In this document: positions 1-64,000 of the stretch, one piece after another | Position numbering within the stretch: position 1 is the stretch's first letter | Layout: each line of letters opens with the position of its first letter | Virus record (IMG/VR): IMGVR_UViG_3300020123_000589 | Coordinates: 64,001 to 128,000 of that record | DNA from: a virus | DNA: 64,000 nucleotides | Reading direction: 5' to 3' (one strand) | The notes under the pieces: model-generated | Told to the model about the DNA's origin: nothing | The model's database searches: none | The model's input: the letters and a program-made list of their open reading frames with translations, nothing else | Position numbers and translations under genes: made by a program

Positions 1-501
1 AGTCATTTTAAAGTAGATATGTATGAAAGTTATCTCAAACACGTAGAAGAGTTTGGTGAAAAGAACACAAGTTTTGAACGTATCGATCCCAACAATAATT
101 ATGAACCTTCTAATTGTAAATGGGCTACTTGGAATGAGCAAGCCAGAACTAAAAGAAGTTCTTCTAAAACAGCAGATCTTAATGTACACTTAAAAAAGAA
201 ACACGCATTACATCAAGTTTTACGTTATTTAGTTAATGGCAAAATCTTGGTATCAAAGTATGAAAAATATTTTGGGTGTTCTTTAGTCCAGCTTAAACAA
301 CATATAAAATCTCAATTTCTTCTTGGTATGACTTGGGATAATTATGGTAGAAATCCAGATCAGTGGCAAATTGATCACATTGTTGGCGTAAATAATTTTG
401 ATCTTTCTAGAGACATGGATGTATACAAATGCTTTAATTTTAAAAATCTTAGACCGTTGTGGTTGAAGGATCACAAAAAGAAATCAACTTTGCGGGTGTA
501 A
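1..501 (+). CDS. HNH-type endonuclease with two HNH-like motifs (5' end probably outside the window)
   Basis: Frame is open from base 1. Motifs ERIDPNNNYEPSNCKWAT and WQIDHIVG...CFNFKNLRPLW. Confidence 0.75.
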   Translation, partial: SHFKVDMYESYLKHVEEFGEKNTSFERIDPNNNYEPSNCKWATWNEQARTKRSSSKTADLNVHLKKKHALHQVLRYLVNGKILVSKYEKYFGCSLVQLKQHIKSQFLLGMTWDNYGRNPDQWQIDHIVGVNNFDLSRDMDVYKCFNFKNLRPLWLKDHKKKSTLRV

Positions 502-502
502 A

Positions 503-829
503 ATGGAAAATTGGATAAACAATCTATCGGAAAAACACAGCATTCACAAAATAGCCGTAGAGACTGAAGTAAGTTTACCCACCTTCGAAAGATTACTAAA
601 TGATGGATATACAATTGCTATTTGGAAGACAATTAATCCCATTCCTTGTATGCGTTGCCAAGATTTAGAAGCACAACAATTTAATTTTGCAGATTTTGTA
701 AACAGTACGACGCATGAGGCCCCGATTTTTTCCCATTCGCACCCAAATTGTCATTGTGTAGTAATTTGCAGTGGCGACGGACTTCCTACAGTCCAGATTG
801 ACTGGACTGGAAATATTTCAGAGGCTTAA
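503..829 (+). CDS. small head morphogenesis-like protein (Mu gpF/SPP1 gp7 C-terminal-like motif)
   Basis: CxxC followed by HSHPNCHC, resembling the HPNCRC motif; directly upstream of the protease. Confidence 0.5.
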   Translation: MENWINNLSEKHSIHKIAVETEVSLPTFERLLNDGYTIAIWKTINPIPCMRCQDLEAQQFNFADFVNSTTHEAPIFSHSHPNCHCVVICSGDGLPTVQIDWTGNISEA

Positions 830-832
830 TTT

Positions 833-3800
833 ATGGCACTATTTAAACGTGGGACTATTCTAAAGATTAATAAAACAGCCGCATCTGCCACAGAGCTTAT
901 TATTGATCGTCCTCTAACTGAAGAAACAAAAGTTGTTGAGGGTAAGAATCCTGAATTTTTATATTTTGTAGCAAAAGCCATTGCCGCTGGTGACGAAGGT
1001 CCATTGGGCAAGAATGGTTCTAGAGAGTATAATTATAACGGAAATGGCGATTATTTTCCTAAGAAAGAAATTGAAGGTGCTTACCAAACTTTTATAGGAA
1101 AGGGAATTTATCTCGACCACAATGCTTCAAGTGTTATGTATTCTGTTGGGAAGATTATTGATGCTTTTCCTACGGTAGATCCAGACAATAAAGAATGGAG
1201 CATTTCCTGTCTTGCTAAGATTGACAGAAAGCTTCATCCTGAAATTGCTCGTAAAGTTGAAACTGGTGAATTGAATACCGTTTCCATGGGTTGTTCTTGT
1301 GGAGAATCCAAATGTTCAGTTTGTGGAACAATCCTTCGAACGGACGATGACCCTAAGTGTGAACATCTATCTCCTGGCAAATTGATGCACGAGTTTCAAG
1401 CAGAAATTGATATTCCAGAGTATGGAATTAATAAGGGCCAAACAGTAAAAAGTTTTGCAATTAATTCACAAATCAACTTCAATGAGTTGAGTTTGGTTGG
1501 TGTACCTGCATGGCCCCGCGCATTTGTTACCACAATTTTAAGTAACTTAAAGGCTAATATCAGTAAGAAAGCTTCTTTAACCAAAGAAGAACAACTTGAT
1601 TTAGTAGCGCAGTTTGAAAAGCTTGTAGACACTTTAGATTCTACTACAAAAGAACAGGTCAAAGCCGAATTTTGCGGTTGCCCAATTGTCAAGGAGAATA
1701 ACATGTCCGATACCCCCCAGAAACAATCGAACGATGAAGTAACAGATTTATTGAAGAAAGTGAGTGCTTATGAGATGGAGAAGCTTGAGAATTATATCCA
1801 ACATAAGACTCGCAAAGCAGAGGCAACCGCTGCCGCTGATACAAAGACCAATGATTCCAATTGGATGAATGGTATACTTGAGAAAGCAAAAAATACGGCT
1901 GCTGGTAAAGTATTTGCAAGAACGATTCAGCGATTGGCTGAGGAAGAAAAGAAGCCAGAGTTTGTATATGAGAAGGAAGCTACGTCCGAAACTACTCTTA
2001 AACCAGTTAAGAAATCTTCTCTCACAGCCATGTTTACAGTAAATAAAGAAGAACCAATGAAATCTTCTTGGGCTCTTTTAGACGGTAGTGATAAAGTTAT
2101 TTTAGATGCTTCACTCAATGAGATTTGGGGAGATCAGTTTGAAGCTAATCAAGATTTTGCAGTTAGTGAGGAATATGGTAGAGCAATTGCCGCACGATTT
2201 TTGGACCCTAAACTTGGTGGCGTTGAGAAACTTGCCGACCTTTGGGATGTTTCATATAAATTAAATAAAGAGGCTGACATGAATAAATCATCCGAACACG
2301 GCGAATTTTTCAAAGCTAAAGATTTCTTTGTACCTGGAAGTGATTCTTCTAATAAATACACTCCAGAGGAGATTAAACATATGCAAGAAAAAGAACACAC
2401 AGAAGCCAAAGGCAAAAAGGTTGAAGCTGGGCATATAGATGAAAAATTTGATATTACGGAAGGTAAGGGAAAGCTCTTTGATGCAAAGAATTTTTTTGAA
2501 CCTGGGTCAGATTCCTCAAATAAATGGAATGATAAACGAGTGAAGATTGAATACTCAATTAGCAAACCTGCTGGTGAGTTTTTCAAACCAGGCTCTGATT
2601 CCTCAAATAATTATAAAGCCACGGATGTAAAAATGGAATACAACATTCCAGGTAAAGCACCAGAAGCAGGTCAGAAAGGCCCAGCAGCCCCTAAACATGA
2701 AGATATTAAAACTACGTATGATTTTAAGAAACCTGAAGGGGAATTCGTTAATACAAATAAGAAAACCAAGCTTGACGAAGAACATGCCAAATCCGAAGAA
2801 AAAATTAAAACAGGATACAAAGGCGATTTGATGTACGATGAAGAGAAAAAGCTGGACGAAAAGGGTGGAAAGAAAGAATCAGCCCTTAAATCAGCTGCTA
2901 AGACTGTAGGTGATTCTCCTGAAAGTTCCGTAAAGGGCGATATCTATCCAGAAAAGAGTCCAAAGACTTCTGGAGATGAACCAGAGTCTTCTTATAATAA
3001 AACAGCCAAAACCGTTGGTGATGCTCCAGAAGGTTCTGTTGAAGAAAGTCAGTATCCCAAAGCTTCTGAGCCTAATAAGGACCCAGAGACATCAGCAAAA
3101 GATATGGAATATAAGCACGAAAAGAACATGACAAAAACTCCTGATTCTTCAGTTCAAGAGAAAATGCCAGCACCCGCTAAATCAGATAAAGATCCTGAGA
3201 CATCTGTAAAAGATACAAAATTTGAAAAACATCCTGATTTAACTAGTAAGCCTGAAACTTCCTCAAAAGAAGATCAGTACCCTACACCAGCTAATCCAGA
3301 TAAAGAACCAGATTCTTCTGTTCAAAAGGGTTCCAATCTAAAAGTTGCTAAAACTCCTGCTGGCTGGGAACACGCAGTTCGTGAGCTTAAGAAAACCGAT
3401 GTTGATAATCCATGGGCAGTAGTTAATTGGATGAAAGATAAAGGATATACACCACATAAGAAATCAGAGCTAGATATGAAAGCTGATGCTGAAATGTGTG
3501 ATAAGTGTTCAATGCCTCTTCATGAATGCGCTTGCATGGCCGCTCAGGAAAATATGGCTCCATCAATGGATGCTCCTAAACCAGAAATGGGTTCTGCCTT
3601 CGATAAAGTTGAAGAGAAACTTACAATTGGCGATGGATATGATGCTTCTAAGGATAAAGAAACTAAAGAGATTATCATTTCTAAAGATGGTAAGGAAATG
3701 AAGCGTCTCCCAGATGGTTTCGGTTCTGATGTTGCTTCTGTTACAAGTCTTCTAAAAGCTGTTCTTGGTCTTCCAACAACAGAAGAGAAGAAAGATGAAA

Positions 3801-4387
3801 AACCAGGAGAAACACTTTCTCCAGTTGAAGAAACTGTTGAAAAAGTAGAAGTTCATCCCGAAATGTCTTCTCCCTCTGAAATGCCTTCTATGAAAGCTTC
3901 TGCTCTAGAAGTAGAATTAAATAAGAAAGCTGCTGAACTAAAAGCTAAGGAAGAAGAGATTATTAAGAAAGAAACGGCTATTCTTGCAAAAGAAGCTGAA
4001 ATTAAGGCTGATAAATTCCAAAAAGCCGTCGCTTCCCGCACAGATCGTTGCCGCAGAGTGATTGAAGCTATGCTTGATAAAAACGTCCTATCAATGGATG
4101 ATGCAGTATTGAAGGAAAAACTACAAGAAGGAACTTATCTTTTGGATGCACGTAAAGCTGCCCTTGATCACGCCATTAGTGCAAAGCTAAAAGAACTTAT
4201 GGCATCCAATGATGTTGAATTGGCTGCAATAGAGAAAACTGTAGATGGCATTAAGCTTCCTGAACAGGAAGTTTCTAAGAAAGCCAATCGTATTCCATTT
4301 GTTAAATGGGATGCAATTCCAACAGAAGATGATGAAATTAAAGGCATCTTTGATCAAATGGGAAAACGCAGTCACTGGAATCAATAA
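833..4387 (+). CDS. prohead (capsid maturation) protease fused to a long scaffold region
   Basis: N-terminal NGNGDYF...YLDHN...GKIIDA...VSMGC...FNELSLVGVPA motifs; charged, repetitive, coiled-coil C-terminus; upstream of capsid genes. Confidence 0.8.
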   Translation: MALFKRGTILKINKTAASATELIIDRPLTEETKVVEGKNPEFLYFVAKAIAAGDEGPLGKNGSREYNYNGNGDYFPKKEIEGAYQTFIGKGIYLDHNASSVMYSVGKIIDAFPTVDPDNKEWSISCLAKIDRKLHPEIARKVETGELNTVSMGCSCGESKCSVCGTILRTDDDPKCEHLSPGKLMHEFQAEIDIPEYGINKGQTVKSFAINSQINFNELSLVGVPAWPRAFVTTILSNLKANISKKASLTKEEQLDLVAQFEKLVDTLDSTTKEQVKAEFCGCPIVKENNMSDTPQKQSNDEVTDLLKKVSAYEMEKLENYIQHKTRKAEATAAADTKTNDSNWMNGILEKAKNTAAGKVFARTIQRLAEEEKKPEFVYEKEATSETTLKPVKKSSLTAMFTVNKEEPMKSSWALLDGSDKVILDASLNEIWGDQFEANQDFAVSEEYGRAIAARFLDPKLGGVEKLADLWDVSYKLNKEADMNKSSEHGEFFKAKDFFVPGSDSSNKYTPEEIKHMQEKEHTEAKGKKVEAGHIDEKFDITEGKGKLFDAKNFFEPGSDSSNKWNDKRVKIEYSISKPAGEFFKPGSDSSNNYKATDVKMEYNIPGKAPEAGQKGPAAPKHEDIKTTYDFKKPEGEFVNTNKKTKLDEEHAKSEEKIKTGYKGDLMYDEEKKLDEKGGKKESALKSAAKTVGDSPESSVKGDIYPEKSPKTSGDEPESSYNKTAKTVGDAPEGSVEESQYPKASEPNKDPETSAKDMEYKHEKNMTKTPDSSVQEKMPAPAKSDKDPETSVKDTKFEKHPDLTSKPETSSKEDQYPTPANPDKEPDSSVQKGSNLKVAKTPAGWEHAVRELKKTDVDNPWAVVNWMKDKGYTPHKKSELDMKADAEMCDKCSMPLHECACMAAQENMAPSMDAPKPEMGSAFDKVEEKLTIGDGYDASKDKETKEIIISKDGKEMKRLPDGFGSDVASVTSLLKAVLGLPTTEEKKDEKPGETLSPVEETVEKVEVHPEMSSPSEMPSMKASALEVELNKKAAELKAKEEEIIKKETAILAKEAEIKADKFQKAVASRTDRCRRVIEAMLDKNVLSMDDAVLKEKLQEGTYLLDARKAALDHAISAKLKELMASNDVELAAIEKTVDGIKLPEQEVSKKANRIPFVKWDAIPTEDDEIKGIFDQMGKRSHWNQ

Positions 4388-4593
4388 TTTAAGAAGTAAA
4401 ATTTAACACGGCCAATTCAGAGAAAGTTGGTGCGTTAATTTGCTGAGATTAAAAGACTAAAAGCAAAAGATTTCTCTGACATAAATGGGAAGCAATCCAA
4501 GTTGTGAGTTTTCCTTGAAAAGCATTCCTAGAAAAATAAAGATAAGATTAACCAAGTTAACTCATGTTGTTAATTTAAATAAGGAGTTACAAA

Positions 4594-5082
4594 ATGGCTA
4601 TTACTATATGGAAAGAAGTAAATCGTTCACCTGGAGCACCAGTTCTTTCGGGAACTATCTCTGGTGGAACAGTTCTAGCTTGGGACCCAGCGAATACACA
4701 GAAGGTTCTTCCTTTTGGTTCCGCTACATCCACATCTCAGCCTTACGGCTTGGCTTGTGAATCCAACGTAATTCCTCCACTACAACCCGCATCCGGCCTC
4801 GTTGCTGGCCAGGGTTTTGACTACACCAACTTCAACCGCGATGGTTTGATGGGTGCATTCATTAACGGTGGAGAATTCCAGTTGTATGATGATGGTCTAG
4901 GCGCAGGAGCCCCTTACGAAGCAGGAACATATACCGTTGGTCAGCTAGTTTATGCCGATATTACTGCCACTACCGCAGCTAATATTACAGCAACAGCTGG
5001 TTCTAACGTTGCAATTGGTTCTGTTACATATGTGGATCAGAGCGTTAACCCAACACAGCTAAGAATTAAATTGTCTATCTAA
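4594..5082 (+). CDS. capsid decoration/cement protein
   Basis: 162 aa, Gly/Ala/Thr-rich, between scaffold and capsid gene; strong RBS AAGGAG. Confidence 0.65.
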   Translation: MAITIWKEVNRSPGAPVLSGTISGGTVLAWDPANTQKVLPFGSATSTSQPYGLACESNVIPPLQPASGLVAGQGFDYTNFNRDGLMGAFINGGEFQLYDDGLGAGAPYEAGTYTVGQLVYADITATTAANITATAGSNVAIGSVTYVDQSVNPTQLRIKLSI

Positions 5083-5152
5083 TTAATAGATAAAAAGCTT
5101 TAAACAAGATTGACCGCGAGGTTGACTTGTATATTTTTCAAGGAGAATTATT

Positions 5153-6121
5153 ATGTCAGAACAAGTTACCAAAACCGCTTCTCCTGATGACATTTATGCC
5201 GCAGGGCTTAGTGCCGCTCAGGTTGAAGAAAAGCTAACTCGTTTGATGAACAGCCCAGGCGGATTGCAGAAGATTGCTCAGCAAATGTTGAGCCCTCTAA
5301 AGCGCGAACTTCTATATGAAGGTCGTATTCGCCAGTTGTTCCAGACGTACAAACTCGCTCTAGGCGAGGAAGCCGTGTTTGACGCAGACTTAGACGTTCC
5401 AGCAGCATCCATTTCCGTTCATGGTTTGCCACAGGAACTACAGGTCGAAGCAGATCGTATCCGCGTCGAAACTGGCCCCCTAGCAACCCGTCCCTTGATC
5501 CGATGGAACGAATCCAACTTCCGAAAGTACGATGTTCTTAATCGTACCCAAGAACGCGCAAAAGCTTCCATTATGCTTCAAGAAGACACAAAAGGTTTTC
5601 AGCTCATTGACTTTGCTGCTGGTCTAACAAATCAGACCCCAGTAAATTCACTATTTGGAACCTCTGCTGCAACCAATAACCCAACCGTGCTACCTGCGAC
5701 TGGTAAATTGGACATGCAGACACTAGTAACAGGTATCGTTACACTACGTTCAAAGTTGCTCGTAGCTTCAAAGATTTATTTGAACCCACTACGAACCGCT
5801 GATCTCATGCTCTTCAACACAACCACATCAGGAACAGGCGGAGCCGGAATTTTCGCTCCTAACTTCCAGGATATGGCATTGAAAGCAGGTCGCGTAGGTG
5901 GAATCTGGGGCGTTGATGTCCTAGAGTCCGTCGTTGTTCCTACAGCTAACACATACGTTCTAGCTCCTGCGGATTATCTTGGCGTTCTCGCCGTTCGTAC
6001 TGATATTTCCGTCGAGACAATGAAAGATGTTAACCAGATGGCCGACATTTTCGCAATCTGGGAAGATATCGGCTTCCTCATTCGCTACGCTAAATCGATA
6101 GTAAAAATCGTAGTTTCTTAA
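5153..6121 (+). CDS. major capsid protein (HK97 fold); unspliced reading. Exon 1 is 5153-6091
   Basis: 322 aa, strong RBS, codon bias typical of high expression, GRVGGIWGVDVLES and terminal WEDIGFLIR motifs, position in head module. Confidence 0.85.
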   Translation: MSEQVTKTASPDDIYAAGLSAAQVEEKLTRLMNSPGGLQKIAQQMLSPLKRELLYEGRIRQLFQTYKLALGEEAVFDADLDVPAASISVHGLPQELQVEADRIRVETGPLATRPLIRWNESNFRKYDVLNRTQERAKASIMLQEDTKGFQLIDFAAGLTNQTPVNSLFGTSAATNNPTVLPATGKLDMQTLVTGIVTLRSKLLVASKIYLNPLRTADLMLFNTTTSGTGGAGIFAPNFQDMALKAGRVGGIWGVDVLESVVVPTANTYVLAPADYLGVLAVRTDISVETMKDVNQMADIFAIWEDIGFLIRYAKSIVKIVVS

Positions 6122-6333
6122 GTCCCTTGGCGTAGTAAAATTGGGCCGTATCGGTGAAACTCTTACCAAGTAATGTTGGAGACAATACCGAGGAAAGACT
6201 TGAAAAATTTCAAGTATCCGTAGAGACTAAACGCCCGACTCCGAAAGGATGAAGTTATAGTCCGACCTTCACAGAAATGTGAAGAGGTTTCCAGAAATGT
6301 GAAATCCATCTCGAAAGAGAAAGTAACAAATCG
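6092..6333 (+). mobile_element. group I self-splicing intron without endonuclease ORF, in the major capsid gene
   Basis: Exon CUACGCU pairs with IGS GGCGUAG (6129-6135) ending in a U.G wobble. CCCUU pairs with exon 2 AAGGG (P10). R element GUAGAGACUA and S element AAGUUAUAGUCC form P7. Terminal G at 6333. Confidence 0.9.
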
Positions 6334-6363
6334 AAGGGCATTGTTAAAATTGTCGTTAGCTAA
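6334..6363 (+). CDS. major capsid protein exon 2 (KGIVKIVVS*)
   Basis: In frame after joining 6091 to 6334: AAG GGC ATT GTT AAA ATT GTC GTT AGC TAA. Confidence 0.88.
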   Translation, partial: KGIVKIVVS

Positions 6364-6395
6364 GAATTAGGCGTATTATAGATGTGAATCTACTG

Positions 6396-6417
6396 GAGGG
6401 GTCAGTAATGACCCCTC
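6396..6417 (+). terminator. hairpin after capsid exon 2 (terminator or stabiliser)
   Basis: GAGGGGTCA-GTAA-TGACCCCTC; weak U-tract. Confidence 0.6.
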
Positions 6418-6446
6418 TTGATAGACTCATAAAAGTATGTTATAAT
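6418..6446 (+). promoter_or_regulatory. sigma70-type promoter, probably leaderless transcript
   Basis: TTGATA-17 bp-TATAAT with extended TG; ATG 6 nt downstream. Confidence 0.7.
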
Positions 6447-6452
6447 TAATAT

Positions 6453-7232
6453 ATGAAGCGAAAATGCTTAGGTTGTTCAATTGAGTTTGAAGTTACCTCC
6501 AAACAATTAGATAAAAGATTTTGTACTCAAAGATGTTGGGGTAAGTATCAAACTGAACATAAATTAAATATGAAGGCTGAATTACGAAATCGCCCAACGG
6601 TAGATGAAGTAAAGAAAGCTTTTTCAGAGCAAAGAATAAAATTGGTACAATCTTTAACTTTCGTTGATTTTGCTTTATCTGGTGTTTATATTATCATTAA
6701 TATTGTTAACAATATGATTTACATAGGTTCTTCCAAAGATATTGAAGCTCGATGGAGAGAACATGTGCATAAATTTTATGGAAATAGACACGAAAATGAT
6801 AAATTGCAGAAAGCTTGGAACAAATATGGGGAAAAGGCTTTCCAATTTAAAATTTTAGAAGTTGTTCAAGAGAAAAACCTTGTAGTCCGAGAACAATATT
6901 ATTTAGATTTGTATAAACCTTACGAAAGACATATCGGCTACAATTTATATAAAACAGCTTTTAGTCCTTTAGGAAATGTTTGGACGGAAGAACAGAAAGC
7001 AAATTTAAGAGTCGTTCGACATAATCAAAAACCTAGAAAATTATATTGTAAATGGTGCAAAACGGTTTTTATTGTAAAAGGCCAAAACGCTAAATTTTGT
7101 TCACATAAATGTCGAGACAAAGCCAGATGGCAGAAAGATAAAGCTAAAAACCATTCAGGAAAACGTAAGACATTAAAAGAACTATTTGATTCTTTAACTG
7201 ATGGTGAATTAGCAACAATTTTGGAAGACTAA
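6453..7232 (+). CDS. free-standing GIY-YIG endonuclease with flanking Zn-binding motifs
   Basis: SGVYIIIN...IYIGSS...RWREH...REQYY; CxxC...FCxxxC motifs at both ends. Confidence 0.88.
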   Translation: MKRKCLGCSIEFEVTSKQLDKRFCTQRCWGKYQTEHKLNMKAELRNRPTVDEVKKAFSEQRIKLVQSLTFVDFALSGVYIIINIVNNMIYIGSSKDIEARWREHVHKFYGNRHENDKLQKAWNKYGEKAFQFKILEVVQEKNLVVREQYYLDLYKPYERHIGYNLYKTAFSPLGNVWTEEQKANLRVVRHNQKPRKLYCKWCKTVFIVKGQNAKFCSHKCRDKARWQKDKAKNHSGKRKTLKELFDSLTDGELATILED

Positions 7233-7243
7233 GTTTCTTTTGT

Positions 7244-7315
7244 GGGCTTGTAACTCAGCGGGAGAGTGCTTGCTTTGCAAGCAAGAGGTCGCAGGTTCAA
7301 ATCCTGTCAGGTCCA
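7244..7315 (+). tRNA. tRNA-Ala(UGC)
   Basis: Canonical cloverleaf, G3.U70 pair, anticodon loop TTTGCAA; CCA not encoded. Confidence 0.95.
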
Positions 7316-7327
7316 CTGAAGAAATTT

Positions 7328-7627
7328 ATGGATAACTTAAATCTGTCTATAACTATTGGTTCCTTTGTTCGACTTAAAGGCGAAAATATTCGTTACTTGG
7401 TTTTGAAAGTTAATGAACATCATGGTGTAAATCTTCTTCGTACTTATAATAGAAATCCAAAGAAATGGTATGTAAGGTTTGCACAACTAGAAGAAGTTAT
7501 TCCAGTAGAAGTTCCAAAAGTACGAATTGGTATTTTTAAAGAAGCTTTTCAGAACTTTTTTGAAAAACACGGTAATTTTTGGTTTGATAATTTAACTTAT
7601 ATTGAGATATTAGGTAAGCTGATTTAA
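7328..7627 (+). CDS. hypothetical protein with C-terminal DNL motif
   Basis: 99-aa ORF ending FDNLTYIEILGKLI. Confidence 0.65.
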   Translation: MDNLNLSITIGSFVRLKGENIRYLVLKVNEHHGVNLLRTYNRNPKKWYVRFAQLEEVIPVEVPKVRIGIFKEAFQNFFEKHGNFWFDNLTYIEILGKLI

Positions 7628-7629
7628 TT

Positions 7630-8450
7630 TACTCCCCCATAGGTTTCGACCGTGGGCGCAGGGTTTCTGAATTGGGCTCGTTCCCAATAGTAGGAGCAAC
7701 TCTTGCATTGGGGCTCTGAAATATTTCATCCCCTAACAATTTTAATAATACATCGAGGGACAACAAGATTGCATTGAGGCCAGATTATTTGATACATGGA
7801 AAATGGGTCATGCCATTGGAAGTGACGGTTCAACCTCTCTTAGCCTTTACGGGCTGACCTCTGATCCTCTTGGAATGGGCGTAAACCCGAAACCCCAAGA
7901 AGGATGATTTCGCACCGAGAGGTTTTGGTAAACCTAGTTGTCTCATAAGCAACTGATTTGTGGTTCGATTCCACACGGCGCAACCATATAAAGTGAGAAC
8001 GATAAGCGTTCTAGTAGGGAAAGCGGCCTATGCATGGGCAACTTAAATATGCTACCCTCTTCATCTAGACTGCTCACTTTTATTAATATGCAACCCGTAG
8101 CTTTTTAGCTACGCCGCAAGGATAGAGCTTAAGCTCAGTCATATCCTGCATTTTAGCCAGTTAGTCCTGCAATGTGGGGCCGATGTTCGAAGGAAGATTA
8201 GCTTGAGCATATCTAAAGGTCAAAAGCTTTTAGAAATATGTCCTGTTGTAGGCATGGCACAATTTTGAGATGATCCCGAAAGTAATTAGGGATATGGTTT
8301 ATAACGACCCAAACGTGCGTTTAGTTGGGTGAGAAGGTGGCATCTGGAACAATTGACCAGACTAAACTTCTGTAGCGTGGTTAAGGCCGACTTAACCCCA
8401 TTTGGAGCATAGCACTGCTTAAAGGAAATATTCCGCCAACTCTCAATTCA
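7630..8450 (+). ncRNA. island of putative structured non-coding RNAs around tRNA-Met
   Basis: No long ORF, elevated GC, several multi-hairpin units closed by terminal stems and separated by AT-rich linkers. Confidence 0.55.
7911..7986 (+). tRNA. tRNA with CAU anticodon (Met; initiator-like C1:A72 mismatch)
   Basis: Anticodon loop CTCATAA, T arm TGTGG-TTCGATT-CCACA, 3' ACCA encoded. Confidence 0.88.
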
Positions 8451-8453
8451 ATT

Positions 8454-8530
8454 TTGCCTAAAGCTTTGCACCTGATGAAGCCCCTCATTTTAAGAGGGAA
8501 GAATCGAGAAGGGATACCTCGATAGGCAAT
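8454..8530 (+). tRNA. degenerate tRNA-Lys(UUU)-like element
   Basis: Acceptor TTGCCTA/TAGGCAA, D stem GCTT/AAGC, anticodon arm CCCTC-ATTTTAA-GAGGG, T stem TCGAG/CTCGA with non-canonical loop. Confidence 0.55.
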
Positions 8531-8579
8531 TAATTTTACCTTCCTGTCAAAATTCTTTAAATAATCAAAAAAAAGCCTA

Positions 8580-8609
8580 TAATAAAATGTGGTATAAGTA
8601 GGGAGTATT
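8580..8609 (+). promoter_or_regulatory. repeated 30-bp upstream motif (candidate phage promoter)
   Basis: TAATAAAATGTGGTATAAGTAGGGAGTATT; near-copies at 26670-26699 (+) and 51770-51799 (-). Confidence 0.55.
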
Positions 8610-8712
8610 AGGTTTCTCCCGACGATAAAAGCAGTAAATTTGTCTAAAGGAAAGCTCCTAGAATTGGTTAGGGCCGAAAAGCCAAAATTAAACTAAGGAG
8701 ATTCAAATAATA

Positions 8713-9294
8713 ATGGTATTAATTACACGAAGTATTACAAATACAAGTTCCTCAAAAAGCTTGCCTCTATTCGTTCCAGGATATGATCCAGAAAATCCTG
8801 TGACAATTGCTCCAAGTGCTACGCTTGATTTACTATCTGTTATGTCAGGCGAAACACTTCATGCGATGCAGGGAGAGCTTGCTAAGCTTATTTCGGATGG
8901 TGCTGCAACACTTGCCGCTTCTATGGATTCTTCTAATCTATGGCCAGCCGCAATGTTGAGTTATATTGCTTCTAATGACACGCAGATTGTCTTCAATCCA
9001 ACGTCTGGTAGTGCAACACATACTGCTGGATTTACAGTGGCTATTCAAGTTGAAAATGCTGCTGGTGGAATTGACATATTTGATAGCTCTACGACAGTGG
9101 TTGTTACAGCAACACCTACTGGGGCTTCTGTGCCATTGCTAAATGGCCATGCTTCTCCAATTACGGTCACTATGACAAATGGAGTTGCACATGTTTTGGT
9201 TACAGCAAATATCGCTGATACTGAAACGTTGTCATTATCCGCACCCAGTCGTTCTTTGACTGTTTCTTCAACCGCAGTAATTACACTAAGCTAA
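8713..9294 (+). CDS. virion structural protein with Ig-like C-terminus
   Basis: Beta-rich Thr/Ser/Val C-terminus; N-terminal domain paralogous to 20317-20895. Confidence 0.55.
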   Translation: MVLITRSITNTSSSKSLPLFVPGYDPENPVTIAPSATLDLLSVMSGETLHAMQGELAKLISDGAATLAASMDSSNLWPAAMLSYIASNDTQIVFNPTSGSATHTAGFTVAIQVENAAGGIDIFDSSTTVVVTATPTGASVPLLNGHASPITVTMTNGVAHVLVTANIADTETLSLSAPSRSLTVSSTAVITLS

Positions 9295-9311
9295 AAAATC
9301 TGTAAAAATAC

Positions 9312-9338
9312 TAGGGGAGATTCGCAAGAGTCTCCCTA
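9312..9338 (+). terminator. intrinsic terminator-like hairpin
   Basis: GGAGATTC-GCAA-GAGTCTCC followed by a T-rich tract. Confidence 0.6.
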
Positions 9339-9374
9339 TGTATTTTCACAAAAAGATAAGAAGAAGGACAGATA

Positions 9375-9647
9375 ATGATACAGAAAATAGCAGCATTTTT
9401 AACTAATTTATTAGATATTATTGACTTTCCTGGGTACACATTTTTAAACTTGTGGAGTTTGAGTTTATTAGTTGTATGTATTTGGGTTTGTATTATGACT
9501 AAATCAATACCAAATGCTGTAGCAGCCATATTTTCTAGTATTGTAATAGCATATTCTGCCAATAGTTTAGGTAACAAATATATATCTAAAAATAGTGATG
9601 ATTTGACTAAGGAGAAGAAAAGCAATGATATTATTGATCCTAAGTAA
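9375..9647 (+). CDS. putative holin
   Basis: 90 aa, two hydrophobic segments, charged C-terminus, upstream of endolysin. Confidence 0.55.
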   Translation: MIQKIAAFLTNLLDIIDFPGYTFLNLWSLSLLVVCIWVCIMTKSIPNAVAAIFSSIVIAYSANSLGNKYISKNSDDLTKEKKSNDIIDPK

Positions 9648-10218
9648 GATTTACAATTTTATTAAATTACATTGGAAAACCATTCTTATGGTTTTAGGCG
9701 TATTTTTTCTCTTGAACTCGGCTAGGGGTTGTTATCATAAGATTGTGCCCTCTAAACCCATTTCTGACCATTCTAACCCCACTGTACCAGTGCTTCCAAA
9801 GGATGATAAAGAGATCATTACAACTAATCCTACTAATGGTACTACGACAGTTACTAATTCAGAAGGTAGTACGACCGTAACGGGTACAAGAGGTACCACC
9901 ATTGAAATTAAGAAAGATGGGACGGTAAAAGTAACTGAGAAAACCATAGGATTTTGTCACAATATAGTTTTAGGAGCTGCTGTAAATAATACAGGTCCAA
10001 AGGGAACTGTAGGTTTAGAATGGTTCTTCTACAAGCGGTTAGATGTTCTTTCAGGTCTTGGGGCAGATAAGTATCTTTCTCATACCTCTCTTTTTACATC
10101 CGTTGGTTATACTCCAGTTAATAAAATTTTCCATGGAAATACGAGTTTTTGGGTTGGAGGATCAATTGACACGACTGGTACGAAAAGCGCAATTACTGGT
10201 TTTAGTGTTAGAATTTAA
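9625..10218 (+). CDS. membrane-anchored lysis protein (spanin candidate)
   Basis: N-terminal hydrophobic segment followed by ARGC, Pro/Thr linker, C-terminal amphipathic beta strands; inside lysis cassette. Confidence 0.45.
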   Translation: MILLILSKIYNFIKLHWKTILMVLGVFFLLNSARGCYHKIVPSKPISDHSNPTVPVLPKDDKEIITTNPTNGTTTVTNSEGSTTVTGTRGTTIEIKKDGTVKVTEKTIGFCHNIVLGAAVNNTGPKGTVGLEWFFYKRLDVLSGLGADKYLSHTSLFTSVGYTPVNKIFHGNTSFWVGGSIDTTGTKSAITGFSVRI

Positions 10219-10242
10219 TTGTTTGTAAGATTGGAGCTAATT

Positions 10243-10365
10243 ATGGAATGTCCGGCATGTGGTTCTAAGTTGGTTTCTTTGTTAAGTTGTGGTTGTGAAG
10301 ATGTAAATTGTAAAGATCTCCTGGAATGTAATGAATGTCAACAAGTATTTAATATGGGAAATTAG
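10243..10365 (+). CDS. 40-aa Cys-rich zinc-ribbon peptide (missing from ORF track)
   Basis: GGAG RBS; MECPACGSKLVSLLSCGCEDVNCKDLLECNECQQVFNMGN; stop abuts next ATG. Confidence 0.6.
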   Translation: MECPACGSKLVSLLSCGCEDVNCKDLLECNECQQVFNMGN

Positions 10366-10830
10366 ATGGATTTGAATTCAATTTTACAGTTTATTTTGTC
10401 GCTGATAAGTAAAGCTAAAGTTGACAATCCTGCTCCAAATCAAACTACAAACGCAAATACGATTTTAATTCAGCGTGATCCACTTGAACCAACAGTAGGA
10501 ATTTTTGGAAATGGAAGTTTAACGTGGGATTCATTCACGTTTACATCATTAGAAAACGAAAAACTTTACATCCCAGCAGGGACTTACAAGCTAGAATGGC
10601 ATGAGTCTCCTCATCTGGGAAATGCTACGGTTCCTATGTTAATAGGAGTTCTTGGACGTTCAGAAATACTTCTACATTGGGGCAACGTTGAAAGCTGTTC
10701 AGATGGTTGTATACTTTGTGGTTCTATTAGAGATGGAAATGCAATAGATACAACACAGACGACATGTAAAGAACTTTTTGCGAAGATTAATATGATAGGC
10801 ATTGAGAACTGTCAAATAACGATACGATAA
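10366..10830 (+). CDS. DUF5675-family L,D-peptidase-like endolysin
   Basis: SLEN...IPAGTY...P.L.GV.GRSEILLHWGN...SDGCILCG. Confidence 0.8.
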   Translation: MDLNSILQFILSLISKAKVDNPAPNQTTNANTILIQRDPLEPTVGIFGNGSLTWDSFTFTSLENEKLYIPAGTYKLEWHESPHLGNATVPMLIGVLGRSEILLHWGNVESCSDGCILCGSIRDGNAIDTTQTTCKELFAKINMIGIENCQITIR

Positions 10831-10843
10831 AAGAGGTCACAAA

Positions 10844-11419
10844 ATGGCCGAAGAGAAGACGCGATACAGAGTTAAAATTAAAAATTCCAAAGACAATTTA
10901 GTGTATGTCCCTTTCCCAGATCTTGTTGTAAAGTACACTAACGGTTGGGCAGAGCCGCTTAAAATTTTAGAAGGACAAGAAATCCCCTTAGCTGCATGTG
11001 ACCCAGAAGATGTTCGTAAAAGTTGGTTGGTTGGGTCACTTAAACGATATACAGATAGTGGATGGATCGAAGAATTTATTGTTAAACCAGAGCCAAAACC
11101 ACTTACAGAAAAAGAACTCAAATTTTTAGAAGCACTTAAACCTATTCAAGGTACTGGAGATATTCCTCTAATACCCATCCCCCCAAAACAAGTTTCTGAT
11201 GTATCAGAAGTTAAAGAAGTAAAACCAAATTTGCCAGAAGCACAAAATACTTTGTCCAATTTCAGTCTCGTTAATTCGTATGAAGATTTTAGCAAACTAA
11301 GTTACTTCCTTAAGCTCAGATTCATCAAGGAATCCAACAATAAAGAATTACTTAAAACCATTTTAGAAAAAACCGATAGTCACCAATTTAAAAATAACAT
11401 ACAAGTAAGACTTTCATAG
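10844..11419 (+). CDS. hypothetical virion-module protein
   Basis: 191-aa ORF with GAGG RBS. Confidence 0.6.
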   Translation: MAEEKTRYRVKIKNSKDNLVYVPFPDLVVKYTNGWAEPLKILEGQEIPLAACDPEDVRKSWLVGSLKRYTDSGWIEEFIVKPEPKPLTEKELKFLEALKPIQGTGDIPLIPIPPKQVSDVSEVKEVKPNLPEAQNTLSNFSLVNSYEDFSKLSYFLKLRFIKESNNKELLKTILEKTDSHQFKNNIQVRLS

Positions 11420-11434
11420 TAAGAGGAATCCATT

Positions 11435-12148
11435 ATGGGTGCAGTAATACCACCAGAATTTGGAGTTCCCCTTACAGCCGACGAATTGATGTCTACAATT
11501 CCAACGTCGATTCTGTATGGGGTTACGCCATCAAACGAATTTATCCCCATCAAAATTGCAAATGATGGAACGGTAGCTACTAATGCCACTTTTACAGGCT
11601 CCATTACTATTGGCGAAATTGGTGTTGATGATAAAACTCCATTTGTCTATGGAACTTCATTAGAACAGCCAATTGGCGGTGTTTATCAAGATACAAGTCC
11701 AACCCTTTCTTCTGGACAAACGGGAGCTGCAAGATTAACTGCTTATAGAGCATTTCATACAAATTTAAGAGACTCAAGTGGTAATGAAATATTTCCAGCT
11801 ACGGAAGTAACAGCAACATCTATTTTAGCAGATTTAGACAAATTTACTTTTTTAAGTACCCGACTGTTAGTGGATGGTAGCCAAGTTACTCAGCCAATTT
11901 CTGCAATTTCTCTTCCACTTCCAACAAATGCATCAAAAGAAACTGGTGGAAATTTAGATTCCATAAATGCTGGAATCGAGACATTAAATTCATTGGTTCC
12001 ATCTGTTTATGATTATATTGCTTTAAGTTATACAGGCAGCAATTTAACTCAAGCAGTTTATAAATTGGGTGGTGCAGGAGGTACAACAGTATCTACACTT
12101 ACAATTGCGTATAGTGGCAGTAATATTTCTTCAGTGACAAGGACTTAA
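11435..12148 (+). CDS. fibre-associated structural protein
   Basis: Shares GGVYQD...HTNLRDSSGNE and TQPISAISLPLPT modules with 12410-15448. Confidence 0.6.
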   Translation: MGAVIPPEFGVPLTADELMSTIPTSILYGVTPSNEFIPIKIANDGTVATNATFTGSITIGEIGVDDKTPFVYGTSLEQPIGGVYQDTSPTLSSGQTGAARLTAYRAFHTNLRDSSGNEIFPATEVTATSILADLDKFTFLSTRLLVDGSQVTQPISAISLPLPTNASKETGGNLDSINAGIETLNSLVPSVYDYIALSYTGSNLTQAVYKLGGAGGTTVSTLTIAYSGSNISSVTRT

Positions 12149-12149
12149 T

Positions 12150-12410
12150 ATGTCCCTTCAAATTGTTTTCAACCCATTTACAGGTAAATTTGATTTTGTA
12201 AATTCGACTAATACAACTATTCCTGAAGTTACTATGGACCCCTCTTCTCCAACGGCTGGAGAAACGTGGGTTTTAATGAGTAGTGTTGGTTTGGCTGGTG
12301 AAGCTATGGGAGTATTGGGATTAACTTATTCGGGTGATGCAGCACATAGTACCTATCAATTAAGTTACTACACGACAGAAGGGACGACGGTTAGAACGGA
12401 GCTTTCATAA
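12150..12410 (+). CDS. small structural protein
   Basis: N-terminal FNPFTGKFD motif; translationally coupled to next gene. Confidence 0.55.
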   Translation: MSLQIVFNPFTGKFDFVNSTNTTIPEVTMDPSSPTAGETWVLMSSVGLAGEAMGVLGLTYSGDAAHSTYQLSYYTTEGTTVRTELS

Positions 12411-15400
12411 TGACTAATTTTCAGATAACTCAAGGAACGGGAACGATCATTGCTACTGATACAGGTGGTGGTGGTGAAAATTATCAAAAAATTAAATTAA
12501 TTGATGCTACTTTAAGTTCTACTTCTCCTACTGGAGTAGCAGCTAATCCTTTACAGGTTTCATTAGCAAATACTGGAGCCAATGCCACTGCTATTACGGT
12601 GGATGGATCTGGAGTAACACAACCAATAAGTGGTACTGTGACGGCCAATCAAGGTGGTATTTGGAATGTTACAAATATTACTGGGACAATTTCTCTCCCA
12701 ACTGGTGCTGCTACTGAAACTACACTAACTGCAATTAAAACAGACACAGATAAATTGACTTTTGTAGCAAGTAGATTACTTGTGGATGGAAGTGGAGTTA
12801 CGCAACCAGTAAGTGGTACCATAACGGCGAATGCAGGAACTGGAAATTTTACTGTTGTTCAAAGTGTCGGTGCTAATTTACATGTTGATGTAGATAATTT
12901 TCCAGCTAAACAAACTGTTGCTATTTCTCAATCCGGCACAGATAATAATGTTTCAATAACCAATTTCCCAGCTACCCAGCCAGTTTCTGGTACTGTAACA
13001 GCACAAATTGAAGATTCTTCTGGTGGAAGTTTAACTTCAACAGGTGGGTCCCTCAATGTTAATATTACAGGTGGTGCCTCAAGTGGAGCCGTGCCTGATG
13101 GAACCTCCTTTGTCTATGGAATCACAAATGAAACTCCCGTTGGTGGAGTATATCAGGACGCATCTCCAGCTTTAACAGGCGGTAAAACAGGTGCTTTAAG
13201 ATTAACACAATTTAGAGGTTTGCACACAAATTTAAGAGATTCTAGTGGAAATGAATTATTAGGACAACAAGTTTCTGCTGATTCCATACCTGTTGTTATT
13301 GCTTCAAATCAGTCAGCCGTACCAGTATCAGGGACCGTAGCAGCAACTCAAAGTGGAAGTTGGACGGTTTCTTTAACAAGTGAAAGTATTGAAATTGGTA
13401 CTGTAGATCAGGGTACGCCTAATACAATTGCAAACGCTTGGCCAGTTCTTCCTACGGATGGAACAAACTCTCAATCATTTACTGCTTCTGGAGAAGCAAA
13501 AGTAACTGTTAATACTGCATTACCTGCCGGAACAAATGTAATTGGTCACGTAATAACAGATTCTGGTTCAACAACAGCCGTTACGGGTACCGTTGCAGCT
13601 ACTCAATCCGGCACATGGAATATAAATAATGTTTCTGGTACCGTATCGTTACCTACGGGAGCTTCTACATCTGCTAATCAGACCAATGGAAATCAAAAAA
13701 CTCAAATTGTAGATGGTAGCGGCAATGTTATTTCTAGTACTTCCAATTCTTTAAATGTTAATGTTACAAATACAGAACCCATTTCTGGTACTGTCACTTC
13801 AAATCAGGGAACTCCAAACACATTAGCAAATGCATGGCCAGTGGAATTATCTGATGGTACAAATTTATTAGGGACTTCGGCACATCCAGTAAGAATTGAT
13901 CCAACTGGTACTACTACACAACCAGTTAGTTTGGCCAGCACTACTATTACAGGGACTGTGGCAGTTACTCAGTCTACCTCACCATGGGTAGTTTCTGGAA
14001 CAGTAACAGCTAATATTGGTACAACTAATGGTTTAGCATTAGATACTTCGGTCAATGGCATTTTAGTTTCTCAAGGATCTACAACTTCTGGAGAGAAAGG
14101 TCCATTAATTCAAGGTGCAGTAACAACATCTTCACCATCTTATACAACAGCGCAAACTAGTCCACTCTCATTAACTACTTCTGGTGCATTGAGAACTGAT
14201 AGTAGTGCAACAACTCAGCCAATTTCTGCAATTTCTCTTCCACTTCCAACTGGTGCATCTACTTCAGCTAATCAAACAAATGGTTCTCAACAAACCCAGA
14301 TTGTTCAGGGCGGTAATACAGCAATTGTTGATGCAGCTGGTGATCTTCAGGTCGATATCAATAATTTCCCAGCTACTCAAACTGTAGCTGGAACGGTCAC
14401 ATCAAATCAAGGAGCTGCTGCGGCATTAGCTGGAGCGTGGCCAGTTGAAATAACAGATGGGACTAATATACTTGGTACTTCTAGTCATCCCGTAAGAATA
14501 GATCCTACAGGAACTACAACTCAACCCGTCAGTGGTACAGTAACAGCTAACGCTGGTACGGGAACTTTTAATATTCAAGCTAATGCCTCTGTAAATGTAA
14601 CTCAGATAAATGGTAATTCTGTAGTAACAGGTGGAGCTAACGGGTTGTTGGCTGTTTCTGGACCTGTAGCATCTGGATCAACTAATGCAGATAACCCATT
14701 AAAAACTGGTTCTGTATTTAATACTACGCAACCCACTGTAACCAATGGACAAATTGTTGATAATCAAGCTACAGCTCGTGGAGCACAAATTGTAGCCACA
14801 GGCGTAGACACATTTAATGTAACTGTTAATACTGCATTACCTGCCGGAACAAATGTAATTGGTCACGTAATAACAGATTCTGGTTCAACAACAGCCGTTA
14901 CGGGAAATGTTACTGTTGTTCAATCTACAGCAGCTAATTTAAATGCAACTGTTGTAGGACCTACGTTAACTAAAGGTACACAAGGTGCTACTGGATTCTC
15001 GGTACAAAATTTAAAAGACGCTGGACGTACTTATGTAACCTTTACCTCAGATGCTGTTGCTGGAGTAACATCTGAAACATTGTTAACCATGACACAAAAT
15101 CGTCAGGGTTCTACATCAAGCGCAAGTACTTATACTCCTACAAGTGGAAAAACCTTACGAATACAATCCATTACAGTGGGTGTTCAATCGGGGGCTGGTG
15201 CTGGAGAGTGGGTGCGTGTAAAATTCCGTCATAATACTGCTGGAGCTACAACTACATCGTCAGCGTTAGTTTATACAGTAGCTTGTGGTACTCCACAAAA
15301 TCAGGCAGCTACGGGGGGACAGGTTACTGCACCTATTCCTGACGGGTTAGAAATTTTTGGTGACGGTACTCAAACAATCGGATTTTCACACATTAGTTCT

Positions 15401-15448
15401 GCTACAACCAACGTAGAATCTATAACAATATGTGGGTATGAGTATTAA
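12410..15448 (+). CDS. long repetitive fibre protein (1012 aa)
   Basis: Thr/Ser/Gly-rich, with repeated TQPVSGTVTA, NAWPV, LPTGA and ALPAGTNVIGHV modules. Confidence 0.7.
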   Translation: MTNFQITQGTGTIIATDTGGGGENYQKIKLIDATLSSTSPTGVAANPLQVSLANTGANATAITVDGSGVTQPISGTVTANQGGIWNVTNITGTISLPTGAATETTLTAIKTDTDKLTFVASRLLVDGSGVTQPVSGTITANAGTGNFTVVQSVGANLHVDVDNFPAKQTVAISQSGTDNNVSITNFPATQPVSGTVTAQIEDSSGGSLTSTGGSLNVNITGGASSGAVPDGTSFVYGITNETPVGGVYQDASPALTGGKTGALRLTQFRGLHTNLRDSSGNELLGQQVSADSIPVVIASNQSAVPVSGTVAATQSGSWTVSLTSESIEIGTVDQGTPNTIANAWPVLPTDGTNSQSFTASGEAKVTVNTALPAGTNVIGHVITDSGSTTAVTGTVAATQSGTWNINNVSGTVSLPTGASTSANQTNGNQKTQIVDGSGNVISSTSNSLNVNVTNTEPISGTVTSNQGTPNTLANAWPVELSDGTNLLGTSAHPVRIDPTGTTTQPVSLASTTITGTVAVTQSTSPWVVSGTVTANIGTTNGLALDTSVNGILVSQGSTTSGEKGPLIQGAVTTSSPSYTTAQTSPLSLTTSGALRTDSSATTQPISAISLPLPTGASTSANQTNGSQQTQIVQGGNTAIVDAAGDLQVDINNFPATQTVAGTVTSNQGAAAALAGAWPVEITDGTNILGTSSHPVRIDPTGTTTQPVSGTVTANAGTGTFNIQANASVNVTQINGNSVVTGGANGLLAVSGPVASGSTNADNPLKTGSVFNTTQPTVTNGQIVDNQATARGAQIVATGVDTFNVTVNTALPAGTNVIGHVITDSGSTTAVTGNVTVVQSTAANLNATVVGPTLTKGTQGATGFSVQNLKDAGRTYVTFTSDAVAGVTSETLLTMTQNRQGSTSSASTYTPTSGKTLRIQSITVGVQSGAGAGEWVRVKFRHNTAGATTTSSALVYTVACGTPQNQAATGGQVTAPIPDGLEIFGDGTQTIGFSHISSATTNVESITICGYEY
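13502..13587 (+). repeat. 86-bp exact direct repeat (second copy 14819-14904)
   Basis: Identical GTAACTGTTAATACTGCATTACCTGCCGG...GCCGTTACGGG at both positions. Confidence 0.9.
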
Positions 15449-15460
15449 TAAAGGATTATT

Positions 15461-16105
15461 ATGAAAAATGCTTATGTTGATTATGCTACATTTTGGTCCC
15501 TTGTGACATCTAAAACTTTACTCGCACAATATGTAGATGCTACAGATACGTATCTTATATTTGCTATCGAGGATAGCATTTCATGGGAAGTGAATGTTTT
15601 AAAAGGTACTGATGATGCAATAGATTTTGAAACAAATCATAAATCTTCCTGTAACCAACCTTTAGAATATAGAAGTGTTGATGGTTTACCTAAGTATGCT
15701 TCTGCCATGTTTGTTGATAATTTATCATACTGGGTTGATGGATCTAATGGTAATTTAACAATCTCAGCTAATTCCACAGGCTATTTAAAAACTCATTTTT
15801 CTGTACCATTTAAATTAAACGGCGTAGATATTCACTGGGAAAATGCTAACTTCGGTGACAGTATTAATTTTGAAATAGGAATATACAGTGGTAATGATCC
15901 ATCGAATGAATCTAGTTTTGTTGCATTAGGACAATTTGCAAACCAATACAAAATTATGGGAACTGACACAAAAATGTTTCAAGTAGATACAGTTAAAACA
16001 ATTCCAGCATCTTATAATAATTTAGATATTTATATTCGTACTACATATTTTAATATTGGAAATAACTCAGTCAATATTTGCGTTAATTTATTGGGTTACA
16101 AATAG
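15461..16105 (+). CDS. structural protein, hypothetical
   Basis: 214-aa ORF with RBS; N-terminus resembles 17216-17482. Confidence 0.55.
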   Translation: MKNAYVDYATFWSLVTSKTLLAQYVDATDTYLIFAIEDSISWEVNVLKGTDDAIDFETNHKSSCNQPLEYRSVDGLPKYASAMFVDNLSYWVDGSNGNLTISANSTGYLKTHFSVPFKLNGVDIHWENANFGDSINFEIGIYSGNDPSNESSFVALGQFANQYKIMGTDTKMFQVDTVKTIPASYNNLDIYIRTTYFNIGNNSVNICVNLLGYK

Positions 16106-16118
16106 GGAGGAAGAAAAC

Positions 16119-16460
16119 ATGGCTTCAGTTACTTTACATGCTAGTGGAACAGAAACAAGCAGTGGAACTAGTGCGGATATACAGGCTCCCAGCACTACTT
16201 TAGTAGGAATGTTTGTTCATATTTCAGCGGTGTCTGGAGTACTTCCAACACTCGTAGTTAAATTACAAGAAAGTCCTAATGGAGGCATTGATTGGTATGA
16301 TGTTCCTGGCATTGTTAATGGAAGTGCATTAACTCTAGTAAGTCTTACAAATCTTTTGCCCTCAAGCACACAATTTATTGCTGATGATATTCGCGTAGTA
16401 TGGACAATTGGAGGAGTAGGTGCCAGTTTTACATTTGAAGTAATAGTGTTAACTACTTGA
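16119..16460 (+). CDS. small beta-sandwich structural protein
   Basis: Start moved to ATG after GGGAGG; LVVKLQESPNGGIDWYDV motif. Confidence 0.55.
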   Translation: MASVTLHASGTETSSGTSADIQAPSTTLVGMFVHISAVSGVLPTLVVKLQESPNGGIDWYDVPGIVNGSALTLVSLTNLLPSSTQFIADDIRVVWTIGGVGASFTFEVIVLTT

Positions 16461-16464
16461 TAAA

Positions 16465-16962
16465 ATGCTCACACAAATAGATCTTCATTCTGGTGATATT
16501 CTTCTATTTAAAGTGAAGCCCTCTTCATCTATTTTCTCCAAGTTAATTGGATTAGGGCAGAAGATTTTGGGTCATGCCCCCACCAAGGCAGAATATTGTC
16601 ACGTAGCACTTGTAGCTTTTGATTCTACTTTTGTAATGGAAGCACGTTGGCCAAAAACTAAAATCTCTAAAATAGATTGGACAAATTGGAACGAAGAATA
16701 CGATCTTCAACTTTTCAGAGTAAATAATGTTAAGCCCAGACAAATTTTAGATACTATACATTGGGCAGAAGATCATCTTAATGAATGGTATGATGTATTG
16801 GAATTATTGGGTGGGTGGATTAATATACGACATGCAGAAATTTGCAGTACGTATGTGCAAAAAGCCTGGAAAGCAGCTGGGATTGAATTTAAAACAAATG
16901 AAAATGGTTTTATAACGCCAGATGAGATTGCAGCATCAAATTTGATTTGGAGAGTTAAATGA
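16465..16962 (+). CDS. permuted papain-like NlpC/P60 enzyme (YiiX/YebB-like)
   Basis: GDILLF...HVAL (His) precedes ICSTYV (Cys); C-terminal ITPDEI. Confidence 0.8.
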   Translation: MLTQIDLHSGDILLFKVKPSSSIFSKLIGLGQKILGHAPTKAEYCHVALVAFDSTFVMEARWPKTKISKIDWTNWNEEYDLQLFRVNNVKPRQILDTIHWAEDHLNEWYDVLELLGGWINIRHAEICSTYVQKAWKAAGIEFKTNENGFITPDEIAASNLIWRVK

Positions 16963-17204
16963 TTAGAGAAGAAAATGAGACAAAAGAAGTTGCAGTAATA
17001 AAAGATGTTCTTTGTAATAAATGTGGTGTTAGTTGTTTATGTCATACTACATGTGGTTTTTCTTACGCTTCCTTGAACGTTCATTGGGGATATGGTAGCA
17101 CTAGGGATATGGAAGTTCATGAAGCTCAACTATGTCAAAATTGTTGGGAAGAAATTATAAAGACTTTTAAGTATCCAGATTTAGTAGCAGATAACATATT
17201 ATAA
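16959..17204 (+). CDS. small zinc-finger protein
   Basis: CNKCG...LCQNC. Confidence 0.65.
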   Translation: MIREENETKEVAVIKDVLCNKCGVSCLCHTTCGFSYASLNVHWGYGSTRDMEVHEAQLCQNCWEEIIKTFKYPDLVADNIL

Positions 17205-17215
17205 CGGAGAATATT

Positions 17216-17482
17216 ATGGCTAACGTGCAAATATACAATTTAACTTATACCGAGTGGAAAGCCAAAACAGGTACTGCCTATTATATTGATTACGGAAGTT
17301 CCTATCAACTCTATAAAGTTGATTCAACCCTCGCTAATCAAATTCTTTGGGCAGCGCATATTTTTTATGTTCCTCCCCTTACTACCGATCAACAAGCGGA
17401 TTTGACTGATTTTAACACAAATGTTTTAGGAACTGCTACACAAGTTGATACAGTGGATGAGGTTGTAAGTGATAATTTCTAA
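17216..17482 (+). CDS. hypothetical structural protein
   Basis: 88-aa ORF with GGAG RBS. Confidence 0.55.
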   Translation: MANVQIYNLTYTEWKAKTGTAYYIDYGSSYQLYKVDSTLANQILWAAHIFYVPPLTTDQQADLTDFNTNVLGTATQVDTVDEVVSDNF

Positions 17483-17492
17483 GGAATAAATC

Positions 17493-18305
17493 ATGCCTTT
17501 AAATTTGCCAACAGCTCCAATAATTTCTGGGATTTCCAGCACCCTTTTTACTGTCTCAATAGGTCTAGACAGCAATCCTCCTGGAACTTTTTATTCCTTT
17601 CGTGTAATAACGAATGGTATTATAAATTATATTACCAGCAGTGGAATTCTCTCTTCTGCGAATATGTATAATAATATACAGACGATCACAACTGTTAATG
17701 TGTCTCCAGGAACACAGTTTATTATTTCCGTGTCTGCTGCGACAGATGCCCAAGGATCTAATGCTACAGCATATGGGCCTTTTACTACTTTTTCCACATT
17801 AACAGCAGCAGTTTCTCCGCAGGGAAGATTTACACCGCAGCAACAAGCTATTATTGAGCAAAGTAGATTACTGATGCCGCAGAAATTTAGTGTGAATTGT
17901 AGTGATGAACGAATTTTAGCATTTGCTGAAGTAGTATTGGCGGATATTAATCTTTTTCCACCTCTTCAAGGATTTACGACAGATACGTTAATTCCTGTAG
18001 CACTTCCCCTTCTATATTTTGGGATTAGTTTGATGGCTGAGTTATTTTTTCAGATGTCAGCTACATTACAAGATTTCAATTATAATGACAATGGATTGGC
18101 TTTGAATATTGATCAGACAGGTAAAATTAACCAAAGTTACGTAAATATGTTGGAATTTTATAGACACATGATTACTAATTTTAAGAAGACACAGATTTTT
18201 GCACAGGGAGCCTTTGGAATTTCAAGCCCAAGATATCAAAGTCAGATTGGACAATTCCTAAAAATCAGCCTTGGTTCTTCATTTAATTGGAACTCCCCAA
18301 ATTAA
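17493..18305 (+). CDS. head-tail adaptor (neck) protein with N-terminal FN3-like domain
   Basis: Helical C-terminal domain ending DFNYNDNGLALNID; N-terminus paralogous to 18920-20263. Confidence 0.6.
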   Translation: MPLNLPTAPIISGISSTLFTVSIGLDSNPPGTFYSFRVITNGIINYITSSGILSSANMYNNIQTITTVNVSPGTQFIISVSAATDAQGSNATAYGPFTTFSTLTAAVSPQGRFTPQQQAIIEQSRLLMPQKFSVNCSDERILAFAEVVLADINLFPPLQGFTTDTLIPVALPLLYFGISLMAELFFQMSATLQDFNYNDNGLALNIDQTGKINQSYVNMLEFYRHMITNFKKTQIFAQGAFGISSPRYQSQIGQFLKISLGSSFNWNSPN

Positions 18306-18359
18306 TTTTTTTAAGTTGCAATAAGCTAGATTAAAATTCCCCAATACAGGAGCAGTACT

Positions 18360-18920
18360 ATGAGTGATAATAGTAAACTTCCTTTCAGTGAGGCCAGTGG
18401 TCGCAAGACTTTACATGGCACCTATAAAGTATCCTTCCTAATAGATATTGATTCGGAAGATGGTATTCTTGCTTCTGATTTTGGTTTGTTCGTTACTCAA
18501 GGTTTTGGGGAAAATCTTGTAAACAAAGTTGCTTCTCTTGACGTAGAAAAAATTTATAAAACAGCTAAAGTAGAATTAAAACCTGGAGATCTAGTTTATT
18601 TAAATCGTGACATGGATATTAAAGCATCGGTAGTTAAAGATAATAATGGTATTTATTGTGTAGGATCTTTTGGACAGCCTATTTGTGAAGAGTACAATTT
18701 ACCATTGCAACGAGGTTTGATAGCCCAAGTTAATAAAGTTACTGAAGGGCAAGCTGAATTAATAGGATTTGATAATTTAATTGAAGCTTCTTTTATAGAT
18801 CCTGAAACAGATGAACCATTTTGGGAGAATGTTCGTATTGATAGAATTGCTGTTGATCTTGATGCCGTTGAAAAAATAGACAATACATCAAAGTCCGTGG
18901 ATATTGTGGAGGAAATCTAA
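18360..18920 (+). CDS. hypothetical protein
   Basis: 186-aa ORF with AGGAG RBS. Confidence 0.6.
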   Translation: MSDNSKLPFSEASGRKTLHGTYKVSFLIDIDSEDGILASDFGLFVTQGFGENLVNKVASLDVEKIYKTAKVELKPGDLVYLNRDMDIKASVVKDNNGIYCVGSFGQPICEEYNLPLQRGLIAQVNKVTEGQAELIGFDNLIEASFIDPETDEPFWENVRIDRIAVDLDAVEKIDNTSKSVDIVEEI

Positions 18921-20263
18921 TGCCTTTAAATACTCCAGTTGCTCCTACAATTTCTTCAATTAATTCTTCTGGCTTTACTGTTACTAAAAATGTTGATGGT
19001 AATCCTGGAGGTACTTATTATTTATGGATGGTATCTTTTGATACATCAACTTTTTACTGTGATGGATCAGGAGGACTATCAAGCACCCCAATTTTTATTA
19101 TTGGCAGTTCACAAACAGTTTCGAGTCTTCCTCCAAATACAGTTGCTTCTGTTGCATTAGAAGCAGCATTAGATGCTATGGGTAATGGACATACTGCTTT
19201 TGGACCCGCAGCCTCTGCTACTACGTCTGCTACTTCACCCATTAATCAGCCTTACCAAGCTATTTTTTCTACTACAGTTACGTCTTTTTGGCTTCCTAAT
19301 GGCAATCCAAGTGGAACATTATTTGATGTACAACTTTCTCCAGATCCTAGCTTTACAACTGGATTAATTGATTCGGGTTGGATCACAGCACAAACATATG
19401 AATTCATTAATCTGCTACCAAGCACTATTTATTATGGTCAAGTAAAAGCTAGAAATGCGGTGCTTGTAGAAACTCCCTTTGTTTCTTTGGGTCCAGTTAC
19501 TACGTTAGCAGGTCCAGCCAATGTTCGAGCACTACAAGTAACAAATTTATTAGACAACAGAGGATTTTTGTTGCAATGGGCACCAAATATTGAAAATAAT
19601 ATTATTGCTTACAAAATTTATCGCAGCAATTCTCCAACAGATGTTAGTTCTTTTGCTCTTATTAATAGTACTGCCGCAAATGTTACTTCTTATATTGATA
19701 ATGTACCATTTACTTTTGGTATAGTTTATTATTACATTGTTACTGCATTGGATAATGGTGGAAATGAGAGTAGTTTAGATACGGCAAATCCAACGCAAGA
19801 TATGAGTTTTCATTCATTTGAAGAGCAACCATTTCCCACTGTTATTTTAGCTGGAGATGTTATTAATAATGAAACTCCAAGTGGTTCGATTAATGGAATA
19901 AGTACAACCATTACTTCAGTTACAGATTCCACACATTTAGTTGTTGGGTCTACGGCGGGTTGGACGGCTGGATATGCAGCCGATTCCACTACAAATATAG
20001 GTTTTAATGTCGTTTCAATAACTGATTCCACACATTTAGTAGTTTCTTCTACAGTTGGATTGCATGGTGGAGATACGATTGTTCGTGGAAATGCATTATT
20101 TACAACAGCGTATCCGTATAAAAATCAAACGCTCTCAGTTTTCGTTGGTGGATCTAAGAAAACACTTTCTTCAGATTATGTGCTGAATTTGCCACAACAA
20201 TTCACATTTGTAGTGCCGCCTCTTACTGGATCTGTGCTTCGTATCGAATACGTAAGATATTAA
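18920..20263 (+). CDS. fibronectin type III domain virion protein
   Basis: NLLPSTIYYGQVKARN and LQW...YKIYRS...YYYIVTALDNGGNES FN3 signatures. Confidence 0.75.
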   Translation: MPLNTPVAPTISSINSSGFTVTKNVDGNPGGTYYLWMVSFDTSTFYCDGSGGLSSTPIFIIGSSQTVSSLPPNTVASVALEAALDAMGNGHTAFGPAASATTSATSPINQPYQAIFSTTVTSFWLPNGNPSGTLFDVQLSPDPSFTTGLIDSGWITAQTYEFINLLPSTIYYGQVKARNAVLVETPFVSLGPVTTLAGPANVRALQVTNLLDNRGFLLQWAPNIENNIIAYKIYRSNSPTDVSSFALINSTAANVTSYIDNVPFTFGIVYYYIVTALDNGGNESSLDTANPTQDMSFHSFEEQPFPTVILAGDVINNETPSGSINGISTTITSVTDSTHLVVGSTAGWTAGYAADSTTNIGFNVVSITDSTHLVVSSTVGLHGGDTIVRGNALFTTAYPYKNQTLSVFVGGSKKTLSSDYVLNLPQQFTFVVPPLTGSVLRIEYVRY

Positions 20264-20316
20264 TTGAAATAAGAAAGAAAGATACTATAGAATTTTATAC
20301 TGAGAGATAAGAGGAT

Positions 20317-20895
20317 ATGTCAACTGTAATTACAGGAATTACGAATAACACAAATACAGATTTTAGGTTATTGGTTCCTGGTTACAATACCAGTAGACCT
20401 GATATTCTACTTAATGCGTTAACTACGTATAATCTTTTTGAATTTTTAACACCAGATGAAATATGGGCCATGCAGGTAGCTCTTGAACCTTTAGTTAGAG
20501 ATGGAACTTTATCTATTACAGCTACAAGCATATTTCCTTTTACCCCCGTTACAAGTTTACGAGCAGACAATAATAATGAAATAGTTGGAAAAATTCAACT
20601 AATTTCAGGTTCGAATGTTACTTTGACTCAGCTAGGTGCTGCCATTGCCATAAATGTTCCAGGCGGTGGTTTATCTCCATCAAATTTTGTAATTGGTGAT
20701 GATCTTACTAGTCAAATTGGGACAAATATTTTCACGTTAACATATGTTCCACTTCTAGGAACTACATCAATCTATGTAAACGGTCTTAGACAAAGAGTTG
20801 GACTTAGTAATGATTACACGATTTCAGGAAGAATTGTCACAATGACGTATACACCCAATATTGGTGATTCAATATTGGCTGATTATTTAATGTAA
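20317..20895 (+). CDS. virion structural protein
   Basis: N-terminus paralogous to 8713; C-terminal IYVNGLRQ...DYTI domain. Confidence 0.6.
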   Translation: MSTVITGITNNTNTDFRLLVPGYNTSRPDILLNALTTYNLFEFLTPDEIWAMQVALEPLVRDGTLSITATSIFPFTPVTSLRADNNNEIVGKIQLISGSNVTLTQLGAAIAINVPGGGLSPSNFVIGDDLTSQIGTNIFTLTYVPLLGTTSIYVNGLRQRVGLSNDYTISGRIVTMTYTPNIGDSILADYLM

Positions 20896-20960
20896 AAGAT
20901 TTGATTTAACAGAATTGGATTAGGAAAGCCAATTTTATAAATTTAAGGAGACATAAAATT

Positions 20961-22640
20961 ATGTCAGTTACACAAATTCGTGGTGATACACAATTACAAA
21001 ACGATACACTTACTTCTGATCAAATTGGAAGTAGAACAACGGACCTTACACTTTATCCTTTTGCCGATACTACAACGGCTGTTAAGATAACTAAGGCGGA
21101 TAAATCAACTCCGATTATTACTGTTGATACAACTAACAATAAGTTATTGTTGACAAATGGCGGAATTACAGCAGTTTTTCAAGCCAATAGTTCATTTGGT
21201 GGTATTGATGTTGATGATGGCACTGGAGCTGGCGGAGAAATAGATGGTATCCAAGCAGGAGGATATTTAGTTTTGGGCAGCGAACCAGGAGCCCCAACCG
21301 CTCTTTATTTAAATCCTACTGAAGCTCATATTGTGACTGGGGATGGAACCACCCGTTTAAAATTAGATGGTACAACGGTAGATGCAAGAACACAAAGAAT
21401 TATTAATGTTGTAGATCCAACATCCGCTCAAGACGCTGCTACAAAGAATTACGTTGATAGTATTTCTGCGGGACTCGATCCAAAAGCCTCTAGTCGAGTT
21501 GGTACACTTGTCAACGTTCCTGGATATACAACTTCGCCAGATAATGGTGAATTAACTATTCCAAATGCAAATGCCACATATTTTCCTAATGCAGGAGCTG
21601 CTGTTGTTATTGATGGTGTGACATTAAATACAGGAGATCGTGTTCTCGTTAAAAATCAGACCGACCCTAAACAAAATGGTATTTATAGTGTTGCAGATCC
21701 TGGTGTTCAAGGAACAACAGATGCTGTCCTTAATCGTTCCACCGACATGGACGGAACACCTGCTAATGAAGTTTCTGGCGGTAATTTTACATTTGTTGAA
21801 GCTGGAACACAAGCTGGAACAGGTTGGGTCGTTGTCTGGGACGGTACAATTACATTAAATACTGATCCAGTTAATTGGACACAATTCAGCAGTTCTACAT
21901 CAGTTGTTTATTTAGCTGGTGCAGGTATGACACAAACTGGAACCAGTACGGTTACATTTGATGTTGTATCTTCAAATACTGGTATTACTGTAAATGCTAA
22001 TGATATTGCTTTAACGCTCAATACTGTAAGCGGTTTAGAAATTTCTACAGGTTTACGAATCAAAACTGATACTACAACTGCAAATACCATTGGTACAACA
22101 ATTACTTCCAATGGTGCGGGTATGAAGTTTGATGCAAATTCATTTGCAGACAGTGGATCTGAGACATTAGCTCTTGCTTCTGGTGTCGCTGGGGATGGTT
22201 TAGCTCTTACGTCTGGCGTACTATCAGTTAATGTTTCTTCTACTGGTGGTCTTCAGATTGTAACTGATAATTTATCAATCAAACCAGATACAACTACTGC
22301 TAATACGATTGCTATTACTACCACTTCTAATGGGGCTGGTATTTTGTATAGTAGCACAAACTTCTCAGAAAGTTCTGAAACACTTCAGTTAAAAACTGCT
22401 GGTGTATTGTATGCTAATACAAACATTGTAACCAGAGAAGTTCCTACAGGAGCTATCAATGGTTCAAATACATCCTATACTCTTGCTACTACTTATGTCA
22501 ATGGAGCAGAACAAGTATATTTGAATGGTCTGCTACAAAATGCTGGAGGCAATGACTATACTGGAAATGGTACAACGATTGTATTTACATCAGCACCTCA
22601 AACTGGAAGTGTAATCTTAGTAACATATTGGAAAGCATAA
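20961..22640 (+). CDS. fibre/decoration protein
   Basis: DPTSAQDAATKNYVD, IDGVTLNTGDRVLVKNQT...NGIY, AGxGL repeats, C-terminal VYLNGLLQ domain. Confidence 0.75.
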   Translation: MSVTQIRGDTQLQNDTLTSDQIGSRTTDLTLYPFADTTTAVKITKADKSTPIITVDTTNNKLLLTNGGITAVFQANSSFGGIDVDDGTGAGGEIDGIQAGGYLVLGSEPGAPTALYLNPTEAHIVTGDGTTRLKLDGTTVDARTQRIINVVDPTSAQDAATKNYVDSISAGLDPKASSRVGTLVNVPGYTTSPDNGELTIPNANATYFPNAGAAVVIDGVTLNTGDRVLVKNQTDPKQNGIYSVADPGVQGTTDAVLNRSTDMDGTPANEVSGGNFTFVEAGTQAGTGWVVVWDGTITLNTDPVNWTQFSSSTSVVYLAGAGMTQTGTSTVTFDVVSSNTGITVNANDIALTLNTVSGLEISTGLRIKTDTTTANTIGTTITSNGAGMKFDANSFADSGSETLALASGVAGDGLALTSGVLSVNVSSTGGLQIVTDNLSIKPDTTTANTIAITTTSNGAGILYSSTNFSESSETLQLKTAGVLYANTNIVTREVPTGAINGSNTSYTLATTYVNGAEQVYLNGLLQNAGGNDYTGNGTTIVFTSAPQTGSVILVTYWKA

Positions 22641-22652
22641 TTAAATAAAATT

Positions 22653-22688
22653 ACCACATGGGAGATCTAAAAAATTTCCCATGTTGGT
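22653..22688 (+). terminator. terminator-like hairpin
   Basis: ACCACATGGGAGAT...ATTTCCCATGTTGGT inverted repeat. Confidence 0.55.
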
Positions 22689-22756
22689 AGTTGTTTTTAC
22701 AGATAAGGTATGGTATAGTATTAACGGAGTACAATAACTATAGGAGAGAAAAGACC

Positions 22757-23005
22757 ATGAATGAAAACGATAATGTACAAGACGCTCAAGTAGTAGAAAA
22801 GCCAATGGTTCATAAAGATACCGTTGCTTTGGAAGCTCTTAAAACTAATGTTACAAATTCTCGTGATAGTTTCAAAAAGCAACTTTCTGACGTTAAAGAT
22901 GCAATTGAAACTCGTGAAGAAGAGATTAATATTTTGACTATCAAAAAACATAAACTTTCAGGGGCTATTGAAGCTTCAGATTTATATTTAAAGCCGTCTA
23001 AGTAA
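22757..23005 (+). CDS. small coiled-coil protein with own promoter and terminator
   Basis: TTGTTT-17-TATAGT at 22691-22719, AGGAG RBS, hairpin at 23030-23065. Confidence 0.6.
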   Translation: MNENDNVQDAQVVEKPMVHKDTVALEALKTNVTNSRDSFKKQLSDVKDAIETREEEINILTIKKHKLSGAIEASDLYLKPSK

Positions 23006-23029
23006 ATTAGTTTTTATATTTGTAGTCTT

Positions 23030-23065
23030 GAAATCTTTCATTGCTTAAAAGCAATGAGAGGTTTC
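23030..23065 (+). terminator. intrinsic terminator
   Basis: GAAATCTTTCATTGCT-TAAA-AGCAATGAGAGGTTTC followed by a T-rich tract. Confidence 0.65.
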
Positions 23066-23092
23066 TATTTGTATTTTGATTTTGGAGAAGGT

Positions 23093-24841
23093 ATGGCAAA
23101 AACTGAAATTAATGACACCCAAATATTTCCAGGAAGTAGTAATCAAATTTTAGGTGTAAATAATGCTGGAACTTCAGATGAATACAAAACTCTCTCGGGT
23201 ACTTCTAATGAAATTACTGTAACTCATGGAGTTGGGAGTATTACGCTTTCTACCCCCCAGGCAATAGCAACAACCAGTTCTCCTTCTTTTCAACAAATTA
23301 CTTTAGGTTCTACCTCATTAGGTGGAGTGGTATTTAATGACACGGAAGCTACTTCAAAAACTGTTACGTTAGAAGCTCCAACTACCATTACAAGTTCGTA
23401 TGTTCTTAAACTACCTACTTCTCAAAGTAGTGGCACACAGATTTTAACAAACGATGGATCTGGTAATTTAAGTTGGTCTACGAGTTCTGGTTCTGGAACC
23501 GTGAATAGCGGTACTGCTGGAAGATTTTCTTTATATTCTACATCAACAAATGCAGTTTCTGATACGTATGTTCAGAATACACATAATATTACGTTAGCCA
23601 TTGCTTCTCAAGGAAGCCGTTCAGCAGATTTAGCCATAACTATTCCAAATCCTGGAAATGCTGTTACGACAGCTAATATTTTATCTGATACGGATACAAA
23701 TTCTTATACTTTATCTGGGACCTACACGTTGTCAAATGCCCTTACAATTACTCCAACAACTAACCAATTAATACTAGGTACTACACGAACAGCCACTATT
23801 TCAGCTGTTCAACCTGCGACGGCATCTCGTACTTATACTTTTCCAGATTTATCTGGAAATTATAATGTGGTAGGAGATAGCGGAACTCAAACTATTGGAG
23901 GAACCAAGACTTTCAGTTCTGCTTTGACCATTAATCCTACTACGAATCAATTAGTGTTGGGTGGGTCTAGTGGCAATTCAAATACAATTTCTTCTACAGC
24001 TCCTGCTACAACCAGTAGAACGTGGACTATACCAGATATATCTGGAAATGCTACATTTTCTGCATTAGAAGGCACACAGACATTCAGTGGCAGTAAAACT
24101 TTTAGTTCTACCCTTACAATGTCTGGTGCTACTATTGCGATGGGGTCCAATAAAATTACTGGACTTGCAGCTGCATCTGCTTCAGGAGATGCTTTATCGT
24201 GGGGTAATGCTTTTACAATTCCCGCTATTACAGTTAGTACGACCGCAGCTGCTGAAACTGCAATACATTTTCAAGACAATGGGACAAATACTTTTGAATA
24301 TTATTCACAAAGAGCTGGAGGTACTACAGACCATTTAAGGGTGTTTGGATATCTTAATAATAAAATTCTTCTCGATATAGTAAACACAGCAACAACGTCT
24401 CAAGTGGCTATTACTGGAACTAATACAAATGATAGTGCTGCCTCTGGGAATGTTGGAGAATATATTTCTGCCACAGTTCTTCGTGCCGCTGCAATTACTA
24501 CTACTAATTCCACAGCATTCCAATCCCTAACAAGCATTTCTTTGACGGCAGGAGATTGGGATGTGACTGGTGTGGCTGCTGAGTTTGGTGGAACAGCTAC
24601 GACAGGATTTGATTTAGAAGTATATGTTGGAACAAGTGCAACGGCAGCTGATGGTGCCTATGCAGTTAATATTGGAGAAACTACATCTACTTCTAATGGT
24701 AATGGAGACAGTGGTACGTGTATTCCCAATGTTCGGATTTCTTTATCAACAACAACCACAGTTTACATTATGGTGGTAACACAATTTACTACTGGAACGG
24801 GAAAAGTCTATGGACGTATTTCTGCACGGAGGATAAGATAA
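23093..24841 (+). CDS. fibre protein
   Basis: Thr/Ser-rich; ILTNDGSGNLSW, SRTYTFPD and QTIGGTKTF repeats; C-terminal SLTAGDWDV domain. Confidence 0.7.
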   Translation: MAKTEINDTQIFPGSSNQILGVNNAGTSDEYKTLSGTSNEITVTHGVGSITLSTPQAIATTSSPSFQQITLGSTSLGGVVFNDTEATSKTVTLEAPTTITSSYVLKLPTSQSSGTQILTNDGSGNLSWSTSSGSGTVNSGTAGRFSLYSTSTNAVSDTYVQNTHNITLAIASQGSRSADLAITIPNPGNAVTTANILSDTDTNSYTLSGTYTLSNALTITPTTNQLILGTTRTATISAVQPATASRTYTFPDLSGNYNVVGDSGTQTIGGTKTFSSALTINPTTNQLVLGGSSGNSNTISSTAPATTSRTWTIPDISGNATFSALEGTQTFSGSKTFSSTLTMSGATIAMGSNKITGLAAASASGDALSWGNAFTIPAITVSTTAAAETAIHFQDNGTNTFEYYSQRAGGTTDHLRVFGYLNNKILLDIVNTATTSQVAITGTNTNDSAASGNVGEYISATVLRAAAITTTNSTAFQSLTSISLTAGDWDVTGVAAEFGGTATTGFDLEVYVGTSATAADGAYAVNIGETTSTSNGNGDSGTCIPNVRISLSTTTTVYIMVVTQFTTGTGKVYGRISARRIR

Positions 24842-24990
24842 TGCCAATACTTTATACTTCAGATGGTTGTATGTACGAAGGAATGGATTCAACTACTGTG
24901 ATAGCATTGCGTACTGAGCTAGGGCATTCTACTACCTTTGTAGATAAAGCTACATTTGATGCTTTCATAGCTGCAAATTCTGGTAGATAA
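24841..24990 (+). CDS. 49-aa protein coupled to fibre gene (possible chaperone)
   Basis: TAATG overlap; MPILYTSDG...FIAANSGR. Confidence 0.45.
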   Translation: MPILYTSDGCMYEGMDSTTVIALRTELGHSTTFVDKATFDAFIAANSGR

Positions 24991-25053
24991 AAGAAACATT
25001 GCTGTATAAGTTTTCCAGACAAATTAAAAATATTAAACCGAGGTAAAAAAGTA

Positions 25054-25653
25054 ATGGGCCACATAATGGAAATTTTGCCAGATGTCACCAATAACGGGCC
25101 GACAAATTTTGAGTATTATTTTACCTCAATTCGTGATCGTTTAAAATGGTTGGCCGCAGCTGGGCATGAACGGGTATTGCTCTTGAAACGAAGATATGAT
25201 GGCCAGCTTTGTCCATTTACTTCAACTATTCGCCACTCAAGTCAACAGCATGTGCAGGATACTATTTGTTATGGAACAAATTTTATTAATCCAAATGTTG
25301 TTTTAACAAACACTCCAGGTTTTAATCCAGATAGTGCTACTTCAATCGCCCTTCCAGATGGTTTAGGGGGTTACTATCATTCAATAGAAATAACAGCTTC
25401 ATTAATGGCGGGTGGATATAATAACATTAACGATAAAGATCCAGGTTGGAAGAGGGAATATACTCCAAAATCGTGGACTTTGTGGGAACCCACATTAGAA
25501 AAAGGTGATGTTATTGTTCGTAGAAATGGGCAACGATTTATGATTACGCAGGTGGATCAGTGCCGTTGGAGGCATTTTGTTACACACCAAAAATTTGATA
25601 TTACTTTACTCGAAACAAATCATCCAGTTTATCAGCTTCCTTTAGGACTTTAA
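25054..25653 (+). CDS. head closure/stopper-like neck protein
   Basis: CYGTNF...GGYY...WTLWEPTLEKGDVIV...RFMI; position before tail genes. Confidence 0.6.
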   Translation: MGHIMEILPDVTNNGPTNFEYYFTSIRDRLKWLAAAGHERVLLLKRRYDGQLCPFTSTIRHSSQQHVQDTICYGTNFINPNVVLTNTPGFNPDSATSIALPDGLGGYYHSIEITASLMAGGYNNINDKDPGWKREYTPKSWTLWEPTLEKGDVIVRRNGQRFMITQVDQCRWRHFVTHQKFDITLLETNHPVYQLPLGL

Positions 25654-25654
25654 C

Positions 25655-26653
25655 ATGGGTTATACACCAGATTATACAGTACGATCACAGATTGTCACGA
25701 AGATTCGTGATCAATTTATAAATAATATTCGTCGAATTCTTTCGACAGATTCAAAATATACATACGTTGAACTTCCTAATGGAGAGTATGACTTTTCTCA
25801 AACGAAGGTTATCATTTCAGATATTTTTCCCCAGGATCATGCTTTTTATCCGGCCATTGTGGTTGAGAATATTAGTGGGGCTGAAGAACGTTATTTAGGT
25901 CCAGAATCAGAACAGATAATTAAAAGTTTGCCTCCTTCAGCAGAAGATAATACAACATCCACCCCTTTTAATGTTACAGCCGTAATAGATTCTACTCATT
26001 TAGGTGTAAATTCCCTTACAGGTCTTAACATTGGGGATGTTATTACTCAAGGATCTAATACTACGACGATTGCTTTTGTTGGTTTACCAATTACTATCAC
26101 AAGTATTCCAGATTCAACTCATATAGCTGTTTCATCAGTAGCAGGAATTAAGATTGGTGATACAATTGTACAGGGAGTGAATAGCACTACTGTTGTTGTC
26201 GATTCACTGCCATTAGGTCCTAATGTTTTGCAGGTATCTAGTTCGGCTGGTTTTGTAGCCGGAATTGCATATGATACAAATGTTCCTAAGATTACAGTTG
26301 GAAGTACAGCAGGATGGGCAGTGACAACGACCAATTTAGCTGGTAATGAATCACTTTTTGCTAGTGTGGTTTCCACTGTAACAATCAATATTTATACAAT
26401 CGATGACTCTATCCAGAGGGATGAGCTTACGGATTTGATATATAATGATTTTAAATATACAACCACAGATTTAGCTAATTTTGGCATCGAAATCATAAAG
26501 ACTTCTTTTCCAACTTTTACATCTGCATACAATGAAGGTCGTTGGTTTTTTGCAGGTAAACTTATTATCGATGTATATAGTGAATGGGACGGAGTAGTTG
26601 CCCCAGCCGTGAACATAACAGCCAATAATGTTTCAATAAGTTTAAGTGAATAA
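25655..26653 (+). CDS. tail completion/terminator-like protein with inserted beta module
   Basis: FYPAIVV...TINIY...RDELTD pattern; position before sheath. Confidence 0.55.
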   Translation: MGYTPDYTVRSQIVTKIRDQFINNIRRILSTDSKYTYVELPNGEYDFSQTKVIISDIFPQDHAFYPAIVVENISGAEERYLGPESEQIIKSLPPSAEDNTTSTPFNVTAVIDSTHLGVNSLTGLNIGDVITQGSNTTTIAFVGLPITITSIPDSTHIAVSSVAGIKIGDTIVQGVNSTTVVVDSLPLGPNVLQVSSSAGFVAGIAYDTNVPKITVGSTAGWAVTTTNLAGNESLFASVVSTVTINIYTIDDSIQRDELTDLIYNDFKYTTTDLANFGIEIIKTSFPTFTSAYNEGRWFFAGKLIIDVYSEWDGVVAPAVNITANNVSISLSE

Positions 26654-26807
26654 AACCCCCTTAAAAATATAATAAAATCAGGTATTATTAGGGAGTAGTG
26701 TATTCTCTTTTAAAATAAACTATTTTAAATACTTAATTCGGTATGAAACTGGTGGTAGAACTAGAAGGCTACCACCAGTGGAATACCACCTTCTAGGAGT
26801 TAAAGTT

Positions 26808-27422
26808 ATGAACAAGAATCGTTTTGGTATTTTAGCCAAACCCGCTATTTACAAGATTGTAAACACCTTTAATGGGTTGCTTTATATCGGTTCATCTTTG
26901 AATGCTTTAAAAAGATGGAATAATCATTTGTATGCACTTAGGCACAATAAGCACGATTCATCTCTTTTGCAAAATGCATGGAATAAATATGGTGAAGAAG
27001 CCTTTATTTGTGAAGTCCTTGAATATGTAGAAAAACCAACGAAAAAGAATATGGTTGCAAAAGAACAACATTGGTTAGATTTTTACCAGAGCTATGAAAG
27101 AGCCAAGGGATACAACGCTTGTCGAAAGGCTGACAGCCCAATTGGTGTAGAAAGAACCCCAGAGCATCGAAAGAAAATTAGTGACACCCTAAAACGTAAG
27201 TATAGAACTGGAGAAATACAGGTAAATTTTAAGGGGCATCACCATACAAATAAAACCAAAAGAATATCTGGTAATAAAATTAGATTGTGGTGGGGACAGC
27301 CAGAGAATAGAGAAAAAATGAAAAAGATTTTTGCCTGTCCTGAAACTAGGAAGAAGAAGTTAAAAGCAGTTGCTAAAGCTAGAAAAGTTCAAAAAGATTT
27401 AAGAAATAAACGTAAGCAATAA
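26808..27422 (+). CDS. free-standing GIY-YIG endonuclease
   Basis: AIYKIVN...LYIGSS...RWNNH...KEQHW...GYN; basic NUMOD-like tail; start placed after AGGAG. Confidence 0.88.
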   Translation: MNKNRFGILAKPAIYKIVNTFNGLLYIGSSLNALKRWNNHLYALRHNKHDSSLLQNAWNKYGEEAFICEVLEYVEKPTKKNMVAKEQHWLDFYQSYERAKGYNACRKADSPIGVERTPEHRKKISDTLKRKYRTGEIQVNFKGHHHTNKTKRISGNKIRLWWGQPENREKMKKIFACPETRKKKLKAVAKARKVQKDLRNKRKQ

Positions 27423-27443
27423 ATTTTTTAGAGGAGATCCAAA

Positions 27444-29141
27444 ATGCCTTCAATTAATAATCAGCCAACTCTTCCTGGTGTGTATTCGCAAGTGCAGCAA
27501 CAGCTACTCCCCTCAGTAACGGGCGGTATCCGTGTTGCAGCATTTATTGGAACAGGCCGTCTAACAAATTTAGTTACGGGCGAAGCCGTAACTCGCGGTT
27601 CTGGTAATAATGATGCTCTCGCCCACACTGCAACAATTCTTGATGGAACTACCATTACTGATCAGAATTTCGCTGTGTACGAATCAGGTGCGGATTATAA
27701 TTCATCTCCTGTTTCAGGTGGAATAGGTTGGCTTACTGGTGCTGCTCAAATCACAGGGACAACTTCCGCTCCTTATGCAGACCAAGCCACAAAAACTTTC
27801 TCGTTTAAAGTTGGAAATACTACACCTACCGTCGTAACATTCACAACTCCAGCTATTACTCTTACTGAAGTTGTAACTCAAATTAATACCGCTTATGGTG
27901 ACACAATAGCTTCTGCAAATGGTTCTAGCCTAGAACTTAGCACAGGAACATTAACTGTTCCAGTGTTATTTAATACATCAATCACAATCGAAAATGGAAC
28001 AGCAGCATCTGCTCTAGGATTTACTCCTGGATCATTGGTTTCTGCTCCTTCTCGTCCAGCTCTTGGAGTTGTTTATTTTGTCAATTACGAGTGGGCCAAA
28101 GCAGTAGGCGATGGTCAAAACTCTTTTGAACCACAGTTTTTCTTTTTACAAAACTTCAGCACGATCACCAATGCTATGGGATCTGTTGGTGGTGGAGATT
28201 CTCAAACTGCTAATATGAACGGCGCGTGGACTCTTCCTGTTGCTGCTCAGCTTGCTCAGCAAAATGGAGCCAGCATTATTTGTTTGATGCAGATGAATCC
28301 TGTTGATGGTGCTAATGCTTCTCAAGTTCGTTCAGCACTTACAAAACTTTTTATTCCTAATATTAACATTGTAGTTTCATTAGATGCAGCAGATAATGCG
28401 ATGTTAATTCCTGATATTACGAATCATGTGGAAGAGGCATCTAGCACAATTAATCGATTAGAGAGAACAGCATTTATTGGATTCTCAGCACTTTCAAATC
28501 CAAGTGATGCTACTATGCTTGGATATGCAACGGCTGCTTCTAGCAATCGCGTTGTTGTCGTCAACCAAACAAATACCACATATACGATGTTTGTTGGTAC
28601 TAATACACTTCCATCCACCGTTGATGGTACGATGATGGCTGCTGCTCTTGCTGCTTTAAGAACAAATCCAGCCTTTGATGTTGCCCAGCCACTTACTCGT
28701 GAAATAGTTTCTGGTATTGCCACTACGAATACGTTAGCACAATCAGAAAAGACTATCTTTGCAAATCAAGGTGTATTGGTTGTTGATAATATTTCAGGGT
28801 CAGCCAAGGTTGTATTTGGAACGACAACCGAGTTTGCCGATATTCTTGATCAGCTTTATCAGGTTGTTGAGATTAGTGATTATTGTGCTCAAACTATTCG
28901 CGGATTGTTAGATCCTATTTTCATCGGACAAAAATTGCTTGCAAATACACCTTCACAGGTTGAGACAGTTACTTCAGCAATTCTATCGGATATTGAATCC
29001 AGTAATATTATTGAGTCATTTACACAACCAACGGCTACAGTAAATCCATTGCAACCTACGCAGATCCTAGTTAATGTTGGAGTACAGCCTGTACTCGAAC
29101 TCGATACTATTTTCATTACGTTAGGTTTGAATTTGGCATAA
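27444..29141 (+). CDS. tail sheath protein
   Basis: N-terminal PGVYS...AAFIG; C-terminal FIGQK...PVLELDTIFITL; 565 aa. Confidence 0.85.
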   Translation: MPSINNQPTLPGVYSQVQQQLLPSVTGGIRVAAFIGTGRLTNLVTGEAVTRGSGNNDALAHTATILDGTTITDQNFAVYESGADYNSSPVSGGIGWLTGAAQITGTTSAPYADQATKTFSFKVGNTTPTVVTFTTPAITLTEVVTQINTAYGDTIASANGSSLELSTGTLTVPVLFNTSITIENGTAASALGFTPGSLVSAPSRPALGVVYFVNYEWAKAVGDGQNSFEPQFFFLQNFSTITNAMGSVGGGDSQTANMNGAWTLPVAAQLAQQNGASIICLMQMNPVDGANASQVRSALTKLFIPNINIVVSLDAADNAMLIPDITNHVEEASSTINRLERTAFIGFSALSNPSDATMLGYATAASSNRVVVVNQTNTTYTMFVGTNTLPSTVDGTMMAAALAALRTNPAFDVAQPLTREIVSGIATTNTLAQSEKTIFANQGVLVVDNISGSAKVVFGTTTEFADILDQLYQVVEISDYCAQTIRGLLDPIFIGQKLLANTPSQVETVTSAILSDIESSNIIESFTQPTATVNPLQPTQILVNVGVQPVLELDTIFITLGLNLA

Positions 29142-29183
29142 TAGTAGCAAAAATTTTAAAAGGTACTTTTAAGGAGAACCACC

Positions 29184-29714
29184 ATGGCAGAGCTTGGCAA
29201 TACAAATGCGCGACTTAGTACTTCAGTATCACTTTTTCTATTACCACAGAGTCTAAATGCAACGACTTTGAATAATCCAGCTGCTCTTCTTTCTTTAGCG
29301 CAACAGTCTACGAAGATCGGAGCAGTTCAATCTTTTACACAAACTCAAAGACGAGATACAGATTTTCGATTTGAGTTGGATTCTGATCAGCAAGGCAAGC
29401 CAGTTGAAAGATTGCCCCGCACAGTGAGTGAATACAGCCTTCGTGCTGACCGAGTTATGTTGTATCTATCAGATGCTCTTGAAGTGTTGGGTATTTCTGG
29501 TGATGACATTGTGAATAACAATGCTCCAATTGGTATTTTGAAACAGGAAATCGCACCTGCCGGATCTTCAGCTCCCACAAAGTCCACGATTTTTACGGGA
29601 GTGTGGATTCATTCAGTTTCTGCCACATACAATATCGCTGGTGGAGATTTAAGAATTTTGGAAGGTGTGGATTTTGGATATACATCGTCTACAGTGGTCG
29701 GAGAGCCAGTATAA
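29184..29714 (+). CDS. tail tube protein
   Basis: Follows sheath; KIGAVQSF...R...FEL and IFTGVWIHS motifs. Confidence 0.75.
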   Translation: MAELGNTNARLSTSVSLFLLPQSLNATTLNNPAALLSLAQQSTKIGAVQSFTQTQRRDTDFRFELDSDQQGKPVERLPRTVSEYSLRADRVMLYLSDALEVLGISGDDIVNNNAPIGILKQEIAPAGSSAPTKSTIFTGVWIHSVSATYNIAGGDLRILEGVDFGYTSSTVVGEPV

Positions 29715-29761
29715 GATTAGTTCCTAGAATAGTAAAAAGATAAGAGAGTAAAGGAGTTACA

Positions 29762-30109
29762 ATGGACTTGAAAAGCTTCGCAGCATTAGGGCTTGTTTCT
29801 AAGGAATTCGAGATTGTAAAAGATTTAAAAGTATCAATGCACACGCTTTCTGTTTTGCAGCAACAGCAAGCATTGTCTGAATTGATTGTTTCTCCCGCAG
29901 GACAAGATCCAGCCCTTCGCACTGTGGTTTTGCAGCAAGCCTTGTTGGTTTATGCTTTGGATACAATCAACGGTGCAAAAGTTACATTGCAAGAAGCAAA
30001 AGATTTCATTCAAAATTTACAAGCTCCAATCTTTAATGAAATTTACAATTGTTATGATTTGATGGCTCAAGAACAGGATAATACCCTTACTGAATTAAAA
30101 AAAAAATAG
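29762..30109 (+). CDS. tail assembly chaperone (G-like)
   Basis: Between tube and tape measure; ends in an A10 slippery run. Confidence 0.75.
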   Translation: MDLKSFAALGLVSKEFEIVKDLKVSMHTLSVLQQQQALSELIVSPAGQDPALRTVVLQQALLVYALDTINGAKVTLQEAKDFIQNLQAPIFNEIYNCYDLMAQEQDNTLTELKKK

Positions 30110-30474
30110 AAAATCCCTCTGATATACTTCCCTTCCGCGATCTCTGGATCGTAGCTAAAGCTCTCCGTGTTTCTCCCTTTTCTGAAACCATTTCTTCTCT
30201 TTCTCCAGCCGAATTTACATGGGTTTTAATGAATCATTCTAAAGATGAAGAAGAAGAATGGAAAAAATTTGAATACCTTTGTCGATTTATAAATCCTCAA
30301 GCTGCTACCGAAGTATTTGATCAAAAAGTTATTGAAAAGACCGTTAGCACAGAAGATGTACTCTTCGAGCAAATGAGCAAAGACCTTAAGGGTAAATACA
30401 GCCCTAAAGAATTGAAAGCAATAATGGAAGACCCAAAACATCATAGCGAATTGGATAGGATTGAACGAGTTTAA
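30100..30474 (+). CDS. -1 frameshift extension of tail assembly chaperone (GT-like)
   Basis: The -1 frame is open from the A run (IENPSDILPFRDLW...) through to the stop at 30474. Confidence 0.75.
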   Translation, partial: KKIENPSDILPFRDLWIVAKALRVSPFSETISSLSPAEFTWVLMNHSKDEEEEWKKFEYLCRFINPQAATEVFDQKVIEKTVSTEDVLFEQMSKDLKGKYSPKELKAIMEDPKHHSELDRIERV

Positions 30475-30552
30475 CTTTTCTTTACATAAAATAAACCCCT
30501 TGACAAGTTCTCCTTTTTCTGCTAGACTCATAGTAGAGAGGAGATAATTAAA

Positions 30553-30726
30553 ATGATTATTGTAGGTATTATTTTTGTTCTATGTGTTTACATTGTTGCT
30601 CTTATTGGTAAGATATTTAATTTACGTGATGGAACTATGGCTGGTTTATGTATGTGGGTTTTTTTAGTAGTTTTAGGTTCAATATTTTATTTGCTATCTT
30701 CTGTACCTGTAGAAACATTTCGCTAA
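30553..30726 (+). CDS. 57-aa two-TM membrane protein with own promoter (moron-like; missing from ORF track)
   Basis: TTGACA-17-TAGACT at 30500-30528, GAGGAG RBS; MIIVGIIFVLCVYIVALIG...VETFR. Confidence 0.7.
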   Translation: MIIVGIIFVLCVYIVALIGKIFNLRDGTMAGLCMWVFLVVLGSIFYLLSSVPVETFR

Positions 30727-30781
30727 TTCGTACTGTTTTAGTAGTTCCAACCTAACGTAGTAAAATTCCGAGGATATTCCA

Positions 30782-32503
30782 TTGGCAGATATTTTAGGCC
30801 CTTCTGGGCAACCCTTACCTCCATCTAATCCATTTTTATCTCAGCAGGGCGTAAGTTCTACTGCGTCTGTTAATACTACCCAAGCGCAAAAGGCTTTCGC
30901 TGAATTACAGCGAGTTTTAGATAATATTATGAAGTCCTTTAGTGGCAATTGGGACAAAATGACCACGGATAGGCTTAAATCTGAGGAGCGTTTTTACCGT
31001 GCGGTAGGAGACAAAGCTAAAGAACGACAGGTAATGCTTCAGCGATATAGCAAGGAAGCTCTTGATTCCATAGAAGCTGAAAAACGTGCCGGATTAGAAG
31101 CTTTGAGTATGCAGGGATTGGCCAAAGAAGAACTTGAAAAACGAAAAACAGAAATTACCCGCAGAGCTTCTGAAGAACGAGCAAATATTGAAAAAGAAAC
31201 GGCTAAAAAATTGGCGCAGGATCGCGGAGTTGGCGGAGCAATTCGAGGTGTAACATCTTTTGTAGGTGGGCAATTAGGTGGTTCTGTGGGGGGTCTTATT
31301 GCAGGAGTTGGTTCACTTATTGCAAATCCAGCCATGGCCATCCCCGCAGCTATCCTTGGATCATTGTTGGAGATGGCGAATACTAAAGCAGCTTTTACTA
31401 AAACAGGTGCCCAACTTGCAGGAGCAGGTTTACGTCTTGGAGCTGGTGGTGGCGGTGGTTTAGGATTCGCTACAAGTTTATTTGGAGGTCCTTTTGGGGC
31501 TTTAGGACAGGCATTGGGAGCAGATCAACAGCGCGAGATTATTGGTATGATGGCTGGATCTCGCACCATGATAGATCAAGCTCGTTCTGGGGGCGGTTTT
31601 GGGGCCATACGTGGCAATCTAGGGCTCTTTGCCAATATCCTTCCTGATGCTACAAAAGAGATGGAGTTGTTTACGGATGCTACTAAAGGCTTGGGAATGT
31701 CCCAACGCGATATTACAAATACTTTTGTTTCTTCCAGGGTTAATGCAGAACGGCTTAAAATTACGCAAATTGATGCTATTAACACACAAATGGAAATGCA
31801 AAAAGCCCTTCGTAACATTACAAATGATGGGGCTGTTGCGGCCAATGTGCTTTCCAATATTACAGGGTACTTAAATAAAATAGGTGCAAGTGAGGCTGAA
31901 AAGATTAGAATCGGCGGAGCTATAGGGCAAGCAGGAGCTAATCTTTCGTTTTCTTCTATTGTTGGCATGTCTGCTTTTCTTAATAATGGAAAAATTCCAA
32001 CACCAGAAGCAATGTTCGGCACAGGAGCATTTGGCGTGTCTGGAAGTAAAGTAGGTATACTGCCAAATGTTTTTCAAACATTAGGTGGATTTTTAACTAA
32101 AGTTGGTGGTCAATTTCACGACCCAACTTCCAAAATGTTAGCGGCCTCTCAATTACAACAAAATTTTCTCCCTGGCCTTCGTATGCAAGATATTCCACAA
32201 TTTTTTAATCTTGCTAATTCAATGATGGGTGGAGGTAAGGGAATAGATTTTGAAAAACAATTTAAAGCATTGGAAGGTAAAACTCCACAAGCGGCAATGG
32301 CTGATGGTATTGAAACATTAGCTTCTATTGTCGGCCCAATACATCGACTTGAAAATGTGTTTACTAATTTCTGGACCATGGTAGATGATAGGCTAAATAA
32401 AATTTTGGAAGCCTTGCATTTTCCTGGGCATATCGCGCATAGTTTTGGTCAATGGGTCGATAAAAATATTATACACAAACCAAGCGGTCAATCAGGCAGG
32501 TAA
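30782..32503 (+). CDS. tape measure protein
   Basis: Helical, Ala/Gly-rich, after chaperones; TTG start. Confidence 0.75.
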   Translation: MADILGPSGQPLPPSNPFLSQQGVSSTASVNTTQAQKAFAELQRVLDNIMKSFSGNWDKMTTDRLKSEERFYRAVGDKAKERQVMLQRYSKEALDSIEAEKRAGLEALSMQGLAKEELEKRKTEITRRASEERANIEKETAKKLAQDRGVGGAIRGVTSFVGGQLGGSVGGLIAGVGSLIANPAMAIPAAILGSLLEMANTKAAFTKTGAQLAGAGLRLGAGGGGGLGFATSLFGGPFGALGQALGADQQREIIGMMAGSRTMIDQARSGGGFGAIRGNLGLFANILPDATKEMELFTDATKGLGMSQRDITNTFVSSRVNAERLKITQIDAINTQMEMQKALRNITNDGAVAANVLSNITGYLNKIGASEAEKIRIGGAIGQAGANLSFSSIVGMSAFLNNGKIPTPEAMFGTGAFGVSGSKVGILPNVFQTLGGFLTKVGGQFHDPTSKMLAASQLQQNFLPGLRMQDIPQFFNLANSMMGGGKGIDFEKQFKALEGKTPQAAMADGIETLASIVGPIHRLENVFTNFWTMVDDRLNKILEALHFPGHIAHSFGQWVDKNIIHKPSGQSGR

Positions 32504-32508
32504 ATTAA

Positions 32509-33006
32509 ATGGCACAAACTTATCCAGTCCGTCTCAACAATTTAAATTTCTTCGTTAATCCCCGCAATATGAAAATTACGAAAAATGTTAGTTACGGCAC
32601 ACTTCCAACTCAAGGTGGAGTTCAGTATCAGATTTGGTACAATACCCCCGAAACTCTTGTAATGACTGGGGCTTCTGCTGGACAAACCGCGTACCAAGAA
32701 CTGTTATTTCTTAAACAACAGTTTGAAATGAACAACAAACTTTCAACTCTCTTTTACAAAACTCAAGTTTATCAAGGATTCATTACTTTATTAGATGTAG
32801 AAGCTTCCACAGGGCATCTGAATGAGTTTACATACACAATTAATTTTCAATTGTTATTTGGACAACAATTTGCGATTGAAGATTTCTCAATCTCAACGAC
32901 AAATAATGGATTAGTTCAAGGTGCAATTGGGCGACTTCAAAGTATTTTAAATATTCCATTAAATAAGGCTAGTGCGAATATTAGTAATTTGTTGCAAAAA
33001 TTCTAA
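32509..33006 (+). CDS. tail tube initiator/baseplate protein
   Basis: FFVNPRNM...TQGG...YQGFIT...FTYTINF; follows tape measure. Confidence 0.55.
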   Translation: MAQTYPVRLNNLNFFVNPRNMKITKNVSYGTLPTQGGVQYQIWYNTPETLVMTGASAGQTAYQELLFLKQQFEMNNKLSTLFYKTQVYQGFITLLDVEASTGHLNEFTYTINFQLLFGQQFAIEDFSISTTNNGLVQGAIGRLQSILNIPLNKASANISNLLQKF

Positions 33007-33009
33007 ATT

Positions 33010-35340
33010 ATGGGAACCAACGATCAGGTAAGTCAAGAATATCTATACATAAAATGTTTTCTTTATAAATACACTCCACCTTTTACTCAGGTGACGTTGC
33101 CCCCTGCTGCCACAAGCCAATTTGCGCTTTCTACATTTAAGCCCTATTCAATACCGCTGGATGACACCAGTTATTTTACGAAATATGATATTTCACAATT
33201 TGTTACTTCCTATTCTTTTGAACAGAGTATTGACGAAACAACCTATTCTTGGTCAGTAGAGTTACAAGATTTGGCTTTGAGTTACGGAACCATTAATAGT
33301 AAGTTAAAAGTAGTTCCACCTCCAGGAAGTACTCTTAAAAATGGACTTTCTTTCTCACAAAGTACAAATTCATTAACTTTGCTATCTGAGTATGAAACTA
33401 ACGCAAATACATTCAATAACAACAATCCTTCTACAGGACAATTACCAATTTTAGGTGCAAAATCAAACAGGGGTTTAACGCCAGGACCTCTCACGGTTCA
33501 AAATACAAACCTTACTACCGCATTATCTACGATCCACGGATTACGATTGAGTGATTTGATTCAAGAATATGATTTTATTTCATTATTTCTTTATAAAAAC
33601 CAAACTCCTTTAACTGATATTTATGGAGTTTTTACAGTTGATGATTCTTTAGACAACAATCCATTACAGATTTTTACATATAAAATTACTTCTGACACGG
33701 TACCTTCTTTCCAAAATTTTCAAAACCCAGTAGATCCATTCTTGCAATATGAATCAGTTTTATTGACGAAAATGCCTAATGGACAAACATTGTTTTCAAA
33801 TGAATTGAATGGATTTGTAATTAGAAAGAGTATTACAAGCTCAATAAATCAAGTAGATAAAGTAGTTGTGAGTGGAAATGGATGGAGCCGTTTATTTGGG
33901 TCTACTCGTCGTGCAGTTAAAACTTCTTTATTTGCTAATGCATTGTATCAGGCAGGACAAGTTACTGGTTTGAGTGACGTAACTCCATATGAAAATATAT
34001 ACGCTGGACAACCCATCTCACGAATTATACAAGATTTGTTCGACATCGTATATAAAATTAATTTTAATACGACAACAGATTCCAATGTTGCTGCGGCGGC
34101 AATTCCTATTAATCCTTTAAATTCTACTAATTTAAAAACTTCTACACAGGTACAAGCAGATTTTTTTGCAAGTCCAAAAGGAATTGTTGGGCCTCAATTA
34201 CCAACTCCCGTTGTTTTGGGTCCGACTCTTCCTCCCCTAGGGACTAGTTTTTACAATATAACTTCTTTAATTGTTGGGAATTCGTACCCAGCCAATTTGT
34301 TTACATTGCCCCCGTATTTGCTTTCTACAGTTATGAAGTTTAGGCCATTTGCATATATTGAACCAATCAATTTTCCAGTATCTTCTAGTTTTATAAATGG
34401 AGCCACTTCAACCGCTTTAACTGCTTCTGGTGCTGGTAATGCAGGTCAAATTTCTCCTACTACATTTCAACAAACGATCCAAAATTTTGATGTTGGACAG
34501 CAAGTTATAAATTATGGCAGCACAAGCCCAGTATTCATTGATCCTACTGTTCAAAATTTAAAAGCGTATTTTCAATTTTTGGATACTGTTTTTCTTGCGT
34601 ATGCTCCACAATTACAAACACCCTACGAAATTTTGGATCAGATTCGAAGTATTGCATTCGTTGAAATTTACGAGCAGCCCAATGGCCAATTTATTGTTCG
34701 TTCTCCACAATACAATAACATGTCTACGACGCTTGCGTATAACAATGCGACTACTCCGAATAATACACGTACTGACATTGGCTTGATTCGCAGCAACAAT
34801 TTAAATATTATTTCCAGCAGTTATTCAACAACTGTGGAAAATTTGGTAAGTAAACTTCTTACTGGGTATTCTCCAAATATAACCCCAACTGATTTGTTAA
34901 AACAATTTGGATATTGTGATGGAAAACTTCTAATTCAAGACGGTTTGTTAGAGATGGAAACTGCTGCTAATCCAAATGCAGCCACAGCTCCTTTGTCTAA
35001 TACAACAACAAATAATAGTAGTACAACTGGGATTTTTGGATGGGCAGAATATTTTATGGAAATTTCAAATGCTAAATTGAAGACAGGTACGATTGTGTGC
35101 GATTTAGATAACACAGTACAGGTTGGGCAAACCTTTATTGACGAGACTAAATTTAAGTTTGGATATATTATTGGAATTAGTAAGCATACTTCAGTTACTG
35201 GCGTAGCTACAATGACTTTGAATCTTTCTTATGTGCGCGATGCTGTTCCTCTATATGCAACCGATGGAACAATACAAAATATAAATGTGGATCTTGTTCC
35301 AGTTATGACAGATATTGAAAATTCATTTGCGAGTTCCTAA
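33010..35340 (+). CDS. baseplate hub protein
   Basis: YDISQFV, EIYEQPNGQFIVRSPQYN, C-terminal TMTLNLSYVR. Confidence 0.6.
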   Translation: MGTNDQVSQEYLYIKCFLYKYTPPFTQVTLPPAATSQFALSTFKPYSIPLDDTSYFTKYDISQFVTSYSFEQSIDETTYSWSVELQDLALSYGTINSKLKVVPPPGSTLKNGLSFSQSTNSLTLLSEYETNANTFNNNNPSTGQLPILGAKSNRGLTPGPLTVQNTNLTTALSTIHGLRLSDLIQEYDFISLFLYKNQTPLTDIYGVFTVDDSLDNNPLQIFTYKITSDTVPSFQNFQNPVDPFLQYESVLLTKMPNGQTLFSNELNGFVIRKSITSSINQVDKVVVSGNGWSRLFGSTRRAVKTSLFANALYQAGQVTGLSDVTPYENIYAGQPISRIIQDLFDIVYKINFNTTTDSNVAAAAIPINPLNSTNLKTSTQVQADFFASPKGIVGPQLPTPVVLGPTLPPLGTSFYNITSLIVGNSYPANLFTLPPYLLSTVMKFRPFAYIEPINFPVSSSFINGATSTALTASGAGNAGQISPTTFQQTIQNFDVGQQVINYGSTSPVFIDPTVQNLKAYFQFLDTVFLAYAPQLQTPYEILDQIRSIAFVEIYEQPNGQFIVRSPQYNNMSTTLAYNNATTPNNTRTDIGLIRSNNLNIISSSYSTTVENLVSKLLTGYSPNITPTDLLKQFGYCDGKLLIQDGLLEMETAANPNAATAPLSNTTTNNSSTTGIFGWAEYFMEISNAKLKTGTIVCDLDNTVQVGQTFIDETKFKFGYIIGISKHTSVTGVATMTLNLSYVRDAVPLYATDGTIQNINVDLVPVMTDIENSFASS

Positions 35341-35342
35341 TC

Positions 35343-36410
35343 ATGGCCGATTACAGAATTTTTCAAGCTCAAATTTTAGCAAAAGACCCCGTTACTCCAA
35401 GGCAGTATTCTGCTGTGGAAATTCCCAATGGCCAAAAATTAGTTGGAGTACAACTTGGGAATTCAATGCAAAATCAAAGTGCCCCCCTACTTGGGAGTAT
35501 TGTTTTAGTGTTACAATTGGATGCCTACAGATCTTATATTTTAATGGTGTTACGCGAACCATATAATTTTCTAACTACCAATAACCAATACCGTGGTTTT
35601 ATTCCGTCAACAGGAAATGTAAGTCAGGATATTGCTAATGGTGCAAATCCTGTTCAAGATGGAGAAATTTTTATGGAAGCAACAGGTCCTGCTTCTCCTA
35701 CAGGACAAGGTGTTCCAGGGTTTGGTGCCCATTTATATCTTGGAAATAATGGGGTTGCCCAGATTGAATCAGGTTCAATGGGGGAACGACTTCTTATTGG
35801 CGGTGAAGGTTCTTCAGACGATCATGAAGTTATTTTGTCAGCTGATAATGGATTTTTTGAATCAAATACTGGCAGTGACAATATACAGAGTACTTTCAAC
35901 TATACTACAAATTCAATAACGGGATTGACTGAGGGACTTCAAATAGCAGTTCAAACTTCAATTCCTACTGGACTTGTTACAGTTGAGACACCAATTTCTG
36001 AGTTTACAATGGATACTCTTGGAAATACGATTTTACGAAATACGACAGCTGGGATTGATAAAGCGTTTCTTAAAATTAACACAACAAGCGATGTACAATT
36101 AGGAAATTTAACAAGCACGTTACAATTTGATCCTACTGGAAACATAACATTGACTGGTACTACAATTAATTTGAACCAAGGTATTGAACCTGCGGCTAGA
36201 GTAAATGATTCTACTTTTTCCAGTGTTACACAAGATCCAGCCTTTTGGCAATTTATTCAGAACTTATTTATTATATTTAACTTGCATTCTCATGTTAGTG
36301 CTGCTCCAGGACAACCAACATCTCCACCTGTTACTCCGCTGACATCATTTCCTACGCAGATGGCGGGTATTATTTCAAGTGGTTCATCCACTGTGAAAAT
36401 AGGAGGATAA
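35343..36410 (+). CDS. baseplate central spike (gpV/gp5-like)
   Basis: N-terminal OB-like region, beta-strand repeats, C-terminal FNLHSH (HxH) and PTSPP. Confidence 0.65.
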   Translation: MADYRIFQAQILAKDPVTPRQYSAVEIPNGQKLVGVQLGNSMQNQSAPLLGSIVLVLQLDAYRSYILMVLREPYNFLTTNNQYRGFIPSTGNVSQDIANGANPVQDGEIFMEATGPASPTGQGVPGFGAHLYLGNNGVAQIESGSMGERLLIGGEGSSDDHEVILSADNGFFESNTGSDNIQSTFNYTTNSITGLTEGLQIAVQTSIPTGLVTVETPISEFTMDTLGNTILRNTTAGIDKAFLKINTTSDVQLGNLTSTLQFDPTGNITLTGTTINLNQGIEPAARVNDSTFSSVTQDPAFWQFIQNLFIIFNLHSHVSAAPGQPTSPPVTPLTSFPTQMAGIISSGSSTVKIGG

Positions 36411-36411
36411 T

Positions 36412-36894
36412 ATGGCAACCGTAACGCCAGCATCATTAGGTCTTTGTGCAGTTCAGTTCATTAAGGCTGTGCTTTGCGGAAACAGTGTTTTAAAAGCTAC
36501 ATTTAAGACTTTTTTGAACAGCCAGATTTTGTTGGCCGATGAGCAAATTGCTATCCTCGGAGCCCAGCTTAATAGATTAGATATTTTAAACGAGTTTGCA
36601 CGGTTGGAAATTAACACTTTAGCAGCGGTTCAAAATAAAATTCAAGCAGATCTTAATGTTGTTTTAGGTCCTATGCAGGGTGCTGCTACTTGTCCTGTAA
36701 TTAGTCAATTTATGCAACAAGCGCAAAGCGGATCAACATTGAAAGCTTTAGCAGGTATTCAAAATTTAATATACACTTACAACCGAAGACAATATGTGGC
36801 AACAGCTATTTCTAACCAAGTAAAATCTTTGCAAAATTTCGTAAATACAGCACAGCAATTTTTAATTTTAATTGATCAAGTTTGTGGTTCTTAA
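36412..36894 (+). CDS. hypothetical helical baseplate-region protein
   Basis: 160-aa ORF with AGGAGG RBS. Confidence 0.55.
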   Translation: MATVTPASLGLCAVQFIKAVLCGNSVLKATFKTFLNSQILLADEQIAILGAQLNRLDILNEFARLEINTLAAVQNKIQADLNVVLGPMQGAATCPVISQFMQQAQSGSTLKALAGIQNLIYTYNRRQYVATAISNQVKSLQNFVNTAQQFLILIDQVCGS

Positions 36895-36905
36895 GGAGAT
36901 AATAC

Positions 36906-37382
36906 GTGAGCGATCTATTTTTAGCAACGGCGAATACACCAGGGCAACCTCAAAGTGTTCCTCAAAAGAGTAATTCCCCATTTTATTTCGGTGAATCGTC
37001 AAATGATTTGATTATAGGTGCCAATCAAGATTTTGTACTTGTTTCAGGACTTGATGAGACGATCCAAGATGTCCAAAAGATTTTGGTAACGGAGCAAGGA
37101 GCCAATACTTTGTTTCCACTATACGGGACAACATTGCAATCTGAAATTGGTAACAAGATGAACCCCAATATAATCAGCGGCACAGTTCAGCAACAAATTG
37201 TTCAGGCTCTCCAGGTATTGTTTTTGCTTACCCAGAATAGAGCAAGTCCACAAGAAATTGTTCAGACGCTTTATTCTTTACAGACAAATGTACAAAGTGA
37301 AACTAATATTGCAGCCCTTTTAACAGTGATTGCAGCTTCAGGACAGGAAATTACAACTGGCGTGAACATAGGCAACATTTAA
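36906..37382 (+). CDS. baseplate wedge protein (gp25/W-like)
   Basis: QDVQKILVTEQGANTLFPLYGTTLQSEIG. Confidence 0.75.
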   Translation: MSDLFLATANTPGQPQSVPQKSNSPFYFGESSNDLIIGANQDFVLVSGLDETIQDVQKILVTEQGANTLFPLYGTTLQSEIGNKMNPNIISGTVQQQIVQALQVLFLLTQNRASPQEIVQTLYSLQTNVQSETNIAALLTVIAASGQEITTGVNIGNI

Positions 37383-37392
37383 GGAATAAATT

Positions 37393-39057
37393 ATGGCACT
37401 TCCAACATTTTCGCAAATCGTTTCTAGTATGCTTTCTTTCTTACAGTCAGAAAGACCAGATATTAATACCAACACAGGAACTGTTGTAAATGATGTAGTT
37501 GTATCCACGGTTGCTAATCAACTTTCTGCTGAGGATGGAACTTCTCCAAGCGTGTATTCTAGTATTGCTTATGTGCAAGATGTTCAAGCTTTTGTGAACA
37601 ATGCAGCTACTATAGTTCCGACCGATTTAGATAACATTGCATTGAATTATGGCTTGACACGTCTTCCAGGAACACAATCTACAGGTATTATAACATTCCG
37701 TATTCGTAATTATACAACTTCTAGTGCGATAGTAACTGTTCCCTCTGGAACAGTTGTAAGTACTCTTGCTACTTCGCAATCTCCCGCTGTGTCATTTGCA
37801 ACTACGGCCACAGTGACATTTTCACCGTCCCTTGCGCCCTCTTATTATAATCCTGTTTCTGGTTTTTATGAGCAATCCACAACCATTGTTTGTCAAACAA
37901 TTGGCACCGTTGGTAATGTGGGTGCTGCAACCATTACTTCTCTTGTAGGATCAGTTATTGGAATTGATGCTGTAACAAATACAACAGCGACGACTGGCGG
38001 AACGAATATTGAAAGTAATACTGCCTTTGCAGCACGTATTCAAATTAAGCTAGAAGGTAACAACGTCGGCACTCCAAATGGTATTATCAGCCTTGTTGAG
38101 ACAAATCCAAATGTTATTCAAGCTATAGTTGTTGGACCAAATGATCCAGAAATGCAACGCGATCAATTTGGAGGTTCTGTTGATGTATATATTAGAGGGC
38201 AGGTACTTCTCACAGTTTCTGATACTCCAACGTATACTACCGCAGGTAGCCAGCAATTTATCCTAGTTAATCAACCCGCTTTATCTGTAGGATCAGTTAC
38301 TGGAATCCAAGGCGGTAATCCATATACTTTCGTACCTAATACTGACTATCAATTTGTAGAAAATCCCAATTTCTTATTTGCTGGAAGTGTGGAAGCGGCA
38401 AGTTATATAATTTTTGGTGTCGAAACATTTTTTATTATTACAATGGTAACTGATTTAACTCATTTAGTTGTTAATACAACAGTTGGCATGAATCCAGGTG
38501 ATACAATAACGCAAGGGTCTTTTTCTACCACTATTACCTCAGTTACAGATCTTACTCATGTCGTTGTTGGAAGTACTTTAGGATTTACAACTGGTAATGC
38601 TTCTTTTACTGGATTTACTCCAGACAATAATACAATCATTACGATTACTTATACCTACGACAGTTTAATTGCCACACTTCAAGCTCTGTTTAATGATAAT
38701 TCTAATCATATTACCGCTTCAGATGTTCTCATACGAGAAGCTATTGAAGCTTTTGTAAATTTAACGGCTGGAATTTTAATTGTTCCAGGTTATGTTGCTT
38801 CTTCGGTTGTAGCAAATGTTCAGACAGCTTTAACCGACTATATTAACGGTCTTGGTCTTGGTGCAGTATTGGTTTTAAGTGAATTGGTAACTATTATACA
38901 GAGTGTTGCTGGAGTGTCAGAGGTAGATCTTAGCAGCTTAGTAGTACAAACTGTTGAAAATGGTATTACCACTACTATTCCACCTGGACAGCAAATAAGT
39001 GTTGGTAAAAATGCTTACACAGTTACAAATAGTTTAACTATTACAGTAGAATCATAA
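37393..39057 (+). CDS. baseplate J-like protein
   Basis: LDNIALNYGLTR, VPSGTVV, GTVGNV, VTN...TGGTNIES, GSVDVYI, LGLG. Confidence 0.88.
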   Translation: MALPTFSQIVSSMLSFLQSERPDINTNTGTVVNDVVVSTVANQLSAEDGTSPSVYSSIAYVQDVQAFVNNAATIVPTDLDNIALNYGLTRLPGTQSTGIITFRIRNYTTSSAIVTVPSGTVVSTLATSQSPAVSFATTATVTFSPSLAPSYYNPVSGFYEQSTTIVCQTIGTVGNVGAATITSLVGSVIGIDAVTNTTATTGGTNIESNTAFAARIQIKLEGNNVGTPNGIISLVETNPNVIQAIVVGPNDPEMQRDQFGGSVDVYIRGQVLLTVSDTPTYTTAGSQQFILVNQPALSVGSVTGIQGGNPYTFVPNTDYQFVENPNFLFAGSVEAASYIIFGVETFFIITMVTDLTHLVVNTTVGMNPGDTITQGSFSTTITSVTDLTHVVVGSTLGFTTGNASFTGFTPDNNTIITITYTYDSLIATLQALFNDNSNHITASDVLIREAIEAFVNLTAGILIVPGYVASSVVANVQTALTDYINGLGLGAVLVLSELVTIIQSVAGVSEVDLSSLVVQTVENGITTTIPPGQQISVGKNAYTVTNSLTITVES

Positions 39058-39069
39058 GAGGATTAAAAT

Positions 39070-48985: not shown

Positions 48986-49062
48986 CGGGCCTTCGTATAA
49001 CGCTGTACACGGTGCGCTTAATCCAGATAACCGAAGTGTAGGTTCAATCCCTACAGGCCCGA
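48986..49062 (+). tRNA. tRNA-like RNA with abnormal anticodon arm (possibly CCA/Trp)
   Basis: Perfect acceptor CGGGCCT/AGGCCCG, D stem, T arm GTAGG-TTCAATC-CCTAC; anticodon arm is 24 nt instead of 17. Confidence 0.65.
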
Positions 49063-49084
49063 TTAAAGATTTTGGAAGATGATA

Positions 49085-49157
49085 GCCCGAGTAGCTCAAT
49101 TGGCAGAGCAATCCCTTTGTAAGGGAAAGGTTGTAGGTTCAACTCCTATCTTGGGCT
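49085..49157 (+). tRNA. tRNA-Thr(UGU)
   Basis: Canonical cloverleaf, loop TTTGTAA; CCA not encoded. Confidence 0.93.
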
Positions 49158-49183
49158 GTGATCTTCTAAAGGAGATTATGTGA

Positions 49184-49447
49184 ATGTTTAAAAATTGTAT
49201 AATGGTGGGATACCACCGTGTTAATAAACGCGGTGAGAGGATTTATGCAATTAAATTTCGATGGAGTAAATGGATCGAAACAAAGAACCCATTGAAAACC
49301 TTGAATCGGTGTGGGGACCTATTTTACTTTACCCCCGAGTATCTTGAGAAGAAAGGTTTGATTGATAATTTAGGTGTTATGGAGTTGCATTACTACAGAC
49401 GAAAATATGGAAAGCTTAAGAAAGCTTGTATTTTGGAATTAAAATAA
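49184..49447 (+). CDS. hypothetical protein with DNL-like motif
   Basis: AAGGAG RBS; IDNLGVMEL near C-terminus. Confidence 0.55.
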   Translation: MFKNCIMVGYHRVNKRGERIYAIKFRWSKWIETKNPLKTLNRCGDLFYFTPEYLEKKGLIDNLGVMELHYYRRKYGKLKKACILELK

Positions 49448-49450
49448 TAG

Positions 49451-49621
49451 ATGAAAATTTGTAAACGATGTCAACACGATTTTGAAGAACACAATGATGA
49501 TATGGCATGTAGTAATATAACATTTGGAAAGAAAAAAAGTAAACCTCACGATGGTTTAATATTGGAAAGAAATTGCGGATATATTGATGTTGTCTGTCCA
49601 TGCCCACATTTTTTGGCATAG
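49451..49621 (+). CDS. small zinc-finger protein (missing from ORF track)
   Basis: MKICKRCQHDFEEH...CPCPHFLA. Confidence 0.55.
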   Translation: MKICKRCQHDFEEHNDDMACSNITFGKKKSKPHDGLILERNCGYIDVVCPCPHFLA

Positions 49622-49636
49622 ACATAGTGAATTAAA

Positions 49637-51094
49637 ATGATTTACCAAATTCTTATAAATAATGTTTCTTCTCAAATAACTCCCGCCTTGGATCAGGCGG
49701 TCGTTAATGCTTTGCGTAATAAACTCTCATTTGAGATGCCAGGAATTTATTATATGAAGAAGATTAACCCTTATGCAGGTGTAAAATACTTTTTCACCCC
49801 AAAGACTCAAATTTTTCCTACTGGCTTAATCCATTACGTAAGGGATGTGTTGGATCTTTACAAAGTCCCCTATGAACAGGTTGATATGCGTAAAGCTCCT
49901 GTTTTAGGCCCCGAAATCCCATTAAAAGGTGTCCAGCTTCGAGATTACCAAGAAGATGCCGTAAAACGAGCTGTAGAGCGTCAGCGGGGCATTATAAAGG
50001 CAGGTACGGGGGCTGGAAAGTCCATTACAGCAGCTAGTTTGATTGGAAAACTAAATGTCCCAACAATTTTATTCATCCACAAGACCGATGTTTTCTACCA
50101 GCTTATAAATACCCTTGAGGATACTCTTCAAGTCCCGATAGGTAAAATTGGTAATGGCCATTGCGATATACAACGAATCAATGTTGGAATGATTCAGACA
50201 ATCGCTCGTGCTTTTGATCCCACCCTTAAAGCGGAGGAGAAGGACAATGAGTTCTTGAAAGAGAAAGGCGATGTCATTAGAAAGGTTGTACAGGAAGCTG
50301 AATGTTTGGTGGCCGATGAGACACATCATTTAGCTTCGGATAGTTTTTGGACAGTTTATAAAGCAGCAGAAAAAGCTTTTTATCGTTACGGATTTAGTGG
50401 TTCTCCTTGGCGGGATGACAATGCAACGATTATGATTGAGGGCGGAACGGCTAAACAAATTATTGATATCCCAGCCAGTACTCTTATTGATCGAGGATAT
50501 CTATCACCCGTAGATATTTACCTTTATGATTTTGAGCATGAGCGACAACCCAAGGGAATTAAATATGCAACCCTCTATAATACTGAAATTATGCTTAAAT
50601 TGGAGCGTAACAATTTTATAGTAAATTTAGCTTTAAAAGCTGCTAACTCAGGAAAGAGTGTTCTCATTGCGGTAACTAAAGTAGAACATGGAGAGTTGTT
50701 AGAAACCCTATTAAAAAAGCAAGATAAAAATGCTATATTTGTACATGGGGAATCTAATAATGAATTACGCAGGAAAGTTTTAGATGGGTTAAGTAATCAT
50801 ACTCAAAAAATTGCGATTTGTACAACTATTTTCGGGGAAGGAGTTGATTCTCCTGGATTAGATGTTCTTATAAATGCTAAGGCAGGTGCATCTAGTGTTG
50901 ATGCTTTTCAATTGGTAGGGCGTGTTCTTCGTAAAACGCAAGCTAAGAAAAAAGCTTACGTTATTGATATAAGTGACTCTGGCTGTAGATTTTTTGGGCA
51001 ACATTCATCTGAGAGATTAAAAATATATTCGACAGAGCCAAATTATAAACTTAAGTTTGTAAAAGACATTTCGCAAATTGTATTTGATGTGTAG
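49637..51094 (+). CDS. superfamily 2 DNA helicase (UvsW-like)
   Basis: LRDYQ, GTGAGKS, DETH, FGEGVD, QLVGRVLR. Confidence 0.92.
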   Translation: MIYQILINNVSSQITPALDQAVVNALRNKLSFEMPGIYYMKKINPYAGVKYFFTPKTQIFPTGLIHYVRDVLDLYKVPYEQVDMRKAPVLGPEIPLKGVQLRDYQEDAVKRAVERQRGIIKAGTGAGKSITAASLIGKLNVPTILFIHKTDVFYQLINTLEDTLQVPIGKIGNGHCDIQRINVGMIQTIARAFDPTLKAEEKDNEFLKEKGDVIRKVVQEAECLVADETHHLASDSFWTVYKAAEKAFYRYGFSGSPWRDDNATIMIEGGTAKQIIDIPASTLIDRGYLSPVDIYLYDFEHERQPKGIKYATLYNTEIMLKLERNNFIVNLALKAANSGKSVLIAVTKVEHGELLETLLKKQDKNAIFVHGESNNELRRKVLDGLSNHTQKIAICTTIFGEGVDSPGLDVLINAKAGASSVDAFQLVGRVLRKTQAKKKAYVIDISDSGCRFFGQHSSERLKIYSTEPNYKLKFVKDISQIVFDV

Positions 51095-51095
51095 T

Positions 51096-51734
51096 TTAAG
51101 ATTTTAATCTAATCTCTTCAAGAATTTGTCCATACCATTCGGAAATTTTTAGTAAATCACATTTTTTGTTCTTTTTAGCATTTTCAGAGATAGTTAAATA
51201 CTGAAGATTCCAACTAACATGTAAACCAGATACTAGTTTGCCTTGAAGAGGAATTATGTGATCCATGGCCATTCCTTTCGGTCTTTTTCTTTCAAATTCT
51301 TTTATTTTATCCCAATCTGCCCATGGAGGAATTCGTAATTTTCTTTCAGCATGATTTTTTATATTATTTAATCTCCAAGTTTCAGGTTTTCTGTTCTTTT
51401 TTATTTGTTCTTTATTCTTTTCCCAATATTCATGAGCATATTGGTATATTTCATTCTTATGTTCTTCTCTCCACTGCTTCATAACTTCTGGATGAGTATT
51501 CCTAAATTCTGTATTACGTTCTTTACTACAATCTCTACAAAGTTTTTGTTTGGTTCTTCCACAAATAAAAGTATCATGTCCTCGTGGACAAAATTGAACT
51601 TTTGGTTTTGGATGTGGAATACGCCGTGCCTTGGCTTTCTCATTTTTACACTGTCTGCACCCCCCATTTTTTGTACATCCTAAAATATCTTTATCGTGCC
51701 CATTTTTACAAAAACGCTCTTTTGGCCTAGCCAT
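51096..51734 (-). CDS. HNH endonuclease with N-terminal Zn-binding repeats
   Basis: DHIIPLQGKLVSGLHVSWNLQYLTISEN; two FCxxGH...CxxC repeats; AGGAG RBS. The only convincing minus-strand gene. Confidence 0.85.
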   Translation of the reverse strand: MARPKERFCKNGHDKDILGCTKNGGCRQCKNEKAKARRIPHPKPKVQFCPRGHDTFICGRTKQKLCRDCSKERNTEFRNTHPEVMKQWREEHKNEIYQYAHEYWEKNKEQIKKNRKPETWRLNNIKNHAERKLRIPPWADWDKIKEFERKRPKGMAMDHIIPLQGKLVSGLHVSWNLQYLTISENAKKNKKCDLLKISEWYGQILEEIRLKS

Positions 51735-51818
51735 AATAAACTCCTAATTTTAGTTGTTTTATAGATATGAATACTCTCTAATAACACCACATTTTATTAC
51801 ATTTTTAAACATGATTTC

Positions 51819-51847
51819 TTGACAAGTTTATAAAAGTATGCTATACT
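51819..51847 (+). promoter_or_regulatory. sigma70-type promoter
   Basis: TTGACA-17-TATACT with extended TG. Confidence 0.75.
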
Positions 51848-51862
51848 ACGAAGAGGTGAACT

Positions 51863-52060
51863 TTGAAGAGTAATAGAATTCCTTGCTTATGTGGACATAT
51901 TGAATCAGTTCATATTAAACATGGAGGCATATTTAACGCACCAGATGTTATGTGTGCCGATTGTTTTTATAAACCCGGACCTGGAGGACACTGGCATTAT
52001 TTTAGTCCAGATAATTTATCTTATGTGGAAACTCTAGCAAAGGAGCGGAAATTGATATGA
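51863..52060 (+). CDS. small zinc-finger protein with C-terminal DNL motif
   Basis: GAGGTG RBS; CLCGH...H...CADC...PDNLSYVETLAKERKLI. Confidence 0.7.
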   Translation: MKSNRIPCLCGHIESVHIKHGGIFNAPDVMCADCFYKPGPGGHWHYFSPDNLSYVETLAKERKLI

Positions 52061-52722
52061 GTATAAAAATAGTTTGCATTTCGGACACACATCTTTCCCA
52101 CAACCAAGTAGAAATCCCTGAATGTGACCTTTTAATCCATGCAGGGGATTTTTCATTTGTTGGAAAAATGGTTGACGTTATAGAATTGAATCAATGGTTT
52201 GGAAAGCTTAAAGAGAAAGGTACTATTAAACAGGCAATTTTAATCGCTGGCAATCATGATTGGATAGCCCAAAAAAATCCTAGTTGGACCAAAGAAGCTT
52301 TTACCAACTGCATTTATCTTGACGAAGAACCTTGTGAAGTGTTTGGGCTTAAAGTATTTGGATCAGCTTGGACTCCTGAATTTAATAATTGGGCGTTCAA
52401 TGCAAAACGTGGAAAAGAGATTGCTCGACACTGGGCCAAGATTCCTGATGATACGCAAATCCTGGTAACGCATGGGCCTCCGCATGGGATTTTGGATATT
52501 AACACTGAGGAGATTTACAGCTTACCGTTAGGTCCAGATCATTTAGGTTGTGAAGAGCTTAGGAAGCGTGTAGATGAATTGAAAGAATTAAAATTGCACG
52601 TTTTTGGACATATCCACAGTTCATCAAATACTCAAACAATCAACGGTGTTCAGTTTATCAATGCCTCAGTTTTAAATGAATCTTATGAGGTAATTTATCC
52701 TCCAAGAATAGTTACGTTATGA
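52057..52722 (+). CDS. calcineurin-like metallophosphoesterase
   Basis: SDTH, HAGD, GNHD, THGPP, FGHIH. Confidence 0.92.
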   Translation: MSIKIVCISDTHLSHNQVEIPECDLLIHAGDFSFVGKMVDVIELNQWFGKLKEKGTIKQAILIAGNHDWIAQKNPSWTKEAFTNCIYLDEEPCEVFGLKVFGSAWTPEFNNWAFNAKRGKEIARHWAKIPDDTQILVTHGPPHGILDINTEEIYSLPLGPDHLGCEELRKRVDELKELKLHVFGHIHSSSNTQTINGVQFINASVLNESYEVIYPPRIVTL

Positions 52723-52892
52723 AATGCGAAGAAAAGAAACTCTACATCACCGAGCATGAAGCAATCCTTGGCAAACTGCGTACAGAGCGTAAAAGAAAGG
52801 TACGATTGCGTGTTTACAATTGCGATAAATGCAAAGGATGGCATCTCACTTCCCACCTGTTAATCTGGCAATCCCAAAAGCTCTATTTGTAA
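52719..52892 (+). CDS. small YxCxxCxxWHLT zinc-binding protein (paralogue starts at 60543)
   Basis: ATGA overlap; VYNCDKCKGWHLTS. Confidence 0.55.
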   Translation: MKCEEKKLYITEHEAILGKLRTERKRKVRLRVYNCDKCKGWHLTSHLLIWQSQKLYL

Positions 52893-52958
52893 AACCCCTC
52901 TAAAAATAGCATCAAATTATCCCTTGACAAAATACCCTTTTCCTGCTAAACTGTTTAT

Positions 52959-53135
52959 GTGGAAACAGAAGAAAAGCTCTGTGAATACTGCAAACACAAA
53001 GCAAGTGATCATCGTGTTGTTAATTCTGGTGCTTGTGGTGATCCCGAATGTTGTGGTAGCGAATATGAATGGTGTGAGGAATGCGGAGAATCTTGCAGCG
53101 GTTTTGATTTGAGAGAAAGGTGGTATGGAAGATGA
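52959..53135 (+). CDS. Cys-rich zinc-finger protein, leaderless GTG start (missing from ORF track)
   Basis: Promoter TTGACA-17-TAAACT at 52924-52952; METEEKLCEYCKHKASDH...CEECGESC. Confidence 0.6.
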   Translation: METEEKLCEYCKHKASDHRVVNSGACGDPECCGSEYEWCEECGESCSGFDLRERWYGR

Positions 53136-53297
53136 AATGTTCAAAATCCTTTAAGCAAGTTCTGCTTACATCTTGGGGTATGACTGAATTACAAAAAGGC
53201 AAACCCTATGATGAAGTGAAGCTTGAAATGAAGAAATTGAATCGACTAACCACTGAAGAGATTAAAAAGATTCGATCTGAGCAAGGAGGAAAATAAC

Positions 53298-53579
53298 ATG
53301 GAAGAAAAACTTATCGTAACTATGGGTGACTTGAATACAGAACGATACTCTAATTTGTTAGAGGCGAAAGATCTTCTTGAAGTGTCAGGATTGAAATGGG
53401 AGAAGTTGAATACAATCATTGAAGAAGTTAAATCGTTAGCGCAAATTACCAACCCTAATTGGATGGGTTGGTATGATCGAGATGTATTAGAGGATATGTA
53501 TAAGCGTGGAAAAGTTGAATACGATTTGAATGGTGAAGAACCAACCATTGCTTTGGATATTTCAGAAGATGGAGAATAA
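53298..53579 (+). CDS. hypothetical protein
   Basis: AAGGAGG RBS; 93 aa. Confidence 0.6.
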   Translation: MEEKLIVTMGDLNTERYSNLLEAKDLLEVSGLKWEKLNTIIEEVKSLAQITNPNWMGWYDRDVLEDMYKRGKVEYDLNGEEPTIALDISEDGE

Positions 53580-53580
53580 C

Positions 53581-54222
53581 ATGGACCGTTACTATTTAAG
53601 CTGTACATACTGCGAAAGACCAATGGCTGTGAATGTGGAAGTTGGCAGTACAATTGAAGAGGTTGCCGAATCCGCCTGTCCTCTTTGTGGTGAAACGGCT
53701 CTTAGAATTATGGGCCGTGTTGAAAAAACAGATATCGTTCGAAGTAAAGTAAAGGCAGCTTGTGATTTGCGGTGTACCAATGCGGTTGGTCCTAAATGTA
53801 ACTGTGAGTGTGGGAATGTCAACCATGGAACCCACAAGCTTGTAAGATATGATAAGTTCTTCCGTAAGCTTGAAATAGTTGAGAAGGATTTACTTAATAA
53901 CAATGAAGAATACTTGGCCAGGATCAAAAGGATGGCCGCAGCTAAGGTTGACATCAAGCAGCGAGTGTTGGCTTTCTTGGAATGGAAAAATAAGAAGATT
54001 TTAGATTGGTTGCAGAAGCCTGGAAATAGTTCGTGGAGATTGGCAAACGAAGAATACACAAGTTATTTGAAATACCTCGAACTAAAGAAAAGAATTGAAA
54101 AGATCGAGGATCTACGGTCGATTCAGCGCAAGATAAATCAGCTTGTCAAAATGATATCCCAAATTGGTCCAACACTCGACTATATTGAAGCCGTGGCGGA
54201 AGCGAGAGGACTTGTAAAATGA
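53581..54222 (+). CDS. Cys-rich protein with variant C-terminal motif
   Basis: CTYC, CPLC, CDLRC..A.G..CNCECG..NHG; ends PTLDYIEAVAEARGLVK. Confidence 0.65.
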   Translation: MDRYYLSCTYCERPMAVNVEVGSTIEEVAESACPLCGETALRIMGRVEKTDIVRSKVKAACDLRCTNAVGPKCNCECGNVNHGTHKLVRYDKFFRKLEIVEKDLLNNNEEYLARIKRMAAAKVDIKQRVLAFLEWKNKKILDWLQKPGNSSWRLANEEYTSYLKYLELKKRIEKIEDLRSIQRKINQLVKMISQIGPTLDYIEAVAEARGLVK

Positions 54223-54413
54223 CCCCTGAGAAACTCCTAACCAAAGAGGAACGCAAAGCCATTATAGACAAGCTTGTAGAGTACGATGCAGAGATGTATT
54301 TTAACATTGCGATTGGTAAAGGAGCAGGAGAGGCTGGTAGGATTAAGAAGAATATCCGAAGGCTTTACAATAAGTGGGATGATGCTAAGCTGTTGAGCGT
54401 GAGATTTAATTAG
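54219..54413 (+). CDS. hypothetical protein
   Basis: ATGA-coupled 64-aa ORF. Confidence 0.5.
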   Translation: MTPEKLLTKEERKAIIDKLVEYDAEMYFNIAIGKGAGEAGRIKKNIRRLYNKWDDAKLLSVRFN

Positions 54414-54414
54414 T

Positions 54415-54984
54415 ATGCCACATAGTACGTTTGCAAAACGAAGAGCTTATTATAAGAGACGCAGAAAATACTTTAATAAGAAAAGTCTTGAATATTATCA
54501 TGCTCATAAAAGAAGGATGAAGAAGCAACGTAAAAAGTGGAGAGATACTCCAAAAAATAAAAAGAAACTATTAAGAGAAAAAAGAAAATATTATCGAAAG
54601 CATAGAGCTAAATTTTTACGTTGGCATAAAAAATATTATAAGAAACATAGAAGGCGCATAAGAGAACGAACAGCTTCTCCAACTATCAGGTACTCAAATT
54701 TTAGAACCAGTTCTAAAAGAAGAAAATTGGTTTGCAATATAAAATTGGAGACATATGTTAAATTAATTTCCAAACCCTGTTTTTATTGCGGTGGTAAATT
54801 AGAAAGATTTGGTATAGGACTTGATAGAATAAATAGTTTAAAAGGTTATATTGTTGGAAATGTTGTGCCGTGCTGTCCTATGTGTAATACGATAAAATGG
54901 GATCTTACTGTAAAAGAATTATTAATACACATAAAATTAATATACAAACGATTTAAAAAAGGGTACTTTAAAAAATATTTATGA
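54415..54984 (+). CDS. HNH endonuclease with very basic N-terminus
   Basis: PCFYCG...GLDRINSLKGYIVGNVVPCCPMCNTIK. Confidence 0.85.
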   Translation: MPHSTFAKRRAYYKRRRKYFNKKSLEYYHAHKRRMKKQRKKWRDTPKNKKKLLREKRKYYRKHRAKFLRWHKKYYKKHRRRIRERTASPTIRYSNFRTSSKRRKLVCNIKLETYVKLISKPCFYCGGKLERFGIGLDRINSLKGYIVGNVVPCCPMCNTIKWDLTVKELLIHIKLIYKRFKKGYFKKYL

Positions 54985-55994
54985 ATAAAATCGTGGAAAT
55001 AAAATTTGGAAGTCATTTATATGGGTGTGCTACACAATCTAGTGATTCCGACTTTAAGGGTATTTATTTACCAACGTCCAGGCAGATCGTTCTTGGGCAG
55101 GGAAAGCATAACGTCAGTACATCACGTCCGAAGAAAGAATTTGAGAAGAATAGTAAAGATGATGTGGATTCCGAAACCTTCAGTCTCAAAGAATATTTAA
55201 AGCTGCTTTGTGAAGGACAGACGGTTGCGTTGGACATGCTTTTTAGTCCCGCCTCTTTTCATGTGTTCAAAGGGGAGCGGTATGATTTATTTCAGAACAT
55301 TTATGAGAATAAAGATAAGTTGCTTTCTAAGGGGATTTTAAGTTTCATTGGATACGCCAGAAAGCAGAGCGCGAAATACGGGATCAAAGGATCTCGCGTT
55401 CGAGCAGTAAAGGATACACTTGAATTTTTGAATACAGCTGTTTCTAATGGTGTTAACAACCAATTACTTTTAAAAGATACTAATGTAAAAAGTGGATTAG
55501 ATAATTTTATTACATCGGTTAATTCAGAATTCATTAAATATGTAGAATTGCCAGATCCTAACGGAATAATAGTACCTTATTTTGAGGTGTGCAACCGAAA
55601 GTTTCAAATGACAAATTCTATCAAATATACGTTAGCGGTTTTAAATAAAATTTACGATGAATATGGGCAACGGGCTAAGTTGGCTGAGGTTAACGATGGA
55701 ATAGATTGGAAAGCATTGAGCCATGCTGTGCGTGTCAACTTTGAAGGACAGGAACTATTGAAGACAGGATTTATTACATTTCCCTGTCCAGAAAGGAAGC
55801 TTCTTTTGGATATTAAGACAGGTAAACTTCCCTATAAAGAGGTTGAAATCCTAATTGAGAATGGATTAAAGGATTTAGAGAATGCCCAAAAAACCTCTAA
55901 ATTACCACAAAAACCCGATCTCAAATGGGCTGAGGATTTTGTGTACGACGTTTATTCTGAGATTGTCAAAAATAAACCCTTGACAATTTTATAA
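54981..55994 (+). CDS. pol-beta superfamily nucleotidyltransferase (RlaP/NrdC.11-like)
   Basis: FGSHLYG...SDSDFKGIY, GYA..Q, DWKALSHAVR, LLDIKTG, SKLP.KPD. Confidence 0.85.
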   Translation: MNKIVEIKFGSHLYGCATQSSDSDFKGIYLPTSRQIVLGQGKHNVSTSRPKKEFEKNSKDDVDSETFSLKEYLKLLCEGQTVALDMLFSPASFHVFKGERYDLFQNIYENKDKLLSKGILSFIGYARKQSAKYGIKGSRVRAVKDTLEFLNTAVSNGVNNQLLLKDTNVKSGLDNFITSVNSEFIKYVELPDPNGIIVPYFEVCNRKFQMTNSIKYTLAVLNKIYDEYGQRAKLAEVNDGIDWKALSHAVRVNFEGQELLKTGFITFPCPERKLLLDIKTGKLPYKEVEILIENGLKDLENAQKTSKLPQKPDLKWAEDFVYDVYSEIVKNKPLTIL

Positions 55995-56008
55995 AATTCT
56001 GCTATACT
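55980..56008 (+). promoter_or_regulatory. sigma70-type promoter ahead of small membrane-peptide ORFs (56014-56139, 56146-56295)
   Basis: TTGACA-17-TATACT with extended TG; ATG 5 nt downstream. Confidence 0.75.
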
Positions 56009-56464
56009 AAATTATGAAGACAAAACAAATGAAAGCTTTTATAAAAAATTACTGGATAGCACTTCTTGGAAGCGTTGTTATTATTGGAATGTTAATTGTT
56101 GATGGCTGGATGGTTTTCAGCCAATGTTCTCTTTGGTAAAATAAAATGGATAATGGAAATTTAAAACTTTTAATTTTGGGTATGTTGCTTGGGGCGATAC
56201 TCTTGGCGAGTGGAATGGTTTTTAATTCCCTCTCAAATGTTCTTCATAACATTCAAGTGAAATCTACAAATGAAGGAGTGCTCCTTAAACTTTAATGAAT
56301 ATTGAGTTTACTGATTATTTTGAAGATGCTGTATCTTGTTGGGAACTGTCTAACAAGACGAACATTTCAAATTTAATAAAACGTTGCCTGTTTAAAAAAA
56401 TTATAAAGAAGGAAGCTTTTGAATTACTGATGGTTGAAGTAGACAATTGGAATGGGAGAAAATT

Positions 56465-56713
56465 ATGAAGTTGGTAAAATGTTTGCATTGCAAAGTGTTC
56501 CTAATCCACAATAAAGAAGAGTATAAACGGCATGAAACGAAGCACCATGCTTATCATGCTTCTAAATATGAACCACATCATCATCGCCCTTTGAGCAATG
56601 AAGAATTTAATAGCATAGTGGCAAAAGGTGAAGAGCGGTTTAAACAGGCCCTTTTTGTACCAGATAATCCAATTAATTTACGCAGCAGAAGTACTGGCTA
56701 CGGCCAGCAATAA
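56465..56713 (+). CDS. hypothetical His-rich C2H2-like protein
   Basis: GGGAG RBS; CLHC...HETKHH. Confidence 0.5.
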   Translation: MKLVKCLHCKVFLIHNKEEYKRHETKHHAYHASKYEPHHHRPLSNEEFNSIVAKGEERFKQALFVPDNPINLRSRSTGYGQQ

Positions 56714-56739
56714 CAACACCCGAAAGGAAAGGAACGAAA

Positions 56740-58170
56740 ATGAAAAAGCTAATTGTTGTACTCGCTCTTGTCATGAGTGTTGCTACTCTGGCCAAAGCGT
56801 CAAACGTAACGGATACGGGACCAGGAAGTGCAGGAGATGTTCTTTATTTCACAGGTCAAGCAGGAAATGATCAAGGGACTTGGAGCAATTTGCCAAGTCT
56901 GGTACAGACGATTGTAAATAATAACATCACAGTTCCAGCGACTGTTGGTTCTGGAGTTAACGGAGCTACCCCAGATACGGTTGGTAATTTGAATTTTGTC
57001 GGTACAGGATTGACATCCTCTGTATCAGGTTCAGGTTCTACAGCCACATCTAACATTGACTTCAGTAATTTGTCAACCGTTGAGGGTCAGACGAATGCAA
57101 CAAACATTACAAACGTAAGCAACTCACTAGATACAACGAACAGCAATGTTACGAACTTAACAAATACGGTTAACAGCAATTCTACGGATATTAGTGGATT
57201 GCAAACGACTGTCAATCAACACACAACGCAAATCAATCAGAATACCTCTGATATCAGCACCTTGAATAGTGGATTGAACACGACTAATACGAACGTGACC
57301 AATCTATCCAACAAGGAAGCCGGAGATGTTGCTTCTATTAATAACATGTCTGATCCAAGCACTATCTTGAATCAAACTGTTAATGCCAATACACAAAACA
57401 TTGCCGCTGAAACTATTCGTGCAACAGGTGCAGAAAGCGTCCTCCAAAGCAACATTAATGGGGAAACAGCTCGTGCTACTGGTGTTGAAAGTGGAATTCA
57501 GAACATGACGGATGGTAGTTTGTTGAGCAATACCGTTAATACCCATACTCAACAAATTAGTGCGTTGAATACGGGATTGACAAATGAAACAAATCGCGCA
57601 GAAGGTGCTGAAGGAGTTTTGCAGAACAACATTAACAACGAAGCTTCTACACGCGCTTCGGCTGACCAAGCGTTGCAGAATCAGATTAACAATGTGAATG
57701 CTCAAGCACAAGACAATACCAATCGCATTGATCGTTTGGAACAGACTAAGTATTTGTTGGAGCCTACCGTTCGAATCTATGATGGTAAGCTTTTTCAAGT
57801 GCAAGCGTTTGATTCTTATGATGTTCGACACGGTACTAACTTTGCTTTGGGTGCTCGTGTAATGTTGAAACTTGGAAAGTCTTATGAAGAGAAGCTTCTT
57901 GCTAAGACGAACCCTGAGATTGCTCGTCTTCTTTCAGCTAATGTATCCCATGACATTGCAGAACGGGATGCTATTCGTCAGCAGCTTGCTGAAGACCGCG
58001 CTCTTATTCAAAAGCAAAGTGAGCTTCTTGCTAAGTTGACTACGCCACAAGCCACTGTTCTTAGTGTTCCAGTTGTATCTTCAGATCATGTCTTTGGAAC
58101 TCCTTCTAAGGCTGATGAAGATCTTCTTCAAGCCTTGGATGCAAAGAATGAGGCGTTCGCAGCCAAGTAA
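56740..58170 (+). CDS. exported coiled-coil adhesin-like protein
   Basis: Sec-type signal MKKLIVVLALVMSVATLAKA; Asn/Thr heptads, ETxRAxGAE repeats, beta-strand domain. Confidence 0.65.
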   Translation: MKKLIVVLALVMSVATLAKASNVTDTGPGSAGDVLYFTGQAGNDQGTWSNLPSLVQTIVNNNITVPATVGSGVNGATPDTVGNLNFVGTGLTSSVSGSGSTATSNIDFSNLSTVEGQTNATNITNVSNSLDTTNSNVTNLTNTVNSNSTDISGLQTTVNQHTTQINQNTSDISTLNSGLNTTNTNVTNLSNKEAGDVASINNMSDPSTILNQTVNANTQNIAAETIRATGAESVLQSNINGETARATGVESGIQNMTDGSLLSNTVNTHTQQISALNTGLTNETNRAEGAEGVLQNNINNEASTRASADQALQNQINNVNAQAQDNTNRIDRLEQTKYLLEPTVRIYDGKLFQVQAFDSYDVRHGTNFALGARVMLKLGKSYEEKLLAKTNPEIARLLSANVSHDIAERDAIRQQLAEDRALIQKQSELLAKLTTPQATVLSVPVVSSDHVFGTPSKADEDLLQALDAKNEAFAAK

Positions 58171-58176
58171 CGAATC

Positions 58177-58214
58177 TACACTGCAAGGGCATCGAAAGGT
58201 GCCCTTCAGCGTAT
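58177..58214 (+). terminator. hairpin between the exported-protein genes
   Basis: AAGGGCATC-GAAA-GGTGCCCTT core stem. Confidence 0.55.
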
Positions 58215-58243
58215 ATTCAAACTAAAAAAGAGAGGGAAACGAA

Positions 58244-58759
58244 ATGAACAAGAAAACAGTAATGGCCATTCTGTTAGCTAGTTTGTTTATTGCCCCGTTG
58301 GTATCAGCCAACTGCGGTAATGGCAACGACAATGGAAATGGTTGTAGTGGTGGCAACACAGGATCACAGGGACCACAAGGGCCACAGGGAAATCCTGGAC
58401 TAAATGGTTCTAACGGCGCAAATGGAACCAATGGTTCTAATGGAACAAATGGAGCTGCCGGATTAAATGGAACAAATGGGGCCAATGGACTTAATGGCGT
58501 AGACGCAGTAAATCAGTCTCGTCTTTTAGGGGAATTGGATCTTCGCGTTTGGGATACAAAGCGCACGTCTTTTTATGCCTTTGATTCCTATGGATTCAAT
58601 GATGCTCCAGGAAATGATGTTGTTATGGATGGCCGCAATGCATTCTATGGATTCAAGTTTGTTGTTAAGCTTGGCTCCTCCTATGAAGAACGATTGTTGG
58701 ATAAACAAGCAGGACAGATCAAAGCATTAGAAGCAGCATTAGCAAAGTTGTCTAAGTAG
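58244..58759 (+). CDS. exported collagen-like protein
   Basis: Signal peptide, Gly-X-Y repeats, C-terminal domain paralogous to 56740-58170. Confidence 0.7.
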   Translation: MNKKTVMAILLASLFIAPLVSANCGNGNDNGNGCSGGNTGSQGPQGPQGNPGLNGSNGANGTNGSNGTNGAAGLNGTNGANGLNGVDAVNQSRLLGELDLRVWDTKRTSFYAFDSYGFNDAPGNDVVMDGRNAFYGFKFVVKLGSSYEERLLDKQAGQIKALEAALAKLSK

Positions 58760-58830
58760 TCTTTAGCTTGTTCCTGGGGTGTTTTGACCTTTAGGCATTA
58801 CATCGAGCGGGAACAAGCATAAGGATTAAA

Positions 58831-59076
58831 ATGCCAATACTAGCTCTTCTTTTAGCAGTAGCCAGTCCTAAAGTGCAAGATCCAGAAACGATTGTGCATA
58901 AATATGATAATTTTGATTTTGGAAAAATCAATCTTTCTATTAAAGGATTGAATACTGTGGAATTGAATAAAGATATTTATAGTGGCAAACATCTTCAAAT
59001 TGAAAGTGACGGATCTTGGAATGTTTCCACCCGTCAGCAGGAAGCTACATTGCAAGTGGCTTGGAAATTTAAATAA
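58831..59076 (+). CDS. small putatively exported beta-strand protein
   Basis: Short hydrophobic N-terminus; ends ATLQVAWKFK. Confidence 0.45.
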   Translation: MPILALLLAVASPKVQDPETIVHKYDNFDFGKINLSIKGLNTVELNKDIYSGKHLQIESDGSWNVSTRQQEATLQVAWKFK

Positions 59077-59236
59077 TGTCCAATTTTGAAGTAACACCTC
59101 CGCAGGTAGTGAATTTAATTTGTCCTCGGTGTAAACTTACGTGGATGAATAAAAATGGAAATGAAAACTTCTATTTTTGCTATGCTTGCAGTTTTATACT
59201 CTTTGATAGACAGGTAGAAGAGTTTAAAAAGGGATC

Positions 59237-59265
59237 TTGACAAAGTATTAATTTGGTGGTATAAT
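59237..59265 (+). promoter_or_regulatory. sigma70 consensus promoter ahead of small membrane ORF 59273-59422
   Basis: TTGACA-17-TATAAT with extended TG. Confidence 0.8.
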
Positions 59266-59550
59266 AAAGTAGATGAAAATAAAACTTTATAATTCTCTTG
59301 ACAACCCGTGGATCGCTTTTCCCTTGATGATCCTTATGTTCGTAATATTTATGTGGGGTGCCTTAAAGATCACGGGGCATATGCAAAAACCTCATAGTGT
59401 GGAGATTGTTAATGGAAAATAATGGACACAAATACAAAAATCAATGTAAAGCGCAAGTAGGACATTGCCCCTGGTGTACGCGCTGTGAAAATTGTGGTGA
59501 GATTTGGATTAACAGTGTAGATCGAGAATGTTCGAAAAAGGATAATTAAA

Positions 59551-60168
59551 ATGAATATTATACCCACTGTCGTAGAAAAAATGCAGGGTGCAGGTTCCAT
59601 GGTGAGTTATGATCTTTTGTCTCGTTTGATGCAGGATAGGATTTTGTTTGTAGGTGGTAATCATGGGGCTATCAGTTTAGATGACGCTAATATTCTAATC
59701 TCCCAGCTTTTGTATCTTGATTCAATAGATCCAGGTAAGAAAATTGAAATGTACATAAATTCTCCTGGTGGAGAAGTATCGGCGGGCCTTGCTATTCTGG
59801 ATACGATGAATCATATTCAGAGTCCGATTACAACCATTTGTTTGGGAATGGCGATGTCTTTTGGAGCAGTGCTGCTAAGTGCTGGAGAACCTGGAAAACG
59901 TTTTGCTCTTCCGAACGCTCGTATCATGATTCATCAACCCTTGATTTCTGGCGGTGGAATTTCTGGCCAAGCCACAGATATTGAGATTGAAGCCAAAGAA
60001 ATGACACATTGCAAAACCTCTCTTACAAAGATCCTAGCAGCAAATTGTAATCAGAAGTATGAGAAAGTACTTAAGGATTGTGAACGCAATTTTTATATGT
60101 CGGCTGAAGAAGCAAAAGAGTATGGTTTGATTGACAAGGTTATTTTGCCTAAGAAGCTGGAAAAGTAA
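59551..60168 (+). CDS. clpP: ClpP protease subunit
   Basis: SRLMQDRILF, MYINSPGG, GMAMSFG, RFALPNARIMIHQP, GQATDI, AEEAKEYGLID. Confidence 0.95.
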   Translation: MNIIPTVVEKMQGAGSMVSYDLLSRLMQDRILFVGGNHGAISLDDANILISQLLYLDSIDPGKKIEMYINSPGGEVSAGLAILDTMNHIQSPITTICLGMAMSFGAVLLSAGEPGKRFALPNARIMIHQPLISGGGISGQATDIEIEAKEMTHCKTSLTKILAANCNQKYEKVLKDCERNFYMSAEEAKEYGLIDKVILPKKLEK

Positions 60169-60297
60169 GGAACTGCCATTTTAAATGTTACTCGTATTAT
60201 TTACGTTTACATTCTCCTTGTATTTTTTATCGTAGGATCTTATTTATTTAATAAAGGGATCGTAACAGGAAGAGAAAAATACAGACACAGTAGAAAC

Positions 60298-60540
60298 ATG
60301 GAGTTGGCTTTGAAAAGTGCCTATCATTTTGGATATGTTGATGCAAAAGCTGGTAAGTCCGAAGATTGGGAAAATGGTGAAGAACAAGTGCCGCAAGTTT
60401 ATTGTACAGATTGTCAACAAGTAGATATGTGCCTTGGGATTATAGAACCAACACATATACAAATATCTTTGACTAGACCGAGTAAAATTTGGTTTAATTT
60501 ATACTGGATGACATTGGATGGTAAGAAGGAGTGTAAGTAG
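60298..60540 (+). CDS. hypothetical protein (start uncertain; frame open upstream to 60169)
   Basis: ORF track; the upstream in-frame stretch encodes a hydrophobic segment. Confidence 0.45.
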   Translation: MELALKSAYHFGYVDAKAGKSEDWENGEEQVPQVYCTDCQQVDMCLGIIEPTHIQISLTRPSKIWFNLYWMTLDGKKECK

Positions 60541-60860
60541 AGATGAAGCCCAACGCATTAACACAGTGTCAAATTAAAAAATCCTACCCAACCAAAGAAG
60601 CTGCGGATAAAACTGGGGCTTACTTGTACTTAGAAAAGCAAGTAGAAGTTGAAAGCTATCATTGTAACATCTGCTCCCAATATCATTTAACCAGGAGTAA
60701 TAAACGTGACAGATAAACAATGGAAAGCTAATATTCGTAGAATTAAAGATCCCAAGAAACTCTTAGCGATTATTGGGGCTGATGATTTTATGTTGGGGAC
60801 TGATCCTTATTACAACGATTTGTGGACAGTTATTTTTGAAAAGGCTAAGGAGCTTTCAAA

Positions 60861-61208
60861 ATGACGAATAAACAACTTGAAGCAGTAAACGTAAAGATAG
60901 CTAAGAAGATGGGATGGAAGCGTTTTAGAAAAGAACGGTTGCCAGATCCATTACAGAAAGAATCACGTATGACAGGGCTTGCTCCAGGGAATATACGTAA
61001 CCAGTTTGTTCCAGCTTTTACAAACAATCTTGCTTATGCTACGCAGCTTGTTGATTGGGCAAATGAGCATGGGTATTATTTTGAACTAGTAAAAAGTGCT
61101 ACGATGGAATTTTATGAAGTTTGTTTTAGAAAGTTAGATGATGAGTCTGTTGATTTTGGAACTCTTCCCTCAATGGCGATTTGTATGGCTTTTTTAAAGA
61201 TTAAGTGA
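60861..61208 (+). CDS. phage ABA-sandwich/Lar-associated-like hypothetical protein
   Basis: N..IAKKMGW...P.F..NL..A...SMAICMAFLK pattern. Confidence 0.55.
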   Translation: MTNKQLEAVNVKIAKKMGWKRFRKERLPDPLQKESRMTGLAPGNIRNQFVPAFTNNLAYATQLVDWANEHGYYFELVKSATMEFYEVCFRKLDDESVDFGTLPSMAICMAFLKIK

Positions 61209-61489
61209 AAATCTATTGTTCGCATTCTGACAAAATTTTCACTAAAGCTTCAAATTACTACCAATGTCGTTTTTGCCTTTTCTCGTGGTACGATAAAGAT
61301 CCAACTCCCATGATTGTAATTGGGTTTACGGATGTAACAGAAGTTGATCCAAAGTATTTTGAAAAACTTGAAGCAAAAGAAATTTCAAATAAAAAATTTG
61401 TTAGATGCCTTACGTGTAAGGATGTAGTTGAAAAAAGAAAACATATTCTTTGCACCGTGAAGAATTGGATTAAAAAAGCAGGTTTATAA
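61205..61489 (+). CDS. hypothetical Cys-containing protein
   Basis: GTGA overlap; two CxxC motifs. Confidence 0.5.
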   Translation: MKIYCSHSDKIFTKASNYYQCRFCLFSWYDKDPTPMIVIGFTDVTEVDPKYFEKLEAKEISNKKFVRCLTCKDVVEKRKHILCTVKNWIKKAGL

Positions 61490-61702
61490 TATTCTATTAT
61501 ATTTAATAGCTTGGACGTATCTATCGGAATATAACCGTTTCCATAACTTTACTGTTCATGGAAACAGTCCCTACTGTGCTGTAAATTACAAAACCAAAGA
61601 AATTAATTGTGTATACCAAACAATGGATGCATGTCGAGATACCCTACAAAATTACGATATGACTGTTTGTTATCCAAATAAATTTACTAAATAAGCTTTT
61701 AT

Positions 61703-62869
61703 ATGAATTCACTTTATCTTTTAGCCATTCTTATTTTCTTTAATCAGGGTATTGGCGGATTAGCTGCACAACCACTGTATTACTTTTTGCGTGAAACTTT
61801 GGGCATGGGTGTTCCAGCGATTATGGTCCTTGGAGCCCTTGCGAACCTTCCATGGTTGATTAAGCCTGTCTGGGGATTTCTTAGTGATTCAATAAGTATC
61901 TTTGGGTACCGTAGAAAAAGTTATATTGTTTTATTTGCGCTTTTAGGCACCATAGCTTTTCTCGCTATCGGCTTGTCACCATTTATTTCTCTGTCTATTC
62001 TTATCGGCTTGATGATTGTTGGGTCCATTGGGGAAGCTGGTGGAAATGTAGCTGTAAATGGCATGGGGATAGAAGAGGGTAATAAGGATGGAACTACAGG
62101 ACGTTTTCAATCCATAACCTGGGCGGCTTTAGGTGTTGGTTCTGTCCTTACAGGCGTTTCTGGTGGTTATATTGCTGAAAAGGCTTCCTATCATCTCGCT
62201 TACGTAATTCTCGCTATTTTCCCTATCCTAATCGCTATAATGGCCCTCAGACATCCAGAAGAAAGGGCAGAAGGTTCTAAAAAGAACGTGGGGCCAATAA
62301 TTAAGGATTTCCTATTAAAATTAAAAAATAAACAGATCCTTTTGTGTAGCCTTTTTGTATTTTTCCTTTGGTTCAGTCCTTCTTTTGGAACTCCACTTTT
62401 GGACAGAATGCGAACGGTTTTACATATGTCCAAAGTGTGGATTGGATGGCTAGATACAATTGGATCAGCTTGTGGAATTATCGGAGCTATGGTATACTTT
62501 AAAGTGAGCAAGAACATCAATATGAAGCGTTGGTTGTATTACGGAACCATCTTAAGTGCTTTGGCAACATTTGCTTATTTGTACCTAACGCCGACTACTT
62601 TGCTTTGGTATACGATTGTATTTGGAGTGGCAACACAGTTCATTCATTTGCTGATGCTTAACTTGATGGCGATGACTTGTCCAGAAGGAACTGAGGCAAC
62701 TACGTATGCTTTGTTGTGTTCGTTGGTGAATTGTGCATCTTTCTTTTCGAATATCGTTGGAGCTAAGTGTTTCGCTTTGTTTGGATATAATGGGCTGATT
62801 ATTATTTCAGGCGTTACTACCTTTATGTGTTTGGGATTTATTCCGTATCTTGAGGTAAAGAATGTTTGA
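61703..62869 (+). CDS. BT1-family (folate-biopterin) MFS transporter
   Basis: About 12 hydrophobic segments; LPWLIKPVWGFLSDSISIFGYRRKSY and CPEGTEATTYALL signatures. Confidence 0.85.
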   Translation: MNSLYLLAILIFFNQGIGGLAAQPLYYFLRETLGMGVPAIMVLGALANLPWLIKPVWGFLSDSISIFGYRRKSYIVLFALLGTIAFLAIGLSPFISLSILIGLMIVGSIGEAGGNVAVNGMGIEEGNKDGTTGRFQSITWAALGVGSVLTGVSGGYIAEKASYHLAYVILAIFPILIAIMALRHPEERAEGSKKNVGPIIKDFLLKLKNKQILLCSLFVFFLWFSPSFGTPLLDRMRTVLHMSKVWIGWLDTIGSACGIIGAMVYFKVSKNINMKRWLYYGTILSALATFAYLYLTPTTLLWYTIVFGVATQFIHLLMLNLMAMTCPEGTEATTYALLCSLVNCASFFSNIVGAKCFALFGYNGLIIISGVTTFMCLGFIPYLEVKNV

Positions 62870-63164
62870 AGTGGGAGATGTTATTGAATATGGTGGAGAA
62901 GGTTCTGAAGCATATATAGTTGATATTAATAGGAATAGTTTGTGTATATTATTTTTTGATGGTTCAATAGGTTGGCACGATATTCAAGATAGTAATTTTA
63001 AACGGACTTCAAAAAATTGGGATTCCAATAAATTGAGAAATATTATCGAACTTGGTTTTTCCAAAGGATGTCGAGTAAAAAGGGCTGGTTATATCGATAA
63101 TCTTACTTACATTGAGTTACTAGCCTGGACAAAAGAATATGCAGAACAAAGAACTCGAATATAA
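62862..63164 (+). CDS. hypothetical protein with DNL motif
   Basis: MFEVGDVI (SH3/KOW-like) start; IDNLTYIELLA near C-terminus. Confidence 0.6.
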   Translation: MFEVGDVIEYGGEGSEAYIVDINRNSLCILFFDGSIGWHDIQDSNFKRTSKNWDSNKLRNIIELGFSKGCRVKRAGYIDNLTYIELLAWTKEYAEQRTRI

Positions 63165-64000
63165 TTTCCTGAAGCATGTCCTTACCGATCCCAAATGTAT
63201 CCTGAAAGTACAGGAACATGGAATTGATGAGAACTTCTTCAATATTCCCACAGTATCAAAACTCTTTGGTATTACCGTTCGTTATTACCAAGCTTACGGA
63301 GCCCTTCCCACTTCCGCTGATGTTGAGTTAGTCCTTTCCTCTAGCAAATATACTGCCAATCTGGGTGATGATTTCAAAAAGCAAATAGCTGTCCTCTTCT
63401 CTGAAGTGTCAATTCTTTCCAATCCTCCCAACTTTGATTTGCTCCTTGATGAGTTGACCCAATACCACAAAACCAATTTATTCCAGCAATCTTTGTTTGC
63501 TGCCACTGAAGCTCTTACGAACAATAGCACAGATAAAGCGATTGAAGCCGTTAAGAAGTCGCTTGCGTCCATTGATAAGATTTTTGCTTCCAATTACGAT
63601 TTGAATGGCAGTATTGAAACTAACGCCAAACCTTTGTGGGATCAGTTCCTGGATGCAGAACAATATCCAGAAAAGTATAAGGGAATCAACGTGGGATTTG
63701 ATGGGTTTGATAAATTAACAGGTGGATTGGTTGGAGGCACAGTTACCTTAATTATTGGAGGTTGGAAATCTGCTAAGAGTGTCCTTTCCATGAATATGGC
63801 ACACAATGTTGCTACAAGCGATTTTGCTACTAAACGTGTTGGCAAAAGGGTTTTGTATCACGTTAATGAGGGACGGTTTGAATTGAACCAAGCTCGTCTT
63901 GCATCTTGTGCAACAGGAATCAACTATACTCGTTTAAGCAGAGCACTCAGAGGGCGCGTTGTGTTTACCCAAGCTGAACGTGATCTTTATGAGAAGTATT
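63139..64000 (+). CDS. DnaB-like replicative helicase (runs off the window)
   Basis: Open frame MQNKELEYNFL...GINVGFDGFDKLTGGLVGGTVTLIIGGWKSAKS...MNMAHN; variant Walker A. Confidence 0.8.
   Translation, partial: MQNKELEYNFLKHVLTDPKCILKVQEHGIDENFFNIPTVSKLFGITVRYYQAYGALPTSADVELVLSSSKYTANLGDDFKKQIAVLFSEVSILSNPPNFDLLLDELTQYHKTNLFQQSLFAATEALTNNSTDKAIEAVKKSLASIDKIFASNYDLNGSIETNAKPLWDQFLDAEQYPEKYKGINVGFDGFDKLTGGLVGGTVTLIIGGWKSAKSVLSMNMAHNVATSDFATKRVGKRVLYHVNEGRFELNQARLASCATGINYTRLSRALRGRVVFTQAERDLYEKY

What the first reader, a model, noticed from the sequence alone, without database searches (positions are those of the whole stretch)
6085..6363. Fail-safe group I intron: its 5' end re-encodes the capsid C-terminus that it displaces
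Seen: the intron sits nine codons before the end of the major capsid gene. Unspliced RNA reads ...YA-KSIVKIVVS* (6092-6121, in the P1 loop just before the IGS). Spliced RNA reads ...YA-KGIVKIVVS* (6334-6363). The peptides match at 8 of 9 residues but only 19 of 30 nt. Six codons differ synonymously, including Ser TCT vs AGC. Established: group I introns normally inactivate the gene until spliced. Inference: both copies are under protein-level selection, so capsid is made with or without splicing. The intron could be cost-free, or splicing could act as a switch between Ser and Gly capsid isoforms. I know of no described example.
Basis: partly seen in the sequence, partly recalled or inferred. 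Interest (0 to 1): 0.95.

Follow-up and report, generated by a model that had tools for sequence, protein, structure and literature searches.

The report
Capsid intron carrying a spare ending
A self-splicing intron nine codons before the end of a soil phage's main capsid gene starts with its own reworded copy of those nine codons plus a stop, so full-length capsid protein can probably be made with or without splicing; related phages show the same layout at three insertion sites.

Summary
Window 6092-6333 is a 242-nt ORF-less group I intron. Rfam scores it 47.2 bits (E 6.5e-11). P1 and P10 fit both exons, and the core shows compensatory changes. A soil metatranscriptome contig joins 6091 to 6334 exactly, on the allele that carries the intron in DNA. 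The intron's long P1 loop (6092-6121) reads in frame as KSIVKIVVS*. Exon 2 (6334-6363) reads KGIVKIVVS*. Related capsid genes carry the same intron family at three sites within the last 16 codons. Every such case has a same-length, in-frame, recoded copy of the displaced tail, with its stop 0-13 nt before the guide sequence. Two introns 21 and 30 codons from the end have none. Exon 2 is the native copy. The intronic copy is only 50-60% identical in nucleotides to native sequence, yet diverges in a coding pattern. Best reading: a selected stand-in that makes capsid output independent of splicing, probably recoded to escape the neighbouring GIY-YIG endonuclease or repeat recombination. Translation of unspliced RNA is not shown. 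I found no published description. Earlier unchecked notes of this scan report the same layout on other DNA (giant viruses, a rumen jumbo phage).

The parts
5153..6091 (+). Exon 1 of the major capsid gene (codons 1-313, HK97 fold)
   Evidence: ORF. tblastn hits annotated major head proteins of Bacillus phage G and cluster-C mycobacteriophages. Homologues carry PF25209. The AF2 model matches HK97-type capsids at Foldseek probability 1.0.
6084..6091 (+). 5' strand of P1; the 5' splice site follows U6091
   Evidence: It forms 8 pairs with 6129-6136, with U6091 opposite G6129. The pairing covaries in L074.
6092..6333 (+). ORF-less group I intron, 242 nt
   Evidence: Rfam RF00028, 47.2 bits, E 6.5e-11. 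The consensus fold of 8 related introns has 48 pairs, 21 of them with compensatory changes. An RNA contig skips exactly 6092-6333.
6092..6121 (+). Intronic stand-in copy of the last nine codons plus stop (KSIVKIVVS*), lying in the P1 loop
   Evidence: In frame with exon 1. It matches exon 2 at 8/9 aa and 19/30 nt. It is identical in L001 and L077.
6124..6136 (+). Internal guide sequence: P10 part 6124-6128, P1 part 6129-6136
   Evidence: Complementary to exon 2 bases 6334-6338 and to exon 1 bases 6084-6091. It starts 2 nt after the stop codon of the stand-in copy.
6333..6333 (+). Terminal G of the intron (3' splice site)
   Evidence: It follows the 3' element AAGUAAYAG plus 3-7 nt that all related introns share.
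6334..6363 (+). Exon 2: native last nine codons plus stop (KGIVKIVVS*)
   Evidence: The peptide is identical to the tail of the intronless relatives L002 and L003. Gly315 is conserved in at least 90% of homologues.
6418..6446 (+). Near-consensus sigma-70-like promoter directly before the endonuclease ORF
   Evidence: 11 of 12 hexamer matches with an extended TG. This is a consensus match only.
6453..7232 (+). Free-standing GIY-YIG homing-endonuclease-like ORF (259 aa)
   Evidence: Pfam PF01541, E 3.1e-12. Homologues sit at the same place after the capsid gene in L001, L074, L072 and L057, and also after some intronless genes.

Best explanation
This is a splicing-competent, ORF-less group I intron that has settled nine codons before the end of an HK97-fold major capsid gene. 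Its P1 loop is enlarged from the 4-8 nt I read by eye in two family members in other genes to 37 nt. The loop holds a translated, recoded stand-in for the displaced exon 2, followed by a stop codon 2 nt before the guide sequence. A ribosome that reaches the 5' splice site before the RNA has spliced reads on through the stand-in and releases a full-length capsid protein with Ser315 in place of Gly315. Spliced RNA gives the native tail. Translation into the P1 loop and formation of P1 exclude each other, so in a heavily translated late gene part of the mRNA is probably read unspliced. The stand-in removes the cost of that (inferred). Exon 2 is the native sequence. The stand-in has been heavily recoded at silent sites and at the conserved Ala-Lys-Gly codons. 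The likely reasons are to keep the exon 1/stand-in junction from recreating the target of the neighbouring GIY-YIG endonuclease, to prevent the two copies recombining, and to avoid competing with exon 2 for P10 (all inferred). Shown: the intron, its splice sites, the spliced RNA, the recurrence of the layout, and the coding pattern of divergence. Inferred: translation of unspliced RNA, function of the Ser315 protein, and the reason for the recoding.
For: Intron and splicing: Rfam scores 47.2 bits, E 6.5e-11. P1 has 8 pairs and P10 has 5. Twenty-one of 48 core pairs show compensatory changes across 8 introns. A metatranscriptome contig joins 6091 to 6334, skipping 242 nt. All 8 of its listed exon-1 variants, and its total of 11 differences, fit the intron-carrying L001 allele; only 3 of 8 fit the intronless L002.

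Recurrence: the same intron family sits at three sites (A|K, G|F, I|V) within the last 16 codons of homologous capsid genes. In every lineage the P1 loop holds an in-frame copy of the displaced tail, with its stop 0-13 nt before the guide sequence. In the six lineages where exon 2 is on the contig, the copy has exactly its length: 9, 9, 15, 16, 14 and 6 codons. Each copy carries the tail typical of its own lineage.

Selection: over six pairs, amino-acid identity is 52/69 and nucleotide identity 140/222. Only 15 of 52 same-residue codons are identical, against 22.6 expected. Orthologous intronic copies are 0.61, 0.61 and 0.21 identical at codon positions 1, 2 and 3.

Which copy is native: exon 2 matches intronless relatives at background level (19-20/21 and 22-26/30), while the intronic copy matches at only 10-12/21 and 17-19/30.

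Importance of the tail: it is nearly invariant in about 115 homologues and is modelled as a terminal beta strand with pLDDT about 85. Ser at the Gly position occurs naturally in one intronless relative.

Controls: no capsid cluster among 120 has a truncated tail. Introns 21 and 30 codons from the stop carry no copy.

Background: coupled translation is held to interfere with group I folding, and in-frame stops early in introns are common (review PMC3984707).
Against: There is no direct evidence that unspliced RNA is translated or that the Ser315 protein enters capsids. The RNA support is one 289-nt contig at depth 2.7, and an intronless DNA allele of identical sequence cannot be excluded. The metagenome scan that found most of the extra cases required a long spacing between the WED codons and the intron core, so it was biased towards long P1 loops. 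The unbiased checks are small. The stand-in changes residues that are otherwise near-invariant, such as Gly to Ser or Ala, so it may work less well. The coding pattern could in part be inherited if each copy was captured from a foreign coding sequence. GIY-YIG homologues also follow intronless capsid genes, so the endonuclease-escape argument is untested. The Rfam score is just under the gathering threshold.
Confidence: 0.62

Rival explanations
1. The intronic copy is the 'inserted C-terminus' of a selfish, endonuclease-driven cassette, as in fungal mitochondrial mobile ORFs. It arrived with the element from another phage. It exists mainly to make the insertion harmless and to destroy the endonuclease target. 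In this reading the benefit is to the element, not an adaptation of the phage to incomplete splicing. This overlaps with the best explanation on what the copy does and differs on its origin and beneficiary.
For: The topology is the same as in the Glomus and Allomyces hybrid genes: gene core, then a diverged in-frame C-terminus, then the mobile element, then the native C-terminus. The two copies there show about 64% nt and 91% aa identity (PMC3630166). Here the upstream copy is the diverged one and the downstream copy is native. A GIY-YIG ORF lies 90 nt after exon 2. The last 33-42 nt of exon 1 are also more diverged than the gene's background, as in a co-conversion tract.
Against: Each intronic copy carries the tail typical of its own host lineage, which is unexpected for a foreign donor. 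At 50-60% nt identity the donor would have to lie far outside the clade yet share its tail. The endonuclease lies downstream of both copies, not between them. Here the native copy is restored by splicing rather than abandoned.
Confidence: 0.22
2. The intronic copy is a functionless relic of an imprecise insertion or duplication, is not used as protein, and simply has not decayed yet.
For: Window and L001 are too close to show constraint by themselves: 0 differences in 30 nt against about 1.7 expected. Several otherwise invariant residues are changed in the copies.
Against: Silent sites are at or beyond saturation while 75% of residues are kept. All six lineages that include exon 2 keep frame, exact length and stop, although the intron loops elsewhere hold many indels. 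The layout recurs at three sites.
Confidence: 0.08
3. The P1-loop ORF is kept for RNA-level or ribosome-positioning reasons. It would stall or release the ribosome just before the guide sequence so that the intron can fold. The peptide itself would not matter.
For: The stop codon always ends 0-13 nt before the guide sequence. In-frame stops early in introns are viewed as an aid to folding (PMC3984707).
Against: This explains where the stop sits but not why the peptide matches the displaced tail in every lineage. The non-copying intron in L068 also has an in-frame stop near its guide sequence without any resemblance to the tail. A test for guide-sequence mimics inside the copy was not significant.
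Confidence: 0.06
4. Splicing is a regulated switch between two functional capsid isoforms (Ser315 and Gly315).
For: Two products are possible. Four lineages share Ser (codon TCG) at the Gly position.
Against: The differences between the copies are not consistent. L076 keeps Gly, L073 has Ala, and L072 differs only Cys/Val. No regulatory element was found.
Confidence: 0.04

Closest known systems
Phage group I introns in protein genes (T4 td, nrdB, sunY type; the Yersinia phage fHe-Yen9-04 nrdB intron shares 44 nt of core at 95.5% identity)
   Same: Small self-splicing ribozyme, U.G at the 5' splice site, terminal G, in-frame stop soon after the 5' splice site, and interplay with translation.
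   Different: In those introns, read-through gives a truncated product. Here the stretch before the stop re-encodes the whole displaced C-terminus, inside a P1 loop enlarged to 37-65 nt.
Collaborative homing: an ORF-less intron plus a free-standing endonuclease aimed at the intron insertion site (cyanophage S-PM2 psbA with F-CphI; T3/T7-like phages), as reviewed in PMC3984707
   Same: An ORF-less intron with a free-standing GIY-YIG gene right next to the interrupted gene.
   Different: Cleavage specificity is untested here. The spare exon inside the intron is not part of that model. The endonuclease also occurs next to intronless capsid genes.
Fungal mitochondrial mobile endonuclease ORFs that insert together with a foreign gene C-terminus (Allomyces atp6; Glomus atp6, atp9, cox2, nad3; PMC3630166)
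   Same: An in-frame diverged C-terminus lies upstream and the native C-terminus is displaced downstream. The copies have low nt but high aa identity. Both are associated with a homing endonuclease.
   Different: There an endonuclease ORF lies between the copies and the native copy is often left unexpressed. Here a ribozyme lies between them and removes the stand-in, restoring the native tail. The copies are only 6-16 codons long and fit inside P1.

Membership tests
Group I self-splicing intron (Rfam RF00028) | Match to the family covariance model at or above the gathering score | tested here: inconclusive
   47.2 bits against a gathering score of 50; E 6.5e-11 in a 601-nt search. The match was not listed in whole-window searches.
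Group I self-splicing intron (Rfam RF00028) | P1 helix between the end of the 5' exon and an internal guide sequence, with U.G at the splice site, and P10 with the 3' exon | tested here: met
   8-pair P1 with U6091.G6129 and 5-pair P10. Both covary with the exon sequence at four different insertion sites.
Group I self-splicing intron (Rfam RF00028) | Conserved paired core (P3-P9) kept by compensatory changes, and a terminal G | tested here: met
   48 consensus pairs, 21 with changes on both sides, in 8 introns. G6333 is the last base. The P7 pseudoknot was not modelled.
Group I self-splicing intron (Rfam RF00028) | Exons are ligated in RNA at the predicted junction | tested here: met
   One soil metatranscriptome contig joins 6091 to 6334, and its variants are those of the intron-carrying allele. 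It is a single contig at depth 2.7. Self-splicing in vitro was not tested.
Collaborative homing pair (ORF-less intron plus free-standing homing endonuclease) | A free-standing endonuclease gene next to the intron-bearing gene | tested here: met
   GIY-YIG ORF at 6453-7232, conserved at this position in relatives.
Collaborative homing pair (ORF-less intron plus free-standing homing endonuclease) | The endonuclease cuts the intronless allele at or near the insertion site, and the intron protects against it | not testable with these tools
   This needs a cleavage assay. Homologous ORFs next to intronless capsid genes leave the target open.
Mobile endonuclease element with a carried C-terminus (fungal mORF type) | A diverged in-frame C-terminus upstream and the native C-terminus downstream | tested here: met
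   The intronic copy is 50-60% nt identical to relatives, while exon 2 is at background identity.
Mobile endonuclease element with a carried C-terminus (fungal mORF type) | The endonuclease ORF lies between the two copies and the native copy is no longer used | tested here: not met
   An ORF-less ribozyme lies between the copies, the endonuclease is downstream of both, and the native copy is joined by splicing.
HK97-fold major capsid protein | HK97 fold and homology to annotated major head proteins | tested here: met
   Foldseek probability 1.0 to HK97 and other phage capsids. tblastn hits major head proteins. Homologues carry PF25209. The window protein itself had no Pfam hit at E 0.001.

The most novel reading that the evidence does not exclude
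These are 'exon-carrying' group I introns. Whenever this intron family settles within about 16 codons of the end of a capsid gene, it acquires in its P1 loop a translated, deliberately recoded copy of the displaced exon. Splicing in vivo would then be substantially incomplete, and virions would be mosaics of two capsid isoforms. The recoding would be driven by escape from the partner endonuclease. Together with the earlier scan notes on giant-virus and jumbo-phage capsid genes, this would be a general, convergent way for introns to colonise the 3' ends of the most heavily expressed viral genes.
Probability: 0.4. Interest if true: 0.9.

Novelty: new variant of a known kind. Interest (0 to 1): 0.82.

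Why it matters
Group I introns in protein genes are taken to be harmless only as far as they splice. In bacteria, coupled translation is thought to limit where they can live. An intron that carries a stand-in for the exon it displaces removes that dependence. It would show how a selfish RNA can sit in the most heavily expressed, essential gene of a virus. It gives a natural system for measuring the conflict between translation and splicing. It links RNA introns to the 'carried C-terminus' trick of DNA-level endonuclease elements. For annotation, capsid genes of this kind look intact, so the intron and the true C-terminus are missed. The protein clusters P0001, P0013, P0017 and P0057 are such read-through products.

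Tried and rejected
- Guide-sequence mimic: I asked whether the intronic copy is recoded to contain a mimic that pairs with the 5' exon. The result was not significant against random synonymous recodings (pooled fraction 0.056; single cases 0.06-0.98).
- Intron tree by insertion site: the tree is star-like, and only window plus L001 are supported. The window's core is nearer to the L068 intron at another site (83%) than to L074 at the same site (81%). Single versus repeated origin therefore stays open.
- Simple sliding of splice sites: rejected. All introns end in the same 3' element, with no remnant of exon 2 inside.
- Whole-window Rfam searches: the intron was not listed, so they say nothing about other introns. 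A motif scan found no second intron of this family in the window.
- RNA runs X19-X22: no contig covered the intron itself, so nothing can be said about unspliced RNA.
- Scans for short-P1-loop introns just after the WED codons in viral contigs: 0 hits. The sample is small.
- DNA for clusters P0017 and P0057 in ENA: not retrievable.
- P0085 (L061): it looked like another case but is an intronless gene with a natural Ser.
- Literature: four full-text searches and two papers checked for a description of this layout found none. Subscription journals are not covered.

Full report
**What is in the sequence.** The ORF 5153-6121 (322 codons) ends ..RYA-KSIVKIVVS*, with the last nine codons and the stop at 6092-6121. 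A second copy, KGIVKIVVS*, lies at 6334-6363. The two copies share 8 of 9 residues but only 19 of 30 nt. Six codons are synonymous but different. The protein is an HK97-fold major capsid protein. tblastn finds annotated major head proteins of Bacillus phage G and cluster-C mycobacteriophages. Close homologues carry PF25209. An AlphaFold model (mean pLDDT 70) matches HK97-type capsids at Foldseek probability 1.0. Residues 316-321 are modelled as a terminal beta strand with pLDDT about 85, and residue 315 sits in the turn before it.

**The intervening 242 nt are a working group I intron.**
- A local Rfam search gives RF00028 at 47.2 bits, E 6.5e-11, for 6073-6284. This is just below the gathering score of 50.
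- Exon 1 bases 6084-6091 pair with 6129-6136, with U6091 opposite G6129.
- Exon 2 bases 6334-6338 pair with 6124-6128, and the intron ends in G6333.
- An alignment of eight related introns gives a consensus core of 48 pairs, 21 of which show compensatory changes.
- In a soil metatranscriptome (X19), one 289-nt contig joins 6091 directly to 6334, skipping exactly 242 nt. Its exon 1 differs from the window at 11 places. The window and L001 also differ at exactly 11 places over that stretch. All eight listed variants are those of L001, which carries the intron on DNA in several assemblies. Only three of the eight fit the intronless L002.
- This is good but thin evidence for splicing in vivo: one contig at depth 2.7, and an intronless DNA allele of identical sequence cannot be excluded.

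**Relatives.**
- About 115 capsid homologues at 50-99% identity end with a nearly invariant ..WEDxGFxxR(Y/F)AKGI.. motif followed by a tail specific to each lineage.
- L002 and L003 are 98% identical in protein, have no intron, and end KGIVKIVVS*, the same peptide as exon 2.
- L001 and L077 (99% identical) have the same intron and an identical intronic copy.

**The layout recurs.** A protein with an odd tail (P0013) led to L062-L064. A pattern scan of metagenome contigs gave L072-L076. Introns of the same family, with cores 71-84% identical, sit at three sites within the last 16 codons:
- A|K: window and L074.
- G|F, 17 nt upstream: L062, L073, L075 and L076.
- I|V: L072.

In each case the guide sequence fits the local exon 1 end and exon 2 start, with compensatory differences between lineages. 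In each case the P1 loop reads in frame as a copy of the displaced tail. The copies are 9, 9, 15, 16, 14 and 6 codons long, exactly the length of the matching exon 2, and the stop ends 0-13 nt before the guide sequence. In L073 the contig ends before exon 2, so only its 15-codon intronic copy and stop could be read. Each copy carries the tail typical of its own lineage. By my reading of the sequences, two family members in other genes have P1 loops of about 4 and 8 nt. Two introns further upstream in the capsid gene of L057/L068, 21 and 30 codons from the stop, read through into unrelated peptides.

**Ascertainment.** The metagenome pattern required 66-96 nt between the WED codons and the intron core, so it could only find long P1 loops. 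Three checks without that bias found no counter-example. None of 120 capsid protein clusters has a truncated or scrambled tail, while four are read-through products. Two scans of viral contigs for spacings of 18-79 nt found nothing. A core-only scan found the L001 type and the distant-site L068 type. These samples are small.

**Which copy is native, and how the copies evolve.**
- Exon 2 matches the nearest intronless relatives at about the gene's background level: L072 18-20 of 21 nt, L074 21-26 of 30, L062 32-34 of 47.
- The intronic copy matches at only 10-12 of 21, 17-19 of 30 and 20-25 of 47.
- In the window both copies are off background: 23 and 21 of 30, against 93% upstream.
- Over six pairs, 52 of 69 residues but only 140 of 222 nt agree. 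Of 52 same-residue codons, 15 are identical against 22.6 expected from capsid codon usage.
- Among orthologous intronic copies at the G|F site, codon positions 1, 2 and 3 are 0.61, 0.61 and 0.21 identical. For exon 2 the values are 0.83, 0.83 and 0.44.

The intronic copy therefore diverges like coding sequence. It is under weaker constraint than exon 2, and its silent sites are at or beyond saturation. Its replacements cluster in the otherwise invariant Ala-Lys-Gly codons. Gly becomes Ser (codon TCG) in four lineages and Ala in one, and is kept in one. Ser at this position also occurs naturally in one intronless relative, L061.

**Mechanism (inferred).** In bacteria, translation follows transcription closely. 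The review PMC3984707 notes that this coupling is thought to hinder group I folding. It also notes that in-frame stops early in introns are seen as a way to hold the ribosome back. Here a ribosome that passes U6091 on unspliced RNA occupies one P1 strand and ends at 6119-6121, next to the other strand. Translation of a transcript and its splicing therefore exclude each other at that moment. In a late gene that is translated very heavily, a share of transcripts should be read unspliced. The stand-in turns what would be a truncated protein, lacking a conserved terminal strand, into a full-length one.

The heavy recoding has three plausible causes, none tested:
- An identical copy would rebuild the intronless junction, and so the likely target of the GIY-YIG endonuclease encoded 90 nt downstream.
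- Identical direct repeats would recombine and delete the intron.
- In the window, a Gly codon right after the splice site would compete with exon 2 for the P10 pairing.

**Origin.** The topology is a diverged in-frame C-terminus, then the mobile element, then the native C-terminus. Fungal mitochondrial endonuclease ORFs that insert with a foreign C-terminus have the same topology, and their two copies show about 64% nt and 91% aa identity (PMC3630166). That favours a cassette-like origin. Against a foreign donor, each copy bears its own lineage's tail. The intron tree is unresolved. All introns end in the same 3' element with no exon remnant, so simple sliding of splice sites is unlikely. The origin stays open.

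**Rivals.** A functionless relic is unlikely, given the conserved frame, length and stop, and the coding pattern of change. A purely RNA-level or ribosome-positioning role explains the place of the stop but not the peptide. An isoform switch is disfavoured because the differences between the copies vary from lineage to lineage.

**Novelty.** Full-text searches found no description of an intron that re-encodes its displaced exon. The library does not cover subscription journals. Earlier notes of this scan, which are AI notes I did not check, report the same layout on other DNA: giant-virus capsid genes with copies of 4-5 codons, and a rumen jumbo phage with a copy of 41 codons. I class it as a new variant of a known kind: a group I intron paired with a free-standing endonuclease, plus a spare exon in P1.

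Noticed in passing
window 6418-7232: The GIY-YIG ORF (ATG at 6453) is preceded by a near-consensus promoter-like site (11 of 12, extended TG) whose -10 hexamer ends 6 nt before the ATG. This suggests its own, possibly leaderless, transcript. A similar TAATATATG context precedes the homologous ORFs in L001 and L068.
   Followed up: partly
window 7244-7316, 7911-7986, 48891-48963, 49085-49157: Four tRNA genes. tRNA-Ala(TGC) starts 12 nt after the endonuclease ORF, and a weaker tRNA-Met(CAT) follows.
   Followed up: partly
L057 3420-4080 (same contig as L068): This capsid gene has two introns that flank a 27-nt micro-exon (VNKMADVFA). Neither intron re-encodes the displaced sequence. The upstream intron belongs to a different subfamily.
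   Followed up: partly
L065 5100-5560 (also L067, L069): Two introns of the same family lie about 285 nt apart in another, unidentified gene. The first has a short P1 loop of about 8 nt.
   Followed up: no
L061 3940-3975: An intronless capsid gene (59% identical) naturally has Ser at the otherwise conserved Gly position (..AKSIVRIDIS*).
   Followed up: yes
window 6095-6097; L074, L062, L075 intronic copies: The Gly position is replaced by Ser with the same codon, TCG, in four lineages at two different insertion sites. Either shared ancestry of the copies or a common constraint could explain this; it is unexplained.
   Followed up: partly
window 6059-6091 and the equivalent stretch in L074, L072: The last 33-42 nt of exon 1 before the splice site are more diverged from intronless relatives (64-83%) than the 240 nt upstream (82-93%). 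This fits a co-conversion tract or recoding on both sides of an endonuclease target.
   Followed up: partly
L060 3001-3044 (Yersinia phage fHe-Yen9-04, nrdB region): 44 nt of the intron core are 95.5% identical to an unannotated stretch between two ribonucleotide reductase small-subunit fragments. This is probably an unannotated group I intron with an ORF (g299).
   Followed up: no
L008-L011, L020, L021, L027, L055: Homologues of the GIY-YIG ORF also follow intronless capsid genes, so the endonuclease is not strictly linked to the intron.
   Followed up: partly
window 833-4387: A 1184-codon ORF two genes upstream of the capsid gene has no Pfam match. A 162-codon ORF (4594-5082) between them also has none.
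   Followed up: no

What the first reader, a model, noticed from the sequence alone, without database searches (positions are those of the whole stretch)
7630..8450. About 0.9 kb ORF-free island of multi-hairpin RNA units interleaved with tRNAs
Seen: several units closed by terminal stems. Examples are AAAGTGAG...CTCACTTT (~7990-8080), ATGCA...TGCAT with internal CGTAGCT/AGCTACG (~8088-8151), and a three-hairpin unit with a UUCG loop (~7632-7697). TTGAGA...TCTCAA (~8265-8446) encloses at least five hairpins. AT-rich linkers separate them as in tRNA arrays. Established: large phage ncRNAs such as GOLLD and ROOL occur next to tRNAs. I cannot assign these units to a family. Inference: an array of processed small RNAs or one large RNA with an embedded tRNA.
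Basis: partly seen in the sequence, partly recalled or inferred. Interest (0 to 1): 0.7.

Follow-up and report, generated by a model that had tools for sequence, protein, structure and literature searches.

The report
Modular small-RNA array in phage tRNA cluster
The gene-free kilobase after this soil phage's capsid gene is a string of separate folded RNA modules (one real tRNA, one tRNA look-alike, several hairpin bundles of unknown families), joined by a fixed short linker and gained or lost as whole cassettes between sister phages, much like the unexplained small RNAs in phage T4's tRNA cluster.

Summary
Comparison with about 25 related phage contigs resolves it into discrete + strand modules:
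- a two-hairpin leader, 7632-7709, which belongs to a family with covariation (45 bits against a model built without the window);
- a 168-nt unit, 7743-7910, as conserved as the capsid gene's DNA;
- an initiator-like tRNA-Met, 7911-7986;
- a 277-nt three-part insertion, 7987-8263, found nowhere else;
- a 190-nt unit, 8264-8453, shared with one sister phage (two compensatory pairs);
- a tRNA-shaped RNA, 8454-8529, with six compensatory pairs.

Modules are present or absent as whole cassettes among phages whose capsid proteins are 98-99% identical. Breakpoints fall exactly at a strand-specific CAATTT-type linker (25 copies against 3.4 expected, and 2 of the reverse complement).

No non-tRNA module matches any Rfam family, so GOLLD, ROOL, group I introns and HDV-like ribozymes are not supported.

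Best reading: a co-transcribed tRNA and small-RNA operon cut at the linkers. The closest known case is the T4 tRNA cluster, which holds tRNAs, the GIY-YIG segB gene and the stable RNAs C and D. Transcription, processing and function were not shown. The scan had noted this same stretch before.

The parts
7632..7709 (+). Two-hairpin leader ('F1' family). P1 has a CCC/GGG base and a TTCG-type loop. P2 has a GCAGGG/CTCTTGC base and carries a 30-nt extra hairpin in its loop.
   Evidence: A covariance model built from 16 relatives without the window scores it 45.4 bits, E 2.5e-19 over the whole 64 kb. In the family, 7 of 15 pairs have changes on both sides, 91% of cells are paired, and 0 of 500 shuffles reach the observed covariation score. 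A G-U pair is conserved on the + strand.
7710..7742 (+). Short hairpin (GGGG...CCCC) followed by the linker ACAATTT. It closes the first unit.
   Evidence: Sequence and fold. At this position L008 and L009 carry different hairpins that end in the same CACAATTT.
7743..7910 (+). Unit U2, a 168-nt conserved non-coding unit directly 5' of tRNA-Met. It ends in GATGATTT. Its first about 12 nt (TAATAATACAT) might be a -10-like element.
   Evidence: Found only in L008 and L009/L010. It is 95% and 92% identical to them, the same as the capsid gene's DNA (94%, 93%), while the neighbouring ORF is 67-75% identical. All 6 substitutions that fall in predicted helices keep pairing: 1 compensatory, 3 G-C to G-U on the + strand. 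In the only ORF (34 aa) the changes fall at codon positions 2, 2, 2, 2, 3, 3, 1, 1, so it is not coding.
7911..7986 (+). tRNA-Met (CAT) of initiator type, with a C1:A72 mismatch and an encoded CCA.
   Evidence: ARAGORN. Rfam tRNA 34 bits against a cut-off of 29. Against L009, the anticodon stem, the T stem and pair 7:66 differ by compensatory changes.
7987..8263 (+). Insertion A (277 nt), made of three sub-units, each closed by its own terminal helix: A1 7987-8086, A2 8087-8155, A3 8156-8263. It ends in GGCACAAT, followed by TTT.
   Evidence: Absent from L008 and L009/L010, with the breakpoint directly after the tRNA's CCA. No homologue in the related loci, IMG/VR pattern scans or its own genome. 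Support is thermodynamic only: z = -0.8, -3.7 and -2.6.
8264..8453 (+). Unit B, a multi-hairpin RNA of about 190 nt closed by TTGAGA/TCTCAA and followed by the linker TTCAATT.
   Evidence: Shared only with L008, where it directly follows tRNA-Met. The closing helix and three hairpins are conserved, with two compensatory pairs: GGTTAAG/CTTAACC against GGTTTAG/CTAAACC, and a C-G to G-C swap. The centre differs by indels that are not multiples of three.
8454..8529 (+). tRNA-shaped RNA. It is a cloverleaf with a TTT 'anticodon', a 9-nt T loop (AAGGGATAC) and no CCA.
   Evidence: All 21 pairs are standard. Six pairs differ from L009 on both sides and stay paired, 2 in the anticodon stem and 4 in the T stem. 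ARAGORN and the Rfam tRNA model do not call it.
8556..8609 (+). Promoter-like site and a repeated 30-bp motif. It marks the 3' limit of the RNA island and serves the next gene (8713-9294).
   Evidence: TTTAAA-16-TATAAT, 10 of 12. Three more copies of the motif occur in the genome. It is conserved in L008 and L009.

Best explanation
The island is the variable part of a phage tRNA and small-RNA operon on the + strand, in the same orientation as the structural genes around it. It is a string of self-contained structured RNA modules. Each module is closed by its own terminal helix and separated from the next by a short single-stranded A/U linker (CAAUUU, RAUUU, or CCA-UUU after the tRNA).

The precursor is most probably cut in these linkers by a host endonuclease of the RNase E type, with RNase P acting at the tRNA's 5' end. 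This would release an initiator-like tRNA-Met, a tRNA-shaped RNA and several small stable RNAs.

Modules are gained, lost and swapped as cassettes by recombination at the repeated linkers. The GIY-YIG homing endonuclease gene next door (6453-7232) probably helps, as T4 SegB does in the T4 tRNA region.

What the non-tRNA modules do is unknown. My best guess is that they act on or mimic tRNA-handling machinery, as decoys for, or modulators of, host tRNA-directed nucleases or processing enzymes. The reasons are that one module is a tRNA mimic and that the phage carries an Rnl1-type RNA ligase.

Shown: the modules, their cassette behaviour, selection on structure for four of the six units, the strand, and the linker motif. 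Inferred: co-transcription, cleavage at the linkers, stability, and function.
For: - Cassette behaviour. L008 (capsid protein 99% identical) lacks exactly 7987-8263. L009/L010 (98%) lack exactly 7987-8452. L008 has unit B where L009 has the tRNA-shaped unit. Three genomes give three different module strings.
- Selection on structure. F1 family: 7 of 15 pairs changed on both sides, and 0 of 500 shuffles reach the score; the window copy scores 45.4 bits. tRNA-shaped unit: 6 compensatory pairs. Unit B: 2 compensatory pairs. U2: divergence no higher than the capsid gene's DNA, and all helix substitutions keep pairing.
- A related family 3' of tRNA-Met in other relatives (F2, not in the window) has 19 of 26 pairs with compensatory changes. 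Structured non-tRNA RNAs are therefore the rule in these arrays.
- Strand. Conserved G-U pairs and G-C to G-U changes occur only on the + strand.
- Linker. In 17 arrays (10 kb) CAATTT occurs 25 times, against 3.4 +/- 1.7 expected and 2 for its reverse complement. In coding DNA the two counts are 12 and 15. All 12 distinct tRNA-Met genes are preceded by [AG]ATTT, apart from L062, where the call starts one base early inside ACAATTT, and most are followed by TTTG or ATTTG.
- T4 precedent. In T4, tRNAs, the GIY-YIG gene segB and the stable RNAs rnaC and rnaD lie side by side. RNAC and RNAD are expressed late and still have no known function (PMC9697503).
- The phage encodes an Rnl1-type RNA ligase (PF09511, 91.5 bits) and a GIY-YIG endonuclease.
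Against:
- U2 and B rest on 3 and 2 sequences.
- The arrays used for the linker statistics are related to each other, so the counts are not independent.
- The linker could be kept by recombination rather than by RNA processing.
- The host is unknown: no prophage relative was found in 185,579 genomes. Whether it has RNase E cannot be said.
- No phage RNase III or CCA-adding enzyme was found in the record, which is 79% complete.
- The whole-island fold is no better on the + strand than on the - strand (z -1.8 against -3.7).
Confidence: 0.6

Rival explanations
1. The hairpin units are cis-acting spacers, not trans-acting RNAs. They would be processing scaffolds, stabilisers or insulators that ensure correct folding and release of the tRNA(s) or protect flanking late mRNAs, and would be degraded after cleavage.
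For: The units always accompany tRNAs. In relatives, canonical tRNAs are themselves wrapped in extended leader-trailer helices followed by the same linker. Module content is highly variable between close relatives, which suits parts that are dispensable. The minimal array in L085 has only the two-hairpin leader before tRNA-Met.
Against: Spacers rarely need specific multi-hairpin folds with conserved unpaired nucleotides. U2 is as conserved as the capsid gene's DNA over 168 nt. F2 in relatives has about 25 invariant, mostly unpaired positions. The tRNA-shaped unit keeps a full cloverleaf through six compensatory changes.
Confidence: 0.2
2. One or more units next to the tRNA are self-cleaving ribozymes that make the tRNA's ends, in the manner of the HDV-like theta ribozymes found 3' of phage tRNAs (often tRNA-Met). 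Candidates are A1 or B on the 3' side and U2 on the 5' side. The linker would then be the cleavage site.
For: A1 in the window, B in L008 and F2 in other relatives begin within 0-4 nt of the CCA of tRNA-Met. Theta ribozymes sit within 5 nt of phage tRNAs, and tRNA-Met is named among the three tRNA types that together account for over 70% of the hits (PMC10879173). The units have conserved unpaired nucleotides.
Against: No match to any ribozyme family of Rfam 15 even at E <= 10, in the window or in a relative's array. The covariation-supported F2 fold is an unknotted Y shape, not the nested double pseudoknot. The units are 2-4 times longer than minimal HDV-like ribozymes. Rfam may not hold the theta sub-family, so the test is incomplete.
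Confidence: 0.08
3. The island is mostly non-functional debris: decayed tRNA genes and gene fragments piled up by homing-endonuclease-driven recombination in a tolerant intergenic site.
For: The composition is a mosaic, with indels between sister phages. A GIY-YIG gene lies next door. Insertion A has no relatives. The tRNA-Met scores poorly (34 bits) and has a weakened anticodon stem. Folding z-scores of several units are unremarkable.
Against: Compensatory changes in F1, B and the tRNA-shaped unit. U2 diverges several-fold less than expected for unconstrained DNA, given a capsid gene that is 93-94% identical in DNA but 98-99% in protein. The linker motif is strand-specific. Elevated G+C.
Confidence: 0.08
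4. The island is a single large ornate RNA of the GOLLD or ROOL kind, with an embedded tRNA.
For: About 0.9 kb is free of ORFs, it lies in a phage, and a tRNA sits inside it. GOLLD and ROOL are phage-associated and lie near tRNAs (PMC12286853).
Against: No hit to any Rfam model, GOLLD and ROOL among them, even at E <= 10. A third to a half of the stretch is missing in sister phages that keep the rest. No long-range pairing is conserved, and each unit closes on itself.
Confidence: 0.03

Closest known systems
Phage T4 tRNA gene cluster with the small stable RNAs rnaC (species 1, 139 nt) and rnaD (species 2, 119 nt) and the GIY-YIG homing endonuclease SegB
   Same: - Non-tRNA structured RNA genes lie head to tail with tRNA genes on one strand, separated by a few A/U-rich nucleotides.
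- A GIY-YIG endonuclease gene sits inside or beside the cluster.
- The phage also carries an Rnl1-type RNA ligase.
- T4 RNAC and RNAD are expressed, and their function is still unknown (PMC9697503).
- Neither T4's RNAs nor the units here are in Rfam.
   Different: - No sequence similarity to rnaC or rnaD.
- There are more units here, of several unrelated families.
- They turn over as cassettes between near-identical phages.
- A fixed CAAUUU-type linker punctuates the array.
- One unit is a full tRNA mimic.
- Expression and processing are not shown here.
GOLLD (RF01998) and ROOL (RF03087) large ornate RNAs of phages
   Same: Large ORF-free structured RNA regions in phage genomes, next to tRNAs.
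   Different: No covariance-model match. The island is modular and variable rather than one conserved fold.
Theta (minimal HDV-like) ribozymes 3' of phage tRNAs (PMC10879173)
   Same: A structured element begins within a few nucleotides of the 3' end of a phage tRNA, tRNA-Met being one of the three types that together make up most theta hits. Its possible role would be release of the tRNA's 3' end.
   Different: No HDV-family match. The units are larger, and the covariation-supported folds are not double pseudoknots. Theta ribozymes were described in gut phages, not soil phages.
Phage tRNAs and tRNA variants that evade or absorb host anticodon nucleases (PMC10264068)
   Same: A tRNA-shaped RNA with altered loops sits in a phage that also carries tRNA-repair-type enzymes.
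   Different: That work concerns functional tRNAs with changed anticodon loops. Here most units are not tRNA-shaped at all, and no nuclease target is known.

Membership tests
F1: unnamed two-hairpin RNA upstream of tRNA-Met in this phage group (defined here) | Match to a covariance model of P1 and P2 built from relatives only | tested here: met
   7632-7709 scores 45.4 bits, E 2.5e-19 over the 64-kb window; the next best hit scores 8.5 bits.
F1: unnamed two-hairpin RNA upstream of tRNA-Met in this phage group (defined here) | Position after an AATTT linker and upstream of tRNA-Met on the same strand | tested here: met
   The unit is preceded by AATTT at 7626-7630. tRNA-Met follows at 7911, as it does in most of the 16 relatives, where it was checked.
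F2: unnamed Y-shaped RNA 3' of tRNA-Met in relatives (defined here) | Match to covariance model R1 (26 pairs, 19 covarying) | tested here: not met
   With filters off, nothing in 7000-9000 scores above 10 bits. Inside unit B the only hit is a 28-nt piece (8341-8368) at 5 bits, E about 7. B shares only the position and a 'hairpin + TTAAAGG' motif with F2.
GOLLD / ROOL | Match to the Rfam covariance model | tested here: not met
   No hit at the gathering score or at E <= 10.
GOLLD / ROOL | One conserved large fold | tested here: not met
   277-nt and 466-nt blocks are absent in sister phages that keep the flanks.
T4-type small stable RNAs of a phage tRNA cluster (rnaC, rnaD) | Non-tRNA structured RNA gene adjoining tRNA genes on the same strand in a phage | tested here: met
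T4-type small stable RNAs of a phage tRNA cluster (rnaC, rnaD) | Sequence similarity to T4 rnaC or rnaD | tested here: not met
   blastn with word size 7 gives only chance 7-10-mers.
T4-type small stable RNAs of a phage tRNA cluster (rnaC, rnaD) | Accumulates as a discrete, processed, stable RNA | not testable with these tools
HDV-like (theta) ribozyme | Starts within about 5 nt of a tRNA's 3' end | tested here: met
   A1 starts 1 nt after the CCA. In L008, unit B starts directly after the CCA.
HDV-like (theta) ribozyme | Nested double-pseudoknot core with a catalytic C; match to HDV-family models | tested here: inconclusive
   No HDV-family Rfam hit at E <= 10. No theta-specific descriptor was available, and I ran no pseudoknot search.
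Group I intron | Match to Intron_gpI, and a terminal G at the 3' end of the inserted block | tested here: not met
   No hit in 7200-8800 at E <= 10. Both inserted blocks end in T (7987-8263 and 7987-8452).
tRNA (for 7911-7986) | Cloverleaf above the Rfam cut-off, with stems kept by compensatory change | tested here: met
   34 bits against a cut-off of 29, and ARAGORN. The anticodon stem, T stem and pair 7:66 covary against L009.

The most novel reading that the evidence does not exclude
Phages of this soil group run an 'RNA cassette operon'. A fixed CAAUUU punctuation mark lets any structured RNA module be dropped in and released from a common precursor. The fast-changing repertoire of modules (tRNA mimics and unknown folds such as U2, A and B) would be a counter-defence arsenal that binds or misleads host tRNA-directed nucleases and RNA-sensing immunity. 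It would be an RNA counterpart of the protein anti-defence gene islands of phages.
Probability: 0.2. Interest if true: 0.8.

Novelty: new variant of a known kind. Interest (0 to 1): 0.58.

Why it matters
Small stable RNAs of unknown function have sat in the T4 tRNA cluster for fifty years with almost no comparative material. This phage group offers that material:
- several unrelated structured-RNA families with real covariation;
- a tRNA mimic;
- a clear punctuation motif;
- natural presence and absence variants between near-identical genomes.

With these, one can ask which modules matter, how they are released, and whether they take part in the tRNA-centred arms race with the host. The module families are also unannotated RNA genes that would otherwise be read as 'intergenic'.

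Tried and rejected
- Rfam at the gathering score and at E <= 10, on the window and on 12 relatives: only tRNAs, plus an unrelated group I intron in L064.
- INPHARED phage records by blastn: only tRNA-Ala matches.
- ARAGORN with introns allowed and at a lowered threshold: no split tRNA. Two sub-threshold calls (7765-7848 on +, 7977-8073 on -) were not credible.
- Is unit B a member of the F2 family? The covariance model gave no hit.
- Is A3 a member of the F3 family? nhmmer gave no hit. Only the short motifs AGTTNAGTCCTG and GTCCT...AGGCA..CACAATTT are shared.
- More homologues of U2, A and B. Three exact-pattern scans of IMG/VR, a metagenome scan with the capsid protein, and nhmmer over all 150 loci returned only the same three genomes.
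- Host identification through prophages. A pattern scan and a capsid scan of 185,579 genomes found nothing.
- Coding potential. There is no ORF of 60 aa or more. The 34-aa ORF in U2 has the wrong codon-position pattern.
- Complementarity between U2 and the tRNA-Met body (7832-7839 with 7917-7924; 7759-7770 with 7931-7942). It is not kept in L009, so I treat it as chance.
- Phage-encoded RNase III or CCA-adding enzyme: none in the record.

Full report
**Where the window lies.** It is bases 64001-128000 of a 151-kb IMG/VR virus record. The genes around the finding are on the + strand and are late or structural: a prohead protease-like protein, the major head protein at 5153-6121, and a GIY-YIG homing endonuclease at 6453-7232. 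tRNA-Ala lies at 7244-7316, a 99-aa ORF at 7328-7627, and the next ORF at 8713-9294. Between them, 7628-8712 holds no ORF of 60 aa or more. It is the longest such gap in the whole record, and its G+C is raised by about ten points.

**The observation.**
- ARAGORN and Rfam agree on one tRNA inside the island, tRNA-Met (CAT) at 7911-7986.
- Nothing else in 7200-8800 matches any of the 4227 Rfam families, even at E <= 10.
- Folding energies are not persuasive on their own. The z-score is -1.8 for the whole + strand and -3.7 for the - strand. The sub-units range from +0.0 to -3.7.

**Relatives.** The capsid protein retrieved 59 IMG/VR loci. A metagenome scan then returned 79 loci, which for this island gave the same sequences again. 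In about 25 of them the DNA after the capsid gene is a tRNA array, with Ala-TGC, Asn-GTT, Pro-TGG and Met-CAT in varying subsets. The tRNAs are interleaved with ORF-free stretches.

**Module structure.** Three sister genomes with capsid proteins 98-99% identical give the key result.
- L008 matches the window up to the last base of the tRNA's CCA, then resumes at 8264. The window therefore carries a private block of 277 nt (A, 7987-8263).
- L009/L010 match up to the same base and resume at 8453, so they lack A and also B (8264-8453).
- L008 has B where L009 has the tRNA-shaped unit. Both have a further unit that the window lacks.
- Upstream, L009 has neither the endonuclease gene, tRNA-Ala nor the 99-aa ORF.
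- The breakpoints are exact and fall in a recurring junction: ...CA TTTG after the tRNA, ...CACAAT TTTG after A, ...TTCAAT TTTG after B.

The island is therefore a string of cassettes, not one RNA.

**The linker.**
- Across 17 distinct arrays (10 kb), CAATTT occurs 25 times. Composition predicts 3.4 +/- 1.7, and the reverse complement occurs twice. In coding DNA of the window the two orientations are equal, 12 and 15.
- All 12 distinct tRNA-Met genes are preceded by [AG]ATTT, apart from L062, where the call starts one base early inside ACAATTT. Most of them are followed by TTTG or ATTTG.
- Many hairpin units end in AGGCA[CT]AATTT: 8 occurrences, none in the reverse orientation.
- In relatives, canonical tRNAs are wrapped in leader-trailer helices followed by the same AAATTT.
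- The arrays are related to one another, so these counts overstate independence. The modules they join are nonetheless unrelated in sequence.

**Unit by unit.**
1. *7632-7709, the two-hairpin leader.* It belongs to a family I call F1. This is a 5' ATTCCCCC, hairpin P1, one unpaired nucleotide, then hairpin P2, and it stands upstream of tRNA-Met in most of the 16 distinct relatives that carry it.
   - On an alignment that excludes the window, 91% of cells pair, against 77% in shuffles.
   - Seven of 15 pairs change on both sides.
   - None of 500 shuffles, and no slid register, reaches the covariation score.
   - A G-U pair is kept in 15 of 16 sequences, which fixes the + strand.
   - The model built from that alignment finds the window copy at 45.4 bits, E 2.5e-19, with nothing else in 64 kb above 8.5 bits.
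   - The window copy carries an extra 30-nt hairpin in the P2 loop, shared with L020 and L009.
2. *7743-7910, unit U2.* It exists only in the three sister genomes.
   - Its DNA identity (95% and 92%) equals that of the capsid gene (94% and 93%), whose protein is 98-99% identical.
   - The downstream ORF is 67-75% identical, and L009's tRNA-Met is too diverged for blastn. U2 therefore changes several times more slowly than silent sites.
   - Of 20 variable columns, six lie in the predicted helices, and all six keep pairing: one A-U to G-C, three G-C to G-U, one U-G to U-A, and the partner column of the first.
   - The only ORF (34 aa) has its eight changes at codon positions 2, 2, 2, 2, 3, 3, 1, 1, which is not a coding pattern.
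3. *tRNA-Met.* It has the C1:A72 mismatch of bacterial initiator tRNAs and an encoded CCA. Relatives start CGCGG... and end ...CCGCAACCA. Against L009, the anticodon stem, the T stem and pair 7:66 differ by compensatory changes.
4. *Block A.* It has three sub-units, each closed by its own helix. I found no homologue in its own genome, in 150 loci or in IMG/VR pattern scans. Its status as RNA rests on context and on z-scores of -0.8, -3.7 and -2.6.
5. *Unit B.* In the window and in L008 it keeps the closing helix and three hairpins, with two compensatory swaps, around a centre that differs by indels. It occupies the place of the F2 family but is not a member by covariance model.
6. *8454-8529, the tRNA-shaped unit.* It folds as a cloverleaf in which all 21 pairs are standard. 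Six pairs differ from L009 on both sides. The 9-nt T loop and the loop around TTT are kept.

**F2, a family in relatives.** F2 lies 3' of tRNA-Met in 12 distinct relatives. It has 19 of 26 pairs with compensatory changes and about 25 invariant, mostly unpaired positions. It shows that structured non-tRNA RNAs are a regular feature of these arrays.

**What the island is not.**
- GOLLD or ROOL: no model match, and the block structure argues against one fold.
- A group I intron: no match, and both inserted blocks end in T rather than G.
- Known self-cleaving ribozymes: no match in the window or in a relative's array. A theta-specific descriptor was not available, so that rival stays open at low odds (PMC10879173).
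- Coding DNA or decayed genes: contradicted by the covariation and by the indel pattern.

**Closest known system.** The T4 tRNA region holds eight tRNAs, the GIY-YIG gene segB, and the stable RNAs rnaD and rnaC. These two abut tRNA-Arg and are separated by a few A/U-rich bases.
- RNAC and RNAD are expressed late, and their function is still unknown (PMC9697503).
- Rfam has no model for them either, so the blank Rfam result here carries little weight against this comparison.
- There is no sequence similarity.
- Like T4, this phage encodes an Rnl1-type RNA ligase.
- No RNase III or CCA-adding enzyme was found in the record, which is 79% complete.

**Mechanism proposed.** Co-transcription with the late genes, or from a -10-like element at the start of U2, is inferred. 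Endonucleolytic cuts in the linkers, plus RNase P at the tRNA, are inferred from the motif and from the T4 and E. coli precedents. Release of a tRNA, a tRNA mimic and several small RNAs follows from that and is likewise inferred. Cassette exchange by recombination at the repeated linkers is shown as a pattern, but its mechanism is inferred. The neighbouring homing endonuclease probably promotes it. A tRNA-centred function for the orphan units is a guess, based on the mimic, on the ligase, and on work showing that phage tRNAs answer host anticodon nucleases (PMC10264068).

**Limits.** There are no expression data and no host. U2 and B rest on three and two sequences, and A on one. A large catalogue of candidate structured RNAs from IMG/VR exists (PMC10690425) and may already list F1 or F2. 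I could not check that.

Noticed in passing
L036:8667-8771, L020:7580-7690 and 10 other loci (not in the window): Family 'F2', a Y-shaped RNA of about 105 nt directly 3' of tRNA-Met in relatives. 19 of 26 pairs have compensatory changes. About 25 positions are invariant and mostly unpaired (GAACC, GGUGAC..GG, CUUAAAGGUAU). It has no Rfam match. It is a good candidate for a new ribozyme or ligand- or protein-binding RNA.
   Followed up: partly
L027:9634-9723, L040:9041-9131, L062:8547-8634, L017:4311-4401, L064:9043-9129: Family 'F3', a two-hairpin unit of about 90 nt that ends in GCACGAATTT. It recurs in relatives' arrays and was found by nhmmer only. Its structure was not tested.
   Followed up: partly
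window 6453-7232: A free-standing GIY-YIG homing endonuclease gene lies immediately upstream of tRNA-Ala. It is absent from L009/L010 together with tRNA-Ala and the 99-aa ORF. The placement is the same as segB inside the T4 tRNA cluster.
   Followed up: partly
window 48967-49083: Between tRNA-Asp and tRNA-Thr lies a tRNA-like sequence (GGGCC...GGCCC acceptor, GTAGG TTCAATC CCTAC T arm) that ARAGORN and Rfam do not call.
   Followed up: no
L005:2389-2480: A 92-nt tRNA (Rfam 38 bits) at the tRNA-Ala position with about 20 extra nucleotides in the anticodon-arm region. This could be an odd tRNA or a small insertion.
   Followed up: no
window 8577-8609; G000:C1:33144-33173, 2856-2880 and 115770-115799 (- strand): A repeated motif of about 30 bp (CTATAATAAAATGTGGTATA...) in front of genes, probably a phage-specific promoter class. 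It is conserved in L008 and L009.
   Followed up: partly
G000:C1:11354-11929 (outside the window): A T4 Rnl1-type RNA ligase domain (PF09511, 91.5 bits) in a 376-aa open frame.
   Followed up: partly
L064:4387-4708: A group I intron (Rfam 58.9 bits) upstream of the capsid gene region of a 180-kb relative.
   Followed up: no
L009:6988-7010: A G+C-rich hairpin followed by TT sits directly after the capsid gene's stop, where the window has the intron, endonuclease and tRNA-Ala insert. It looks like a terminator.
   Followed up: no
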